From Thermodesulfobacteriota bacterium (lineage in GTDB: Bacteria; Desulfobacterota; Anaeroferrophillalia; Anaeroferrophillales; Tharpellaceae), in the NCBI GenBank assembly GCA_024763535.1, contig JANTFH010000008.1, positions 1,948 to 65,947 of the forward strand: 64,000 nucleotides of DNA, in the 5' to 3' direction. Positions 1 through 64,000 of the stretch are shown one piece after another (position 1 is the stretch's first letter; each line of letters opens with the position of its first letter). The notes below the pieces were generated by a model. It saw nothing but the letters and a program-made list of their open reading frames with translations. It did not search any database and had not been told where the DNA came from. The position numbers and the translations under genes were made by a program.

Positions 1-522
1 ACGGATAAATTTCGTGAAGATCTCTATTACCGGATCGGTGTGGTGACCATAAATCTGCCGCCTCTGCGTGAACGGGGTGAGGATATCACTCTGCTGGCGC
101 AATATTTTCTCAGACGTTTCAGCGATGAGTTCAATCGGAAGCTCAGGGGGTTTACCAGTGATTCCCTGGCGGCCATGTACGATTATCCCTGGCCGGGCAA
201 TGTCCGTGAACTTGAGAATAAGATTAAACGTGCGGTAGTGATGGCCGAGGGCCAGATGGTCGAACCCTGGGATCTCGGATTTGCGGATCGTCCGGCAGGA
301 GCTGTTGAAGATTCATCCGCGGCGGCAGGTGATATCCAGGGCCGGGATGGGGCCCTGCGGATCGCCGGGCTGACAATCAAGGAGGCCCGCACTCTGGTCG
401 AACGGGAGCTGTTACTGGCCGCCATGAAGCAACACGACGGCAATATTGTTTTAACCGCCAAAGACCTGGGTGTCAGCCGTCCGACGCTTTATGATCTTAT
501 GAAAAAACATGGAATGAATTAA
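1..522 (+). CDS. Sigma54-dependent NtrC-family transcriptional regulator, C-terminal part (5' truncated by the window); probably the PEP-CTERM-box response regulator PrsR
   Basis: Frame is open from base 1 (FREDLYYRIG...LPPLRER...YPWPGNVRELEN) and ends in a Fis-type HTH (AKDLGVSRPTLYDLMKK). Lies next to an exosortase-system-type CAAX protease gene. Confidence 0.85.
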   Translation, partial: TDKFREDLYYRIGVVTINLPPLRERGEDITLLAQYFLRRFSDEFNRKLRGFTSDSLAAMYDYPWPGNVRELENKIKRAVVMAEGQMVEPWDLGFADRPAGAVEDSSAAAGDIQGRDGALRIAGLTIKEARTLVERELLLAAMKQHDGNIVLTAKDLGVSRPTLYDLMKKHGMN

Positions 523-530
523 TAACTTTC

Positions 531-643
531 GTAAATTCAGGGGACACAATCCCCGTAAATTCTAAATTCTGGGGACACAATCCCGATTTCCTCCGGAGAA
601 TCGGGTTATGTCCCCAGAATTTACAGAATTTACAGAATTTACA
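531..643. repeat. Palindromic element, family B copy 1, with reiterated termini
   Basis: Core 563-623 TAAATTCTGGGGACACAATCCCGATT-tcctccggag-AATCGGGTTATGTCCCCAGAATTTA. Partial left-arm duplications at 531-562; CAGAATTTA occurs three times in tandem at 615-641. Confidence 0.9.
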
Positions 644-653
644 AGGTGGGGAG

Positions 654-1367
654 ATGGTTGTGAAGGAAAACGGTAAACTGCCGGTCAGTGACGGCTGGGC
701 GCGGATTATTCCTTTTGCCGGGTTTATGCTTTTTATCGGAGTTGAAGAGGGCTTACGTTTTCTGCGCGCACATCATTGGCTCAGTTTTCAGGATCAGACC
801 CTTTTCCTGCTCTACCCGCTGAAAATCCTGATAACCATTATCTTGCTGTTCTGCTTTTACCGGCGTTATGCGGAGTTGAACTGGCGGGATCTTAGCCGGA
901 TTTCCGATACCCTGTTGAGTCTGCTGTTAGGCCTGCTGGTTTTTATTCTGTGGATCAATATGGATTGGGTTTTTACCGCGACGGACAAGGGCGCGGGGTT
1001 TAATCCCACGCTTTTCAGTGATCCGCTGCTCTTTAAGGGCATGGTCGCGGTGCGCCTGGCCGGAGCGGTATTGGTGGTGCCGTTGATAGAAGAGCTCTTC
1101 TGGCGTTCCTTTATGCTGCGTTATCTGATCGATAATGATTTCATGAAAGTTCGCCTGGGTCAGTTTACCTGGTTCTCCTGTCTGGTTTGCGCGGTTCTGT
1201 TCGGTTTGGAACACTATCTTATTTTTGCCGGTATTATGGCCGGTCTGGCCTATAATTTATTGCTGTATCGAAGCAAAAGTATCGTTCAGTGTATCTTTGC
1301 CCATGCGGTTACCAACCTGGCACTGGGGATCTATGTCCTGCAGAGCGGAAGGTGGAGTTTCTGGTAA
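654..1367 (+). CDS. CAAX prenyl protease-related membrane protein (Abi/CPBP family, exosortase/PEP-CTERM-associated type)
   Basis: EELFWR, FGLEH and HAVTN motifs; several TM helices; follows the PrsR-like gene. Confidence 0.85.
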   Translation: MVVKENGKLPVSDGWARIIPFAGFMLFIGVEEGLRFLRAHHWLSFQDQTLFLLYPLKILITIILLFCFYRRYAELNWRDLSRISDTLLSLLLGLLVFILWINMDWVFTATDKGAGFNPTLFSDPLLFKGMVAVRLAGAVLVVPLIEELFWRSFMLRYLIDNDFMKVRLGQFTWFSCLVCAVLFGLEHYLIFAGIMAGLAYNLLLYRSKSIVQCIFAHAVTNLALGIYVLQSGRWSFW

Positions 1368-1408
1368 TTGAAGCTGTCTTGATGCTTTGTGTCGTCCGAA
1401 CACTTTGA

Positions 1409-1840
1409 TTATTTTTTCGTCAGCTGCTGGTATTCGAAGTTATATCTGATGTAGCTGGATAACTCCGGCGCTATATATTTACCCACCTTTTTCCAGTTTA
1501 CGCAGGGCCTTCTGAATCCCTTAGGGTGAATCAGGGGGCAGCCTACGGCCGCGTCATCGATGTAAAAATGGGCGAAGGGTTTGGGACTGTCACTCCAGCC
1601 GTTTTGTGAGGGATTTTTATTTACTCCATATAGTTCAACCCCGTTTTCTTTTAAGTAGTTAACGGCCTCGGTTAAAATATTTCCATGTTTTGGGCCGTCC
1701 GAGCGCATCGTGAAAAGAATCAGTTTGGCTCCCATCTCGTTAAATTTCGTCAACCATTTGATCGCGTGAGGTACCGGCTGACCTATTTTAGGCAGAGCGT
1801 GATCAACAATAGTTCCATCGAAATCTACACATATATACAT
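1409..1840 (-). CDS. Small capless HAD-superfamily phosphatase-like protein (BT0820-like)
   Basis: N-terminal VDFDGTIV motif, FTMR, KP...YIDD. Confidence 0.7.
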   Translation of the reverse strand: MYICVDFDGTIVDHALPKIGQPVPHAIKWLTKFNEMGAKLILFTMRSDGPKHGNILTEAVNYLKENGVELYGVNKNPSQNGWSDSPKPFAHFYIDDAAVGCPLIHPKGFRRPCVNWKKVGKYIAPELSSYIRYNFEYQQLTKK

Positions 1841-1921
1841 CGAAAATGCTCCTAAACTGCGGATAAGCTGAATACTACAAACTTTATAGAATATGTTGTT
1901 CCTGATGTCTATAGATAAAGT

Positions 1922-2028
1922 GAATTCGGGGAAATTCTGGGGACATAACCTGATTCTCCGCAGGAAATCAGGATTGTGTCCCCAGAATTTTCCCAGAATT
2001 TCGGAATTTCCCCAGATTTTCAGAATTT
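1922..2028. repeat. Palindromic element, family B copy 2 (inverted relative to copy 1), with reiterated termini
   Basis: Core 1932-1990 AAATTCTGGGGACATAACCTGATT-ctccgcagga-AATCAGGATTGTGTCCCCAGAATTT is the reverse complement of the copy 1 core with 3 substitutions. Followed by four degenerate (CCC)AGAATTT reiterations. Confidence 0.9.
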
Positions 2029-2153
2029 GAATCCTTTTGAAAACTGTTGACGTCCGGCTACTATTCTGATATTCCTGATAAAATTGTAAAGGTATTCTTT
2101 AAGGGTAGTCTTAACCTTTTATAATTGACGGTAATTTATCCGGGTTTTTTAAT

Positions 2154-2819
2154 ATGGTTCAATCTGATTCTCTAAACGCGGCGGACTGGCTGATCTATAT
2201 CGCCGGTTCGGCCAAGCTGCAGGGTGAACTCCTGGCGGTTTTTATCGAAAAAGAGACCGGTTTGCCCTGTCGGATCGAGAAAACCCGGAATATGTTTCCT
2301 GCCCGCCTGGTGCCTAAACGGCGCTCGATTATTTTCAGTGATTGTTGTAATCGCCCGGCAAAGGAAATTATTGCCGGGATGCGGGAATGCAGCTACCGGA
2401 GCCGGTCGGATGTTTTTATAATTCTTTTTAATCTCGATAACTCGTTAAAGATTGAAGATGAACTGCTGGAGTTGGGTCTCTGGGGAATTTTCTACGAAGA
2501 GGATCCACTGGAAAATATGCCTTTAGGGGTTGAGGCCATATGCAAAGGTGAAATCTGGCTTTCACGGCAGGTGATGAGCAGTTGTCTGATTAATATGCAG
2601 CGTCACAATATCAGTCAGCAAAGTGATGAAAAAAACATGCTGACAGTACGTGAACGTGAAGTTCTTGTATTACTGAGAGAAGGGTCCGGCAACCATGACA
2701 TTGCCGCGACCATGAATATCAGTATCCATACGGTTCGTTCACATCTCTATCATATCTTTAAGAAGATCGGCGTTTCCAGTCGTTATCAAGCCTCTATCTG
2801 GGCTAACCGCCATCTGTAG
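2154..2819 (+). CDS. LuxR-family (CsgD-like) transcriptional regulator with a degenerate receiver domain
   Basis: C-terminal LTVREREVL...NHDIAATMNISIHTVRSHLYHIFKKIGV HTH; GEIWLSR linker. Confidence 0.85.
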   Translation: MVQSDSLNAADWLIYIAGSAKLQGELLAVFIEKETGLPCRIEKTRNMFPARLVPKRRSIIFSDCCNRPAKEIIAGMRECSYRSRSDVFIILFNLDNSLKIEDELLELGLWGIFYEEDPLENMPLGVEAICKGEIWLSRQVMSSCLINMQRHNISQQSDEKNMLTVREREVLVLLREGSGNHDIAATMNISIHTVRSHLYHIFKKIGVSSRYQASIWANRHL

Positions 2820-2834
2820 AACTTCTTTCCCTTT

Positions 2835-5800
2835 TTACCCCATTTTTATAAGTTCCAGCAGCTCTTTGGTTGAGAAACGGGCGCTCTGGTCAGAGGCGGT
2901 CAGGATCTGATCGGCGAGGTTGCGTTTTTCCTGATGCAGGCGGACGATCTTCTCTTCAATTGAGGTCTTGGTGATCAGCCGGTAGACGGTTACCGGGCGG
3001 GTCTGGCCGATGCGGTGGGCCCGATCCGAGGCCTGATCTTCGATCGCCGGGTTCCACCAGGGATCAAGGTGGAGAACGTAGTCGGCGGCCGTCAGGTTGA
3101 GACCCAGACCGCCGGCTTTCAGACTGATCAGGAAGAGATCGGAGCGGCCCTCTTGAAAAGCGTTGATCTCATCCTCGCGTTTAGCTTTCGGGGTAGAGCC
3201 GTCAAGGTAGCGGTAGCTGATATCGCGGTTGTCGAGATAGGCGCGAATCAGATTTAAGTGTTTGACAAACTGGCTGAAGACCAGGGCCTGGTGATTTCCG
3301 GCGGCAAGATCGTCGATTATCCGGCCGAAGAGTTCAAGCTTGGCACTCTCAATCTGACTTTCGGGTTCAATCAGCCTGGGGTTGCAGGCGGCCAGCCGCA
3401 GCCGGGTCAGTTCCGCCAGTACCTGAATTGAGGGGCCGGCTCCGGTTTTTCTGTCGCTGGCTTCCTCGAGGCGGTCGATCGCCTGGCGTCTCACGGCCTC
3501 GTAGAAGTTGCGTTCAGCTTCGCTCATCTTGACTTCAAGCATAATTTCAGTTCGTTCCGGCAGCTCTTTTAAGACCTGACTTTTGAGCCGGCGCAGAATG
3601 AAGGGTTTGATCAGTTTGCGTAGATGTTCGCGGGCTTCATGGTCATTATTCTGCTCAATCGGCAGGGCAAAACGTTTGCTGAACTGTTTCAGGGAGCCGA
3701 GCAGACCCGGATTGATAAAATTAAACAGGTTCCAGAGTTCTCCCAGATGATTTTCCATCGGGGTGCCGGTCGTAATCAGGCGAAAGCGGCCGGATAAGCT
3801 CATCGCCGCTTGTGAACGTTTGGTGTTCATGTTTTTTATCGCCTGGGCTTCATCTAAGACAATTACCTCCCACTCCCGGCCGGCGATAAGCCGGCGCTCC
3901 TGCTGCAGCATGGTGTAGCTGCAGATCATCAAATCGAAAGGCTGCAGACCGTTGATAATCTCCTGCCGTTCCGTACCGCCGAACTGAATAGGGTTTAATT
4001 TTGGAGCAAAGCGGGCGCACTCCTTGAACCAGTTGGCACATACCGAAGTTGGAGCGACCACCAGGGTCGGGCCGTTTGCTGCCCGGGTCAGGATCAGAGC
4101 CAGGGTCTGCACCGTTTTACCCAAACCCATATCATCGGCCAGACAGGCTCCGAAACCGAGGTAGGCCAGTTTGGCAAGCCAGTTAAAACCTTCAATCTGG
4201 TAGCTTCTGAGCTCAATCTGCAGACTGTCCGGGAGAATCGGAGTAAACTCAGCCGCTTTTTTGAAGTGTTCCATCTGTTTATGCCAGAGTCTGTCGTATT
4301 GCACCTGGCTGAAATTTTCAATAATACTGGAGACGCCGTTTATTGCTCCCCGGTGCAGTTTCAGACCGCTTTCTTCTTCATCTTCCTGCAGGTAGAGGCT
4401 GAGTTCCAAAAGCCTCTCCCGCAGCTGTTCCGTTAAACTGATAAATTCTCCCTCAGCCAGTTTCAGAAAACGTCCGGGGCCGGAGCGGCTCTGTTGCAGC
4501 AGTTTCTGCAGGGTAACAACCTCATTCTCATCGACCTGAAGTTCGCCCTCTATCTTGAACCAGTCCTGACGGGACTCAACCCTTAACTTAAAAGCCGAAC
4601 CCTGAACCTTTCTTTTCAGACTGATCTTCTCCCCCGCCGGCCACTCACAGATAAGCCAGTTATCGCCTTCATTCTCGATCAGTTCGTTTTGAAAGTCCTG
4701 AATCTCCGCCAGGGTGTTTAAGCACTCTTCAAGATTATCGATCTGCCAGTGAAAATCCGGATAGTCGCCGGTAAAGGCGGAACAGGCCATGAGCAGCCGC
4801 CGGGTACGTTCTGATTCAAGCTCCAGGTTACGATTTGCAGAGCAGCTTCGATCCGCAATTTTCAGGAGCAGATGCCGGGGGCCGCGGCCGGGAGTAAGGG
4901 CCGGGCCGGATGCTTCCAGAGGCTTGACCTTAAGATCGAAGATGAGGCCGTCTCCGGTTGGAAATATTTGCAGATAGAGCCGGCTCGAGTCAGCTTCGGC
5001 GGCACTTTCGTCAATCACATAATCGTGGTTCGGATCGGGATCGAGATCCGAGAATATCGGCAGGGTGGCGGCCAGATCCCTGATGGTTGCGAGAATCTCT
5101 TCCTCCGCTTCCAGCGGCAGGGTCAGTCCTTTTTCCCCGAGGAGCCGGGCAATATTGTTGATCTCTCTACTGCTTGAGTAAAAATTGAAGCGATTTTCCG
5201 ATTCCTCCGTAACCATAAAGTCACGGCCTTTCAGATCAGGTTCCAGGCGAATTGTAAAGCTTGCTTCAAAGTCGGAATCCCGGCTGATGATAACCGTAAC
5301 CTGAGCCTGGTTTAAAATTACCGGTATCCGGGGTTTGTCACTGCGGAAAATATAGGGGTGGCCGGCCAGCTCCTGTAAAATATGCTTCTGCTCGGGAGTT
5401 GCATCAATATCTGCGGCAGCTTTTTCGGTCTTACGGATGGCGGCGCAGATTCGGCGATCCTGAGGGCTGAAAAAGGGCAGTTCATCTCCGTTTGTAATCC
5501 GCTCGAAGGCCAGATTACGTCCTGTAGTCCAGGAGTTGTCGAGGTTTCGTTTCTGGATCTTCGGGGTCAGTTGCAGTGAGTGATCCCGGTTTATATGTAC
5601 GAACCAGGCCAGACGGTTGGCGGGCCTGTCTGCGGTCGCCGGACTGGTTGCATGCGGGTCCGGGGTCGCCTGGCGGATGGCATTCAGAGTGCGGCGCCAG
5701 GCCGGTTCGAAATTGATGGCCGGGGCCAGCGCCTTAAGCTGTGCCTCCATGGGAGAGACGGGATCTTTCCCTTGATTATCAGTGTCCGGGTTCAGAAGAA

Positions 5801-7046
5801 CCGCACTTTCCAGGGCAATCCAGGGGAAATTGTGTTTTTCCGCCGTCAGTTTGAGCTGCTTGAGTTTTTTCCTCTCTTCATCTTCAATGCTGCCGGTGAG
5901 CCAGTAGGAAACAAGATTATTCAGCAGGGTGAAGATCGATCTCCCCGGTCTCTTTTCAACCTTTTCCAAGCTCTCGCGGGCGGCTTCGGAAAAACCGCGG
6001 AAGAAATGGAGCAGAACTTCCGCCAACCGGAAGAGATCCCGGGTGAAAGGGTTGTAGGCAAACTCCTGCTCGCCGATTTTCAGGATATCCGCCACCTTTT
6101 CCCAGTCGGTTGCGGTTTGAATGTGGCCGGCGGTAATCGTGTAAAAGAGAGCAATAGGGGCGTCAAAAGCGGCGGTTTTGCCGGGGTTGAGTTTATAAGT
6201 GAAGTCGAGATCGTCGGCAAATTCTCCGGCCGCCGCCGCGAGATCGCCTTCTAAGACCAGCATGGCTCCTTTCAGCCCGCTGCCGTAAAACATTTGCGTA
6301 TGTTGCTGATAGAGCTCTTCAAGTTCATTCAGGCGGCCGCTTAACAGCAGCTTGTGGGCATAGAGCAGAACGAACGGACGGCTCGAGGCCTTCTCAGCGG
6401 GAAACTGATCTTTGATAAATTCATCGAGAACCTGAGTCTCCTGCAGATCTTCGAGAGAGTGGGTGATGGCGTCATCAATCACCGTAAACTGGAAGGGCAG
6501 CGGCAGTTTCAAGAACCATTTCCGGTCAAAAGGGTAGATCGTCAGGGCGGCGTAGGGATGTCGGAAAAGTGGATTGTAAGCGGCCTGATAGAAGATTGGC
6601 AGAGCTTTCTGCAGGCTTTCGTGATCGTGACTGAAGAGCGCCAGGCGAAAGTCGCGCAGGGTTTTTGCCGGCAGGTTGAAATCGTTTTCAGCCTGAGGCC
6701 CACTGTCAATGTAGGAGGAACGGATAAGCTGGCGGCAGAGATCCAGAGTTCTTTTGTCGAGCGGCCGGCGGGCGGTCTCTTCCAGCAGTTCCGGGTGGCA
6801 TCGGTTGTGATTGTCGATCAACTCAAGTTTAAAAAGTTTGCGATGTATCTGGTCAACCCGGGACCGCTTCCAGCTAAAGGGGCTGGCGGGCGCCTTAAAC
6901 AGGGCTTGAACAATCCTGAAAAGTTCATCTTTAGGAGTATCACTGTCTAATAGGGCGGTGATCTGAAGAAATAACTTTTCTTCCTGGTCAAGCTTTTTGA
7001 AGAGGGCCTTCGGCGAGTTGTCGTCGACATGTGAATTGTCAGGCAT
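2835..7046 (-). CDS. Large SNF2/SWI2-family helicase-like ATPase
   Basis: LRSYQ, LADDMGLGKT, DEAQ, TGTPMENHL, SLKAGGLGLNLT, DPWWNP and RAHRIGQ motifs. Confidence 0.92.
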   Translation of the reverse strand: MPDNSHVDDNSPKALFKKLDQEEKLFLQITALLDSDTPKDELFRIVQALFKAPASPFSWKRSRVDQIHRKLFKLELIDNHNRCHPELLEETARRPLDKRTLDLCRQLIRSSYIDSGPQAENDFNLPAKTLRDFRLALFSHDHESLQKALPIFYQAAYNPLFRHPYAALTIYPFDRKWFLKLPLPFQFTVIDDAITHSLEDLQETQVLDEFIKDQFPAEKASSRPFVLLYAHKLLLSGRLNELEELYQQHTQMFYGSGLKGAMLVLEGDLAAAAGEFADDLDFTYKLNPGKTAAFDAPIALFYTITAGHIQTATDWEKVADILKIGEQEFAYNPFTRDLFRLAEVLLHFFRGFSEAARESLEKVEKRPGRSIFTLLNNLVSYWLTGSIEDEERKKLKQLKLTAEKHNFPWIALESAVLLNPDTDNQGKDPVSPMEAQLKALAPAINFEPAWRRTLNAIRQATPDPHATSPATADRPANRLAWFVHINRDHSLQLTPKIQKRNLDNSWTTGRNLAFERITNGDELPFFSPQDRRICAAIRKTEKAAADIDATPEQKHILQELAGHPYIFRSDKPRIPVILNQAQVTVIISRDSDFEASFTIRLEPDLKGRDFMVTEESENRFNFYSSSREINNIARLLGEKGLTLPLEAEEEILATIRDLAATLPIFSDLDPDPNHDYVIDESAAEADSSRLYLQIFPTGDGLIFDLKVKPLEASGPALTPGRGPRHLLLKIADRSCSANRNLELESERTRRLLMACSAFTGDYPDFHWQIDNLEECLNTLAEIQDFQNELIENEGDNWLICEWPAGEKISLKRKVQGSAFKLRVESRQDWFKIEGELQVDENEVVTLQKLLQQSRSGPGRFLKLAEGEFISLTEQLRERLLELSLYLQEDEEESGLKLHRGAINGVSSIIENFSQVQYDRLWHKQMEHFKKAAEFTPILPDSLQIELRSYQIEGFNWLAKLAYLGFGACLADDMGLGKTVQTLALILTRAANGPTLVVAPTSVCANWFKECARFAPKLNPIQFGGTERQEIINGLQPFDLMICSYTMLQQERRLIAGREWEVIVLDEAQAIKNMNTKRSQAAMSLSGRFRLITTGTPMENHLGELWNLFNFINPGLLGSLKQFSKRFALPIEQNNDHEAREHLRKLIKPFILRRLKSQVLKELPERTEIMLEVKMSEAERNFYEAVRRQAIDRLEEASDRKTGAGPSIQVLAELTRLRLAACNPRLIEPESQIESAKLELFGRIIDDLAAGNHQALVFSQFVKHLNLIRAYLDNRDISYRYLDGSTPKAKREDEINAFQEGRSDLFLISLKAGGLGLNLTAADYVLHLDPWWNPAIEDQASDRAHRIGQTRPVTVYRLITKTSIEEKIVRLHQEKRNLADQILTASDQSARFSTKELLELIKMG

Positions 7047-7049
7047 TAC

Positions 7050-8117
7050 TTAAATATTCCAGGGGTGCGGTAAAAATAGTTTTTCGTATAGTGAGAAAGC
7101 GTAACGATCAGTCATGCTGGCGATAAAGTCGCGCAGATTATCTTCCAGGGATACATCATCAATATAGGCCGGATAGTATCTTTCACGCAATTCATTCGGG
7201 TGCTCAATGAAATATTTGTAGATCTCTTCCAGCAGGCGGCTGGCCTTGCTGAAATCGCGATAGACAATCGGGCTTTCGTAGACGTTGGTAAAGAGAAATT
7301 CCCGCAGTTCGGTTATCGCGTCAAGGATAGCGGGTGATATCTGCAGCTCGCCGGGGTTTTTGCGGCTGACGTCGATAATATCGGTAACCATGGTGTTGAT
7401 TCGCTGGGGATGGGTCAGGCCCAGAATTTTACGGCAGTTAACCGGGATTTCATCCCTGGAGATCGCCTGGGCCCTGATGGCATCGTCGAGATCGTGATTG
7501 ACATAGGCGATAATGTCGGCCAGGCGGACGATGCGGCCTTCCAGGGTTATGGCGGTATGCTCCAGAGCCGGTGAGAGAATGGCCCCTTTCCCTTTCGAGT
7601 GTTTAAAGATGCCGTCCCGCACCTCGAAACTGAGATTGAGTCCGGCCCCCTCTTTTTCGAGAATATCAACCACTCTCAGACTCTGCTCAAAATGGTGAAA
7701 ACCATCGGGATGGAGGCGGTTTAAGACCGCTTCGCCGGCGTGACCGAACGGGGTGTGGCCGAGGTCGTGTCCTAAAGCGATGGCTTCGGTTAAATCTTCA
7801 TTTAAGAACAGAGCCTTAGCGATGGTCCGGGCGATCTGGGAGACCTCGAGAGTATGTGTCAGGCGGGTCCGGTAGTGATCGCCGCTCGGGGTCAGGAACA
7901 CCTGGGTTTTATATTTAAGCCGGCGAAAGGCCTTCGAGTGGATAATCCGGTCGCGGTCATGCTGGTAGGCCATGCGATAGTCGCATTCGCTCTCTTGCTT
8001 GAGCCGGCCACGGGAATCGGCACTGAAAGCGGCGAAAGGAGCTAAGAGGCTCCTTTCGCGCTGCTCTAACTCACAGCGTACAATGATTGTCGGATTTATG
8101 TCGGGCTCAGCGTTCAT
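7050..8117 (-). CDS. dgt: Deoxyguanosinetriphosphate triphosphohydrolase (dGTPase, HD family)
   Basis: [41 protein letters not shown]. Start moved to ATG 8117, which overlaps the end of the citrate synthase gene; the ORF-track extension to 8375 looks spurious. Confidence 0.9.
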
Positions 8118-9516
8118 CGATAGGGGTGAATTCCTGGTTGAAGGCACCCGTGTAAAGAGCCCGGGGGCGGAAAATCCGGTTTTTCTGAATGTACTCCAAA
8201 ACCCGGGCCGTCCAGCCCGCAACCCGGCTGACCGCAAAGAGCGGGGTGAACATTGCCGGATCGATACCGAGACGGGTGTAGACCACGCCGGAGTAGTAAT
8301 CGACATTGGGAAAAATATTTTTGTCTTGAGAAAGGGCTTCCACCACCTCATGTTCAACCTGTTCGGCCGTCGCAATCAGGTTCTGGATATCGCTGCTGCA
8401 GCCGGAACAGTGAAATTTTGCCAGAGGGCCGAGAATTCTGGCTCTGGGGTCGTAGGTGTTGTAGACCCGGTGACCGAAGCCCGGAATCTTCTCTTTTTTG
8501 TCCAGACTCTCTTTGACCCAGGCCGCGGCATTTTCCGAAGTGCCGACATTATGCAGGGTATGAAGAACCCGTTCATTGGCGCCGCCGTGCAGGGGGCCGT
8601 TTAAGGCGGCAATCCCGGAACCGACGGAGAAATAGATATCCGACATGGTCGAAGCAACCACCATTGAGGCAAAGGTGCTGGCGTTCATGCCGTGATCAGC
8701 ATGGAGAATCAGAGCCACATCTAAAACCCGTTCTTCAATCGGGGTCGGCCTCCGGCCGTTCATCATGTAAAAGATGTTGCCGGCATGACTCAGCTCGTTC
8801 AAAGGCTCGTAAGGCATCAGACCGTGCCGCAACCGGGCGATCGCGGCCGTAATTGTCGGCACGCCGGCGATCAGGTGATAACAGGCCTCAAGGCCGCTGG
8901 CATCATCGCGGTCGGATTTCCTTCTTTTTCGTGGTTTTTTCTTTTTGAATTCATAGATGGCGCGTCTTTCACCGCTCGGTTTGGTCTCCATGGCGATCGA
9001 ATCTTCATCGGCACTGATGGCGTCATCAAGGGTCGGTTTAGCCTCCTCGTGGTCCAGGCTGGTAAACTCCTGGCGCATGAAGATCGTGCCCATTCTCAAA
9101 GCCGCCATGGCGTTCATATCCTCGACCGGAAAGCTCATCAAAAGGCGCAGGGTTTTATTCATATGCCGGTAGTTGGTAAGTTTTGCCTCAAAATCACTAA
9201 GCTCCCGGCTGCTGGGCAGATAGCCGTGCAGGAGCAGGAAAGAGACCTCCTCGTAAGTTGAATAAGCGCAAAGTTCAAAGATGTCATAACCCCGGTAGGA
9301 GAGCAGGCCGGCTGAGCCGTTGACGTATCCGACCTTGGATTCACAGGCGATGGCTCCTTCTAGTCCGGGGCCGATGGTACAGTCGATCGGCCACTTGGCA
9401 GCTTTCCCGGTTGCCGCCTGTTTGCCGACGGGGCCGATCTCGGCCCGGGCTTTTGCGGCGGCATTAAGAATAAGTTCGGTAATTTCAGTTGTATCTTGAT
9501 GTCTGTCGCGGTTCAT
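8107..9516 (-). CDS. Citrate synthase / 2-methylcitrate synthase family, with N-terminal extension and internal charged insertion
   Basis: [35 protein letters not shown] and PNVDY catalytic motifs are intact. Confidence 0.9.
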
Positions 9517-9677
9517 GTTATCTCTCTCCTCACACTAAATACTGATTATCACAAAGGCCGCCTCTTTTTTAATAATTGTTTCGGTCTCTGGTTTTTTCGC
9601 ACTCTGTTAAAATGGCGGGCCAAAAGGGGAACTTATTATATTTTTTATGTTTTTGTCAAGTATTTATTGTTACATGA

Positions 9678-10607
9678 ATGTTTATGAATGCTATTGAAGT
9701 CATAGATCTGAAGAAAAATTACGGCTCATTACAAGCCCTGACTGGAGTTGATTTAAGCATCGCTGAGGGTGCTTTTTTCGCCCTTTTAGGGCCCAACGGA
9801 GCGGGCAAATCGACCTTGATAAATATTATTGCCGGTTTAACCCGTGCCTCTTCCGGCAGAGCCGCGATCTTGGGTCACGATGTCCGCAAAGAGTGGCGTG
9901 CGTCTCGTTATAAACTCGGGGTTGTGCCACAGGAACTGGCCTATGATCCCTTCTTTACGGTCAGAGAGATGTTGACGCTGCAGTCCGGCTATTTTGGCCT
10001 TGGTCGAGAAAATCGGCCCTGGCTGGACGAGTTGCTTAAGGCTCTCGGTCTTGAAGATAAAGCGGACACCAGCATGAACCACCTTTCCGGAGGGATGAAG
10101 CGTCGGGTTCTGATTGCTCAGGCGCTGGTGCATCGTCCGCCGGTGGTTATTCTGGATGAACCGACCGCCGGAGTTGATGTCGCTCTACGGGAACAGCTCT
10201 GGAGCTTTATCCGTTCCTTAAACCGTAAGGGACACACGATTATTCTCACGACTCACTATCTTGAAGAAGCCGAGAATATGTGCGATGAAATTGCCATTCT
10301 GGATCGCGGCCGCCTGGTAGTCAGTGCCGCCAAGGATGAGCTTTTAAGTCGCTACAGCTGGCGTCAGCTCCGTCTGCAGCTGCTGCCGGAGAGCCGCTTC
10401 AAACTGCCGGCGGATATGGCCGCAAAACAGGAGAGTGCCCCGAAAGGTGAACTTCTGCTGCGTCTGCACCGGGAGCATGACCGCATCGATGAGGTTCTGG
10501 CCGCGCTCGAAGCCACCGGGGTGAAATTTTCAGATTTGCGAATCCATGAACCCGGTTTAACCGAGGTTTACAGCGAGCTTACCGGGGGAGGGGAGAATCA
10601 TGAGTAA
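9678..10607 (+). CDS. ABC-2 type transporter ATP-binding protein (YadG-like)
   Basis: GPNGAGKST, LSGGMKRR, ILDEPTAGVD, TTHYLEEAE. Confidence 0.9.
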   Translation: MFMNAIEVIDLKKNYGSLQALTGVDLSIAEGAFFALLGPNGAGKSTLINIIAGLTRASSGRAAILGHDVRKEWRASRYKLGVVPQELAYDPFFTVREMLTLQSGYFGLGRENRPWLDELLKALGLEDKADTSMNHLSGGMKRRVLIAQALVHRPPVVILDEPTAGVDVALREQLWSFIRSLNRKGHTIILTTHYLEEAENMCDEIAILDRGRLVVSAAKDELLSRYSWRQLRLQLLPESRFKLPADMAAKQESAPKGELLLRLHREHDRIDEVLAALEATGVKFSDLRIHEPGLTEVYSELTGGGENHE

Positions 10608-11364
10608 CTTTTATGGTTTCTATACCTTGCTGGCCCGTGAAATCTGGCGTTTTCTCAAGGTTTCGATTCAGACGATATTAACCCCGGTGATTACCGTGCT
10701 GCTCTATCTGCTGATCTTCTCTTCGGTGATTTCAAAGAGTCGGCAGATGCTGCCCGGAGTCGATTACCTGACCTTTCTGATTCCCGGCCTTATGGTTATG
10801 GCGATGCTGCAGAACGCCTTTGCCAACAGCTCTTCGAGTCTGTTTCAGTCGCGGCTTAACGGTAATGTGATATTTGTTCTTTTAGCCCCGATTTCCGATT
10901 TCGAGATCTATGCCGCGTTTGTCGGCGCCGCGGTCGTCCGCGGTGCCCTGGTTGGAATCGGAGTCTGGCTGGCGGCTTTAATTTTTAGTATGGTGCCGAT
11001 AAAACATCCTCTTTATGTATTTATTTTTACAATTTTCTCTACCAGTTCACTTGGTGCTCTGGGTCTGGTTTCCGCCATTATTGCCGATAAATGGGATCAT
11101 ATCTCCGCCTTTCAGAACTTTATTATCGTTCCCTTTTCTTTTTTAAGCGGGGTCTTTTTTTCGATTCGCGATCTGCCGCCGTTCTGGGAGAAAGCCTCCT
11201 ATTTTAATCCCTTTTTCTACTTTGTCGACGGCTTCCGCTACAGCTGTCTTGGAGTCTCCGAGATGACGGTCGGTGTGAGTCTTAAAGTAAGCCTGCTTTT
11301 CTTTCTCTTAAGTTCCGCCTGGGCTCTGGCGCTATTATGGCGGGGGTCGAATCTGCGCGGTTGA
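10600..11364 (+). CDS. ABC-2 type transporter permease (YadH-like)
   Basis: Multi-TM protein, FLIPGL, FLSGVFF, NPFFY.VDGFRY; overlaps the ATPase gene. Confidence 0.88.
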   Translation: MSNFYGFYTLLAREIWRFLKVSIQTILTPVITVLLYLLIFSSVISKSRQMLPGVDYLTFLIPGLMVMAMLQNAFANSSSSLFQSRLNGNVIFVLLAPISDFEIYAAFVGAAVVRGALVGIGVWLAALIFSMVPIKHPLYVFIFTIFSTSSLGALGLVSAIIADKWDHISAFQNFIIVPFSFLSGVFFSIRDLPPFWEKASYFNPFFYFVDGFRYSCLGVSEMTVGVSLKVSLLFFLLSSAWALALLWRGSNLRG

Positions 11365-11387
11365 ATAATTCTTTTGAGCTTTTCGCA

Positions 11388-11423
11388 AAAGAGGCCCCGG
11401 AATTATTTATCCGGAGCCTCTTT
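11388..11423. terminator. Probable bidirectional intrinsic terminator
   Basis: AAAGAGGCCCCGGA / TCCGGAGCCTCTTT stem (one mismatch) between convergent genes. Confidence 0.7.
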
Positions 11424-11457
11424 CAGTTTGCTTTAACTGTTGTAAAATTTATTCAGC

Positions 11458-14067
11458 TTACGTATTAAATACCAGCTTATCGTTTACGACTTTTACCTCA
11501 ACCGTATCGCCGTCTTTAACCTCACCGGCCATAATCGCGTAGGCCAGCGGGGTTTCAAGCAGATTTTTCAGGGCCCGCTTCAGGGGCCGGGCGCCGTAGG
11601 TCGGATCGTAGCCGGATTCGGCGATCAGGGCTATGGCTTCAGGATCAAGATTAAGTTTAATATCCTTTTCCGCCAGGCGTTGTCCCAACTCCTCAAGCTG
11701 AATTGTGATGATCTTCTCCAGATCTTTACGTTTCAAAGCGTGAAAGACGATTATATCGTCGATCCGGTTGAGAAATTCGGGCCGGAATTCTGCTTTCATT
11801 GCTTCCAGTACGGTCTTGTTGACCCGGGCGAAACTCTCCTCCGACTCCTCTCCCGGCGCCATGTTTTCAATGATGAACTGACTGCCGATATTCGAGGTCA
11901 TGATAATCACGGTGTTTTTGAAATCGACGATGCGGCCGTGTGAGTCGGTCAGGCGGCCGTCATCCAAAACCTGAAGCAGGATGTTGAAAACATCATGGTG
12001 CGCTTTTTCGATCTCATCAAAAAGAATGACCGAGTAGGGTTTGCGGCGTACCGCTTCCGTCAATTGACCGCCTTCATCATAGCCGACATAACCCGGAGGC
12101 GCCCCGATCAGCCGGGCGACCGAATGTTTCTCCATGTATTCCGACATGTCAATCCGGGTCATATTACCTTCGTCATCGAAAAGAAATTCGGCTAGCGCTT
12201 TGGCCAACTCGGTTTTACCGACCCCGGTCGGGCCGCAGAAGATAAAACTGCCCAGCGGTCTTAAGGGGTCGTTGATACCGGCCCGGGCCCGGATTACGGC
12301 ATCGGCAACCGCCTGAACGGCATCCTCCTGACCGACGACCTTCTTGTGGAGATGCTCATTCAAATGGAGCAGCTTCTCGCGTTCTCCTTCAAGCAGTTTA
12401 CTGACCGGGATACTGGTCCAGCGGCTGATGATTGCGGCGATCTCCTCTTCGTCGACAACCTCTTTTAACAGCGAGCGGCCGCTCTTCTGGATCTCCAGAA
12501 TCTTGTTGCGGGCCTCTTCCCGTTGTTTCTCCAGGGTCGCCAGCCGGTCGTATTTAAGTTCCGCCGCTTTATTTAAATCATACTCGCGTTCGGCGTGTTC
12601 GATTTTGACTTTGACCTCTTCAATCTCTTTCCCGATCCGGCGCAAATTAGCAATCAGCTCTTTCTCCAGCTGCCAGCGGGCGGTTACGGTTTTACTTTTG
12701 CTCTGCCAATCGGCAAGTTCCTGCTCAATCTTCTCCAGCCGCAGGCGCGAGGCTTTGTCTTTGTCTCTTTTCAAGGCTTCGCGTTCGATCTCTAACTGCA
12801 TGATCTTGCGGGTTATATCGTCCAGTTCACTGGGCATGCTGTCGATCTCGGTCCGCAGCCGGGCTCCGGCCTCATCAATCAGATCGATTGCCTTATCCGG
12901 CAGGAAACGGTCGTTGATATAGCGGTGCGACAGGGTCGCGGCCGCAACCAGAGCGGTATCTTTATACTGAATTCCGTGATGAACCTCATAACGCTCTTTC
13001 AAACCTCGAAGAATCGATATCGTATCGGCAACACTCGGCTGGTCAACCATAACCGGCTGGAAACGGCGCTCTAAAGCGGCATCTTTTTCGATGTAGAGAC
13101 GGTATTCATTCAAGGTAGTGGCGCCGACACAGTGGAGTTCACCCCGGGCCAGAAGCGGTTTCAAGAGGTTGCCGGCATCCATTGAACCTTCGGTTTTGCC
13201 GGCCCCGACCACCGTGTGCAGCTCATCGATAAAGAGGATGATCTCACCTTCCGCCTCTTTCACCTCGTTCAAGACCGCTTTAAGGCGCTCTTCAAATTCA
13301 CCGCGGAATTTGGCCCCGGCGATAAGAGCACCCATATCTAAAGAGATCAGGCGTTTGTTTTTAAGGTTTTCGGGTACATCCTGCACGAAAATCCGCTGAG
13401 CCAGACCCTCGGCGATGGCGGTTTTCCCGACCCCGGGTTCACCGATTAAAACCGGGTTGTTTTTAGTCCGGCGCGAGAGTACCTGGATTACCCGGCGGAT
13501 CTCGTCGTCGCGGCCGATTACCGGGTCAAGTTTGTCTCTGGCCGCGGCTTTGGTCAGGTCGGTGCCGTATTTCTCCAGGGCCTGATAGGTGGTCTCCGGG
13601 TTCTGTGAGGTAACCCGCTGATGACCGCGAACCTCGGTTAGAACCGAGAGCAGCTTCTCGCGGGTAATACCGAAACTATCAAAAAGTGTGGCCATGGGGT
13701 CATTATCGGTCGAAACCAGAGCTAAAAGCAGGTGCTCTACACTGACATATTCATCCTTAAACTGTTCGGCTTCATCCTTGGCTTTGACGAAAACCTGACC
13801 TAAACGCGGGCTCATGTAGAGCTGGCCGCCGCTTCCAGCGCCGGTGACGGCCGGAATTTTGGCCAGTAGTTGTGTGGCCGCATTTTCAACCGCTCCGGTA
13901 GCGATGCCGATCTTCTCTAAAAGCCGCGGCACCAGGCCCTCGGGCTGTTCGATAAGGGCTAAGAGCAGATGCTCGCTGTCGATCTGTTGATGGTGGCGGC
14001 GCAGAGCCAGCTCCTGGGCTGCGGCTACGGCCTCCTGACTTTTCTGGGTAAATTTGTTGGTATCCAT
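11458..14067 (-). CDS. clpB: ATP-dependent chaperone ClpB
   Basis: Clp N-domain, two AAA modules ([16 protein letters not shown]), long coiled-coil middle domain, [12 protein letters not shown]. Confidence 0.97.
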
Positions 14068-14120
14068 ATTAAAAAAACCTCCGTTTTTATTTTTTTTGTA
14101 CAGTTTAAGTAAAAATGGTC

Positions 14121-14239
14121 GTAACTATTCAGCCTGACAGCAAACCCGGGGCCGGGGGTGGCTTTTCTCCGCTAGGTGTTAAGAAAAACCACCCCCGTCC
14201 TCTCCAGAAAGACGGGATATATTTAGGTTGAATAGTTAC
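14121..14239. mobile_element. MITE-like structured element, family A copy 1 (119 bp, internally deleted, inverted relative to copy 2)
   Basis: Terminal inverted repeats GTAACTATTCAGCCT / AGGTTGAATAGTTAC (14 of 15 match); internal GGGGGTGG/CCACCCCC stem; its reverse complement aligns to both ends of 14384-14631. Confidence 0.75.
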
Positions 14240-14331
14240 AGATAGTCTATTATGTATTGAGATATTATTACGAAAATATCTAAATATTTACAGCTCATTT
14301 TTCATAATCTATCTTAAAAGGTAATCATAAA

Positions 14332-14345
14332 TTGACGGTTGTCAA
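14332..14345. promoter_or_regulatory. Palindrome TTGAC-N4-GTCAA (CRP/FNR-type box) coinciding with a possible minus-strand -35 for clpB
   Basis: TTGACggttGTCAA. On the minus strand it reads TTGACA-16nt-TACCTT. Lies between the divergent clpB and aor genes. Confidence 0.35.
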
Positions 14346-14383
14346 GGTATCTACTCAGTTTACGGGCTTATATAAATCTTAAA

Positions 14384-14631
14384 GTATCTATTCGGTCAAA
14401 TAATATCTCCCGTCTTTTAAGGAGGGACCGGGGGTGGTTTTTCTTAAGCGGTTGCGGAAATGATTTCGTCGTTTTTCTTATGCGAGCTAGAGCCCATAAG
14501 CATTGCAACTGTTTGAGCGAAGCGAGTTTTGCAATGCGGGCGAAGCGAGTGTAAGGAAAAACAGAAATCTTAACGCCTGGCGGAGAAAATCCGCCCCCGG
14601 TCCCGGATTTACTGCCAGCCTGAAGAGTTAC
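14384..14631. mobile_element. MITE/REPIN-like structured element, family A copy 2 (full length, 248 bp)
   Basis: Degenerate termini GTATCTATTC...CTGAAGAGTTAC; outer stem 14424-14442/14586-14604; long inner hairpin 14462-14569 carrying CTGTTTGAGCGAAGCGAGTT. Confidence 0.75.
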
Positions 14632-14770
14632 AGCTTAAGAAAAATGAGCTTGACCTTGTTCGTAGACTATGTCAAAGATAACTGAGATTGTTGTCTTTAC
14701 AATCAAGCGATCTCTGTTTTGAGATTGTTGGGGTCGTTTATTCTTAACTTTCTGGTGTGGAGGTATAATT

Positions 14771-16504
14771 ATGGCTGAGAAAATTCTGCGGGTTGATATG
14801 AGTGATTTGAGCGTAAAGAGTGAATCTGTGCCAACTGCCTGGCAGGGGCTCGGCGGCCGGGCCTTGACCTCCGTTATTGTCGCTGCTGAGGTTGAACCGA
14901 CCTGCCATCCGCTGGGCAAAAAAAATAAACTGGTTTTTGCTCCGGGTCTGCTCTCCGGTACCCGGGCGGCTAATTCCGGGCGCCTGTCAGCCGGAGCTAA
15001 AAGTCCGCTGACCGGAACTATCAAGGAGAGTAATTCCGGGGGAACGGCAGCCCAGCTCCTGGCCCGGATGGGGATTAAGGCCCTGATTATCGAGGGAGTT
15101 CCGACGGCTTGTCAGTTTTATGCACTTAAGGTCACCACCGACGGAGTAACTATCACGCCGGAGAATGATCTGGTGGGCTGCGGAAATTTTGAGGTGGTGG
15201 AAAAACTCAATCTTGTGGATAACAAGGAGTGCGGGCTTATATCTATCGGTCAGGCCGGTGAGCGCCAGCAGCTGGCGGCCAATATCTCGGTAAAGGATCC
15301 GGAAGGTAAATTCCGTAGTCTGGGCCGTGGCGGTCTGGGCGCGGTAATGGGTTCCAAAGGGATTAAATATATAACTCTGGATGCCGCCGGGACTCAGAAG
15401 AGTGTGCCGCTGGCGGACAGTGATAAGTTTAAGGAAGCGGCTAAAACCTTTGCCAAGGCGCTGCTTGATCACCCGGTTTGCGGTGAGGGGTTGGGCGCTT
15501 ATGGTACCAATGTTCTGGTCAATATCGTTGATGCCGTCGGTGGTCTGCCGACCAAAAATTTCCGTTACGGCCACTACGAAGATCATGAGTTGATCAGTGG
15601 CGAGAAGATGGCTGAGATGATCAGTGAACGCGGCGGCAAAGTCAAGCACGGCTGTCATGCCGGTTGTGTCATGCAGTGCTCTCAGGTCTTTGTCGACAAA
15701 AACGGTGAATATGTCACCTCGGGTTTTGAATATGAAACCATTTGGGCTCTGGGGGCTCACTGCTGTATCTCCGATCTGGATATCCTGGCTCAGGCCGACA
15801 ACCTGATGGATGACATCGGTATCGACTCAATTGAGACCGCCGTGACTCTGGGTCTGGCGATGGAGGCCGGAATCATCGAGTTCGGTGACGGCCCGGGCCT
15901 GCTTAAACTTCTGGATGAGATTAAAAACGGAACCCCGGTAGGCCGTATTCTCGGCAGCGGGGCTTCAGTTACCGGTAAAGTTTACGGTCTGACCCGGGTG
16001 CCGGTAGTTAAGGACCAGGCGATTCCGGCTTACGACCCGCGTTCGGTCAAGGGTATCGGGATAACCTACTGTACCTCAACCATGGGGGCTGATCACACTA
16101 TCGGCTATACGATTGCCACCAATATCCTTAAATGCGGCGGTTTTGTCGATCCTCTGCAGAAAGAAGGCCAGGTCGAGCTCTCCCGGAATCTGCAGATCGC
16201 CACCGCGGCGGTTGACAGTACCGGGCTCTGCATCTTCGTCGCTTTCGCGGTTCTGGATGATCCGACAGCGCTGCCGGCGATTGTCGATATGCTCAATGCC
16301 CGTTTCGGTATTTCCCTGACTGTAGATGATGTTACGGCTCTCGGAACCTCGGTGTTGAAGACGGAGCGCGCCTTTAATCAGGCTGCCGGTTTCACTAACG
16401 CCCATGATCGCCTGCCGGAATTTTTTACTGATGAAGTTGTTCCGCCGCATAATGCCGTATGGGATTTCAGCGATGCTGAAATCGATGAATTCTGGAATTT
16501 CTAG
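14771..16504 (+). CDS. aor: Aldehyde:ferredoxin oxidoreductase (tungsten-cofactor family)
   Basis: AKSPLTGTIKESNSGG, GRGGLGAVMGSKG, CHAGCVMQC, EYET, DSTGLC; SD GGAGG upstream. Confidence 0.92.
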   Translation: MAEKILRVDMSDLSVKSESVPTAWQGLGGRALTSVIVAAEVEPTCHPLGKKNKLVFAPGLLSGTRAANSGRLSAGAKSPLTGTIKESNSGGTAAQLLARMGIKALIIEGVPTACQFYALKVTTDGVTITPENDLVGCGNFEVVEKLNLVDNKECGLISIGQAGERQQLAANISVKDPEGKFRSLGRGGLGAVMGSKGIKYITLDAAGTQKSVPLADSDKFKEAAKTFAKALLDHPVCGEGLGAYGTNVLVNIVDAVGGLPTKNFRYGHYEDHELISGEKMAEMISERGGKVKHGCHAGCVMQCSQVFVDKNGEYVTSGFEYETIWALGAHCCISDLDILAQADNLMDDIGIDSIETAVTLGLAMEAGIIEFGDGPGLLKLLDEIKNGTPVGRILGSGASVTGKVYGLTRVPVVKDQAIPAYDPRSVKGIGITYCTSTMGADHTIGYTIATNILKCGGFVDPLQKEGQVELSRNLQIATAAVDSTGLCIFVAFAVLDDPTALPAIVDMLNARFGISLTVDDVTALGTSVLKTERAFNQAAGFTNAHDRLPEFFTDEVVPPHNAVWDFSDAEIDEFWNF

Positions 16505-16552
16505 GGAACGGAAACCGGGTAGAGGGTACCCTGGAATTTCAAGCTTATTTCG

Positions 16553-16602
16553 AAGGCACGAGAAGAGTGAAATCGATCCTTATTTCACTCATCTCGTGCC
16601 TT
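16553..16602 (+). terminator. Long hairpin downstream of aor (terminator or RNA-stabilising stem)
   Basis: AAGGCACGAGAAGAGTGAAAT / ATTTCACTCATCTCGTGCCTT, 20 of 21 pairs, 8-nt loop. Confidence 0.65.
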
Positions 16603-16633
16603 GTTGTATATTTATGTTTTTGTTTAACTAATT

Positions 16634-16984
16634 ATGACTAAATCTTCGAAAGAAAAAGATATTTCATATGAAATGACAGATGAAGATAAGACCATAAAAA
16701 TTATGGTCGAACTCTTCTGTCGAGAGCGGCACGGGAGAGAGCGGCATGGGGGCGACTTTCTCTGTGATGAGTGCCGGGAACTGCTCGAGTATGCCCGGGC
16801 CAGGGTACGTCAATGTCCCCTCAAAGAGCAGCGAACCACCTGTGGTAAATGTGAGATTCACTGCTACAAACCGGCCATGCGGCAGCGGATACAGGAAGTG
16901 ATGCGCTACGCCGGCCCCCGCATGTTCAAAGTCCATCCGCTGCTGGCCGCCAGACACCTGCTTAAAGGCAGGGGTAAAAGTTAA
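16634..16984 (+). CDS. YgbA family (nitrous oxide-stimulated promoter family) Cys-rich protein
   Basis: LCDECRELLEYA..R...CP.....TCGKCEIHCYKP.MR.RI.EVMRYAGPRM pattern. Confidence 0.85.
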   Translation: MTKSSKEKDISYEMTDEDKTIKIMVELFCRERHGRERHGGDFLCDECRELLEYARARVRQCPLKEQRTTCGKCEIHCYKPAMRQRIQEVMRYAGPRMFKVHPLLAARHLLKGRGKS

Positions 16985-17081
16985 TCAATCCCGGCTTTTG
17001 AACTTGAGGATTATCACAATAAATGTTATGTCTGGAACTCAGCGATTAAGTTTCGTTCGATGATAAATTTGTCTTCGCAGA

Positions 17082-17272
17082 AATCCAGGGATATCTGGTG
17101 AATTTCGGGAACTTCTCGTGAAATTTCGTCGTTTTCCCCAGTGATTGGAGCCCATGAAAATTGCTGCTGTTTGAGTGCGTCAGCACGAGTTCAGCAATTT
17201 GGGCGTAATCAGCGCTGGAAAAACAGAAATTGAGCGTACGAAGTGGATGAAAATTACCAGATAGCCCGGGTT
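17082..17272. repeat. Structured element, family A copy 3 (diverged, same orientation as copy 2)
   Basis: Shares ATTTCGTCGTTTT, GAGCCCAT, CTGTTTGAG..CGAGTT, GGGCG and GGAAAAACAGAAAT in the same order as copy 2. Stem sequences differ but stay complementary. Outer stem 17082-17106/17249-17272. Confidence 0.8.
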
Positions 17273-18362
17273 GGGAGATTATGGTTTGGTCTTGAAAGAA
17301 CGGCGGAAAAGTCGTCAGATTGAGCTGGGCGGGGTAATAATCGGCGGCCGGGCGCCGGTATCGGTGCAGTCTATGACCAACACCGATACCCGGGATGTAC
17401 AGGCCACCGTCGCCCAGATTAAACGGTTGGAAAAAGTCGGCTGTGAGCTGGTTCGGGTGGCGGTTCCGGATGAGAGCGCGGCTTATGTTCTCTCCGAGAT
17501 CAAAGACCGGATTACCATTCCGTTGCTGGCCGATATCCATTTCAATCATCGTCTGGCCCTGATCGCGGTCGAACAGGGGGTTGACGGTCTGCGTCTGAAT
17601 CCCGGCAATATCGGTTCGGCTGCTCGGGTGCGGGAGGTGGTTTCCGCCTGTAAGGATCGGGGCGTGCCCATCCGTATCGGGGTTAACGGCGGTTCCCTGG
17701 AAAAGGAACTGCTGCTTAAATACGGCCCAACCCCTGAAGCCCTGGTTGAGAGTGCGCTAGGCCATGTGCGGCTCCTGGAAAATGAGAATTTTGAAGAGAT
17801 AAAAATATCGTTGAAATCTTCTGATGTCCCGGCGACACTGGCAGCTTACCGGGAGTTGGCGAAGCGGGTTGATTACCCTTTTCATATCGGTATCACCGAG
17901 GCCGGAACCCGATTGCGCGGAGCTATAAAATCGGCCGCCGGGATCGCTCTGCTGCTGGCGGAGGGCTTGGGTGATACCCTGCGGGTGTCGTTGACCGCCC
18001 CTCCGGAAGAGGAGATCTTCGTCGCTTTTGAGATTCTCAAAAGTCTGGACTTGCGACAGCGGGGGATTGAACTTATCAGCTGTCCCACCTGCGGTCGTAC
18101 CGAAGTTGGTCTGATCGAACTGGCGGAAAAAGTAGAGGGTGCTTTAGCGCATATTGAGAAACCTTTGAAAATCGCGGTAATGGGTTGTGTCGTCAACGGC
18201 CCGGGTGAGGCCCGGCATGCCGATTTCGGGATTGCCGGAGGTAAAGGTGTGGGCCTTATTTTTCGTAAGGGCGAAATCTTGAAAAAATTACCTGAGAGTG
18301 AACTTCTGTCAGCTCTGGTGGCCGAGGTCGAAAACTATGTTGCCGGGGCGGCTGTGGATTAA
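17271..18362 (+). CDS. ispG: 4-hydroxy-3-methylbut-2-en-1-yl diphosphate synthase
   Basis: VQSMTNT, ADIHF, RLNPGNI, IRIGVNGGSL, SCPTCGR, MGCVVNGPGE. True start may be TTG 17286. Confidence 0.96.
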   Translation: MGDYGLVLKERRKSRQIELGGVIIGGRAPVSVQSMTNTDTRDVQATVAQIKRLEKVGCELVRVAVPDESAAYVLSEIKDRITIPLLADIHFNHRLALIAVEQGVDGLRLNPGNIGSAARVREVVSACKDRGVPIRIGVNGGSLEKELLLKYGPTPEALVESALGHVRLLENENFEEIKISLKSSDVPATLAAYRELAKRVDYPFHIGITEAGTRLRGAIKSAAGIALLLAEGLGDTLRVSLTAPPEEEIFVAFEILKSLDLRQRGIELISCPTCGRTEVGLIELAEKVEGALAHIEKPLKIAVMGCVVNGPGEARHADFGIAGGKGVGLIFRKGEILKKLPESELLSALVAEVENYVAGAAVD

Positions 18363-18365
18363 GCT

Positions 18366-18659
18366 ATGAATCGCCTGCGGCCTGACACCTTCTTTCGTAA
18401 TTTGGGCTGGTGGCAGCGGGCTTTAATGGAAGGCCGGCTCTGCTGGCGCCTGTTATGGGATAAAAGGGTTGCTTTTAAGCTTAAATTAATTCCCATCTTT
18501 GCCGTTATCTACTTTTTCTCCCCCTATGATCTGCTGCCCGATTTTGTTATTCCCGGCATTGGTCAGGTTGATGATTTTCTGGTCGTTTTTATCGCCTGCC
18601 GGCTCTTTTTACGGCTGGTTCCGGCGGCTGTAGCCCGCGAACATTTTGAAGCGATGTGA
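18366..18659 (+). CDS. YkvA/DUF1232 family small membrane protein
   Basis: YFFSPYDLLPDFVIPGIGQVDD motif. Confidence 0.85.
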   Translation: MNRLRPDTFFRNLGWWQRALMEGRLCWRLLWDKRVAFKLKLIPIFAVIYFFSPYDLLPDFVIPGIGQVDDFLVVFIACRLFLRLVPAAVAREHFEAM

Positions 18660-18663
18660 TTTT

Positions 18664-20550
18664 ATGAGTAATCTCTGTGAACCCGAAATTCGCCGTCTTA
18701 ATCCCGAAGTCTGTAATCAGATTGCCGCCGGTGAAGTAGTTGAACGGCCGGCTTCGGTAGTTAAGGAGCTGGTTGAGAACGCTCTCGATGCCGGAGCCGA
18801 CCAGATTAAAGTGATTATTGCCGAAGGCGGCAAGGATCTGATTGAGGTGGTTGATAATGGTCACGGTATGGATTCAGGGCAGGCCCGGCTGGCACTGGAG
18901 CGGCATGCGACCAGTAAGATTGTTTCCGCCGCTGATCTTTTCGGGGTAACAAGTTACGGTTTTCGGGGCGAGGCTCTGCCCAGCATCGCTTCAGTTTCAG
19001 ATTTTTCCATGACCACCCGGAACCGGCGGATGGAGGCCGGCGTCAGGCTCCGGGTTTCGGCCGGCGGTGGAATTCTGGAGGAGGCGGCAGCGGCACCGGT
19101 CGGTACCAGAGTTGTGGTTAAAAATCTTTTTCATTCAGTACCGGCCCGAAAAAAGTTTCTTAAAACCACAAATACCGAAAGAGGGGCGATTCTCGAGCGC
19201 CTGCAGCGTTTCGCCATCTCCCATCCCGAGTGCTCCTTTGAGCTTGAACATAACGGTCGCCAACGGCTCAACTTTACCCGGGGCGATCGTGAAATCGACC
19301 GGGTCGCAGCGGTATTGAAACTTGATCCGGAGAGTGATTTGCGGGCTCTTCCGGAGAGCGGGGGGGATGAGATTAAGCTGAGAGGCTATGTCTCTCTGCC
19401 CCAAATTCAGCGTGCCAACAGCCGGCAGCTCTATTTCTTTGTCAACCGGCGGGCGGTACGGGATAAAGCCCTGCTTCAGGCCCTGCTTAAAGCCTACGAG
19501 GGGACCCTGCCCCGGGGCCGCTATCCGGCGGCCGTACTTTTCTTGACAGTTGCCGCCGGGGTGGTTGATGTCAATGTGCATCCGGCCAAAGAGGAGGTTC
19601 GTTTTGCCGACGGCGGCCGCCTCTTTGGGCTCATTCGCCAGGCGGTGCTGGAGTCGTTAAGTGGTTATCCGACGTATGACGCGGTCGATAATTTCACCGC
19701 TTTTACCACTCCGCATAAAATTCGGGAGAGCTCTCCGGTCGCGGGATATGGTTCTGGTTCTTTTTCTGATACAAGTGATTCGGGAAATTCTGATCAGTGT
19801 GTAGTTGAAACTCAGCTGCCGCCGGCTTTTTATGAACCGGATTCCGGTACACAGAATAACTCCCCCGGGCGGGGACTGATTCGGGATGAAAATCGTCAAG
19901 CCGGACGCCGCTGGCGCTCGGATTTGACCACAAGTCAATTTGAAGCGTTACCCGGTTTCAGCGATTCTGACTCCGGATTTTTTTCCACCATGACCATTGT
20001 CGGAGTCCTCTGGGATGCCTATATTGTTTTACAGTCCGTAAATGAGTGCTATATGCTTGATCAGCATGCCGCTCACGAACGGGTACTGTTTGAAAAATTG
20101 AAAAAGCAGCGTTCCGGAGAGGGCCCGGCCCAACATCTGCTGCTGCCGCTGCAGATCGAATGTTCCCTTGTAGAAGAGGAGATGGCTTGTAAATACCGGG
20201 ATAAACTTGGCCGTTTGGGCTTCGAATTTGATTTTCTGGGTTCGGGAACCCTGCTTCTGCGTGCCGTACCGCTGCTGGTTGACGGCTTGGAGATGGAGAA
20301 GGTTTTCCGGGAAACTTTGGCCGATTTTGATGCCGGCGGCAGCGGTGATAAACTGGAGAGTATCGATGAAATGCTGGCTCCTCTGGCCTGCCGCATGGCG
20401 GTTAAAGCCAGCCACAAACTTTCGTTCGGTGAGATAAAATCACTCTTGTCAAAACTTGATCAGACTCCATTGGCCCATACCTGTCCGCATGGCCGGCCCT
20501 TCTATTTCAGGCTGGATCGGCGGCAGATAGAGAAGCATTTTCAACGCTAG
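18664..20550 (+). CDS. mutL: DNA mismatch repair endonuclease MutL
   Basis: QIAAGEVVERPASVVKELVENALDAG, GFRGEALPSI, DVNVHPAK; C-terminal DQHAAHER and CPHGRP endonuclease motifs. Confidence 0.96.
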   Translation: MSNLCEPEIRRLNPEVCNQIAAGEVVERPASVVKELVENALDAGADQIKVIIAEGGKDLIEVVDNGHGMDSGQARLALERHATSKIVSAADLFGVTSYGFRGEALPSIASVSDFSMTTRNRRMEAGVRLRVSAGGGILEEAAAAPVGTRVVVKNLFHSVPARKKFLKTTNTERGAILERLQRFAISHPECSFELEHNGRQRLNFTRGDREIDRVAAVLKLDPESDLRALPESGGDEIKLRGYVSLPQIQRANSRQLYFFVNRRAVRDKALLQALLKAYEGTLPRGRYPAAVLFLTVAAGVVDVNVHPAKEEVRFADGGRLFGLIRQAVLESLSGYPTYDAVDNFTAFTTPHKIRESSPVAGYGSGSFSDTSDSGNSDQCVVETQLPPAFYEPDSGTQNNSPGRGLIRDENRQAGRRWRSDLTTSQFEALPGFSDSDSGFFSTMTIVGVLWDAYIVLQSVNECYMLDQHAAHERVLFEKLKKQRSGEGPAQHLLLPLQIECSLVEEEMACKYRDKLGRLGFEFDFLGSGTLLLRAVPLLVDGLEMEKVFRETLADFDAGGSGDKLESIDEMLAPLACRMAVKASHKLSFGEIKSLLSKLDQTPLAHTCPHGRPFYFRLDRRQIEKHFQR

Positions 20551-20630
20551 CATCTTTAGGGAAATAGCCGTATCAGAGATGGATTTTAAGACTTTTTCCG
20601 GCAAACTGCGGCAACTTGCGCTGTACTCTT

Positions 20631-21383
20631 ATGAAATTTAGTGTATATAGATATCGTTTCTGTTTCGGCTTTTCAGTTCTACTGGTGTTGGCGGCCTGTA
20701 CCCGAATGGAGGTTAAGCCGCTTTCCAGACTCAATGATCAAGCTTCAAGCAAACAGCAGTGGCAGCGGCTGCTGCCGATTGAAACCTTAAAGGCTGATGC
20801 GATCCTCTCCTGGGAAGCGGCACAGGGAGATCACGGGAAATATCGCGTCCGGCTCTTTTTGCGGTCGCCGGAACAGTTGAAAATCCAGTGGCTGACGCCC
20901 TGGGGTTCGGTTGCCGGTCAGCTCCTGATCAACGATCGGCAGTACTGGTTGTCCGATTCCCGCCGGCAGGAGACCTGGCACGGTCGGGCCGTTGATCTCG
21001 ACAAGCTGCTGCCGGATGACAAGGGTGAACAGTTGCAAACTATTACGAGCCGTTTTTTTAAGTTCTGGCCACTGCTCTTTAGCGGCCCGGCCGCCGATGC
21101 GGGAAATTATGCTGATAATCTTTCTGTCAGATATCAATCCGTCGGCAACGGGGATGATCTAAATTTAACTAAAACGATCGCGATGTCGAATGGTGAGCCG
21201 CTGCAGGTCAGACTCTTTAAGATGAAAAAACTGGAGAATGAAAAAATTATGCCGCAGGCGGTGGAGATCTCAAGCGCCAGCGGTCGGGTAGGTTTAAGGC
21301 TGCGGCGTTATTCCCTGCCGGCTAAGTTTTCGCCCGGAACTTTTGTCTACAGTTTGAAAAAGTTTAATCTACATGAAGGATAA
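20631..21383 (+). CDS. Putative lipoprotein (possibly LolB/DUF4292-like fold)
   Basis: Signal peptide with lipobox LAAC; beta-rich body with a TPWGS motif. Family assignment is tentative. Confidence 0.55.
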   Translation: MKFSVYRYRFCFGFSVLLVLAACTRMEVKPLSRLNDQASSKQQWQRLLPIETLKADAILSWEAAQGDHGKYRVRLFLRSPEQLKIQWLTPWGSVAGQLLINDRQYWLSDSRRQETWHGRAVDLDKLLPDDKGEQLQTITSRFFKFWPLLFSGPAADAGNYADNLSVRYQSVGNGDDLNLTKTIAMSNGEPLQVRLFKMKKLENEKIMPQAVEISSASGRVGLRLRRYSLPAKFSPGTFVYSLKKFNLHEG

Positions 21384-21444
21384 TTATAAGGAGAGGGAGT
21401 TTAAGTATTATTCCTTAATTTAAGCTATTTATCAGGAGAGGATT

Positions 21445-22380
21445 ATGTCAGATAGTGAAAACCGTTTCGATGTGCTGATTATCGGTGGCGGTCCGGCCGG
21501 GTTGACCGCCGGCCTCTACGCGGCCCGCGCCCGCTTAAAGTGTGTTCTGCTCGAAAAGATGATGCTCGGCGGCCAGATTGCGACAACTGAAATGGTTGAT
21601 AACTACCCCGGTTTTCCCGAAGGTATTGCCGGAGCCGAGATCGGACCGCTGTTTGAAACTCAGGCTAAACGTTTCGGTCTGGAAGTACGCCAGTTCAAGG
21701 AAGGTCTAAAGATCGAGCGTTTAAGTGATGGGTTTAATGTTGCTTGTGGTGCGGATGAGGTGCTTTACTGCAAAAGTCTGATCGTGGCAACCGGCAGCGG
21801 CTGGACGCCGCTGGGTATTCCCGGCGAGGAGCGGCTGCGTGGGGCCGGTGTCTCCTACTGCGCCACTTGTGACGGGGCGTTCTTTCGGGATCAGGAACTG
21901 GCGGTAATCGGTGGAGGCAATTCAGCCGTGGAAGAGGCTCTCTTTTTAACCAAATTTGCCTCCAAGGTTTATATTATCCATCGCCGGGATCAGCTGCGGG
22001 CGGAAAAAATTGTCCAGGAGCGGGCCTTTGCCAATCCCAAGATCGAATTTGTCTGGTCGCATATCCCCCTGGAAATTGTCGGCAATGACGGGGTCGAAGG
22101 GGTACTGGTCAAAGATTTGAAAACAGATGAGAAGCGTCTCTTAAAGGTTGCCGGGGCTTTTATCTATGTCGGCATGAAGGCCGACAGTGAGATTGTTAAA
22201 GATCTGGTTAAACTGGATGAGCGCGGCTACATCGTGGCGGGAGAAGATACGGTGACTTCGTGTCCCGGTATCTTTGCCGCCGGTGATGTGCGGGTTAAAC
22301 CTCTGCGGCAGGTGGCAACCGCCATTGCCGATGGAGCTACGGCGGCAATCATGGCCGAAAAATATATTGAAAATAGCTGA
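21445..22380 (+). CDS. trxB: Thioredoxin-disulfide reductase
   Basis: IIGGGPAG, GVSYCATCDG, GGGNSAVEEA, HRRD, FAAGD; SD AGGAG. Confidence 0.96.
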   Translation: MSDSENRFDVLIIGGGPAGLTAGLYAARARLKCVLLEKMMLGGQIATTEMVDNYPGFPEGIAGAEIGPLFETQAKRFGLEVRQFKEGLKIERLSDGFNVACGADEVLYCKSLIVATGSGWTPLGIPGEERLRGAGVSYCATCDGAFFRDQELAVIGGGNSAVEEALFLTKFASKVYIIHRRDQLRAEKIVQERAFANPKIEFVWSHIPLEIVGNDGVEGVLVKDLKTDEKRLLKVAGAFIYVGMKADSEIVKDLVKLDERGYIVAGEDTVTSCPGIFAAGDVRVKPLRQVATAIADGATAAIMAEKYIENS

Positions 22381-22381
22381 T

Positions 22382-23026
22382 ATGGATTACTCGCTGTCGC
22401 GTAAAAAAATGGTTGAGGAGCAGATCGCCGGGCGCGGGCTCAATGACCCGCGGGTTCTGGAGGTCATGCGGCAGGTGCCGCGTCACCGTTTTGTCTCCTC
22501 CGGTCTGGCGCATCAGGCTTATGGTGATTCGGCCCTGCCGATAGGAGAATCACAGACTATCAGCCAGCCCTATATAGTTGCCTACATGCTTGCATCACTG
22601 GGGCTCAAAGGTGATGAAAAGGTACTTGAAATCGGGATGGGCTCAGGCTATCTGACGGCTCTGCTTTCCGGTCTGGTGGAAAAGGTTTATGCGATTGAGA
22701 GACTCAGGTCTCTGGCGATTCCAGCCCGGCAACTGCTGGATGAACTGGGCTGCGGCAATGTTCTGGTGAAGATCTTCGACGGTAGTTACGGCTGGCCGGA
22801 AGCGGCTCCTTTTTCGGCTATTATTGTTTCCGCGGTAGCCTTTGCCAAACCACCCGATACCTTTCTCGAACAGCTGATGATCGGCGGGCGTTTGATTATT
22901 CCTCTTCTTAAAGAGGAGGGTCAGCATCTTTACCGGATCACCAGACATGGCGAAAACGAGTTTCAGAGTGAACGTCTTTTAGGCTGCAGTTTTGTTAAAC
23001 TGGTAGGACGGCATGGCGTCAGATGA
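22382..23026 (+). CDS. pcm: Protein-L-isoaspartate O-methyltransferase
   Basis: VPRHRFV, QTISQPYIVA, VLEIGMGSGY, DGSYGWPEAAPF. Start set at ATG 22382, just after the trxB stop. Confidence 0.92.
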   Translation: MDYSLSRKKMVEEQIAGRGLNDPRVLEVMRQVPRHRFVSSGLAHQAYGDSALPIGESQTISQPYIVAYMLASLGLKGDEKVLEIGMGSGYLTALLSGLVEKVYAIERLRSLAIPARQLLDELGCGNVLVKIFDGSYGWPEAAPFSAIIVSAVAFAKPPDTFLEQLMIGGRLIIPLLKEEGQHLYRITRHGENEFQSERLLGCSFVKLVGRHGVR

Positions 23027-23894
23027 TAAACATTATTTTTCGGGCGGGGCTTTAGGCTCGTATCTGGATGATATCCGGACGATCCCGCTACTCGAAGAGA
23101 GTGAGGAGATCGAACTCGCCCGCAGGATTCAGGCCGGTGATGAAAAGGCCCGGCGGCAGATGATCGAGGCCAATCTCAGGCTGGTTGTTCATCTGGTCAA
23201 AAGTTATCAGAATCGGGGGTTGCCGATCGATGATCTGATTGAGGAGGGCAACCTGGGTCTGATTCGGGCCGTCGAACGTTTCGATCCGAGCTTCAACTGC
23301 CGTTTTTCGACCTATGCCGCCTGGTGGATTCGTCAGTATATGAACCGGGCCCTTATCAGTCAGAGCAAACTTATCCGGCTGCCGGTTCACGTGGTTGATG
23401 AGTTTAATACCTATGTAAAAGGGCGCCAGAAATTTATTCGTGAATTTAATCGTGAACCAAGTTTCGAAGAGTTGGCGGAATATCTCAACTATACCTTTAC
23501 CTCATTTACTCCGGCTTTAGCCCGGCTCAACAATCTGGTCAGTCTTACCTCGGGCAACAGCCTCAGCGGTGATCGCGATGAGAACAGCTTTGCTTCCGGA
23601 ACCCTGGCTCTGGATCAACTGGCCGATAAGAACGGCAGTGACGCTTTTGAAATTTTGGATCAGGATCTGCGCTTAAAAATAATCCTCTGCTGGCTTGACG
23701 AACTGCGCCCTAAAGAACGGCTGGTTATCAGTAAAAGATTTGGTCTTTTCGATGAGGATGGTTCGACTTTAGAGGAGATCGGTAAAGAGTTGGGATTGAC
23801 CCGGGAGCGTATCCGGCAGTTGGAAAAGACGGCCCTGCAGCGCCTGAAAAAGATTGTCGACAGCTATGATTATACCTTAAACGATTTGCTTTGA
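23013..23894 (+). CDS. rpoS: Group 2 sigma70-family factor, RpoS-like
   Basis: NLRLVV, DLIEEGNLGLIRAVERFDP, FSTYAAWWIRQ, IRLPVH, LTRERIRQLE; no region 1.1; downstream of pcm. Confidence 0.72.
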   Translation: MASDDKHYFSGGALGSYLDDIRTIPLLEESEEIELARRIQAGDEKARRQMIEANLRLVVHLVKSYQNRGLPIDDLIEEGNLGLIRAVERFDPSFNCRFSTYAAWWIRQYMNRALISQSKLIRLPVHVVDEFNTYVKGRQKFIREFNREPSFEELAEYLNYTFTSFTPALARLNNLVSLTSGNSLSGDRDENSFASGTLALDQLADKNGSDAFEILDQDLRLKIILCWLDELRPKERLVISKRFGLFDEDGSTLEEIGKELGLTRERIRQLEKTALQRLKKIVDSYDYTLNDLL

Positions 23895-23940
23895 GTCTTC
23901 CTCAAACGGAGCCTGAATCAAAGGCGGGAAAAGAGTTGCA

Positions 23941-25830
23941 ATGGAAAATATATTGACAAAAATAGAGAGCCCTGAAGATTTAAGAGCACTTGACAGCGCC
24001 TCTCTGCCGCAGCTGGCGAGCGAAATCAGGCAGATGATTATCGAGACTGTATCCCGGACAGGCGGTCATCTGGCTTCATCTTTAGGAGTGGTTGAACTGA
24101 CCATCGCGCTGCACTACGTTTTTACGACTCCCAGAGATCTTCTGGTCTGGGATGTCGGTCACCAGGCGTATGCCCACAAGATCCTTACCGGGAGGATGAA
24201 AAATTTCGCTTCACTGCGCCAGTCCGGCGGGCTCAGCGGCTTTCCCAAACGTAGTGAAAGCGAGTATGATTGTTTCGGGGTAGGCCACAGTTCCACTTCC
24301 ATTTCAGCGGCACTGGGGATGGCTCTGGCCGCCGAGCAGTTAGAGCGGAAACAGCGCAGCGTCGCCATTATCGGTGACGCTTCAATGAGTGCCGGAATAG
24401 CTTTTGAAGCTCTAAATCATGCCGGGGCTCTGGATCGGGATCTGATTGTTGTCTTAAATGATAATGAGATGTCGATCTCACCCAATGTCGGGGCCATGTC
24501 GGCCTATCTCAACCGGATTCTCACCGGTTCAACGGTCAACCGTTTTCGTCATGATGTGAAATCTGTTCTTACCAATATTCCCAGAGTTGGTGAAAGTGTT
24601 TTCAAGATGGTCAAGCGGGCGGAAGAGTCATTCAAGGGTTTTGTAATCCCGGTTGGAACGATTTTCGAGGACCTGGGTTTTCAGTATGTCGGGCCGCTTC
24701 CCGGCCACGATCTTGAGGCTCTGGTAGAAACCTTCGAGAATGTCAGCCAGCTTGACGGGCCGGTACTGGTTCATGTGGTCACCAAAAAAGGTAAAGGATA
24801 TATTCCGGCCGAAGCTGATCCCAGCGGATTTCATGGAGTCGGCCCTTTTGCGATAGCCAATGGAGCTAAAATCACTTCTGCAAAACCGGCACCGCCCAGT
24901 TATACTTCGGTTTTCGGCCGGACTTTGACCAAACTTGCGGCTCTGGACAAGCGGGTGGTCGGGATTACGGCCGCCATGCCGGCGGGAACCGGGATTGAGC
25001 TTATGGCGGAAAAATTTCCTGACCGGGTTTACGATGTCGGCATCGCGGAACAGCACGGAGTAACCCTGGCCGCGGGAATGGCCAGCCAGGGATTGCATCC
25101 TTTTGTGGCTATCTATTCAACCTTTATGCAGCGGGCCTTTGATCAGGTAATTCACGATGTCGCTCTCCAGAACCTGCCCCTGACCCTCTGTCTCGATCGG
25201 GCCGGGGTTGTCGGCGAAGATGGCCCGACTCATCACGGAAGTTTTGATCTCTCCTATCTGCGGATGATTCCGAATATGATAATCATGGCTCCTAAAGATG
25301 AAAATGAACTTCAGCATATGCTCTTTTCATCCTTGAGTTACTCCTCGCCCTCGGCCATTCGTTATCCCCGGGGCAGTGGCTTCGGAGTCGAGATGGAGAG
25401 TGAATTTAAGGCGCTTGAACTGGGACGTTGGGAGATCTTACGGGAGGGTCGGGATGCGGCTCTGCTGGCGGTCGGTTCCTGTGTTGCTCCGGCTCTGACT
25501 GCGGCTTCAGAGCTTGCTGATAAGCATCAGCTTGACTGCCAGGTGGTCAATTGTTGTTTTGTTAAGCCTTTTGATGAAGAGCTGCTTGAAACGGTGCTTA
25601 AAAATTTCAGCCGGGTCTTTACTTTTGAGGAAAATGCCGGGGTTGGAGGATTTGGTTCCGGGGTGCTGGAGTTTATGGCGTCCAGAGACATCCGTTCGGC
25701 CGGAGTGGTAATTACTGCTATTCCTGATCACTTTGTCCCGCACGCTACGCCGAAACAGTTGCGTTCAGAACTACTGCTGGACAGCGACGGTATCATAAAA
25801 AAGGTTTTATCCAAGCAGTTTGCTGACTGA
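23941..25830 (+). CDS. dxs: 1-deoxy-D-xylulose-5-phosphate synthase
   Basis: [51 protein letters not shown]. Confidence 0.97.
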
Positions 25831-27156
25831 ATCACTCAACTCTTCGGCATGTTTTCTGATTTCATCCAGATTTTCGCCTTCGAGCATCACCCGCAGCTTG
25901 TTTTCGGTGCCGGAATAGCGGATCAGAAGGCGGCCGCGCCCTTTTATCGCCCCCTCCACCTCTTCTATGTGACGGGTGAGGGCGGGTACCTCGTTTAGCG
26001 GCAGTTTCTCTTTGACCGGGGTGTTGATAAGAACCTGAGGGAAGATCTCCATAACTTTGGCCAATTCGGAGAGCGGTTTTCCGGTAGAGACGATAACTGA
26101 CAGAATCTGCAGGGCCGAGAGAATGCCGTCACCGGTGGTGTTGTGATCCATGAAGATCAGATGTCCTGACTGTTCTCCACCGAAGTTGTAACCATCCGCC
26201 CGCATCTTTTCCACCACATAACGATCTCCGACCTGGGTTCTGACCAGATTGATCCGGGCTTTATCCAGAACCTTTTCCAGCCCCATATTGCTCATGACCG
26301 TGGCCACTACGGTATCTTTGGCCAGGTCATTCTGCTTCTGCATGTGCAGGGCGGAGATAGCCATGACCTGATCACCGTCAACGATCAGGCCCTGTTCATC
26401 GACAAAGATAACCCGGTCGGCGTCACCATCGAAAGCGATGCCGAGATCAGCCTTTTCTTCGATTACCGCAGCCTGCAGTTTTTCCGGGTAGAGGGAACCG
26501 CAGCCTGCGTTTATATTGGTGCCGTCCGGACTGATGCCGATACTGATAATCTCCGCCCCGAGTTCACTGAACACCGCCGGGGCGACCTTATAAGAGGCGC
26601 CGTTACCGCAATCAATAACGATTTTCATCCCCTCCAGGGTGAGTCCGTCGGGGAAGGTATTTTTAAGAAAAACGATATAGCGGCCGTTGGCATCATCAAT
26701 ACGAAAAGCCTTGCCGATATCATCAGCCGTCGGCCGCAGTTGGTCAATGGTCTGATTGAAAATCAGATCTTCAATCTTGCTCTCAATGTGGTCTGGAAGT
26801 TTGAATCCGTCCCGTGAGAAGATCTTGATGCCGTTATCCTGAAAGGGGTTGTGTGAAGCGGATATCACAACGCCCGCATCAGCCCGCATGCTGCGGGTAA
26901 TAAAGGCGATGCCCGGAGTCGGCAACGGGCCGATAAGCAGAGCGTCAACCCCCATGGAGCAGATGCCGGAGACCAGAGCGCTTTCCAGCATATATCCGGA
27001 AAGTCTGGTGTCCTTGCCGATGATAATCTTGTGCCGGTGCTCTTTTTCCTTGCAGATATGAGCCACCGCCCGGCCGATCTGCAGGGCGGTTTCCGCGGTG
27101 ATCGGTTCAATATTGGCAATGCCCCGGACGCCGTCGGTGCCGAATAATTTTCCCAT
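25807..27156 (-). CDS. glmM: Phosphoglucosamine mutase
   Basis: [35 protein letters not shown]. Confidence 0.97.
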
Positions 27157-27192
27157 AATAAATTCCTGTGTTCATCAAATCCGGCTGAGCGG

Positions 27193-28140
27193 TTATTTTT
27201 TCTTGAAAACTATCTCAACTTCGGTCGGATCCATGGCCAGAAGCTTGACGGTTTTCGGTAGAGATACCTTGACCGGGAGGGTATTATAACTGTTTTCACT
27301 GTCGACCTTGAGTTTACCGAGATCAACACTGATATTGGTCTTTTTTCGAATATCATCAACCTGCATCAGGAGCGGGCATTCGACCACCAGGTCGACAAAG
27401 TAGTTGCTGATACCAATGCGCCCGAGATCGTCATTACGATTGAGAAAGTTGATTCTGATGCCTTTAATTACCCTTTGGGCCAGGGCTTCACCGATAGTAA
27501 TGGTAGCGGTTATCTTGGTCTCTAGATTACTGAGTTTCAACTCCCCCGGAGGTGCCATCAGCGTGACCGGGAGGGTTGTGGTCTTCCGTAACTGGCTTAA
27601 ATCGACCGGTTCGGTAAATACCGTAGCATGTTCTTTCAAGTACTCTTCAGAAACTCTGAATCGGGCTGAATTTGGTGAAATCGAGATATCTCTGACTTGA
27701 AAACCCCGGGGTGGACTACCTTCTGTTTTCAATTTGATCGGCAGGGTAGCTTCGATAAAACGGTCGAGGTAGAGGGTTAAGGTGTCGGGATCGAGATTAA
27801 CTACATCTACTCCCAGAGGCAGCCCGTTAAAGGTTTCCTGAGCTAAATGAATAACGTTTTTGCCGCTTTTTGAGCGGGACATATCAACGCTTAACGATGG
27901 TGGATTTGCGGTCAGCGGCCGCAACAGAGTCTTGGTTCCTTTGACCCGGATATGGATGCTGGTCGGAACCTTGTTGACGATGTTCATGGCGGCTGGAAGG
28001 GAGGTGAATTCCACCGGAACACTCAGTGCCAGTTCCGTTTTACTCCGACCGGAGACGAAAAACCAGAGGGCTGAAGCCAAAATCAGTGACAAAATTTTCA
28101 ACGTCAGGTTTTTGAAAAATATCGATCTTATCTGTTCCAT
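27193..28140 (-). CDS. cdaR: CdaR/YbbR-domain diadenylate cyclase regulator
   Basis: LKILSLILASALWFFV N-terminal anchor plus repeated YbbR-like segments; between cdaA and glmM. Confidence 0.8.
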   Translation of the reverse strand: MEQIRSIFFKNLTLKILSLILASALWFFVSGRSKTELALSVPVEFTSLPAAMNIVNKVPTSIHIRVKGTKTLLRPLTANPPSLSVDMSRSKSGKNVIHLAQETFNGLPLGVDVVNLDPDTLTLYLDRFIEATLPIKLKTEGSPPRGFQVRDISISPNSARFRVSEEYLKEHATVFTEPVDLSQLRKTTTLPVTLMAPPGELKLSNLETKITATITIGEALAQRVIKGIRINFLNRNDDLGRIGISNYFVDLVVECPLLMQVDDIRKKTNISVDLGKLKVDSENSYNTLPVKVSLPKTVKLLAMDPTEVEIVFKKK

Positions 28141-28153
28141 AGATATTACAGCT

Positions 28154-28960
28154 TCAGTTGCGGAAAATGTTGCGCAGCGATGCGACTAAACCCGATTTTT
28201 TTCGCTGCGGGGTAAATAATTTATTGAGAATCCGGCCTAAAGACTCGGGATTCTGCTCTTTCGTAATCTTGCCGCCGATAGAGAGGGAAATCTTCCCGGT
28301 CTCTTCCGAAACCACAACCACGACCGCGTCGGTATCTTCGGAAATTCCCATAGCCGCCCGGTGCCGGGTACCGTAGACCTTGTCGATCATCGGTTCAATT
28401 GCCAGGGGAAGAAAACAGCCTGCGGCCACGATTCGGCCGTTATCGATGATAACCGCACCATCATGGATTGGGGCGCTCGGATTGAATATACTTAAAAGCA
28501 TGGCATCGCTGACCACCGCGTCGATCTCAATGCCGCCTTCAACGATAACCGGAAGTTTATTTTCCCGGGTGAAAACTATCAGCGCCCCGATTCTTTTTAA
28601 GGACATAGTAGTGCAGGCCTTAATGACCTTGTCGAGATAGCTCAATTCCGCCGCAGGATTCAGGGCAAATGATGTTGTCCCGAATTTGGCCAGGGCTCGG
28701 CGGAACTCATTCTGGAAGAGGACAATGACAATTATAACGATTGAACTCAGAAAACCGTTGAGAATCCAGTGCAGGGTATAAAATCCCAGCAGCAGCGAGA
28801 ACTGGTAGGCGATAAAAATCAGAAAAAGCCCGAGCAGAATCTGAAAGGCCCGGGTCCCGCGGATGATGAGCAGTACCTGATAGATAAGGAAAGCGACAAT
28901 GATAATGTCGAGAAAATCGAGCCAGCGGCTGTTTATCAGAGTCTCAATAAATTCGATCAT
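28154..28960 (-). CDS. cdaA: Membrane diadenylate cyclase CdaA (c-di-AMP synthesis)
   Basis: Three TM helices, FQNEFRRAL, HDGAVII, GTRHRAA, VSEETG. Confidence 0.95.
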   Translation of the reverse strand: MIEFIETLINSRWLDFLDIIIVAFLIYQVLLIIRGTRAFQILLGLFLIFIAYQFSLLLGFYTLHWILNGFLSSIVIIVIVLFQNEFRRALAKFGTTSFALNPAAELSYLDKVIKACTTMSLKRIGALIVFTRENKLPVIVEGGIEIDAVVSDAMLLSIFNPSAPIHDGAVIIDNGRIVAAGCFLPLAIEPMIDKVYGTRHRAAMGISEDTDAVVVVVSEETGKISLSIGGKITKEQNPESLGRILNKLFTPQRKKSGLVASLRNIFRN

Positions 28961-28978
28961 AGTTGATTTCTACATTGT

Positions 28979-30196
28979 TCAACGTTGACTGTGATTAATC
29001 GCATCGATCACAGTTAAAACCTGTCTTGTCGCGGCCACATCGTGTACCCGGACAATGTTGGCACCATTACTCAAACCCTGGGCGACAGTTGCCAGTGAAG
29101 CCGGAAGCCGTTCATTGACATCGGCGCCGGTCAGCTTACTGATGAACGATTTTCGGGAAGTACCCAGCAGCAGAGGTAGACCGAAACCGGTAAATTCGGA
29201 GAGATATTTTAAGAGCAGCAGATTGTGGTTCAGGGTCTTGCCGAAACCGATACCGGGATCAAGGATGATTCTGTTTCGTTCTACTCCGGCGGCCAGAGCG
29301 ATGCCGATGCTCTCTTCAAAGTAGGCGCTGATTTCAGCGAAGAGATCCTCATAAACGGGGTTGTTCTGCATGGCTTCAGGAGTTCCCTGGATATGCATCA
29401 GGCAGCAATAGGCTTTAGTCTCCGCCGCCACTCGAGCCATATTGGAGTCGAAGTGGAAACCGCTGATATCATTGATAAGGTCGGCTCCTGACTGGATGGC
29501 CGCTGCCGCCACTTCGGATTTATAGGTATCGATGGAAAGTGGCAGCTCCGGGAATTCACAGCGCAAAGCTTCAATGACTGGTAAAACTCTCTGAAGTTCT
29601 TCCTTAAGACTGACTTTTTCCGCTCCGGGCCGCGTAGATTCCCCGCCGATATCAATGATGTCGGCTCCGTCGGCAACCAGTCTGCGGGCCTGTTTTTGGG
29701 CGTCATTCAGGGTGAAAAAACGGTTGCCGTCGGAGAACGAATCGGGAGTTATGTTGAGAATTCCCATAATCAGGGAGCGCTCTTTCAAATCGACATCCAG
29801 GCCGCGGCATTTAAAAGGCAACCCTGTACTTTTTTCTCTGGCTTTTAAGGCTGATTCGATCTGATCGGCCATCAGAGCGAGAGAAAAAGGCTGGGCTCTG
29901 AGTTTCCGGCAGAATTTTCTGAACTGTTTCCGGGTCGCGCTTAAGATCGCGTCCGAGTCGACGGCGCTGCAGTTGATCACTCCACGGGTAACCGCGGCTT
30001 CGCCCCCGACCGAGAGCATCTCCTGTTTTATGATATTGGCGGCTGCCGCCGGCAACGGCCCGACTCGAAAGTTGTAGTGAACCATCTTATTCTTCATCAA
30101 GGCTATCCCATGTCGATCACTGCCGATCTGATCTATCAATGCGGCCGCATCTTGAGGGGATCGAATATCGATAAGTCTGACGTAATAGTTACGCAT
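28979..30196 (-). CDS. folP: Dihydropteroate synthase with N-terminal extension
   Basis: MGILNITPDSFSDG, IGGESTRPG, DPGIGFGK, SRKS, RVHDV. Confidence 0.95.
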   Translation of the reverse strand: MRNYYVRLIDIRSPQDAAALIDQIGSDRHGIALMKNKMVHYNFRVGPLPAAAANIIKQEMLSVGGEAAVTRGVINCSAVDSDAILSATRKQFRKFCRKLRAQPFSLALMADQIESALKAREKSTGLPFKCRGLDVDLKERSLIMGILNITPDSFSDGNRFFTLNDAQKQARRLVADGADIIDIGGESTRPGAEKVSLKEELQRVLPVIEALRCEFPELPLSIDTYKSEVAAAAIQSGADLINDISGFHFDSNMARVAAETKAYCCLMHIQGTPEAMQNNPVYEDLFAEISAYFEESIGIALAAGVERNRIILDPGIGFGKTLNHNLLLLKYLSEFTGFGLPLLLGTSRKSFISKLTGADVNERLPASLATVAQGLSNGANIVRVHDVAATRQVLTVIDAINHSQR

Positions 30197-30202
30197 TTTA
30201 AT

Positions 30203-30910
30203 CTACTGTTGGGCTGAAGATGAAGTTTCGGTCTGTTTTTTTGTCATATTGGTAATTCTACGTGAAAATTTATCAAAAATCCACAGTTTTCTTAAACGCA
30301 TGAATTTTTTTATACGGATTCTTTCCTTAAGGTCGGTATCCTGAGGGGTGAATCGGAGCTTTAATCGCAGGATTGAGAGCTCATCGATTTTTGCCAGAAG
30401 GTGTAGCAGGGGGGAAAAAAAGAGGTTGCAGGGGAGATAGAGAGCCGTATTGAAATCTATTATCGCCGGACTTCCGTCCTCTTTGACCATGACGTTAGTT
30501 TTGTGACCGAGATCTAAGTGCAGAACCCCCCGGGAATGGATCTCTGAAGCTATCCGCAGCAGCTTGGTAAAATAGTCGGGGGCAAGATGATCCTTTGATT
30601 TTTTTATTTCATCTCCATCGATGTAGCTGATAAGCATGCAACCGTAATCTTCGAGTCCGACAAAAGCCGGAATTCCGTTGACACCTTCAAGTTTCTGGAG
30701 AATGAACTTTTCATACATAATATTGAACGGTCCCCAGAGAGAACGGATAATCCAGGGTTTATTGCGGAAATCTTTAGCAACTATGTATCTGCCGTTCCTG
30801 GCGGCCACGATGACATCTGGTTTCATCGATTTTTTTGCCGCGATTACCCGTTTGATCTTCCACTTACGGTCGAGCAGCCGAATCCGGGAAGGGCGGCGGC
30901 TCTCATTCAT
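30203..30910 (-). CDS. Protein-kinase-like (RIO/Kdo-like) phosphotransferase
   Basis: VAKDF (beta-3 Lys), [15 protein letters not shown] catalytic loop, IIDFN. Start ATG 30910 overlaps the ftsH stop (ATGAATGA). Confidence 0.7.
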
Positions 30911-32723
30911 TATCTTCTTCGCTATGGTCCTCAACCTCAGGGGTTTCCAAGCCGATAATCTTGTCGATTTCACTGCCGTTGATACTCTCTCTCTCAAGCA
31001 GAGCTTCAGTTAGAGCATTAAGTTGCTGGCGGTGTTCAGTTATCAGCTGTTTGGCCTCGATATAGGCGTTATGAACGATCTCTTTAATTTCGTCATCGAT
31101 TTCAACGGCAGTTTTTTCGCTGAAATTCCGGTTTTCAGACATCTCGCGACCAAGGAAAATATGCTCTTCCTTTTTGCCGAAGCTTACCGGTCCCATCTTG
31201 CCCATGCCCCATTCACAAACCATTTTCCGGGCGATTTCGGTGGCTCTTTCAATGTCATTGCCGGCTCCGGTAGTAATATGTCCCAGAGCTATCTCTTCAG
31301 CTACCCGGCCTCCCATTAACACTTTGATATTGTTAATCAGGTAATCCTTGTTATAGGTGTGACGTTCATCTATGGGCAACTGCTGGGTCAGACCCAAAGC
31401 CCGGCCCCTGGGGATGATTGTAACCTTATGAACCGGGTCGGTGCCGGGCAGAAAACGGGCCACCAGAGCGTGTCCTGATTCATGGTAGGCGGTATTGGTC
31501 TTCTCATCTTTGCTGATGACCAGGCTGCGGCGTTCCGCTCCCATCATGACCTTGTCCTTGGCCTCTTCAAGATCAGTCATCTCAACTTCGTTTTTATCGG
31601 TTCGGGCAGCCAGAAGACTGGCTTCATTAATCAGGTTGGCGAGATCGGCTCCGGAAAATCCCGGGGTGCCGCGAGCGACAATATTGAGATCAACGTCCGG
31701 AGCAAGCGGTACCTTGCGGGCATGGACTTTAAGGATGCCCGCCCGTCCTTTGACATCCGGGTTGGGGACGATTACCTGTCGGTCGAAGCGGCCGGGGCGG
31801 AGCAGGGCCGGATCGAGAACATCGGGCCGGTTGGTGGCCGCCAGTAGAATAACCCCATCATTGGATTCGAAACCGTCCATCTCCACCAGGAGCTGGTTCA
31901 AGGTCTGCTCCCGCTCATCATGACCGCCGCCGAGACCGGCCCCGCGATGGCGGCCGACCGCATCGATCTCATCTATAAAAATCAGGCAGGGGGCGTTCTT
32001 TTTGCCCTGAGTGAAAAGATCCCGGACCCGGGAGGCCCCGACCCCGACAAACATCTCCACAAAATCGGAACCACTGATGCTGAAGAAGGGTACTTCAGCC
32101 TCACCGGCAATCGCTTTGGCGAGAAGCGTTTTACCGGTTCCCGGTGAACCGACCAGCAGCACGCCTTTAGGAATTTTACCGCCTAAACGGGTGAATTTTT
32201 TTGGCTCCTTGAGAAAATTGATGATCTCTTCAAGTTCGTCTTTAGCCTCTTCAATGCCGGCAACATCCTTGAACGTCACCTTTTTCTGGTCTTCGGTCAG
32301 CAGTTTGGCCCGACTTTTACCGAAAGACATCGCCTTGCCGCCGCCGCCCTGCATCTGGCGCATGAAAAAGACCCAGACACCGATCAGCAGCAGCATCGGA
32401 AACCATGATATCAAGATCGACTGCCAGAGTGGAGACTGATCTTCAGGCTTGGCACTGATGCGGATACCCTTGTCACGTAATAATTTTATCAGGGTGGGAT
32501 CATCCGGTGCATAGGTTTTGAAAGCCGTTGTCCCCTTGGTCCCGGAGATGTCGCGGCCCTGAATCGTGACTTCACTGATCTGGCCGGAATCCACCATATC
32601 GATAAAATCACTGAAACTGATTTCGTTTTTTGCCGTCTGGGGAGCATTGAAAACATTAAAGACCATGATCATGACCAGACAGATCACAAGCCAGAGAGCC
32701 AGATTCTTATAAAAAGGCTTCAT
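30903..32723 (-). CDS. ftsH: ATP-dependent zinc metalloprotease FtsH
   Basis: Two TM helices, [26 protein letters not shown] zinc motif. Start uncertain (32723, 32750 or 32807). Confidence 0.97.
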
Positions 32724-33009
32724 ATCCTGATTTTTTTTCGATGGTGACATATATGTTTGCTCAAATTCGGGGTTTAGTTGGTTGTTGATACTTTCAAAAA
32801 AAGCCACACGCCTTACGGGCGGGAGGCTTTAGATATCGGAAGTTGCCTATACAGCAACAATCAAATTTTTGCAAGTGAAAACTGCAGTTATAACTTCGCT
32901 TGCGGCCCTTAAATTAGAGTGATGGGCTTGCAAAAAAGTCTAAATCATATTAGAAAGTTTACAACCTTAAAAAAGTTTTACTAATGTTATTTGATATGGA
33001 TTATTTGTA

Positions 33010-34353
33010 ATGAAAAAATGCGTTGCGATTGTTGGCCGGCCGAATGTCGGAAAATCGACTCTTTTTAATCGTCTGCTAAAGGCTCGCCGGGCGATAGTCG
33101 CTGATATACCCGGAGTTACCCGGGACCGGATTTTTGCTGATCTTGAGGTTGAGGGTAAAGAGTGTCTGCTGGTTGATACCGGAGGCCTGGTTTTCGGCAG
33201 TGAGGATGAGTTGCAGAAAGATGTCGGCCGCCAGACCCGGGCGGCGGTCGATGAGGCCGATATTATTATCCTGCTTTTCGATGGTCAGAGCGGAGTTGCC
33301 TCCGAAGACGGCGAACTGGCCCGTTATCTGCGCCGGAGCGGGAAACCGATTCTCTGGGTGGTCAACAAGTGCGAATCACCCCGGGTCAGAGCTGACAGTG
33401 TCGACTTTTACTCTCTGGGAATGGCTGAAATTCATCACGTTTCAGCCGAACACGGCGAGGGGATTGCGGCGCTGAAAGAGGCGCTGGCCGAACTGCTGCC
33501 GGAAGCGGCCGCGACGGTCGAAGAGAGTAGTGGTGATGATGCCGTTATCAGGGTTTCGGTTGTCGGCAAACCCAATGTCGGCAAATCTTCACTGCTTAAC
33601 TATCTCTCCGGTAGTGAACGTCTGACTACCAGCGGTCGCCCCGGAACCACCGTTGATGCGGTGCAGCTTTCGATTGTCAACCAGGATAAGGAGTATCTTT
33701 TTCTCGATACGGCCGGACTCAGGCGCAAGGCAAAGGTCCGGGAGACGGTTGAAAGTCTCAGCAATGTCGCTACCATGAGAGCGGTCGATTTTGCTGATAT
33801 CGTTATCTTGATGATCGATGCCACCGCCGGAATTACGGATCAGGACCTGCAGATCTCCGCTCTCGCCCATGAGAAAGGAAAAGCGGTTATCTACGCTTTT
33901 AATAAAACCGATCTCTTTGTCTCTGACCGGGGGCGTAAGCTGGCGGCATTGAAAGAGGACTTAGCCTATCGCCTGACCGGTATTCATAAGCCTGTGGTTA
34001 TGGAACTGTCGGTAAAAAACGGTAAGGGGCTGAAAACTTTTTTCCCCGCCTTGAAGGGGCTGTACAATATCTACAGCCGGCGCATCGGTACCGGTGAACT
34101 CAACCGCTGGCTTGCCGATGTTGTCGTTGCTCATCAGCATCCGCTGATTCAACGGCGACCGTTGAAATTCTATTTTATTACTCAGGCCCGCAGCGCCCCT
34201 CCGACTTTTATTTTCTTTGTCAATAAGGTTAAAGGTATCAAAGCCTCCTATTGCCGCTACCTGGAAAACAGGATAATCGACCACTTCGGTTTTTACGGAG
34301 TTCCGGTCAAAATCTTTTTTCGCGCCCGGGAGGGTCGCGGTCGGAAATCGTAG
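33010..34353 (+). CDS. der: Ribosome biogenesis GTPase Der (EngA)
   Basis: Two G domains (GRPNVGKS, DTGG, NKCE; GKPNVGKS, DTAG, NKTD) and a KH-like tail. Confidence 0.95.
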   Translation: MKKCVAIVGRPNVGKSTLFNRLLKARRAIVADIPGVTRDRIFADLEVEGKECLLVDTGGLVFGSEDELQKDVGRQTRAAVDEADIIILLFDGQSGVASEDGELARYLRRSGKPILWVVNKCESPRVRADSVDFYSLGMAEIHHVSAEHGEGIAALKEALAELLPEAAATVEESSGDDAVIRVSVVGKPNVGKSSLLNYLSGSERLTTSGRPGTTVDAVQLSIVNQDKEYLFLDTAGLRRKAKVRETVESLSNVATMRAVDFADIVILMIDATAGITDQDLQISALAHEKGKAVIYAFNKTDLFVSDRGRKLAALKEDLAYRLTGIHKPVVMELSVKNGKGLKTFFPALKGLYNIYSRRIGTGELNRWLADVVVAHQHPLIQRRPLKFYFITQARSAPPTFIFFVNKVKGIKASYCRYLENRIIDHFGFYGVPVKIFFRAREGRGRKS

Positions 34354-34773
34354 AGGAATGATTTATCGGATTTCTTGAAAAAGATAATTTTGCATAAAGG
34401 AAAACCCGACAGAGGCTACAAACACATGAATATATTGATTGTTTCTTATATTAATTTTGAAGTTAACGTAGTAGCCGGTTAAAAAGAGAGTGTTTCAGGC
34501 TCTTCATCTTTATAAACTGTTAATTTTTCCTTGACAAGGGTAATTAGATATTGCTAATGAATTAAGATATTTAGTGTCTGACCGATAAGGTACTCCGACT
34601 GATCCTCTTTTTATATCAGTTTGCAAATATCTAGTTTGGTATCTGTCCTGCTCGGAATGTCTCAGAAATATTGTGTCTTGATAATCCCGGCTGATCGGGT
34701 ATGGATCTTAAGTTAGAAACGCTTAATCTTGCGGGCCTTCGCCTAGCTTATTATACAAAAAAAGGTTTTCTAG

Positions 34774-35052
34774 ATGAATAAATCTGATCTGATTGAAGAG
34801 TTGGTAAATCGTGCCGACATTAAGCTAAAGGTCTCTGAGACTATTGTCAATCTTATTGTCGACAGTATGAAACAGGCCCTGCTTGATGAGGAGCGAATCG
34901 AACTACGGGGTTTCGGCAGTTTCCATATCGAGTACTATAAAGGTTACACCGGCCGTAATCCCAAAACCGGAGAATCGATTGAGGTAAGCCGCAAGCGTTT
35001 ACCTTTTTTCAAGGTCGGTAAAGACTTGAAAGAACGGATAAATAAAATATGA
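34774..35052 (+). CDS. ihfB: Integration host factor beta / HU family DNA-binding protein
   Basis: MNKSDLI, RIELRGFGSF, GRNPKTG, PFFKVGKDLKERIN. Confidence 0.85.
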   Translation: MNKSDLIEELVNRADIKLKVSETIVNLIVDSMKQALLDEERIELRGFGSFHIEYYKGYTGRNPKTGESIEVSRKRLPFFKVGKDLKERINKI

Positions 35053-35678
35053 CCCAAGACGGAAGTTTTTCAACTGTTTTTAAGGAGAGTTGTCTGTCAG
35101 TTCTGGGCAGAACTCGCCAATATGTTAAAAAACCCGCAAATCTTCCCAACCTCCTTACTTTAAGTCGTATCCTGGTTGTTCCCCTGATCATAGTTCTACT
35201 CTACTCCGGTAATCGCTGGTTGAATCTGTTGACCGCCCTGCTGGTGGTCGGAGCTGCGATAACCGACGGTCTTGACGGTTATATGGCCCGGAAATACGAT
35301 TACGAATCCAATCTAGGTCGACTCTTAGACCCTCTGGCGGATAAAATTCTCCTTTTGTCAACCATGGTGATGCTGGTTTATATGCACCGGGCTCCAGCCT
35401 GGATCGTCTGTCTTATCCTTTGCCGGGAAACTGCGGTTACCGGTTTGCGGGCGGTAGCCGCCGACCGCGGCCGAACGATTGCGGTCAGTGTAATGGCGAA
35501 ATATAAGACAACTTTTCAGATGATAGCGGTCGTGGCTCTGGTTATCCATTATCCATTTTTCGGGGCAAACTCACATGCCGTGGGTATATTCTTTCTCTGG
35601 ATCGCTTTTATCTATACGATGTGGACGGGGTATGTCTATTTCAGCGAGGCATTTTCGTTGTTGATAGAGGATGAGTGA
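35049..35678 (+). CDS. pgsA: CDP-diacylglycerol--glycerol-3-phosphate 3-phosphatidyltransferase
   Basis: NLPNLLTLSR, TDGLDGYMAR, GRLLDPLADK, RETAVTGLR. Confidence 0.93.
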   Translation: MTQDGSFSTVFKESCLSVLGRTRQYVKKPANLPNLLTLSRILVVPLIIVLLYSGNRWLNLLTALLVVGAAITDGLDGYMARKYDYESNLGRLLDPLADKILLLSTMVMLVYMHRAPAWIVCLILCRETAVTGLRAVAADRGRTIAVSVMAKYKTTFQMIAVVALVIHYPFFGANSHAVGIFFLWIAFIYTMWTGYVYFSEAFSLLIEDE

Positions 35679-35728
35679 AAAAAAGTACTGCCGGTTAAAG
35701 TTGGAGTGAGTAGCTTGTTATCTTAACT

Positions 35729-35757
35729 AAAGGTTTCGGTTTTGCCGGAACCTTTTT
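35729..35757 (+). terminator. Probable intrinsic terminator after pgsA
   Basis: AAAGGTTTCGG-ttttg-CCGGAACCTTT followed by a T run. Confidence 0.6.
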
Positions 35758-35784
35758 CATTTATGGACCCCGGGTGATATAAGT

Positions 35785-36660
35785 ATGACAAAGATTGAGA
35801 TGTTTACCGGAAAAGGCGGAGTCGGCAAAACGACTATGTCCGTGGCCAGCGCTCTGTACTATGCTCAAACCGGCCCGACCCTTTTGATTTCGACCGATCC
35901 TTCCGGATCGCTCTCTAAGATATTTAATTGCCCGCTTGATCAGAGTGTCGTTCCGGTAGCGGTAAATCTGGATGCGGTTGAGTTGACCCGTAAACTGGTG
36001 CTCGATCTCTGGCGGGATAAGTTTGCCGATGAGATATATACGGTACTCTCATCTTTTCTGCCGGTTGGAAGGGAGATTATCGACTATATTGAGGGAGCTC
36101 CGGGGATTGATGAGGAGTTTATGCTGGACTATCTTCTGACTATGGCTCAATCAGGAGATTATGAAACCATCGTCTGGGATACGGCCCCAACGGTAACGAC
36201 ACTCAATCTGCTTTTTATCCAGCAGCTTTTTTACTCCCACCTGACGCAGGCGCAAAAGGTCTATATGAGGGTGAAAAGTGTCTTCAACAAGGTCGATCCG
36301 CTGGCTTTGATCGATAAATGGCTGAAGTTAACAGCTAAGATTATTGAGCTTTTAAGCAACGATACCCGGGCCTGGATAGTTGCCAATCCGGAACCTCTGC
36401 CGGTGGAACAGGCTTTGGACATAGCCGGGTCACTCGCGGATTTTAATATCGGGGTAAACGGTTTTATCTTGAATAAACTGCTGCCGTCGGCGGTATGTGA
36501 ACAGCACCCTTTCTGGCGGGAAAAATATAGAGCGCAGCAGGAGTGCCGCGGGGATCTCCTGCATGCCTGTGGCAATCTTCCCGTTAAAGAGGTTCCGGAA
36601 CTATCGGGAAGGATGGAAGTCGATGGCTTCCTTGGGGAAGTGGTCAAGATTCTCTACTGA
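35785..36660 (+). CDS. Single-domain ArsA/GET3-family ATPase
   Basis: GKGGVGKTT, ISTDP, APGIDE, WDTAPT, ILNK. Confidence 0.85.
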   Translation: MTKIEMFTGKGGVGKTTMSVASALYYAQTGPTLLISTDPSGSLSKIFNCPLDQSVVPVAVNLDAVELTRKLVLDLWRDKFADEIYTVLSSFLPVGREIIDYIEGAPGIDEEFMLDYLLTMAQSGDYETIVWDTAPTVTTLNLLFIQQLFYSHLTQAQKVYMRVKSVFNKVDPLALIDKWLKLTAKIIELLSNDTRAWIVANPEPLPVEQALDIAGSLADFNIGVNGFILNKLLPSAVCEQHPFWREKYRAQQECRGDLLHACGNLPVKEVPELSGRMEVDGFLGEVVKILY

Positions 36661-36839
36661 AGAGTATTCCGGCTAGGTTTGAATGATCCATGATCAGGTC
36701 AAAATCCTGTTACGAGAATTTCAACTATCTTCTCTGTCTGATTTCGGCAAGGTGGCTGCCAGGTAGTCATGAGTTTTTTTCTTCCCAGGAGATATCTCCG
36801 CCAATGGCTGAATTAAAATGAGCGTATTGCGAGCAGCAG

Positions 36840-37565
36840 TTAAAGGTGAGCGGCGATAGCTTCTCTGGTCTCCTCCATAATTTTTTCAATCTCAGCTTTG
36901 CTGTAATTGGCGGGGGTCATGATCGGCGGGCTGAAGGTCATGGTTATGGTGCCCGGTTTGATGGCTATCTTGCCCTTGGGCTGCAGGTTGCCGGTGTTGC
37001 TTATGGTTAAAGGCAGGATCGGCAGACCGAGCTGGCAGGCCAGGACAAATCCACCCTTCTTGAACTTTCCCAGGGGGATCGATGCCGGAATCCGGGTGCC
37101 TTCGGCAAAAAGAATAATCGATATTCCGTTTTTTTTCAGAATTTTTCCCTGAGTCTGTAATTTCTCAATCGCCTGACGCCGGTTGCCGCGGTCGATGATG
37201 ATTGATCCGCTGCGGCTCAGAGCCGTACCGAAAATGGGAATTTTAGTCAGTTCACGTTTGGCAACAAAAAGGCAGTAGAGGGCCCGGCAGCTGAAGATTG
37301 CGTAGATATCGAGATAACTCTTATGGTTGGCAATGACCATATAGGTCTGATTCGGGTCTATATTTTCCAGGCCCCGGTGTACAACCTTAACCCCGTTGAA
37401 ACGTAAATTTATCCACCCCCACCAGTTGCCGACAAATTCAATTCCGGCTCGACCCCAGGGTGTAAAGGTTGAGATAGTTCCGGTTAAGGCCCAGAAAAAG
37501 GTGTTGGGAACGATAATGATGATACTGCGCAAAGCATAGAAAAAATTGATTATTGATTTCAGCAT
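36840..37565 (-). CDS. plsC: 1-acyl-sn-glycerol-3-phosphate acyltransferase
   Basis: NHKSYLD, FVAKREL, IDR, FAEGTR, FKKGGF. Confidence 0.88.
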   Translation of the reverse strand: MLKSIINFFYALRSIIIIVPNTFFWALTGTISTFTPWGRAGIEFVGNWWGWINLRFNGVKVVHRGLENIDPNQTYMVIANHKSYLDIYAIFSCRALYCLFVAKRELTKIPIFGTALSRSGSIIIDRGNRRQAIEKLQTQGKILKKNGISIILFAEGTRIPASIPLGKFKKGGFVLACQLGLPILPLTISNTGNLQPKGKIAIKPGTITMTFSPPIMTPANYSKAEIEKIMEETREAIAAHL

Positions 37566-37645
37566 ATCGACTCTGGTGAAAAAATTTAGTTTAGAGATAT
37601 AGGGCTTCGTTGACAGTTGGAGATAAACAGTTAGTTAAGGTTTTG

Positions 37646-38983
37646 TCAACCATTCATTTTTGCCTGGTTGGTGCGGTTCCGGCTGAGACGTATTTTACGT
37701 GGTGCCGCAAACCAGAAACAGGTACATGAGAGCCAGAGAACTATGATGTCGGTAGTAAAGGCAAACTGATACGAGCCGGTGCGGTCAAAAATATAACCGG
37801 CGAACCAGGCTCCGGCCGCTCCGCCGAAACCCAGATTGAGTGAGAGAAGCCCGAAAATGCGGCCGAAATGTTTACCCTGAAATATATCCGCCGCGATTGA
37901 GGGGAAAAGCGGGGCAACAGCTCCATAACCGAAACCAAAACAGAGTGCGAAAAGATAGGGTAGAAGTCGCGGTTGCAGATTGACGCAGGATAAGGCCAGA
38001 ACCCCGATAGTCGCCGCGATCATTCCGGCAGTATTGGCGGTTTCCCGGTTCCAGCGATCACCGAAAAAACCTAAGGTTATCTTACCGACCGAGCCGCAGA
38101 TACCCAGCAGGCCGAATGTGGCGGCGGCGGCTTCAGTACTCATCCCGCCGTCAACCAGTCCTGCTACGGCATGCATCAAGACCCCCTGAATTGCGAACGG
38201 TCCGAGAAAAAAACCGGCCGCCAGATACCAGAACCGCCCTGTTTTCAGCGCCTGACGACTGGTCCATCGAGTTTCCGCCCAATTTTTATCGATTATCAGA
38301 GTACCCTCTGATTGAGTCTCAGTTGAAAGGTTTTTTGAATATTTATTTTCTGAAACAGCTGTCTCGTTGTCGGGCAGCAGGCCGATCTGATGCGGATCAC
38401 GGCGCTGGAAAAAGAGGTTGATAGGAATGGTTAAAAGCACTATGATAGCCAGCCTCCGGTAAGCGCTGCGCCAACCATCAAGGTCGATCAGATGCTGCAT
38501 AAGCGGAGGAATTGTCAGCATACCTACGCCGACACCGGCCATGGCCAGGCCGATGGCCAGGCCCCGCCGCTTGCTGAACCAGCGCGGCAGAAAGGTGGCG
38601 TGGGGTACAAATCCGATCAGGCTGACGCCAATTGCCGCCATGACTCCGTAAATCAGATAGAAATCTAATATGTCGGTTGCATGGGTGAGCAGGTTCAGAG
38701 ATAGTGCCAGCCACATCGCACCGATCGGGATCACCAGTCGCGGGCCGAAACGGTCGATCAGCCAGCCGGTTAAAAAAGCGCAGAGGTAATGGGAAATGGT
38801 AAAGAGTGAGAAGATCCCGGCGGTGGTCGCCCGCGACCAGGAAAAATCATTAATAATCGCTATGTAGAGAACTGAAAATGAGTACCAGACGCCAAAAGCC
38901 ACCCCTAATGTTATGAATGAGGTTACGACTATAACCCAGCCGTAATAAAAGGGAATTTTCTTTTCCAGGTTCAAAAAATACAT
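37646..38983 (-). CDS. MFS transporter (oxalate:formate antiporter / MCT-like)
   Basis: YYGW, GWLIDRFGPR, WFSKRRGLAIG, about 12 TM helices, GYIFDRTGSY. Confidence 0.88.
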   Translation of the reverse strand: MYFLNLEKKIPFYYGWVIVVTSFITLGVAFGVWYSFSVLYIAIINDFSWSRATTAGIFSLFTISHYLCAFLTGWLIDRFGPRLVIPIGAMWLALSLNLLTHATDILDFYLIYGVMAAIGVSLIGFVPHATFLPRWFSKRRGLAIGLAMAGVGVGMLTIPPLMQHLIDLDGWRSAYRRLAIIVLLTIPINLFFQRRDPHQIGLLPDNETAVSENKYSKNLSTETQSEGTLIIDKNWAETRWTSRQALKTGRFWYLAAGFFLGPFAIQGVLMHAVAGLVDGGMSTEAAAATFGLLGICGSVGKITLGFFGDRWNRETANTAGMIAATIGVLALSCVNLQPRLLPYLFALCFGFGYGAVAPLFPSIAADIFQGKHFGRIFGLLSLNLGFGGAAGAWFAGYIFDRTGSYQFAFTTDIIVLWLSCTCFWFAAPRKIRLSRNRTNQAKMNG

Positions 38984-39059
38984 TGAATATTATGAGGCTT
39001 AAAATTTGCGTCTGACGCAGCGTTCGGCAAAAAGAAAATCTTTCAGAGTAACCTAAAAT

Positions 39060-40280
39060 ATGGATAAATGCAACTCTATTATGAGAACCTTTCTTGTATC
39101 TCTATCGTTAATTTTTGTTCTGATTTTTTTAAGCTCCTGTACCGGAGTTCAACCTGAAAATATATCGGAGGCAAAGATGATCTCTTCACCTTATGTGGAT
39201 CCCGATACTATGGAGCGGGATGAGATTATTCATCTGCCGACGGGCACTCAGTTGAACCAATCGGAACTGTTCGATCTGCTGGCCGATAAGAAAATTATTT
39301 TCATCGGTGAGGGTCATGACAACATCTATGACCATGAGGTAGAACTTGAGGTTATAAAGGCTCTTTCCCATCGGTTTCCCGGACGGTTGGCAGTCGGTTT
39401 TGAGATGCTGGCTTCTGTTAATCAGGGGAAAGTCGATAGTTGGCTGCGGGGTGAATTGACGGAAGACGATTTTATTCGCCTTTTTGCCGCCGATTGGGGG
39501 ATTGCTGATTACGCTTACTACCGTGATATTTTCTCATTTCTTCTGGCTAACCGGATACCGGTTCGGGCACTTAATGTCAGTCGTAGTGAGAAAATGAAGA
39601 AAATGCGCACTTATAAATCCTCGTCGGACTCAAAGACCGCAATAACTGATCCCTACCAGGATAAAGCTTTGCGGGCCATGTTTAAGGGACATACCGAGGG
39701 CCATGGCAACATTGATATATTTCTGGAGATTCATAAACTCTGGGAAACCACTATGGCTCGCAATATCAGGGATTATCTTTCGAGCCCTGCCGGAAAAGAT
39801 AAGATTCTTGTGGTTATCGCCGGGGGCTTTCATGTGGCTCAGGGATTCGGCCTGCCGCGCCGGGTCTTTCAAATGCTTAAAGCTGACTACACAACCCTCT
39901 TAACTCACACGCCGCCGGCACTGGTTGAGAATGAACGTCGGACCATGGAGGTTGATTTCCCGGATCTGCCTCTATATCTCTGTGATTATCTCTGGTGTGT
40001 TCCCTACCGCAACCTTAAAGATAAACAGGCCCGTCTCGGTGTCGGTCTTGAGCCGGACGAACACGGTATCCGGATTGTTATGGTTGAGCCTGAAAGTGTG
40101 GCCGCCAGTCACGGCCTCAAGGTTGGTGATCTGATAGTCAGTGGTGACGATCAATCTTTGCATGATCCTCTTGACCTCTCTCTGCAACTTTTGCGTAAGG
40201 AAAAAGGTGATACGATAACCCTGGAAATCAAAAGAGATGGTAAATTACTGGTTGAAAAAATATCTTTTGAGAGTAAGTGA
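39060..40280 (+). CDS. ChaN-family (haem-binding/TIKI-like) lipoprotein with C-terminal PDZ domain
   Basis: Lipobox LSSC; IGEGHD, GFEM, AGGFHV; C-terminal RLGV...GLKVGDLI...KRDG PDZ pattern. Confidence 0.75.
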   Translation: MDKCNSIMRTFLVSLSLIFVLIFLSSCTGVQPENISEAKMISSPYVDPDTMERDEIIHLPTGTQLNQSELFDLLADKKIIFIGEGHDNIYDHEVELEVIKALSHRFPGRLAVGFEMLASVNQGKVDSWLRGELTEDDFIRLFAADWGIADYAYYRDIFSFLLANRIPVRALNVSRSEKMKKMRTYKSSSDSKTAITDPYQDKALRAMFKGHTEGHGNIDIFLEIHKLWETTMARNIRDYLSSPAGKDKILVVIAGGFHVAQGFGLPRRVFQMLKADYTTLLTHTPPALVENERRTMEVDFPDLPLYLCDYLWCVPYRNLKDKQARLGVGLEPDEHGIRIVMVEPESVAASHGLKVGDLIVSGDDQSLHDPLDLSLQLLRKEKGDTITLEIKRDGKLLVEKISFESK

Positions 40281-40291
40281 AAACCAGGGTT

Positions 40292-40435
40292 TCACTTTAC
40301 GCTTTCGGTTTTACCGGGCCAGTCGGTATAGTAGTAAGCGTAGTACATGTAGCCGACATAGAGCAGAAAAACAATGCCCAGTCCCATCAGAATTCTACCT
40401 AAAATACGATTTACCTTTCTTCTGTTAAAAGCCAT
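40292..40435 (-). CDS. Unannotated 47-aa single-pass membrane microprotein
   Basis: MAFNRRKVNRILGRILMGLGIVFLLYVGYMYYAYYYTDWPGKTESVK*; SD AGGAG 5 nt before the ATG; basic N-terminus followed by one hydrophobic helix. Confidence 0.7.
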   Translation of the reverse strand: MAFNRRKVNRILGRILMGLGIVFLLYVGYMYYAYYYTDWPGKTESVK

Positions 40436-40506
40436 TTTTACTCCTGCCGCAGGTTGCCTGCTGATTAAATATCAATTCGCCCTACTTAAATTTAATTCTG
40501 ATTAAC

Positions 40507-42795
40507 TTAATTTTTTAGTGATAAAAAAGTGTTGCGGACGGTCGTGTCGACATTTGTGCATCCTCTTTTCAGGGCATATTGCTGGCCGATCAGGTAGACC
40601 TTTTTTTCGGCCCGGGTGATGGCCGTGTAGAACCACTGGTTGTTGAGCATCATGAAATGGCTGTTACTTAAAGGTATAGCCACATATTTGTACTGGCTGC
40701 CCTGAGCTTTGTGAACGGTCAGGCAGTAGGCCAGATCGATAATATCACGAATCTGATCGAAGGTATAGCGCACCACCAGCGGCCCCGGGTAGATCACGTA
40801 AAAAAGTTCATTGTCGGGATCTATCTCTTTAATGATGCCGACAAAGCCGTTGAAAATGCGCTGCCGGCGCCAGGTATGATTATGGCTGGGCAGGGTTTCG
40901 GCCCGATAACGGGCGCACTCCATATCTTTGTTCTGCAGGTGTACGACCTTGTCGTTAACCTTGAAGATTGTGCCGAAACGCTCCGTCTGCGGGGCCGCTT
41001 CCGGATTAAAAACCTTCTGCAGCTGATGGTTCAGCAGTTCCGTACCCAGAGGGCCGCGCCGGACCGGGGTCAAAACCTGAAAATCCCAGGTTGGAAATTT
41101 TAAACGTTTAACCGCTTTGGCCGCCAACTCCAGAATGAGTTCACGAATCCGGTTATTGCACATACCCCGAATCTCCCGCAGCTCCTTCTCCGGCAATTCT
41201 TTTTTTAACTGCATGTAATTTGGAATATCTTCGCGCATATAGATAAAATCTTCATAGCTTTTCTCATAATCCGGCGGCATTTCGCCTTTACGGATAATAT
41301 TGGCAAAATAGACCAGCACCGAATCCTCACTCTGCCGGAAGATTCGGGTTAAACTGGTATGGGCCAGGTAGGGTTTGTCGAGAATGTCGGCAAAGACGTT
41401 ACCCGCACCGATCGGCGGCAGCTGAGCCGGATCCCCGATCATGATAAAGATGGTTTCCGGAGAGATGGCCTGAGTCAGACGATAGAATATCTGAGTGTTG
41501 ACCATGCCCGCTTCATCTAAGAGGATGACCTTGTAGGGCAGGGGTTTATCGCGGTTGAATTCGAAACGGTTATCGCCCTGGTAGCGGAGCAGTGAATGGA
41601 TGGTGTAGGCCTGAAAACCGCTCAGTTTGCGAATTCTGGCGGCCGCCATGCCGGTAAAAGCGCAGCAGGTTATCTGTTTCCGGTCACAGAAATTTTCCTC
41701 CAGCAGATTGAGCAGGAGTCGGGCGATAGTCGATTTTCCGGTGCCGGCATAACCTGAAAGGGCGTAGAGGCGGCGTTTACCGGTAGCTACCGTGGTGATG
41801 ATCTGCCGCTGTTCCGGGGCCAGATCAAAACCGAGCCGCTGCCGCTGCCGATCGATAAAAGGTTCAAGCCCGCTAATTTTATATAGAGGTTGAAATCGTT
41901 CCCGGGAGCGGTCACGGAAGAAATTGTCAAGGAAACTCTCCATAAAATGGAAGGCCTTTAAGGCGATAAAATTTTGCTGCCGGTCAAGAACCAGATTGCC
42001 TTTTTGCTCCATTTTTTCGATAGTCTCAGTGAAAACCGCCGGGTTGATCTTTTCTTCATCGCTATCATCCAGGAGTTCGCTGAGCTGTTGCGACAGGGTC
42101 TCAAGTTCAAGATATGTATGGCCATTCTGGTCGCCGGCTTCGAGCAGCAGATGATTAATTGCCGCTTCAACCCGGTGGGGCGAGGTAAAACTCAAACCAA
42201 GTTTTCGGGCTATGTCGTCGGCGGTCTTGAAACCGATGCCGCGAATTTCGGTAAGCGAGTAGGGGTTGACGCGAATCATGCGCACCGCGTCATCACCTAA
42301 AGCGTTGAAGATACGGATCAGAAGATTGGGGGTAATGCCGTGCGGCAGCAGGAATTTCGAAAGTTCTCTTAAGTTTTTCTGTTTTTCCCACGAGCCTTTA
42401 ATCTGTTTTAACTTTTTCTCTTTTATGCCTTTGAACTCAAGCAGTTTCTCCGGCTCATCATCGAGAATCCGGACAACCTCTTTTTCGCCGTAGTGAGCCA
42501 GCAGTCTGTGGGCAAGTTTATCGCCCAGACCTTTAACCACCTTGGCGAGAAAGTAGAAGGTCTCATTGGTGATGATCCGGGCGCCGGCAAATGCAAACTG
42601 GCGGCCGTAGCGGCTCATCTCCCACTGACCTTTGAATTCAAACTCAACCCCCTGCAGTTTGCCTCCGGCCAGGGCTTCAGGCAGATTGCCGACCGCGGTT
42701 ATAAGTCCTTTCCCGCTCTCGCCCTTGAGCACGACATAGCCGTTTTCCGGGTTGTTGTAACTTACTCTTTTAACTCGGCACTGGATAGTTTCCAT
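40507..42795 (-). CDS. recD2: RecD2-like SF1B DNA helicase
   Basis: N-terminal OB/HhH region (GIGFKTADDIA), GYAGTGKST, LDEAGM, GDPAQLPPIGAG, TVHKAQGS, YTAITRA. Confidence 0.9.
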   Translation of the reverse strand: METIQCRVKRVSYNNPENGYVVLKGESGKGLITAVGNLPEALAGGKLQGVEFEFKGQWEMSRYGRQFAFAGARIITNETFYFLAKVVKGLGDKLAHRLLAHYGEKEVVRILDDEPEKLLEFKGIKEKKLKQIKGSWEKQKNLRELSKFLLPHGITPNLLIRIFNALGDDAVRMIRVNPYSLTEIRGIGFKTADDIARKLGLSFTSPHRVEAAINHLLLEAGDQNGHTYLELETLSQQLSELLDDSDEEKINPAVFTETIEKMEQKGNLVLDRQQNFIALKAFHFMESFLDNFFRDRSRERFQPLYKISGLEPFIDRQRQRLGFDLAPEQRQIITTVATGKRRLYALSGYAGTGKSTIARLLLNLLEENFCDRKQITCCAFTGMAAARIRKLSGFQAYTIHSLLRYQGDNRFEFNRDKPLPYKVILLDEAGMVNTQIFYRLTQAISPETIFIMIGDPAQLPPIGAGNVFADILDKPYLAHTSLTRIFRQSEDSVLVYFANIIRKGEMPPDYEKSYEDFIYMREDIPNYMQLKKELPEKELREIRGMCNNRIRELILELAAKAVKRLKFPTWDFQVLTPVRRGPLGTELLNHQLQKVFNPEAAPQTERFGTIFKVNDKVVHLQNKDMECARYRAETLPSHNHTWRRQRIFNGFVGIIKEIDPDNELFYVIYPGPLVVRYTFDQIRDIIDLAYCLTVHKAQGSQYKYVAIPLSNSHFMMLNNQWFYTAITRAEKKVYLIGQQYALKRGCTNVDTTVRNTFLSLKN

Positions 42796-43029
42796 GGCCT
42801 TTATCTACCTTGTTGCCGATCTTTTGGCAACCCTTTTAGGTCTCTTCCGGTCGGGGAAATTTTACCGCCTGTCGGTGAAGAGTTTTTCGCCTAATTTAAG
42901 GTCGGGACAGGAAATTAAAGTAAAGCTGAACCGGAGTCAATATTTGCAGTTCGGGTGCGGGGTGCGGTCTGAATATTGCTTTATTCCTGAAGCTTCATGA
43001 TTTTAACTGTAACAAAAAAGGGAAGTTAT

Positions 43030-44595
43030 ATGCTGATCACTGAAATTCTGGCCCGGAACGGGCGTATGTATGCGGATGAAACCGCTCTGATTGAAAGAGA
43101 TCCGGAAAATAGTATCCGTCGCGAGATAAGCTGGTCGGAATTTGACCGGCAGGCGAACCAGATTGCCAATCTTCTGCGTTCCCGGGGTGTCGGTCCCGGC
43201 AGTAAGGTGGTTCATCTCTTTATGAATTCGCTGGAATGGCTGCCGCTCTATTTCGGTATTTTGCGGAGCGGGGCCTGGGTGGTGCCGCTGAATTTCCGTT
43301 TCGACAGTGAAAATATCAAACATTGCGTGACGGTGACTGAAGCCGATGTTATGTTTTTCGGCCCCGAATTTTACAGCCGGGTGGCGGCCGTGAAAGATGA
43401 TTTGCATTCGGTAAAATATTTTTTCAGTCTCGGTCCCTGTGATCTTGAAGGGGTTGAAAACTATCTCGATCTGCTCGATGGTTGCGATGTCTGTGACCCG
43501 CAGTTGAAATTCAGCCCGGATGACAGTGCGGCTCTCTATTTTACCTCCGGTACCACGGGTATGCCGAAACCGATCCTTTTGACCCACGGCAACCTTGAAT
43601 CCTCCTGTATTGTCGAAAACCGGCACCACCTTCAGACTCATGACGATAACTTTATCCTCATTCCGCCGCTCTATCATACCGGCGCCAAGATGCACTGGTT
43701 CGGTAACTTTATTGTCGGGGCCAAAGCGGTAATTCTTAAAGGGGCCAAACCCGAATGGATACTAGATGCGGTTTCGGAAGAGGGCGGCACTATCGTCTGG
43801 CTGCTGGTTCCCTGGGCTCAGGATATCCTGAACGCGATTGAAAACGGAACCGTCGATCTGAAAAAGTACAAACTTGACCAGTGGCGGCTGATGCATATCG
43901 GGGCGCAACCGGTGCCGCCGAGCCTGATTAAGGAGTGGCTGCAGACTTTCCCCGGACATGACTACGATACCAATTACGGTCTGAGTGAATCGACCGGTCC
44001 CGGCTGTGTCCATCTCGGCCTGGGCAACACCCACAAGGTCGGGGCGATCGGCATCCCCGGTTTTGACTGGGAGTGCCGGATCGTCGATGCCCTCGGAGAA
44101 CCGGTAGGCAAAGGCGGTAAAGGGGAACTGGTGGTTAGAGGCCCCGGAGTTATGCGTGAATATTACAAAAATCCGGAGGAGACGGCTCGTTCTCTCAGGG
44201 ATGGATGGCTCTACACCGGGGATGTCGCGCAGATGGATGAGGATGGTTTTATCTTCCTTGTCGATCGCAAAAAAGATATCATTATTACCGGCGGCGAGAA
44301 CATCTTTCCGGTTGAGATTGAAGATTTTCTCCAGGGGCATAAAGATATCAACGACGTTGCGGTTATAGGTCTGCCGGATGAACGCCTCGGTGAAATAGTG
44401 GCCGCAATTATCGATGTGAAACCGGGCCGCCGGCTCAATGATGCCGATATGGAGTCTTTCTGTCAGGATCTGCCACGTTACAAGCGGCCGAAAACTTTTT
44501 TCTTTGATAATATACCCCGGAACCCTACCGGCAAGATTGAAAAACCGAAACTGCGGGAAAAATATGCTGGTCATCAGGAGATGTTTAAGCTATAG
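43030..44595 (+). CDS. Acyl-CoA synthetase / AMP-binding (class I adenylate-forming) enzyme
   Basis: FTSGTTGMPK, YGLSES, GWLYTGD, DRKKDIIITGGEN, PRNPTGKI. Confidence 0.92.
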   Translation: MLITEILARNGRMYADETALIERDPENSIRREISWSEFDRQANQIANLLRSRGVGPGSKVVHLFMNSLEWLPLYFGILRSGAWVVPLNFRFDSENIKHCVTVTEADVMFFGPEFYSRVAAVKDDLHSVKYFFSLGPCDLEGVENYLDLLDGCDVCDPQLKFSPDDSAALYFTSGTTGMPKPILLTHGNLESSCIVENRHHLQTHDDNFILIPPLYHTGAKMHWFGNFIVGAKAVILKGAKPEWILDAVSEEGGTIVWLLVPWAQDILNAIENGTVDLKKYKLDQWRLMHIGAQPVPPSLIKEWLQTFPGHDYDTNYGLSESTGPGCVHLGLGNTHKVGAIGIPGFDWECRIVDALGEPVGKGGKGELVVRGPGVMREYYKNPEETARSLRDGWLYTGDVAQMDEDGFIFLVDRKKDIIITGGENIFPVEIEDFLQGHKDINDVAVIGLPDERLGEIVAAIIDVKPGRRLNDADMESFCQDLPRYKRPKTFFFDNIPRNPTGKIEKPKLREKYAGHQEMFKL

Positions 44596-44682
44596 TAGAA
44601 AAGATGTGGCTGGGTTCAGAACAGGAGTGTAGCCACATCTATTTTCAACTGCCGGCAGGCTTGCGTTCTGACAGGAAAACCC

Positions 44683-45339
44683 GTGCTTCTATTTCGTCGT
44701 GAACAGCGTGAACATAACCTCTTGAAACAGAGGATGACTAAAGTCAATACCGCTTTGGCCAAACTTTTTGACGGCCCCACTATTGCCAGGGTCGCGAAAG
44801 AGCTTGGCCTTATCGGTCCGAACAAGAGACTTAATCTGGAAAAAGAGGGCGATACCAGCGCGCTGGTCGATCTGCTCATCTTTCGGGAAAAGATCGACGG
44901 CCGCAATCCGGTTGAGGTCTATCTCGAGCAGCAGGATAATGAATTTTTTCCGGCTCTGCAGCGCCAGCTTCTGGAAGCCTACCTGAACCAGAACCGTTTT
45001 TCCCTTTTTAAGATGACCGCCCGGCGTGAACGCCGTTATCTTGATATGGTACCGTTATTCCCGGATGAGGATAAGGGTATTGTCCTGGATGATTCCATCC
45101 TGGCCCGGGTGGCGGATGATGACTGGATCCTGGCCGGGCGCTTTATACCCTGGAAAGGACATTGGATTCATGTCGATCTGATCTACGTTTTTGATTATAC
45201 GGCGGAAGAGAAGATCTTTTCCGAGTTTGCCAAAATCGATCCAAAAACCAGTCTGCCATATATTGCTACCCCGGCCCGATACCCCCATTTTTTCTTTAGA
45301 ATCTATCGCGAATTCGGCATTCCCCTCGGCAATCGCTAG
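44683..45339 (+). CDS. Hypothetical protein
   Basis: 218-aa ORF with globular-looking composition filling the gap between genes; no motif firmly recognised; start uncertain. Confidence 0.6.
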   Translation: MLLFRREQREHNLLKQRMTKVNTALAKLFDGPTIARVAKELGLIGPNKRLNLEKEGDTSALVDLLIFREKIDGRNPVEVYLEQQDNEFFPALQRQLLEAYLNQNRFSLFKMTARRERRYLDMVPLFPDEDKGIVLDDSILARVADDDWILAGRFIPWKGHWIHVDLIYVFDYTAEEKIFSEFAKIDPKTSLPYIATPARYPHFFFRIYREFGIPLGNR

Positions 45340-45403
45340 TCGTATGAATTCTGATTCAACTCTATTAACTACCTTTAATTATAAAGAATTATAGAGATTT
45401 TTC

Positions 45404-45431
45404 TTGCAATTTCATTTTTTTCTGCTATATT
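45404..45431 (+). promoter_or_regulatory. Sigma70-type promoter of rpoH
   Basis: TTGCAA-16nt-TATATT with an extended TG; its -10 overlaps the CIRCE left arm. Confidence 0.55.
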
Positions 45432-45456
45432 AGCACTCAGCCTGATAGAGTGCTAA
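45430..45456. promoter_or_regulatory. CIRCE operator (HrcA binding site)
   Basis: Perfect TTAGCACTC-N9-GAGTGCTAA. Confidence 0.97.
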
Positions 45457-45480
45457 TAAATAAGCGGAGGTGAAGATCTT

Positions 45481-46338
45481 ATGGAAAAATCTTTAGCTTT
45501 AATAAATACTGATTCCTTTTCAAGTTACATCGCCGAGATCAACCGCATTCCTTTGCTCACTCCGGAAGAGGAGACCGAGCTGGCGCGGCATTACAAAAAA
45601 AATCAGGATATTAAAACAGCTCACCGTTTAGTGACTGCAAATCTGCGTTTTGTGGTAAAGATCGCGGGTGAGTACCGCGGTTACCGGATGCGCATGATGG
45701 ATCTTGTCCAGGAGGGCAATTTAGGTCTGATGCGGGCGGTGAAAAAATTTGATCCCGAACGCGGGTATCGTCTGATTTCGTACGCGGTCTGGTGGATTCG
45801 CGCCTATATTCAGGACTACATTATCCGTTCCTGGAGTCTGGTTAAGGTTGGTACTACCCAGTTGCAGAAGAAACTCTTCTTCAAACTCGGTAAAGTTCGT
45901 GGCTTTCTCGATGGTGACGAGGTTGATACAGCTGAGATAAACGCTCTGGCTGACGGTTCTGAAAATGATGCCAAGGTTAGAGACTTCTGCCAGCGTCTCA
46001 ACGCCCGCGATTTTTCGCTTGACCGGATGATCTCTGATAATAACACCACCTATCTGGATATGCTGGCGGATGAGAGTGACGGCCAGGAGGAGCTGCTTTT
46101 GAATCAGGAGGCCGAAATCAATCGGAAAGAGTTGATTAACCAGGCCCTTAAAGAGTTGACTCCGCGGGAGCAGGAGGTTATCAGCGGCCGTTTTTTTGCC
46201 GGAGTTTCCAAAACCCTGCAGGATGTCGGTGATGAACTTGGTATTACCCGGGAGCGGGTCCGTCAGCTTGAGAGTAATGCCTTGAAGAAACTTCACAAAA
46301 TCCTCGGCGCTAATGCTGAGATGCTGATCGCGACCTGA
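45481..46338 (+). CDS. rpoH: Heat-shock sigma factor RpoH (sigma32 family)
   Basis: RpoH box WSLVKVGTTQLQKKLFFKL; NLRFVVKIA, SYAVWWIRAYI; upstream CIRCE; SD GGAGG. Confidence 0.92.
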   Translation: MEKSLALINTDSFSSYIAEINRIPLLTPEEETELARHYKKNQDIKTAHRLVTANLRFVVKIAGEYRGYRMRMMDLVQEGNLGLMRAVKKFDPERGYRLISYAVWWIRAYIQDYIIRSWSLVKVGTTQLQKKLFFKLGKVRGFLDGDEVDTAEINALADGSENDAKVRDFCQRLNARDFSLDRMISDNNTTYLDMLADESDGQEELLLNQEAEINRKELINQALKELTPREQEVISGRFFAGVSKTLQDVGDELGITRERVRQLESNALKKLHKILGANAEMLIAT

Positions 46339-46380
46339 AAACTACCTTGGCAAAACCAAGATAGCAGAGTTACAATCTAT

Positions 46381-46415
46381 AAAATCCCGGTAAATTTTTT
46401 ACCGGGATTTTTTTT
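46381..46415 (+). terminator. Intrinsic terminator after rpoH
   Basis: AAAATCCCGGTAA / TTACCGGGATTTT stem with a long T tract. Confidence 0.85.
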
Positions 46416-46552
46416 GTTTCATATCTTAGATGGTTATCAAAAGCGCTTATACTTTGCTTGACGTAAATTGATTTGCAATGTAGTGATAGACAGCCGGGTG
46501 ACTATCTTCCGCCCGGCAAACTCAGCTCCTTATTTTCTGGTTGATTTTTGAT

Positions 46553-49246
46553 ATGGGTATCTATAATCTCGACAAGATCTTCTCTTCCGCCCCCTCTTCC
46601 AACTCGGTTATCGCCATCATAAGCTCAGGTTCCTGCCGCCGGCAGAGTAAAGAGTGGCAGCTCTACCGGAATCTGCTTAACGACGAAAGTTCCCGTCAGA
46701 TATATCTGATTGATCACGGTCACGCACATCTGTCCGGATGTCCGGTTGCGGTATCCGATATTTATAGCTCTCTTAAAGACCTGCCGGAAGCGCCGGAGCT
46801 GGTTGTGACCCTGGGGCCGCTGGCCGATATCCCCGAACTGCTCGACGGATGTGGAGTTCTCAGGGTCAGCTGTCTGGTGGTTATGAGTTCTAAAACCGAT
46901 CTTGAAAGTGATCGTCTCAAGGTTGAAATAGCTGCCCGGGCCAGGAAAAACCGGATCCGTATACTGGGGCTTAATTCCGCCGGATTTATGGTCCCGGCCG
47001 CCCGTATAAATCTATCCCTGTTTAATATCGAGGTTAGCGGCGGCAGGCTGGCGCTGCTTTCTCAGAGTGGGGCGGTGATCACCTCGGTTTTGGAGGTTGC
47101 CCGAAAGCGGGGGAGTGGTTTCAGTCATATTGTCGGTCTCGGTAATCTCAACGATATCAACTTCGGAGATATGATCGATTATCTCGGCTGGTCTGCCAAA
47201 GTCAGCTGTATTCTGCTCTACCTGGAGAACATTAAGGATGTAAAAAATTTCATGAGTGCCTGTCGATCGGTAGCCATGATTAAACCGATTGTTGCCATCA
47301 AAGCCGGCAAGAGTGAATTGGGTCGTAAGCTTGTAGAGAAACATACCGGTTGTCAGGCGGGGGATGATCCGGTCTATGATACAGCCTTTCGTCGAGCCGG
47401 AATAATCCGGGTGGAGAGTATTGATGAGTTGTTGACCGCCGGCGATTTCCTGATTAATCATAAGGTTCCGGCCGGTCGGCGGTTGGGAATTGTGACTAAT
47501 TCCGGTGGTTTAGGTATCATGGCGGTTGATGCTCTGGCCTCAAGGTCGATTTCGGTTTCAGAACTGTCGGCTGATTTAAGTCGCCGGCTTAAAGAGTTTG
47601 TCGCTCCCTATTCCGGATCACTCGATCCTATCTGTATCGCGGCGGATGCGGATGAAGAGCGCTACCGGAAGGTTTTGGAGCTTATATTCGCGGCCAGGGA
47701 ATTTGATACAATAATCGTGATCATGGTCTTGAATAGTGACCTTGATCCGGTGTCGTTAGTAGAAAAAATTCGTCCGGCGGCGGCCGCCGCCCGCGTCCAT
47801 CTGGTCTATGCCTGGATAGGCGATCAAAATTATTCGGTGGCGGAAATTGCCGGACTTGATGATTGCAGTACCCGAATATGTTTCACGGTTGAAGATGCAA
47901 TATTGAGCTGTTACTACGCTCTGCGTTATTATGAGAAACTTTCCAAGCTGGTGCTCACTCCGCAGCGCTACAGCTCGGATGTCGGTTATAACCGGGAGCA
48001 ACTGGCTCGGGCCCGGGAGTCGGTAGAGAGCTATCTTGATAATCGTATCAGCAGTTTAAGTTCGCACGCGACCCGTAAGTTTATCGCCCTCTACGGCCTG
48101 CCCGTTAACCCTTCTTATATAACAACCTCCCTCTCCGATACCCTGCGGCTGAGTGCGAACCTGGGTTATCCGGTAGTCATGAAAATAAATTGTCACTCCT
48201 TTGATTATAAGAGAGATATAGCCGGTATAATCCTTAACCTGCATAATGACGATGCCGTGCGTAAGGGTTTTACTTACCTTAACAAAATCGCGCTGGAGGC
48301 CGGTCTGAGCGATTTCAATCTCATCCTTGAGAAGATGGTTGAGGGTGTCGACTACGAGGTTAATCTCGGCAGTCGTTACGATATTGAGTTCGGTCCCTAT
48401 ATCTTTCTCGGCCCCGGTGGGGTAGCATCCCGGGTAACGGCTGATGAAGCTGTTATTCTGCCTCCTCTGGATCGTAATCTGGCCGGGAGGTTAATCGATC
48501 GGACCCGGCTTTCCCGCTGCTATCGTGAGGTTAGAACTTTCGATCTCGAAGCCTTAAAGGATATTCTGGTCAGACTTTCCCAGATGGTGGTTGATCTTCC
48601 TGAGATTGAAACCCTGATTTTCGATCCTTTAACTATTACCGGCGACCGTCTGTTGATTGTCGATGCCAAGCTTAAACTTAAACCATGTGAGATAGCATCA
48701 CCTGCCCATTTGACGACTACTCCATATCCCAATCAGTATGAATTTAATGAAACCTTAAAGGACGGCACCGCGGTTCTGATTCGGCCGATAAAACCTGAAG
48801 ATGCCGCCGCTCATCACTGCATGGTGGCTGGTTTCTCACCCCAGACCCGGTATTTCAGATTTTTTTCCTTGAGGGAGGAGATAACTCCGGAACAGCTGGC
48901 CCGGTTTACGCAGATCGATTATGAGCGGGAGATTGCCATGATTGCCGAGGTTGAAAATGATGGTGAAAAGATCAGTATCGGGGTCAACCGTCTGATCTTT
49001 TATCCGCATACAGGAGAGTATGAATTTGCTATCGTCGTAACTGATCGATGGCAACACAGCGGGGCCGGATATCTGTTGATGGATAAGTTGATATATGTCG
49101 CCAAAGATCGCGGTATAAAAGAGATTTTCGGACTGGTTTTAAGAGATAATTTGACCATGATGAATTTTATCAAAAAATTTGGTTTTGAGGTTGTTGAAAG
49201 AGAAATAGATGTCTGCCGCGTGCGTCTCAAGCTGGTTGACGACTGA
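46553..49246 (+). CDS. Acetate-CoA ligase (NDP-forming)-like / GNAT fusion (Pat/YfiQ-type protein lysine acetyltransferase)
   Basis: SQSGA, LYLE, KHTG, TNSGGLG, ATP-grasp region, then PYP...IRPIKPED...RYFRFF...QIDYERE GNAT domain. Confidence 0.85.
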   Translation: MGIYNLDKIFSSAPSSNSVIAIISSGSCRRQSKEWQLYRNLLNDESSRQIYLIDHGHAHLSGCPVAVSDIYSSLKDLPEAPELVVTLGPLADIPELLDGCGVLRVSCLVVMSSKTDLESDRLKVEIAARARKNRIRILGLNSAGFMVPAARINLSLFNIEVSGGRLALLSQSGAVITSVLEVARKRGSGFSHIVGLGNLNDINFGDMIDYLGWSAKVSCILLYLENIKDVKNFMSACRSVAMIKPIVAIKAGKSELGRKLVEKHTGCQAGDDPVYDTAFRRAGIIRVESIDELLTAGDFLINHKVPAGRRLGIVTNSGGLGIMAVDALASRSISVSELSADLSRRLKEFVAPYSGSLDPICIAADADEERYRKVLELIFAAREFDTIIVIMVLNSDLDPVSLVEKIRPAAAAARVHLVYAWIGDQNYSVAEIAGLDDCSTRICFTVEDAILSCYYALRYYEKLSKLVLTPQRYSSDVGYNREQLARARESVESYLDNRISSLSSHATRKFIALYGLPVNPSYITTSLSDTLRLSANLGYPVVMKINCHSFDYKRDIAGIILNLHNDDAVRKGFTYLNKIALEAGLSDFNLILEKMVEGVDYEVNLGSRYDIEFGPYIFLGPGGVASRVTADEAVILPPLDRNLAGRLIDRTRLSRCYREVRTFDLEALKDILVRLSQMVVDLPEIETLIFDPLTITGDRLLIVDAKLKLKPCEIASPAHLTTTPYPNQYEFNETLKDGTAVLIRPIKPEDAAAHHCMVAGFSPQTRYFRFFSLREEITPEQLARFTQIDYEREIAMIAEVENDGEKISIGVNRLIFYPHTGEYEFAIVVTDRWQHSGAGYLLMDKLIYVAKDRGIKEIFGLVLRDNLTMMNFIKKFGFEVVEREIDVCRVRLKLVDD

Positions 49247-49359
49247 AATTTTTTGCTTGGAAAACTCCGTTCGGTGTGTTAGTGCCACTGCTTCACGGGT
49301 AATTCAATTTACCCGCAAATATTTTTAAACTCATCTTTCCTAAAACGGTCGTTTATCTG

Positions 49360-52300
49360 GTGACTGATTCTTCCTTCGTTCATCTTCATCTGCACTCAAT
49401 GTACAGCCTTTTAGACGGGGCTATCCGACTTAATCAACTGGTTGATAAAGCTTGTGAATACGGGATGCCGGCTGTCGCATTGACCGATCATGGCAATATG
49501 TTCGGAGCCGTTGATTTTTTCCAGGCGGCAGAAAAGAAGGGGATCAAACCCATAATCGGCTGCGAAGTTTATGTCGCCCCTCAGGGCCGTCTGAGCCGCA
49601 ATAAAAGAGACGATAAGGAGCAGGATAACGCTCACCATCTGGTGTTGCTGGCGATGAATGATACCGGCTATAAGAATCTCTGCCGGTTGGTTACTAAAGG
49701 TTATCTCGAAGGTTTTTACTATAAACCAAGAATCGACAAAGAGCTTCTACAGGAATACCATGAAGGTTTGATCGCACTCAGTGCCTGTCTCGGAGGCGTA
49801 ATCTCCGCTCCCTTGCGACGGCGTGATCAGGAGCGGGCCCGGGCCGAGGTTGAGTTCTATCGTGATCTTTTTACCGACCGGCGTTTTTTTCTCGAACTGC
49901 AGGAAAACTCTATTCCGGAACAAAAAGAGGTTAACCGCCAGCTGGTCGAACTTGCTCGTGAATGCTCTGTACCGCTGGTGGCCACCAATGACTGTCACTT
50001 CTTAAACCGTGAAGACGCGCATGCCCATGAGGTTCTGCTCTGCGTCCAGACCGGCAGGAATATGGACGATCCCAAGCGGATGCGTTATCCGGAGGAGCTC
50101 TACTTCAAATCACCGCAGGAGATGGTTGAAGCTTTTGCCCAATATCCGGAAGCCATCGCCAATACGCTTGAGATCGCCGACCGCTGTAATTTCAAATTTG
50201 AATTCAGAAACTACCGTCCTCCCAATTTTGTTCCCCCTGAAGGTAAATCACTGAATCAGCATCTGATTGAGGTCTGTCACTCCGGTTTTGCGAAAGTAAT
50301 GCCCAGAATCAGAGCTTATCACGGCGATAACTTCAGTAACGAACTCGAACAAACTTACCGGCAGCGGCTTGAGCGGGAGATCGGCATAATCTGCGACATG
50401 GGGTTTGCCGGCTACTTCCTGATCGTAGCCGATTTCGTTAATTATGCCCGCGAAAACCGGATTCCGGTCGGCCCCGGCCGCGGCTCCGCCGCCGGCTCCC
50501 TGGTTGCCTATGCTTTGCGGATTACCGATATCGACCCGATTCCCTACGGTCTTCTTTTTGAGCGTTTCCTGAATCCCGAACGGGTTTCCATGCCTGATAT
50601 CGATATGGATTTCTGTATAAACGGGCGCGACAGGGTTATTGAATATGTAACCCAAAAGTATGGCCAGGATCGGGTTTCGCAGATTATTACTTTCGGCCGA
50701 ATGCAGGCCAAGGGCGTAATCCGCGATGTTGGTAGGGCCCTGCATATGCCCTATTCCGAGGTGGACAAAATCGCCAAACTGGTTCCCTCCGATCTCGGTA
50801 TGACCCTGAAAAAGGCCGAAGCCCAGGAGACGGAGCTGGCCCGTTTGCGGCAGGGGAATGCACTGGAAAGGGAACTGCTGGAGGTCGCTCATTCACTTGA
50901 AGGGCTCAACCGGCACGCCTCGGTTCATGCCGCTGGAGTGGTGGTAACTGACCAGCCGCTGGTTGATTACCTGCCTCTTTATAAAGGCGCCAAAGAGAGT
51001 GATGTGGTTGTCACTCAGTACGATATGGGCTTTGTCGAAGAACTGGGATTGATAAAATTTGATTTTCTCGGTTTGAAAACCCTGACGGTTATCGATAACG
51101 CCTTAAAGATAATCAACCGCAATCTTGATGATGAAGATCAGCCCTTTGATATAAGCACTATTCCTCTGGATGACGAAAAAACCTATAGACTGCTCTGTTC
51201 CGGGGCGGCGGTCGGTGTTTTTCAGCTTGAAAGCAGCGGCATGCAGGATCTTTTGGTTCGCCTTAAACCGGGATGTTTCGAAGATATTATCGCGCTTGTG
51301 GCCCTCTATCGCCCCGGTCCCATTGAGAGCGGGATGATTGATGACTTTATCGCCTGCAAACACGGTCGCCAGAAGGTTGAATATCTGCTGCCGGAACTTG
51401 AATCGATCCTCAAAGAGACTTACGGGGTTATTGTCTATCAGGAACAGGTTATGCAGATCGCGCAGAAGCTGGCGGGTTATTCGCTGGGTCAGGCCGATAT
51501 TCTGCGTAAGGCGATGGGTAAAAAGAAGGCCGATGTCATGGCTGCCCAGCGGGAGAGTTTTCTCAACGGTGCCCGGGAAAATAAGATAGACCCTGATAAG
51601 GCGGAAGCCATATTTGATCTTATGGCGCAGTTCGCGGAGTACGGTTTCAATAAATCTCATTCCGCCGCCTACGGTTACATCGCCTATCAGACGGCCTACT
51701 TGAAGGCCCATTATCCGGTTGAGTTTATGGCCGGATTACTGATGGAGGACATGAACAACACCGACAAGGTGATCAAGAATATCGCCGAATGCCGGAGCAT
51801 GGGGATAAAGGTTCTACCGCCGGATATCAATGTCAGTGATCTCTCCTTTACGGTGGTTGACGACAATATCAGGTTCGGTCTGGCGGCGGTAAAAAATGTC
51901 GGGGTCAAGGCCGCCGCGGAAATCATCCGGGTCCGGGAGATTGAAGGTGAATATTCGTCCCTGTTTGATCTCTGCCGGCGCATAGATCTTTCCAAGGTTA
52001 ACCGCCGGGTTCTTGAAAGTCTGATTAAAGCCGGGGCTTTTGACGGCGAGAAGATTGCCCGTTCCCGGTTGTTTGCGGCAATTGACACAGCTATGGAGAG
52101 CGGTCAATCGGCATCCCGTGACCGGGTTTGCGGTCAGCAGTCGCTGTTCGCTTTTGCCGGGGATGAGCCCTGTTTCGATGAAGCCTGTTACCCTGAGGAT
52201 GCCTTGAGCTGGAGTGATAAGGAAGAGCTGATTTTTGAACGTGACGTTCTAGGCTTTTATCTGAGCAGTCATCCGCTGCAGCGTTATGTGGATGAAATTA

Positions 52301-52923
52301 AGCGCTGTACTACAGTCAATACCGCCGGGTTGGTTAACTGCGGCAATGCCGCTGCAGCCCGGATCGGAGGTCTTTTAACTTCAGTTCGCAGCAAACGCAC
52401 TCGAACCGGGAAGATCATGGCTTTTGCCGTGCTCGAAGATCTTCACGGATCAGTTGAAGTTACCCTCTTTGAGGAGAGTTATCTTAAAGCCAGAGATTTT
52501 ATTGCTGAAGATGAGCCGCTGATTCTCGAAGGGCGGATCGAAATCAACGATGACCAGAGTAAGGCGAAGATGATTGTCAGTGACGTCTTTGGTCTGGAGG
52601 AGGCGCTTTCAACCATAATTGAAAAGGTTGAACTGACCCTCTCTTATGAACAGGCGGCTCCGGCCCGGCTCTCCCAGTTACAGGATGTTCTGGAACGTCA
52701 TCAGGGTGAGATTCCGGCATTTATCAATCTTAAATTGCCTGAATGTCGGGTTGTCATGGCACTGGAAAACTTTTCTCTGCAGCCTTCGGCGGATCTTATT
52801 CATGATGTAAGCGATCTTTATAACGGCAGCCGGATTGTAGAGTTTGTCGCCTCTGAGAAAATTGTTGAACCAAAACGGGAAAACGGGAGAAGGTATTTTC
52901 CGGCCAAAGAGAAAATAGCATAG
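49360..52923 (+). CDS. dnaE: DNA polymerase III subunit alpha
   Basis: PHP domain (FVHLHLHS, TDHGN), GRGSAAGS, PDIDMDF, KFDFLGL, YGFNKSH, OB fold. Confidence 0.98.
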   Translation: MTDSSFVHLHLHSMYSLLDGAIRLNQLVDKACEYGMPAVALTDHGNMFGAVDFFQAAEKKGIKPIIGCEVYVAPQGRLSRNKRDDKEQDNAHHLVLLAMNDTGYKNLCRLVTKGYLEGFYYKPRIDKELLQEYHEGLIALSACLGGVISAPLRRRDQERARAEVEFYRDLFTDRRFFLELQENSIPEQKEVNRQLVELARECSVPLVATNDCHFLNREDAHAHEVLLCVQTGRNMDDPKRMRYPEELYFKSPQEMVEAFAQYPEAIANTLEIADRCNFKFEFRNYRPPNFVPPEGKSLNQHLIEVCHSGFAKVMPRIRAYHGDNFSNELEQTYRQRLEREIGIICDMGFAGYFLIVADFVNYARENRIPVGPGRGSAAGSLVAYALRITDIDPIPYGLLFERFLNPERVSMPDIDMDFCINGRDRVIEYVTQKYGQDRVSQIITFGRMQAKGVIRDVGRALHMPYSEVDKIAKLVPSDLGMTLKKAEAQETELARLRQGNALERELLEVAHSLEGLNRHASVHAAGVVVTDQPLVDYLPLYKGAKESDVVVTQYDMGFVEELGLIKFDFLGLKTLTVIDNALKIINRNLDDEDQPFDISTIPLDDEKTYRLLCSGAAVGVFQLESSGMQDLLVRLKPGCFEDIIALVALYRPGPIESGMIDDFIACKHGRQKVEYLLPELESILKETYGVIVYQEQVMQIAQKLAGYSLGQADILRKAMGKKKADVMAAQRESFLNGARENKIDPDKAEAIFDLMAQFAEYGFNKSHSAAYGYIAYQTAYLKAHYPVEFMAGLLMEDMNNTDKVIKNIAECRSMGIKVLPPDINVSDLSFTVVDDNIRFGLAAVKNVGVKAAAEIIRVREIEGEYSSLFDLCRRIDLSKVNRRVLESLIKAGAFDGEKIARSRLFAAIDTAMESGQSASRDRVCGQQSLFAFAGDEPCFDEACYPEDALSWSDKEELIFERDVLGFYLSSHPLQRYVDEIKRCTTVNTAGLVNCGNAAAARIGGLLTSVRSKRTRTGKIMAFAVLEDLHGSVEVTLFEESYLKARDFIAEDEPLILEGRIEINDDQSKAKMIVSDVFGLEEALSTIIEKVELTLSYEQAAPARLSQLQDVLERHQGEIPAFINLKLPECRVVMALENFSLQPSADLIHDVSDLYNGSRIVEFVASEKIVEPKRENGRRYFPAKEKIA

Positions 52924-53033
52924 AGAGTGCAAGAGTGCAGGAGATATAACGGATACACATTCTAGTAGTATGTTAATTAAAGTTGTTTTTTTTATAAACT
53001 GTAACCTTTTAACCGGTGAAATTGAGGAAGATT

Positions 53034-54677
53034 ATGAGTAAAAGAGAAGAAGTTAATAAAATGCTGGGAGCCCGTGACCGGGTCGCCGAAAATCCGGCCC
53101 GCACCGATATGATCAGAATGGCGGTTGCCAATCGCGAGGTTATTGTTGCCGCCAACGGGGCTCTGGCGACCTGGACACCACCGGAGTCGACCGGCCGCAG
53201 CCCTAAAGACACCCTGATTGTCAAAAGAGCCGCAAGTGAAGCCAAAATCGACTGGGATTCACCGAATAATATTCCAGTCTCGGAAGAGACCTTTGAGATG
53301 CTCTTTGCCGACGCAGTTGAGGTCTTGAGTAAAAAGAGTGAACTCTATGTAACCGATCGGGTGCTGGGGGCTGATCCGGCCTACGCTCTGCCCGTCAGAG
53401 TGGTTACGGATAAAGCTCTGACCGTTCTCTTTACCGATAATATGTTTCGCCCTATACCCGAGGGTATTGAAAAATCTGTTTTTTGCGGCCGGGAGTTCAC
53501 TTTGCTCGCCCTGCCATACGATAAACTTGACCGCGATCGCTATCAGGGCCGCCTGCGCAACCTGGCTGACGGCAAGGCTTCCGATCTGGCCGTGGTTATC
53601 GATCTCGATCAGCGGGTTGGTCTGGTTTATGGTTCAGCCTATTGCGGTTCAGTGAAAAAACTGATGTTCTCGGTCATGAACTACATGCTGCCGGAGGAGA
53701 ACATTCTGCCTTTGCACTGTTCCGCAAATGAGGGCCAGAACGGTCATGTAGCTCTGCTGCTGGGACTCTCCGGAACCGGTAAAACCACGCTCTCCGCCGA
53801 CCCCGAACGGGCTCTGCTCGGTGATGATGAACATGGTTGGAGTGATGCCGGGATAGCTAATTTTGAGAACGGCTGTTATGCTAAAATGATCAATATAGAT
53901 GCCGAGAAAGAGCCGGAGATATTCAAAGCGATCATGCATGAAGATGATTATCTGCAACACGGATCAATCGTTGAGAATGCGATGGTTTACCCGGACGGAG
54001 TATTTGATTTCGACGACGAACGTTTAACCCCCAACTCCCGGGGCTCATACCTGTTGTCGGAGTTGAGCAATATCAAACCTTCATCGGTTGCCGGCCATCC
54101 CCGGACGATTCTTTTTCTTACCGCTGATGCCAACGGGGTTTTGCCTCCGATAAGTAAGCTCAACCCGGCTCAGGCGATGTTGTGGTTTCTGATGGGTTAC
54201 ACCAGCAAGCTGGCAGGTACTGAAACCGGAATTACCGAACCGGTAACCACCTTCTCCCGCTTTTTCGGTGAGCCTTTCATGCCCTGTAACCCGGATGTTT
54301 ACGCAGGCATGCTCGGATCCCGGATGGAGAATCATAAGTCGGAGGTTTTTCTGGTTAACACCGGTTGGAGCGGCGGCCCCTTCGGTGAGGGTGAGCGCAT
54401 GGATATCAAGTTGACCAGGGCTCTGGTCAAAGCGGCGATGAACGGGGATCTCTCCACTGTCGATTATGTGGACGACCCGATTTTTCATGTTATGGTTCCG
54501 CAAAGCTGTCCCGGAGTTGATGCCGGGATATTAAACCCGCGCGATACCTGGCGGGACGGCAGTGCTTACGATAAACGGGCTCAGAAACTGGCCGGTGAGT
54601 TTGCCGCCCATTTTGCCAAGGCCTACGGTAATAAAAATATTGCGCCCGAAGTCGCCGAACAGTGCCCGGGTTGTTAA
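53034..54677 (+). CDS. pckA: Phosphoenolpyruvate carboxykinase (ATP)
   Basis: TGRSPKD, LHCSAN, GLSGTGKTTLS, GDDEHGW, GCYAK, NTGW. Start is ATG 53034 or GTG 53016. Confidence 0.95.
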   Translation: MSKREEVNKMLGARDRVAENPARTDMIRMAVANREVIVAANGALATWTPPESTGRSPKDTLIVKRAASEAKIDWDSPNNIPVSEETFEMLFADAVEVLSKKSELYVTDRVLGADPAYALPVRVVTDKALTVLFTDNMFRPIPEGIEKSVFCGREFTLLALPYDKLDRDRYQGRLRNLADGKASDLAVVIDLDQRVGLVYGSAYCGSVKKLMFSVMNYMLPEENILPLHCSANEGQNGHVALLLGLSGTGKTTLSADPERALLGDDEHGWSDAGIANFENGCYAKMINIDAEKEPEIFKAIMHEDDYLQHGSIVENAMVYPDGVFDFDDERLTPNSRGSYLLSELSNIKPSSVAGHPRTILFLTADANGVLPPISKLNPAQAMLWFLMGYTSKLAGTETGITEPVTTFSRFFGEPFMPCNPDVYAGMLGSRMENHKSEVFLVNTGWSGGPFGEGERMDIKLTRALVKAAMNGDLSTVDYVDDPIFHVMVPQSCPGVDAGILNPRDTWRDGSAYDKRAQKLAGEFAAHFAKAYGNKNIAPEVAEQCPGC

Positions 54678-54766
54678 ATTATTTTTTCTATACGAGTGGA
54701 GTAGGGGAGTGTAATTTGAGATCGTAACCGCGAAATAAGTTGCTTTGGGAAGAGGGGAGCTTTAAG

Positions 54767-54877
54767 GTCTATTCAACCTGGCAATCAACTTCTAAGTAAA
54801 TTACCTGTAGAGCACAAGGCAGCAACTTTTCTGCTTTGTGCTCTACAGCTTTAGACGGTTTAACCCAGGTTGGTTAC
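54767..54877. repeat. Hairpin element with degenerate family-A-type termini
   Basis: GTCTATTCAACCTGG ... CCAGGTTGGTTAC enclosing an 18-bp stem 54805-54822/54831-54848. Confidence 0.55.
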
Positions 54878-55416
54878 TCTGAATTCAGGCATTACCGGTA
54901 TCCCGTCTCATTTTTTTAACATGATTTGATAATTTTAAACTGTAAATGGCTAATGAATTATTTTCTGGGCCGGTTGTCGTCTCTTGTGATCTTGATTCTT
55001 GTTTCTATCAAGTTTTTTTGTTATTACTTGTTAACAGCTTGAAATGATTCCGGATCGGGCTCTGACAAATTTTTTTTTATTCCCGGCAACATTCTACTTG
55101 ACATTTATAACTTATCAAAATCATTATTTAAAATGAAATACAATAAATTTAGTGCGAATTTTAGTTTTATTCTTATACCTAATGATCAATTCTCCATAAA
55201 ACAGTTATTAACAACTTTTCAACAGGGTGTTTACACTTAATATATATAATCATATGTGTTCTTTGATGAATTGTATAAAGATGTTCTATTATTATTGTAA
55301 AAATGTTTAGTAGATTATTTGATTATCCATATTTTATTGAATTTGCAGAAGATTTACGATAGAAAGGGTTGCCGACTTCCGGCTGAATGAATGTTCAAAT
55401 TCTAAGGAGACAAATT

Positions 55417-56253
55417 ATGAAAAAAAATATCGTTGCCCTTATCCTCTCACCCAGGTCGTCGGGTAACTGCGAAATCTTGACGAAAGAGATCTGCCGTCAT
55501 GTTTCCGAAGAACACGATTTAACCCTGGTGCGTCTGACTGCCAAGGAGATCAAACCGTGTAAAGGATGTTATGCTTGTCTTATGGGTGGAGGTTGCCCGC
55601 TTGACGATGATTTTATGGAAGTCGCAGAAGCTATGGCAAACTCGGATGCCGTCATTATTGCGACCCCGACATATTTCATCGGCGCCAACGGTGTCTTGAA
55701 AGTTTTTCTGGACCGCTGTCTGCAGCTTTTTTCGGCAAAATTCAGTCTCAGGGGGAAACCGGTACTCAATCTGGTAACTGCTGGAATCAAAGGTGAAGCT
55801 GGATATAGTGAGATGATGCTTAACAGCTTCAGCTTGATCCTGGGAATGAAAATAAAAGCTTCCGAAGTTTTTTACGGGGCCCTGCCGGGTGAAGTTTTTT
55901 ATGAAAATGAGTCTCAGCTTAAGCGGGCCGCGGACTTAGGCGCAAAACTTTTTTCCGATAAAGAGCGCTCGTTTGCCGAATGGGCCTGCCCCTTATGCGG
56001 CAGTGATGTTATCCAGCTGCTGGGGAAAAAGCAGATTCAGTGTGTTGTCTGTCGTAATTATGGGGAGATTGTTACTGATGGAGATAGTCTTAAATTGGAG
56101 GTGACGATTAACCCCGATAATATCTTCTTCACCGAAGAGCAGGCTGGACGGCATGGTTTATGGCTCCAGGGAATGAAGTCCAGATTTATGAAATTGAGAG
56201 GAAAACTGGCAAAATTAACCGGGGCTTACGCAGATGAAGGGGAGTGGCTGTAG
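55417..56253 (+). CDS. Flavodoxin-like / iron-sulfur flavoprotein (NADPH-dependent FMN reductase family) with C-terminal CxxC...CxxC ribbon
   Basis: SPRSSGN, CKGCYAC....C, ATPTYF, FLDR; CPLC/CVVC; SD AAGGAG before ATG 55417. Confidence 0.8.
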   Translation: MKKNIVALILSPRSSGNCEILTKEICRHVSEEHDLTLVRLTAKEIKPCKGCYACLMGGGCPLDDDFMEVAEAMANSDAVIIATPTYFIGANGVLKVFLDRCLQLFSAKFSLRGKPVLNLVTAGIKGEAGYSEMMLNSFSLILGMKIKASEVFYGALPGEVFYENESQLKRAADLGAKLFSDKERSFAEWACPLCGSDVIQLLGKKQIQCVVCRNYGEIVTDGDSLKLEVTINPDNIFFTEEQAGRHGLWLQGMKSRFMKLRGKLAKLTGAYADEGEWL

Positions 56254-56262
56254 AGAACTGGA

Positions 56263-57312
56263 TTATCTCTCGCTGGTTTTTCGAGAGAGCATTTTCGGCT
56301 CCAGGATCTCTTTGAACATCTCAATAAAGACGGAGACGACCTGAGGGTCGAACTGACTGCCGGAACCATTTTGAATCTCCTTGACCGCCACTCTAATCGG
56401 GAGAGGTTTACGGTATGATCTATCCGACGTCATGGCATCAAAGGTGTCGCAGACCGCAATGATCCGGGCCAGAAACGGAATCTTATCCCGGGCCAGTCCT
56501 TTCGGGTAGCCGCTGCCGTCAAACCACTCATGGTGGGCTTCGATCGCGGGCAGGAGATGGCCGAGAAAATCCAGCGGCTCTAAAATTTTCACCCCCTTGC
56601 TGGGATGAGTTTTAATGGTCTCGAACTCAACCATATTAAGCCTTCCGGGTTTGTTGAGAAGCTGTTCCGAAATGCCGATTTTACCGATATCATGGAGTTG
56701 GGCGGCGTAGATAAGATTAGCTTGTTCCTCTTTTGAAAGACCTAGTCTTTCAGCCATTAGACCGGCGTATTCGGCAACCCTTTTTGAGTGTCCCTGAGTG
56801 TAGCGGTCTTTCGCTTCAATGGCGAGAATGAAAGAGCTGACTGTCTGCACCACCTGGTTATGGAGAGCCTGAGTCGCTTCCTCGATTCTTTGTTCCAGGG
56901 TATTCTGATAGGATATCTTCTCTTCCTGGAGCTGGCGTCGTTCCAGAGCACGTTTTAATATGAAAAGCAGCTCTTTCACCCGGAAGGGCTTGGTCATATA
57001 GTCAAAGGCCCCGAGCCGCATATGATCGAGAGCCATGTCGAGCTGGGCAAAACCGGTCAGAATGATAATCGGGATAAGCGGGTATTTTTCATGGCCGTAG
57101 ACAATAACCTGATCTCCGGAGACTCGGGGCATTTTAAGGTCGCAGATGACAACATCAATTATATCATGATGTTCATCCAGGCAGGCTATCGCTTCGTCAC
57201 CGTCACTGGCGGTAAGATATTCGAAGTTCAGATTATCCAGGGTTTCGGCCAGAATCGCACGGATATCCTCTTCATCGTCAACCACGAGTACCAGTTTTCT
57301 TTCGTTTCTCAT
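56263..57312 (-). CDS. Response regulator with HD-GYP c-di-GMP phosphodiesterase domain
   Basis: REC domain (VVDD, CDLKMP, KPF); GHSKRV, LHDIGKIG, HHEWFDGSGYP. Confidence 0.93.
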   Translation of the reverse strand: MRNERKLVLVVDDEEDIRAILAETLDNLNFEYLTASDGDEAIACLDEHHDIIDVVICDLKMPRVSGDQVIVYGHEKYPLIPIIILTGFAQLDMALDHMRLGAFDYMTKPFRVKELLFILKRALERRQLQEEKISYQNTLEQRIEEATQALHNQVVQTVSSFILAIEAKDRYTQGHSKRVAEYAGLMAERLGLSKEEQANLIYAAQLHDIGKIGISEQLLNKPGRLNMVEFETIKTHPSKGVKILEPLDFLGHLLPAIEAHHEWFDGSGYPKGLARDKIPFLARIIAVCDTFDAMTSDRSYRKPLPIRVAVKEIQNGSGSQFDPQVVSVFIEMFKEILEPKMLSRKTSER

Positions 57313-57412
57313 AAATATTATCTTTTGTTGAGTTGCATTTTTTTACCCTATTGATTTTCATGGTATTTGTCAAGTTATCATAATTTCAAGCTATTTTTTT
57401 GGAGGTATCGCA

Positions 57413-57901
57413 GTGGAGAGTGAAACAATTATGCCGGCTGAGGATCTGGCCCGGGTTGTCCATGATTTTCAAAAAGAGGGTAAGAAGATCGTTTTTACCA
57501 ATGGCTGTTTTGATATCCTGCATCCCGGTCATACAACCTATCTGGCCAAAGCCCGGGCCTTGGGAGATATGCTGATTGTCGGGGTGAACTCCGATAGTTC
57601 GGTGCGGCGGCTGAAAGGTGAGAAACGGCCGATAATGCCGGAAAGTGCCCGGACCCGGCTGCTGGCGGCACTTAAGGCGGTTGATTTCGTCACGATCTTC
57701 AGCGAGGATAATCCCTATGAGTTGATCAAGCTGCTTGAGCCCGATATTCTGGTCAAAGGGGGCGACTGGGACAGCGGTGCCATCATCGGCCGTGACCTGG
57801 TTGAAGCCCGGGGCGGGTCGGTTCAATCACTGCCTTTTATTGATCAATTTTCGACCACAACCATAATTGAAGAAATTCTTGCAAGGTATCGGGAGAAGTA
57901 A
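57413..57901 (+). CDS. rfaE2: D-glycero-beta-D-manno-heptose 1-phosphate adenylyltransferase (RfaE domain II)
   Basis: FTNGCFDILHPGH, GVNSDSSVRRLKG, LVKGGDW, STT. Confidence 0.92.
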   Translation: MESETIMPAEDLARVVHDFQKEGKKIVFTNGCFDILHPGHTTYLAKARALGDMLIVGVNSDSSVRRLKGEKRPIMPESARTRLLAALKAVDFVTIFSEDNPYELIKLLEPDILVKGGDWDSGAIIGRDLVEARGGSVQSLPFIDQFSTTTIIEEILARYREK

Positions 57902-58560
57902 TGTCTGCGGCAAGATTTTTTCTGTTTGATCTCGATAATACTCTCTATCCCAGAAACTGCGGTCTGTTTGACCATATCGACAGCCTGATTAACCGTTATC
58001 TGCTGGAGAAGATTGGAATTCCGGCAGCCGAAGTCGATCTTAAGCGGCGTCTGTATATGAAGGCGCACGGTACCACCTTGAACGGTCTGATTGCCCATCA
58101 TAACGTCGACCCTGATGACTATCTCGAATTTGTTCATAATGTCCCGCTTCAGGATTATCTCAAACCGGATATCGGATTGAAAACTATGCTCGCCGAACTG
58201 CCGGGGAAAAAATATATCTTCTCCAACGCCTCAAATGAGCACTGCCTCAAGGTACTTGACTGTCTGGGTCTGGAGGAGAACTTCTCCGCCATCTATGATA
58301 TCAACTCTTTTGATTATCGGCCGAAACCGGATATCGCGATTTATCGGGAACTTCTGGATGATATTGAGGCTCAGGCCGGAGACGGGGTGATGATTGATGA
58401 TATGGCGGTTAATCTGCTGCCGGCGGCGGCTCTGGGCATGGCCACTATTCTTTTCACTCCGGCAATCTCCAACCGGGTCTCAAGTGACAACCGTCAGCTT
58501 ACCTCGTTGCTGGATCTGCCGCAGATTCTTGAGGAGATCAGCGGCGGCCGTCCGGATTAA
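57901..58560 (+). CDS. Pyrimidine 5'-nucleotidase (HAD superfamily)
   Basis: FDLDNTLY, HGTTLNGL, FSNA, PKP, MIDD...NL. Confidence 0.88.
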   Translation: MSAARFFLFDLDNTLYPRNCGLFDHIDSLINRYLLEKIGIPAAEVDLKRRLYMKAHGTTLNGLIAHHNVDPDDYLEFVHNVPLQDYLKPDIGLKTMLAELPGKKYIFSNASNEHCLKVLDCLGLEENFSAIYDINSFDYRPKPDIAIYRELLDDIEAQAGDGVMIDDMAVNLLPAAALGMATILFTPAISNRVSSDNRQLTSLLDLPQILEEISGGRPD

Positions 58561-59303
58561 GCTTTTTTCCTGATTACTATCTCACAACGGGCTACCGGAT
58601 CAATCCGTTCCAGTTCATTCAGCCGGCTGATTTCAAGCCCGGCATTTTTCACTGCCACCCGCAATTCGGTTTCACTCAGGGCTCCGCCGATATTCCAGAG
58701 CCAATTGTCAACCTCGTCAGCAAAACCCGGCGGCAGGCTTTCGCTCAGGAGAAAATCGTAAATCAGGATAGAGCCGTCATTTCGCAAAAGCTGCGTCAGC
58801 TGCTTAAAAAAATCAGTTTTATTGTAAACCAGATTAAAAGAGCCGTTCATAAGAATCAGATCGGCAGGCTGCAGACCGGATTGCTTGATGTGGTTCAGAT
58901 CAGCTTTAAGCAGGGTTATTCTAGCGGATTGTTCGGGAAAATTTTGGAGACGTCTGCGGCCAATCTCCAGCAGGCCGGAACTACTGTCGATGGCAACGAT
59001 CTCTTTTAATTGCGGCAGCATGAGGGCACAGCCCAGAACATCCAGGACTGAACCGCAGCCCAGATCGAGCATCGTGCCCGGCTCAAGTTCGACGATTTTG
59101 GCAAATGGGTTGGCAAGGGGAAAGGCCTGATCAAAACTTTCCGGCGGCAGAGCTTCAAGCAGGGCCGGCGGGTAGCCGAGCTTTTGCAGCAGGGTTAAGC
59201 CCCGGTCAATCGCTACGGGTTTTAAGAGGCCGTCTTCACATTCTGAAATCCGGTCATACATCTGCTGCAGGGCCAGATGCAGTCTGGTGGGAAATTTATT
59301 CAT
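58557..59303 (-). CDS. Class I SAM-dependent methyltransferase, ArsM-like scaffold
   Basis: NPF...LDLGCGS..D, DLILMNGSFNL, W...IGGAL; start overlaps the znuB stop. Confidence 0.72.
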   Translation of the reverse strand: MNKFPTRLHLALQQMYDRISECEDGLLKPVAIDRGLTLLQKLGYPPALLEALPPESFDQAFPLANPFAKIVELEPGTMLDLGCGSVLDVLGCALMLPQLKEIVAIDSSSGLLEIGRRRLQNFPEQSARITLLKADLNHIKQSGLQPADLILMNGSFNLVYNKTDFFKQLTQLLRNDGSILIYDFLLSESLPPGFADEVDNWLWNIGGALSETELRVAVKNAGLEISRLNELERIDPVARCEIVIRKKA

Positions 59304-60151
59304 CAGTACAAATTTTTATTCCTTTTGAGAGCAGCCAGGAAAAAGTAGATAACTCCGGCACAGACGATTATGATCGGACCGCACGAAAGGTTGGCGCTGT
59401 AGCTTATACTGAGGCCGCCGACAATGGCGATAGAGGAAAAGAGTATTGCCAGGCCCATCATGCCGGAGAGGGTGCGGGCATAGAGGGCGGCGGTCGCCGC
59501 CGGCAGCGTCAGCATGGCGATAACCATGACAATCCCGACTACACGAATCATCAGGACGACACTGACTGCGGTTAAGCCCAACAGCAGTTGGTAGAAGAGA
59601 TCAACCTTCAGACCCCGCAACCGGGCAAATTCCTCATCAAAACAGATGGCGGTGATGATGTGGTAGAAACGGTAGAAAAAGAGAATGATAACCGTATCCA
59701 GAGCAATTATAAGTTTCAGATCGCGGCCTGAAACCAGAAGAATATCCCCGAAAAGATAACTTGTAATATCAAAATAACCCGGCGTCATATCCATAAAAAT
59801 AATTCCAACAGCCATACCTATAGCCCAGGTTGCTCCGATCATGACCTCCTCTCTTTTTTTCATTGTGCCGGAGCCGAAACGGGCAATAATGAAAGCCGAT
59901 AAAAGTGCGGCCAGCAGGGCTCCGTAAAGAGGATCAAGCCATTCCAGGGCAAAAACGGTTTTCAACCAAATTACCGCCCCGATTCCTCCTAAAACCGAAT
60001 GCGAAACCGCTCCGGCCAGATAACTGATGCGCCGGCTGATTACATAGGTGCCGATAATGCCGAAGGTAACGCTTGAAAAAAGTCCTACCAGCAGAGTCTG
60101 TCGCAGAAAAAGATTATTGGGATCGGCCAGGGCCCGGAAAAAATCCATCAT
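59303..60151 (-). CDS. znuB: Zn/Mn ABC transporter permease (ZnuB-like)
   Basis: SHSVLGG, YLFGDILLV, FDEEFA, VGIVMV, LPAATA. Confidence 0.85.
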   Translation of the reverse strand: MMDFFRALADPNNLFLRQTLLVGLFSSVTFGIIGTYVISRRISYLAGAVSHSVLGGIGAVIWLKTVFALEWLDPLYGALLAALLSAFIIARFGSGTMKKREEVMIGATWAIGMAVGIIFMDMTPGYFDITSYLFGDILLVSGRDLKLIIALDTVIILFFYRFYHIITAICFDEEFARLRGLKVDLFYQLLLGLTAVSVVLMIRVVGIVMVIAMLTLPAATAALYARTLSGMMGLAILFSSIAIVGGLSISYSANLSCGPIIIVCAGVIYFFLAALKRNKNLY

Positions 60152-60152
60152 C

Positions 60153-60971
60153 TTAGCTTTTACCTTTCAGATTAAGCGGTTCATGGTCGCCGGAGAAAGG
60201 ATCGTAATGGCTGTGACCGGAGGGGCCGCAGCGGTGGTCGTGACGGATAAGGTCGAAATCACCGCCGTAGATCTCCTTGATAATGGTACCGTTGATCCGG
60301 CTGGTGGGATGAATAACGACTTCGTGATTGACACAGATAACACTTTTAACGAAATGAGAGACAAAGCCTAGATCGTGTGAAACCAGGAGAATGGTCATCT
60401 TTTGGTTGAGCCGGGCCAGGGTTTCATAGAGGTTTTCTTCGCTGCGCGGGTCAATGTTGGAGGTTGGTTCGTCGAGCAGGAGGAGTTCCGGCTCACTGCA
60501 GAGGGCCCGGGCGATAAGTACCCGCTGTCGCTGCCCGCCGGAGAGACGGTTAAAGTGTTTTTGAGTAAAATCCGCCATGCCCACTTCAGCCAGGGCCGCT
60601 TTTGCCTGGGCGGTGGCGGTGCGGGGAAAACTTCCGTTGAGACCTTTTCCGCATTGATCAATGCGGCCGGTGAGCACTACCTCAAGCACGGAGATCGGAA
60701 ACTGCGGATCAAGCTGGGCGTGCTGCGGCATATAACCGATTTTACGGCGGGCTTTTACCGGAGTCGTGCCGAAAACTTCAATTGTTCCCTGACCCGGTTT
60801 AAGCAGTCCCAGAATTAGTTTGAGGAGAGTGGTTTTCCCGCCCCCGTTAGGACCGACGATGCTAGCCAGTTCGCCCCTGTCAATCTTAAGATTGACATTT
60901 TCTAAAACCGGGTTGTCGGAATAGGAGAAATTAAGATCTTTGATAGAGATTACTGGAATTTCCAAACTCAT
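60153..60971 (-). CDS. znuC: Zn/Mn ABC transporter ATP-binding protein (ZnuC-like)
   Basis: GPNGGGKTT, LSGGQRQR, LDEPT, SHDL; His/Cys-rich tail. Confidence 0.88.
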   Translation of the reverse strand: MSLEIPVISIKDLNFSYSDNPVLENVNLKIDRGELASIVGPNGGGKTTLLKLILGLLKPGQGTIEVFGTTPVKARRKIGYMPQHAQLDPQFPISVLEVVLTGRIDQCGKGLNGSFPRTATAQAKAALAEVGMADFTQKHFNRLSGGQRQRVLIARALCSEPELLLLDEPTSNIDPRSEENLYETLARLNQKMTILLVSHDLGFVSHFVKSVICVNHEVVIHPTSRINGTIIKEIYGGDFDLIRHDHRCGPSGHSHYDPFSGDHEPLNLKGKS

Positions 60972-61894
60972 GGTTTTGCCTTGAGATGTGCTTGAATGGT
61001 GGTCGCAATATGCCTGAGATTATCGCAGTAGTTTACGGCAAGCGGGTCGATTCCAATAACCGCGCAATCTAAGGCTACGGCGATTTTTTGCGCACTCTGG
61101 CGGTCGAATTGGGGTTGAACGAAGAGGGCGGCAATTTTTTCCGCCCGGGCCCGCTGCATAAATGCCGCAAGTTCCCGGGCTTTCGGTGTTTTCCCGGCAA
61201 GTTCAATGGCTTCCTGCTTTAATCCATAGGCCCGGGCAAAATAGCTGAAAGCCGGATGATAGACAAAAATTGTTTGGTCGCGATAGGGAACAAATGACTC
61301 TTTTAACTCTTTATTAAGAACATTAAGTTTTGATTTTAATGTATTAAAATTTTTAGTGTATTTTTTTTCGCCGTCCGGATCTATACGGATTAATGCCCGG
61401 CAGATGGTGGCCGCCTGTTTAAGAGCCAGTTCCGGGTCAAGCCAGGTATGGGGATCTAAGCCCTGATGTTGATTATGGCGATGTTCTCCGGCCATCGGCT
61501 GCAGTTTGATTCCGCTTTGTGTGTCTATAATTTCAGGGGACTTAGGCAGGGTTTTAAGTTTGCTTAACAGAGCATTTTCAAAAGGAAGCCCAACCTTGAA
61601 AAAGAGCCGGGCCCGGCTTAAATCACGAATCTGCAGCGGGGTCGGGGCGTAGGTTGCCGGACTTCTGCCGGGCGGCAGAGCCAATTTGGCCGAAACCCGG
61701 TCGCCGCCGATCTCCCGGCAGAAATCGAGGTGAGCCCCAACACTGACAAACACCGGAATCGGTAGATGCTGTACGGTTTGGACGGAGGAGCCGGCGGCTA
61801 TCGCCGAATCTCTCAGACCAGCAATCAGAATAAAAAGTGCCGTCAGAATGAGCAAAGATATTCCGAACCGTGCTTTAGACTGTTTTTTTATCAT
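60968..61894 (-). CDS. znuA: Zn/Mn ABC transporter substrate-binding protein (ZnuA-like)
   Basis: IGGDRV, His patch followed by DPHTWLDP, YHPAFSYFA. Start uncertain (61894-61963). Confidence 0.85.
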   Translation of the reverse strand: MIKKQSKARFGISLLILTALFILIAGLRDSAIAAGSSVQTVQHLPIPVFVSVGAHLDFCREIGGDRVSAKLALPPGRSPATYAPTPLQIRDLSRARLFFKVGLPFENALLSKLKTLPKSPEIIDTQSGIKLQPMAGEHRHNQHQGLDPHTWLDPELALKQAATICRALIRIDPDGEKKYTKNFNTLKSKLNVLNKELKESFVPYRDQTIFVYHPAFSYFARAYGLKQEAIELAGKTPKARELAAFMQRARAEKIAALFVQPQFDRQSAQKIAVALDCAVIGIDPLAVNYCDNLRHIATTIQAHLKAKP

Positions 61895-61991
61895 TACAGT
61901 TGTCATTCGCTGCTGTTGAGAAGTGGGTTCTGAAGATAGTTTCTGATTTACCACAAACAACAAAATCGGTAAACTCCAAAGTTACAATTTC

Positions 61992-62020
61992 TTGACACTA
62001 TTCCCACCAGCAACTATAGA
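61992..62020 (+). promoter_or_regulatory. Sigma70-type promoter
   Basis: TTGACA-17nt-TATAGA upstream of the DUF4139 gene. Confidence 0.5.
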
Positions 62021-62080
62021 ATGATCTGTCGCAGATCACCGCAAAACCAGCGCTTAATAATCTCTTGCCGGGAGGATACA

Positions 62081-63529
62081 ATGTTACGAAAAATTATCAT
62101 GACGGCTCTGGCTTTAAGCTTTTTCAGTATAACAATGCCGGCATCAGCCAAGGCTGCGACCAAAGCTGAAGTTGTCAGCGATCTATCCGATCAAACCGGT
62201 GTGGCAGTAACTATTTATAACCAGAACCTGGCTCTGATCAAGGATCATCGGCATCTGCATCTGGCGGCCGGCCCGATAAAACTCGCTTTTCGCGGGGTCA
62301 GTGCCAAGATGCGTCCGGAAACCGCACTCTTCTCCGCCAGGGGTCTCTCCGTTATCGAACAAAACTTTGAGTTCGATCTTTTAACTCCGGCCTCCCTGCT
62401 GCAGAAGTATGTCGGCCGCCGGGTTGAAGTGATCCGGCGTCATCCGACCACCGGAGTTGAAAGCCGGGAGCCGGCGGAGGTAATGAGCGCCAACAACGGA
62501 GTTGTTCTGAAATTTGCCGATCGCATCGAGAGCGGGGTACCGGGGCGGCTCTCTTTTCCCAGTCTGCCCGAAAACCTGCGGGATAAACCGACTTTAACGA
62601 TGCTGCTTCAGTCGCAGAAAGAGGGGGATAAGGATATTGAATTGAGTTATCTCAGTCGGGGGCTCGGCTGGCAGGCCGATTATGTGGCTGAACTTAATCC
62701 AGACGACAGCGCCCTGAATCTGAGCGGCTGGGTAACCCTGACTAATACCAGCGGCACAACCTATAAGAACGCCCATCTGCAGCTGGTCGCCGGCGACCTG
62801 CATCAGGTACAGCCGGAGGCTAAGTTTTCCGACGATATTCGTCGGGAGAGAGTTTATAAAACGATGGCGGCCGCGGCACCGAATATGGCTCAGGAGAAGA
62901 TGTTCGAATATCACCTCTATACCCTGGGCCGGCCGACAACCATTGCCGACAAGCAGAGTAAACAGGTGGCTCTGCTGCAGGCGGCTGCGATCCCCTGTAA
63001 AAAAGAGTTTTTATTGAAGGGCAGTTCTTACTACTACCGTCAGGCGTACGGCGAAATCGACCGGAAACTCAAAATCGGTGTCTATGTCGAGGTTGAAAAC
63101 CGCAAGCAGAATCATCTCGGTATGCCGCTTCCCAAAGGGGTGGTTCGGGTCTACAAAGAGGACAGTAAAGGGGCGCTCCAGTTTGTCGGTGAAGACCGGA
63201 TCGATCATACTCCGGAGAATGAATCCATACGTTTGAAACTGGGCGATGCCTTTGATTTGACAGGTTCAAAAAAACAGACTGATTTCAAAAAACTCAGCGG
63301 TAACGGCCGTTATAACTATATCTATGAAGCCGCATTTGCCCTGAAACTGAAAAATGCCAAAGCCGAGGCGGTCACGATTAAAGTAAGCGAACCGATTCCC
63401 GGCGACTGGGAAATTTTAAGCGAATCTCATAAACATAAAAAAGAGAGCAGTTCAGTGGCTTCCTGGCGGATTCAGGTCCCCGCCAAGGGGGAAAGCGTAC
63501 TTACCTACAAAGCCAGAATTAAGTTTTAA
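62081..63529 (+). CDS. Exported DUF4139-domain protein
   Basis: Signal peptide; VTIYNQNLALI, LSYL..GLGWQADY, LVAGD, EYHLYTL, LPKG.VRVY, IDHTP; SD GGAGGA. Confidence 0.85.
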   Translation: MLRKIIMTALALSFFSITMPASAKAATKAEVVSDLSDQTGVAVTIYNQNLALIKDHRHLHLAAGPIKLAFRGVSAKMRPETALFSARGLSVIEQNFEFDLLTPASLLQKYVGRRVEVIRRHPTTGVESREPAEVMSANNGVVLKFADRIESGVPGRLSFPSLPENLRDKPTLTMLLQSQKEGDKDIELSYLSRGLGWQADYVAELNPDDSALNLSGWVTLTNTSGTTYKNAHLQLVAGDLHQVQPEAKFSDDIRRERVYKTMAAAAPNMAQEKMFEYHLYTLGRPTTIADKQSKQVALLQAAAIPCKKEFLLKGSSYYYRQAYGEIDRKLKIGVYVEVENRKQNHLGMPLPKGVVRVYKEDSKGALQFVGEDRIDHTPENESIRLKLGDAFDLTGSKKQTDFKKLSGNGRYNYIYEAAFALKLKNAKAEAVTIKVSEPIPGDWEILSESHKHKKESSSVASWRIQVPAKGESVLTYKARIKF

Positions 63530-63565
63530 CTGCCTGCATTTCAGCTGCCGAACCGGACTCTATTC

Positions 63566-64000
63566 GTGCGCATATTACTGATTGAACCATTCAACGGCGG
63601 CTCGCATGCCGCCTGGGCCCGAGGCTATCAACAGCATTCAAGCCATGACATTGAGATCCTGGGGCTGCCCGGTAAAAACTGGAAATGGCGGATGCAGGGA
63701 GCGGCGGTCACTCTGGCCCGAGACTATCGCGAACGTCTGCGCCGGGGCCTGAGATATGACCTGATTCTGGCTTCAGATATGCTTGATCTGGCAACCTTTG
63801 CCGGTTTGATCCGCAAAAGCGGCCCGGTTTCTGAAGAGAGAGGGGCGGACCTGCCGATCGCCATCTATTTTCACGAGAATCAGCTGACTTATCCGCTCTC
63901 TCCGAGTGAAAAGGCGCAGCTGTCGGGCCGTAATCGTCAATTCGGAATGATCAATTTTACCAGTGCCCTGACCGCGGACATCTCTCTCTTTAATTCCGAT
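63566..64000 (+). CDS. DUF3524 / GTDC1 (QTMAN-like) glycosyltransferase, N-terminal part (runs off the window)
   Basis: Not in the ORF track. GTG start; MRILLIEPFNGGSHAAW...LPGKNWKWRM...SDMLDL...YFHENQLTYP...N.TSALTAD...FNS. Confidence 0.85.
   Translation, partial: MRILLIEPFNGGSHAAWARGYQQHSSHDIEILGLPGKNWKWRMQGAAVTLARDYRERLRRGLRYDLILASDMLDLATFAGLIRKSGPVSEERGADLPIAIYFHENQLTYPLSPSEKAQLSGRNRQFGMINFTSALTADISLFNSD

Follow-up and report, generated by a model that had tools for sequence, protein, structure and literature searches.

Among the small repeats of bacteria, the ERIC/IRU, YPAL, Correia (NEMIS) and RUP elements are limited to single families or genera, have TA duplications or other ends, and may be co-transcribed with neighboring genes; roles as cis-acting mRNA hairpins are known for the ERIC, YPAL and Correia repeats. 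The REP/REPIN sequences and the derivatives of IS200/IS605 have neither target duplications nor terminal inverted repeats. Among complete insertion sequences, ISDge4 of Deinococcus geothermalis (ISBst12 group, IS66 family) encodes a transposase of 449 aa, is bounded by GTGACTACTCAGCA and GTAACTGCTCAGCA, and generates direct repeats of 8 bp (PMC12898284). Mini-hairpin DNA is located at priming or promoter sites in single-stranded DNA, the examples in PMC13037366 being GCGAAAGC of phage G4, GCGTTAGC of St-1/alpha3, CCGAAGG of RSF1010 ssiA and GCGGAGC of N4.

The element described here resembles the ERIC/IRU, YPAL, Correia and RUP elements in being small, intergenic, dispersed and non-coding, with inverted-repeat ends and a long hairpin. 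To our knowledge, none of those is known for a tip motif common to phyla. The element also differs from them in that a Lonepinella unit remained unmatched in 5,426 E. coli genomes; distant blastn with this unit and with copy A (see below) gave no match in E. coli genomes and PLSDB plasmids.

Two non-coding segments of the window (the whole 64,000-nt stretch of Thermodesulfobacteriota DNA analyzed here), designated copy A and copy B, are old, enzyme-less copies, or relics, of one small hairpin-folding mobile element (Table 1). The ordered motifs which the original prediction had described as shared by them are present at the respective sites (ATTTCGTCGTTTT at 14463 and 17123, GGAAAAACAGAAAT at 14555 and 17217), and all the paired segments it had quoted were located and are complementary. 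Both segments are real; their limits had to be corrected, with copy A forming a 248-bp unit at 14384-14631. Short motifs of this kind are not rare on their own (at least three near-matches to the first motif appeared in 53 of 100 shuffles), and the significance therefore lies in motif order and pairing. The fold of copy A (14400-14630) reached -99.2 kcal/mol compared to -68.1 ± 4.9 in 200 shuffles (z = -6.30), and that of copy B (17070-17280) -82.1 compared to -56.5 ± 3.9 (z = -6.59), with no shuffle as good in either case. Copy A matched about 20 other copies at 80-91% across its whole length, while copy B matched other copies of subfamily B at 73-88%; with model R1, their apical modules scored 63.5 bits (E 6e-17, at 14497-14540) and 50 bits (E 1e-12, at 17155-17203), respectively. 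For the limits and the target duplication of copy B, the candidate repeats disagreed with the sequence of the closest congener, and only the core of this copy is firmly placed. The outer arms of a nearby 119-bp relative match those of copy A, whose core is located between two TCTTAA repeats.

Table 1. Positions of the two element copies, their parts and a short relative in the window.
Feature	Position	Strand	Remark
Copy A, complete subfamily-A MITE, full-length foldback, 248 bp	14384..14631	+	Folds as one rod
Left terminal inverted repeat of copy A (GTATCTATTCGGTC, degenerate)	14384..14397	+	Family consensus GTAACTATTCAGCC; 3 of 14 positions differ
Right terminal inverted repeat of copy A (GCCTGAAGAGTTAC)	14618..14631	+	Family consensus GGCTGAATAGTTAC
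8-bp target duplication of copy A, left (ATCTTAAA)	14376..14383	.	6 of 8 positions identical to AGCTTAAG
8-bp target duplication of copy A, right (AGCTTAAG)	14632..14639	.	
Conserved core of copy A (ATTTCG...CAGAAAT)	14463..14568	+	71% identity to subfamily B
Apical module of copy A (CTGTTTGAG-CGAAG-CGAGTT, mini-hairpin GCGAAGC inside)	14509..14528	+	
Copy B, rod of subfamily-B element	17082..17272	+	One rod; outer limits uncertain, ~17046 to 17272-17295
Conserved core of copy B	17123..17230	+	
Apical module of copy B (CTGTTTGAG-TGCGTCAGCA-CGAGTT, with GCGTCAGC inside)	17167..17191	+	
119-bp short relative, coreless, same inverted-repeat ends and outer arms	14121..14239	-	

Further copies, looked for following the original prediction, were abundant. 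The genome of the window (G000, a 2.6-Mb draft, 94.65% complete) contains about 30 of them, with 36 core loci recovered by blastn and 29 matches by model R1. Of 41 related genomes, 13 also gave matches; a first look yielded 369 candidates in the relative G016 and 222 in G019. Model R1 detected the element in 19 of 151 genomes of the phylum, where its distribution is patchy and multicopy. Complete units are 234-285 bp long and have no coding capacity. A coding reading of the tip (LFERSEF) was ruled out by tip lengths differing by 1, 5 and 6 nt; the lengths of the tip indels are not multiples of three. Copy A lies upstream of an aldehyde:ferredoxin oxidoreductase gene, and copy B occupies the 5' leader of ispG, between a conserved promoter-like site and the ispG start. 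At the latter locus, an empty orthologous site was found: the core upstream of ispG, present in G000, was absent from all 12 congener regions whose length allowed a judgment. The essential gene ispG tolerates a hairpin of about 200 nt in its leader, and the element explains the assembly of G000 into many contigs that break at this repeat.

Complete copies are bounded by the terminal inverted repeats GTAACTATTCAGCC...GGCTGAATAGTTAC, from which most copies in G016 and G019 deviate by 0-1 bases. Target duplications of 8 bp were perfect in 16 of the 43 elements bounded by both repeats and agreed at 7 or more of the 8 positions in 21, compared to 0 of 43 at that level for the next 8 bp outward; with permuted partners, the mean was 0.7 and the maximum 5 (1000 trials). 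The element thus has the defining features of a MITE, being short and non-coding, with terminal inverted repeats, a duplication of fixed length (8 bp), many dispersed copies and insertion polymorphism. Its ends begin with GTAAC, and the ISBst12 group is recognized by ends beginning with GTAA and an 8-bp direct repeat. Each end is identical at 11 of 14 positions to that of ISDge4 as given above, and both have an 8-bp duplication; the IS66 ends given in PMC12888890 were also used for this comparison. The element is, in terms of its ends, a MITE of the ISBst12 group (IS66 family), and the anatomy of these ends suggests the transposase mechanism: inverted repeats and 8-bp duplications like those of ISBst12/IS66 point to a DDE-moved MITE and therefore not to an HUH/ssDNA element. 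The original notion of a non-autonomous mobile element is well supported by the number of copies, the inverted-repeat ends, the duplications and the empty orthologous site.

The absence of a cognate enzyme, originally stated for the window, extends to the whole G000 draft as far as tested. Neither a PF03050 search nor tblastn with the G008 and G016 proteins revealed an IS66-type transposase there, and the genome-wide profile search for PF01609 (IS4/IS5-type) was negative as well; three PF01797 matches are located on other contigs. The congeners G016 and G008 possess PF03050 transposase genes (single ORF, ~450 aa) whose ends, GTAACTGCTCACCC / GTAACTACTCGCCC and GTAACCGTTCACGG, are similar but not identical to the MITE ends. 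Among five other element-bearing genomes tested, PF03050 was found in only two and not in G019, G009 and G031, all of these assemblies being incomplete drafts. The searches brought up no autonomous element whose ends are exactly those of the MITE. Among the papers listed by a full-text literature search, none described an IS66-derived MITE like this element.

The whole element is a strand-asymmetric foldback under selection to pair. In a consensus structure of 31 pairs derived from 50 copies of G000 and nine relatives, compensatory changes on both sides were observed in 15 pairs. Paired cells amounted to 97.5% compared to 88.7 ± 0.4% with shuffled partners (0 of 500 shuffles as high) and only 30-49% when the partner was slid by 1-3 columns, whereby the kinship of the copies makes cell counts overstate independent events and shuffle tests overstate significance. 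Deviation from the consensus in three genomes was 2.4, 2.3 and 7.7% at paired versus 6.2, 6.7 and 13.5% at unpaired positions, a difference that may partly represent alignment noise in unpaired low-complexity tracts. The changed pairs in three genomes were G.T rather than A.C at about 2:1 (111 vs. 59), and of the 78 elements, 75 had the more stable fold on the + strand under RNA parameters and 74 under DNA parameters. The stems covary, and the loops that interrupt them keep their sequence. Selection on a folded single strand, as originally claimed, is thus upheld by covarying stems, conserved loops, the preference for G.T over A.C and the better fold of the + strand.

The apical motif consists of CTGTYTGAG, a GNA or GNNA mini-hairpin with a stem of 2-4 bp, and CGAGTT, and it caps variable stems. 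It is present in dispersed repeats of many phyla, with more than 120 stretches against ~4 expected; the 20-mer of the copy A apical module recurs in many phyla, and the tip is common, letter for letter, to repeats of Bacteroidota, Bacillota, Pseudomonadota, Nitrospirota, Patescibacteria, Spirochaetota and others, housed there in different carrier elements. In G000, 13 of 19 distinct caps fitted GCGNAGC or GCGNNAGC; the corresponding counts were 21 of 32 for relatives and 17-18 of 20 for a phylum sample. Caps with CTTA, CTGA or 9-nt loops, which make up about one third of those in the family of the window, deviate from the mini-hairpin rule. A phage-specific tip was ruled out, as only 14 stretches with the motif were found in viral contigs. 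The conserved positions, compared by eye with known consensus sequences, do not fit an IHF site, a sigma-54 promoter, a LexA box, parS, ops or a hammerhead core. No target duplications were seen by eye around the Lonepinella units and unit pairs. Literature searches with the tip and the flanking-hairpin sequence returned unrelated primers or nothing, and the element was absent from the literature found on multi-phylum stem-loop repeats, multicopy long-hairpin RNAs, and MITEs in connection with single-strand initiation. In Proteobacteria, Bacteroidota and the related lineage G031, the rod is followed by a second hairpin with the potential for triple-helix formation.

Overall, we consider it probable that a DDE transposase acting in trans moves the element, a MITE with a fold that serves its own propagation, and more likely as single-stranded DNA than as RNA. 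The transposase, supplied in trans, would recognize the GTAAC... inverted repeats and insert the element by an 8-bp staggered cut. The fold of the + strand may serve the propagation of the element and not a host gene, because pairing is kept in multiplying lineages independently of gene and replication direction. Its working form would more probably be single-stranded DNA than RNA, and the tip, as a mini-hairpin of high stability, may nucleate the fold and serve as a site for docking or priming. A difficulty is that a DDE transposase acts on double-stranded ends, leaving an internal single-strand fold with no known reason.

Alternatively, the fold may be a cis-acting mRNA hairpin (a stabilizer, processing site or insulator) that forms when transcription from neighboring genes runs through the element, which would leave the MITE identity unchanged. 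With such a role, the host could tolerate insertions in leaders and between genes, and all 29 copies in G000 are indeed intergenic (across one of them runs an opposite-strand ORF of 236 aa, taken as spurious). Copy B lies inside the ispG leader, past the promoter-like site, and is therefore very probably transcribed. The rods are also very stable as RNA, and the G.U bias and the + strand advantage suit RNA and DNA alike. However, the orientation of the copies is random with respect to the downstream gene (14 same, 14 opposite) as well as within co-directional gene pairs (9 to 8), and therefore the less stable complementary RNA would be made at half of the sites. Moreover, the tip loops agree better with the rule for DNA (GNA, GNNA) than with that for RNA (GNRA), which is broken by six of the seven G-N-N-A tetraloop types seen, and a generic hairpin role leaves the 20-nt identity of the tip across phyla unexplained. 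A cis-acting purpose thus appears unlikely, and, judging from the loop types and by analogy, we lean towards a single-stranded DNA signal.

It is very unlikely that the copies represent the undescribed structured ncRNA of the original prediction in the sense of free-standing genes, whose discrete, trans-acting RNA would bind a conserved cellular partner via the tip and be spread by transposon ends. Conserved loops, covarying stems and a tip common to phyla would suit such genes, and in one Bacteroides genome there are just two full copies, resembling paralogous genes more than a repeat family. Against this, neither core contains promoter-like or terminator-like sites, the orientation to genes is evenly split, the conserved unit coincides with the transposon ends at both sides, and the patchy multicopy spread is that of mobile DNA. 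All-against-all blastp of the ORFs located up to 3 kb from the motif at ~120 loci from many phyla revealed no conserved protein neighbor, the matches being spurious overlapping ORFs and common paralogs such as ABC ATPases. The original prediction could name no matching family, and Rfam 15 gave no gathering-score match in the window; the elements in 14000-17600 were unmatched at E up to 10, 18 loci from other phyla gave no match on the motif, and a Lonepinella pair had chance matches only.

Concerted evolution without any selected function, by hairpin-templated repair or gene conversion between the arms and with covariation as a by-product, has even less to recommend it and is highly improbable. 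Long inverted repeats can homogenize their arms, and the kinship of the copies inflates the significance of the shuffle tests. Yet conversion would erase mismatches, whereas the internal loops and the non-palindromic tip are kept across subfamilies that are 71% identical, the tip even across phyla; nor would it produce a preference for G.T over A.C, or for one of the two strands.

The chance that the element moves as folded ssDNA by means of an HUH/Y1 enzyme, the other option originally raised, is negligible: the strand-specific fold and the Y1 transposase genes in all six element-bearing genomes tested would speak for it, but the element differs from REP/REPIN (with RAYT) and IS200/IS605 derivatives, which are likewise dispersed intergenic hairpin repeats with maintained pairing, by having target duplications and inverted-repeat ends and by lacking an adjacent Y1 gene and a replication strand bias (12 copies on the leading and 17 on the lagging strand according to GC skew), none of 15 Y1 loci had the element or the tip within 1.5 kb, the Y1 genes of G000 included, and PF01797 is common anyway (6 of 14 control genomes).

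A DDE-moved MITE is in itself nothing out of the ordinary; the unusual part is that such a transposon keeps a strand-specific fold with conserved loops. A bolder proposal, which we regard as quite doubtful, is that the rod and tip form a pan-bacterial, horizontally spreading single-stranded DNA signal, carried as cargo by different non-autonomous elements, that would fold, exclude SSB and recruit primase or RNA polymerase as a universal host enzyme. If true, it would enable elements too short for chance priming to complete the second strand during copy-out transposition, and would be a chromosomal counterpart of the single-strand initiation sites of phages and plasmids. A tip that docks a universal enzyme on single-stranded DNA would also answer why many bacterial miniature repeats are full-length hairpins. 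If the tip is only a stable nucleator of the fold, it is still a marker with which to find and classify repeats missed by the current RNA and insertion-sequence libraries.

Unlike the insertion sequences of the ISBst12 group, the element has no coding capacity and is over its full extent a selected foldback that ends in a conserved tip; beyond ~14 bp, its interior has nothing in common with the insertion-sequence ends found in this analysis. Those tip caps that fit GCGNAGC or GCGNNAGC agree in sequence with the mini-hairpins given above for the phage G4, St-1 and alpha3 origins, RSF1010 ssiA and the N4 early promoters, among which the side hairpins of the element, CCGAAGG and GCCCGAAGGGC, also find their match; the hairpins are specific to one strand in both. 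Those signals are single-copy, belong to phage or plasmid origins or promoters, and have known enzymes, whereas here the putative mini-hairpin forms the tip of a 150-250-nt rod, in repeats of the chromosome, between the invariant flanks CTGTYTGAG and CGAGTT.

Copies A and B, the subfamily-A and subfamily-B elements of the window, carry the shared motifs in one and the same order at the positions where they had been read from the sequence, with 74% column identity in the alignment. Folding models predict that each forms one long rod far stabler than shuffled sequence: copy A reached -99.2 kcal/mol against -68.1 +/- 4.9 for 200 shuffles (z -6.30) and copy B -82.1 against -56.5 +/- 3.9 (200 shuffles, z -6.59), with no shuffle equal to either. 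The elements matched no Rfam 15 family, in the whole window at gathering score or in 14000-17600 at E up to 10. The covariance model R1, which describes the apical tip capping the rod (CTGTYTGAG, a GNA/GNNA mini-hairpin, then CGAGTT), found the two copies as its sole matches in the window. A strong perfect hairpin AAGGCACGAGA.GAGTGAAAT / ATTTCACTC.TCTCGTGCCTT lies directly after an oxidoreductase gene; it looks like the terminator of that gene and bears no relation to the repeat family.

Both copies are members of a repeat family and not an isolated pair. A 131-nt core query gave 41 matches in the genome holding the window (G000; 2.6 Mb, 126 contigs, 94.65% complete, the window being C8:1948-65947). 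A functional structure was expected to recur, and both cores as blastn queries returned 36 loci in G000, with matches in 13 of 41 genomes when 40 related ones were included. About 20 copies in G000 belong to subfamily A (90-96% identical to the copy A core) and about 13 to subfamily B (73-94% identical to the copy B core); many element copies were found at contig ends, so that the assembly breaks on them. The first look gave 369 candidates in the related genome G016 and 222 in G019. Some G000 copies have an additional stretch of ~20 nt, ACCCTAAAGGGCATAAATTTC, forming a small hairpin, at a constant position of the 5' arm (in one copy, of the 3' arm); it may mark a subfamily or be an even smaller element nested in this one. 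Near-identical subfamily-A cores also occur in the public MAG 'Proteobacteria bacterium isolate S015_20' (L151, L186; WFRT01000009.1, WFRT01000254.1), and a MAG labelled 'Desulfobulbaceae bacterium' (L108) has the tip in a different stem.

Positions of the elements and associated features (G000, the genome holding the window)
Feature	Sequence	Positions	Strand	Remark
Copy A	window	14384-14631	+	248 bp, subfamily A
Copy A core	window	14463-14568		
Copy B	window	~17082-17272	+	subfamily B, limits uncertain
Copy B core	window	17123-17230		
Repeat with shared ends	window	14121-14239	-	outer arms of copy A, no core
Repeat with shared ends	G000 C11	9540-9671		
Repeat with shared ends	G000 C15	43558-43689		
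Repeat with shared ends	G000 C16	33637-33767		
Repeat with shared ends	G000 C22	20358-20496		
Repeat with shared ends	G000 C30	9851-9981		
Repeat with shared ends	G000 C113	2063-2192		
Repeat with shared ends	G000 C55	11152-11281		
Copy listed for the ~20-nt insert	G000 C27	8293-8552		
Copy listed for the ~20-nt insert	G000 C1	127914-128154		
Copy listed for the ~20-nt insert	G000 C35	23805-24042		
Copy listed for the ~20-nt insert	G000 C35	22031-22138		
Perfect hairpin	window	16553-16602		after oxidoreductase gene

The RNAalifold consensus of 50 cores from 10 genomes contained 31 pairs, and compensatory changes were seen at 15. Paired cells made up 97.5%, against 88.7 +/- 0.4 with shuffled partners (a level reached by none of 500 shuffles) and 30-49% once partners were slid, and the covariation score was 0.325 versus 0.160. 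The 9-bp apical stem occurred as GCATTGCAA, AAATTGCTG, AAATTGCCG, AAATTGCGA, AAATTGAAG, AAACTGCAA and AAATTGCGG, and the opposite arm was complementary every time. Within genomes, consensus-paired positions were less variable than unpaired ones (deviation 2.4% against 6.2% in the 19 copies of G016, 2.3% against 6.7% in the 19 of G019 and 7.7% against 13.5% in 12 of G000), changed pairs were more often G.T than A.C (40 against 19, 30 against 18 and 41 against 22 cells, respectively), and the + strand was predicted to be stabler than the opposite strand in 75 (RNA parameters) or 74 (DNA parameters) of 78 elements; the copies being related, these counts overstate the independent events, and the trends ran in the same direction across three genomes and two subfamilies. 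Covariation and strand preference show that one strand of the element is under selection to fold. This part of the original prediction stood.

Alignment including the flanks delimited a unit of ~235-260 bp with the termini GTAACTATTCAGCC ... GGCTGAATAGTTAC. Target duplication was assessed in 43 elements from G016, G019, G000, G008 and G015 with both ends placed at no more than 3 mismatches, rows without a located end having been removed before counting. The 8-bp flanks were at least 7/8 identical in 21 of the 43 and perfect in 16; the next 8 bp outward reached 7/8 in none, and permuted partners gave a mean of 0.7 and a maximum of 5 (1000 trials). Since several misses were off by 1-2 bases, the true share is higher. 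Ends and duplications are identical in kind in subfamily B2 (G008, G015, G001). Moreover, GTAACTATTCAG ends and 8-bp duplications recur in G000 on no fewer than three further kinds of short repeat (119-139 bp) whose interiors are unrelated, and the copy A core is itself flanked by two TCTTAA repeats. One type of short interior has a GGGGACAGAATTCAATTCTGTCCCC hairpin and a GGGCGAAGC mini-hairpin. The element is shown to be non-autonomous, with IS66/ISBst12-type ends and 8-bp duplications, and to have multiplied in several lineages.

An orthologous site devoid of the element was found upstream of ispG, where G000 has copy B: among 14 congeners compared, 12 had enough upstream sequence, and all 12 lacked the core, as expected of an insertion. 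In the congeners, a promoter-like site is conserved (CTTGAGGATTAT, then TATGCC after a spacer, with TG two bases before TATGCC), followed after ~40-50 nt by the ribosome-binding site and the ispG start codon. Copy B lies between these in G000 and therefore in the ispG leader, so that an essential gene tolerates a hairpin of ~200 nt there. Its right arm looks like that of other B copies and also like the native ribosome-binding region in the closest congener, and the ispG start is probably a TTG near 17286-17295 rather than 17271.

A candidate transposase is present in the congeners G016 and G008 as PF03050 (DDE_Tnp_IS66) genes. The G016 gene is a 449-aa open frame with the ends GTAACTGCTCACCC / GTAACTACTCGCCC, and that of G008 has GTAACCGTTCACGG ends. 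ISDge4 of Deinococcus geothermalis, of the ISBst12 group of the IS66 family, is reported to have the ends GTGACTACTCAGCA / GTAACTGCTCAGCA, direct repeats of 8 bp and one transposase of 449 aa (PMC12898284, 2026); each of these ends shares 11 of 14 bases with that of the element. GTAAGCG or GTAACCG is the start of further members of IS66 (PMC12888890). No IS66-type transposase was found in G000 by the PF03050 family search or by tblastn with the G016 and G008 proteins, and the family search returned none in G019, G009 or G031. Copies in G000 are more decayed, their end positions deviating from consensus by 15.6% versus 3.8% in G016 and 5.1% in G019, which fits relics whose enzyme was lost from the genome or is missing from the assembly.

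We infer that selection on the fold acts on propagation of the element, given that pairing is kept in the lineages that multiplied and is indifferent to the direction of host transcription and replication. The chief alternative is that the hairpin works as RNA, within the transcripts where the element has landed, of which the ispG leader would be an instance. Orientation relative to the downstream gene was the same in 14 cases and opposite in 14. All 29 copies are intergenic, one being spanned by a single opposite-strand ORF that we take to be spurious. GC skew in G000 is strong (mean absolute value 0.076 per 20 kb), and the + strand coincides with the G-rich strand in 12 copies, with the opposite one in 17. 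Neither a promoter-like nor a terminator-like site was seen inside the core of copy A or B. The enriched HUH/Y1 neighbour envisaged at the outset did not appear: Y1 transposase genes occur in G000 (three) and in five other element-bearing genomes, with no element or tip within 1.5 kb at any of 15 fetched loci. Taken together, these findings speak against three readings: a cis-regulatory RNA, a self-transcribed RNA gene and a single-stranded DNA element of the IS200/RAYT type.

If the fold does serve propagation, several speculative roles can be considered. An element of 250 nt may be too short for chance priming and hard to bend until its ends meet; a strand-specific foldback could join the two ends, and an SSB-resistant mini-hairpin tip might mark the start of second-strand synthesis, should the transposase use a copy-out route. 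ISDge4 is termed 'copy-and-paste' in PMC12898284, where the mechanisms of the family are said to be insufficiently characterised.

The tip extends far beyond this family. In G031, from a different family of the same phylum, many copies match copy A, but over no more than 24 nt of the tip. Scanning a single genome for each species gave at least 120 stretches of CTGTYTGAGCGWAGCGAGTT; our own arithmetic puts the chance expectation for 596 Gb, both strands counted, at ~4. The records carry the names Bacteroides, Parabacteroides, Flavobacterium, Sphingobacterium, Lachnospiraceae, Selenomonas, Variovorax, Ralstonia, Thauera, Methylotenera, Haemophilus, Lonepinella, Nitrospirales, Acidobacteriota, Patescibacteria, Saccharibacteria, Treponema, Campylobacterales and others, and in every case inspected the tip caps a complementary stem of differing sequence. 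Over ten tip-flanking positions in 121 unfiltered units, 875 of 1210 cells were Watson-Crick in register, against 369 +/- 18 (maximum 417, 200 trials) with shuffled partners; the flanking 10-mers were 98 distinct ones. R1 was built from 54 tips pre-filtered for at least 8/10 stem pairs, which biases its paired figure of 95.8%. Of 151 genomes drawn from throughout the window's phylum, 19 contained the module by this model, patchily over families and usually in many copies per genome. The tip is hence a module common to unrelated carriers: the G031 units have inverted-repeat ends different from those of the window's family, and the ~30 units of ~230 nt in Lonepinella koalarum have no inverted ends or duplication visible by eye. 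One Bacteroides genome holds two full copies. No conserved protein gene neighbours the tip loci; across phyla the upstream gene was co-oriented in 42 and opposed in 29, a weak skew. The module is rare in viral contigs (14 stretches), and searches of E. coli genomes with a Lonepinella unit and of PLSDB plasmids with copy A were both negative.

The carriers show further features of their own. The G031 units (L051-L058) measure ~430 nt and have end hairpins of the type CCACG-CCCAGAGGA-CGTGG at both ends; one copy bears an insertion of 72 nt. Y1 transposase matches number 20 in this genome, and at the loci fetched none adjoins a unit. The Lonepinella units (G041, L202-L213) often form head-to-head pairs, (-) then (+), 30-350 nt apart, with the outer (3') end within ~20-30 nt of a gene start or end and uptake-signal-like AAGTGCGGT sequences between some pairs. 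Downstream of the rod, a second hairpin with a pyrimidine and a purine arm, e.g. CCTACTTTTCTTTGG / CAAAGAAAAGTAGG, occurs in Proteobacteria (L142, L105, L119, L123, L124, L131, L148, L149, L202-L213), Bacteroidota (L102, L137, L146) and G031 (L051-L058), in total 36-40 of 115 units by presence of its 7-mers. The pyrimidine tract TTTCTTTT before it is its mirror image, an arrangement that an intramolecular parallel triple helix would need; a Methylotenera unit whose purine strand is interrupted by a T has a matching G in the third strand. Often there is then a further small hairpin, the third, with a CGAAA loop.

A MITE is a kind of element already known. Literature searches by sequence string and keyword, together with Rfam, returned nothing on this family, the IS66 link or the pan-bacterial tip; an earlier description under another name is possible.

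The outermost tip is a 2-4-bp stem with a small loop. Its triloops comprise all four G-N-A forms (GAA, GTA, GCA, GGA), and of the seven tetraloops starting with G (GTAA, GTTA, GTCA, GGCA, GCCA, GGTA, GATA) six violate the RNA GNRA rule and all fit G-N-N-A. We lean towards DNA rather than RNA as the working form, a leaning only, as about one third of caps in the window's own family depart from the mini-hairpin rule (CTTA, CTGA, CTAA, 9-nt loops). CCGAAGG-type hairpins also occur on the 3' arm of proteobacterial units. GCGNAGC and GCGNNAGC are the mini-hairpin DNA of Kimoto and Hirao, described in PMC13037366 as extraordinarily stable and poorly bound by SSB. The same paper lists mini-hairpins in phages G4 (GCGAAAGC) and St-1/alpha3 (GCGTTAGC) at the complementary-strand origin, in RSF1010 ssiA (CCGAAGG) and in the hairpin promoters of phage N4 (GCGGAGC). 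The tip caps found here include exactly these sequences.
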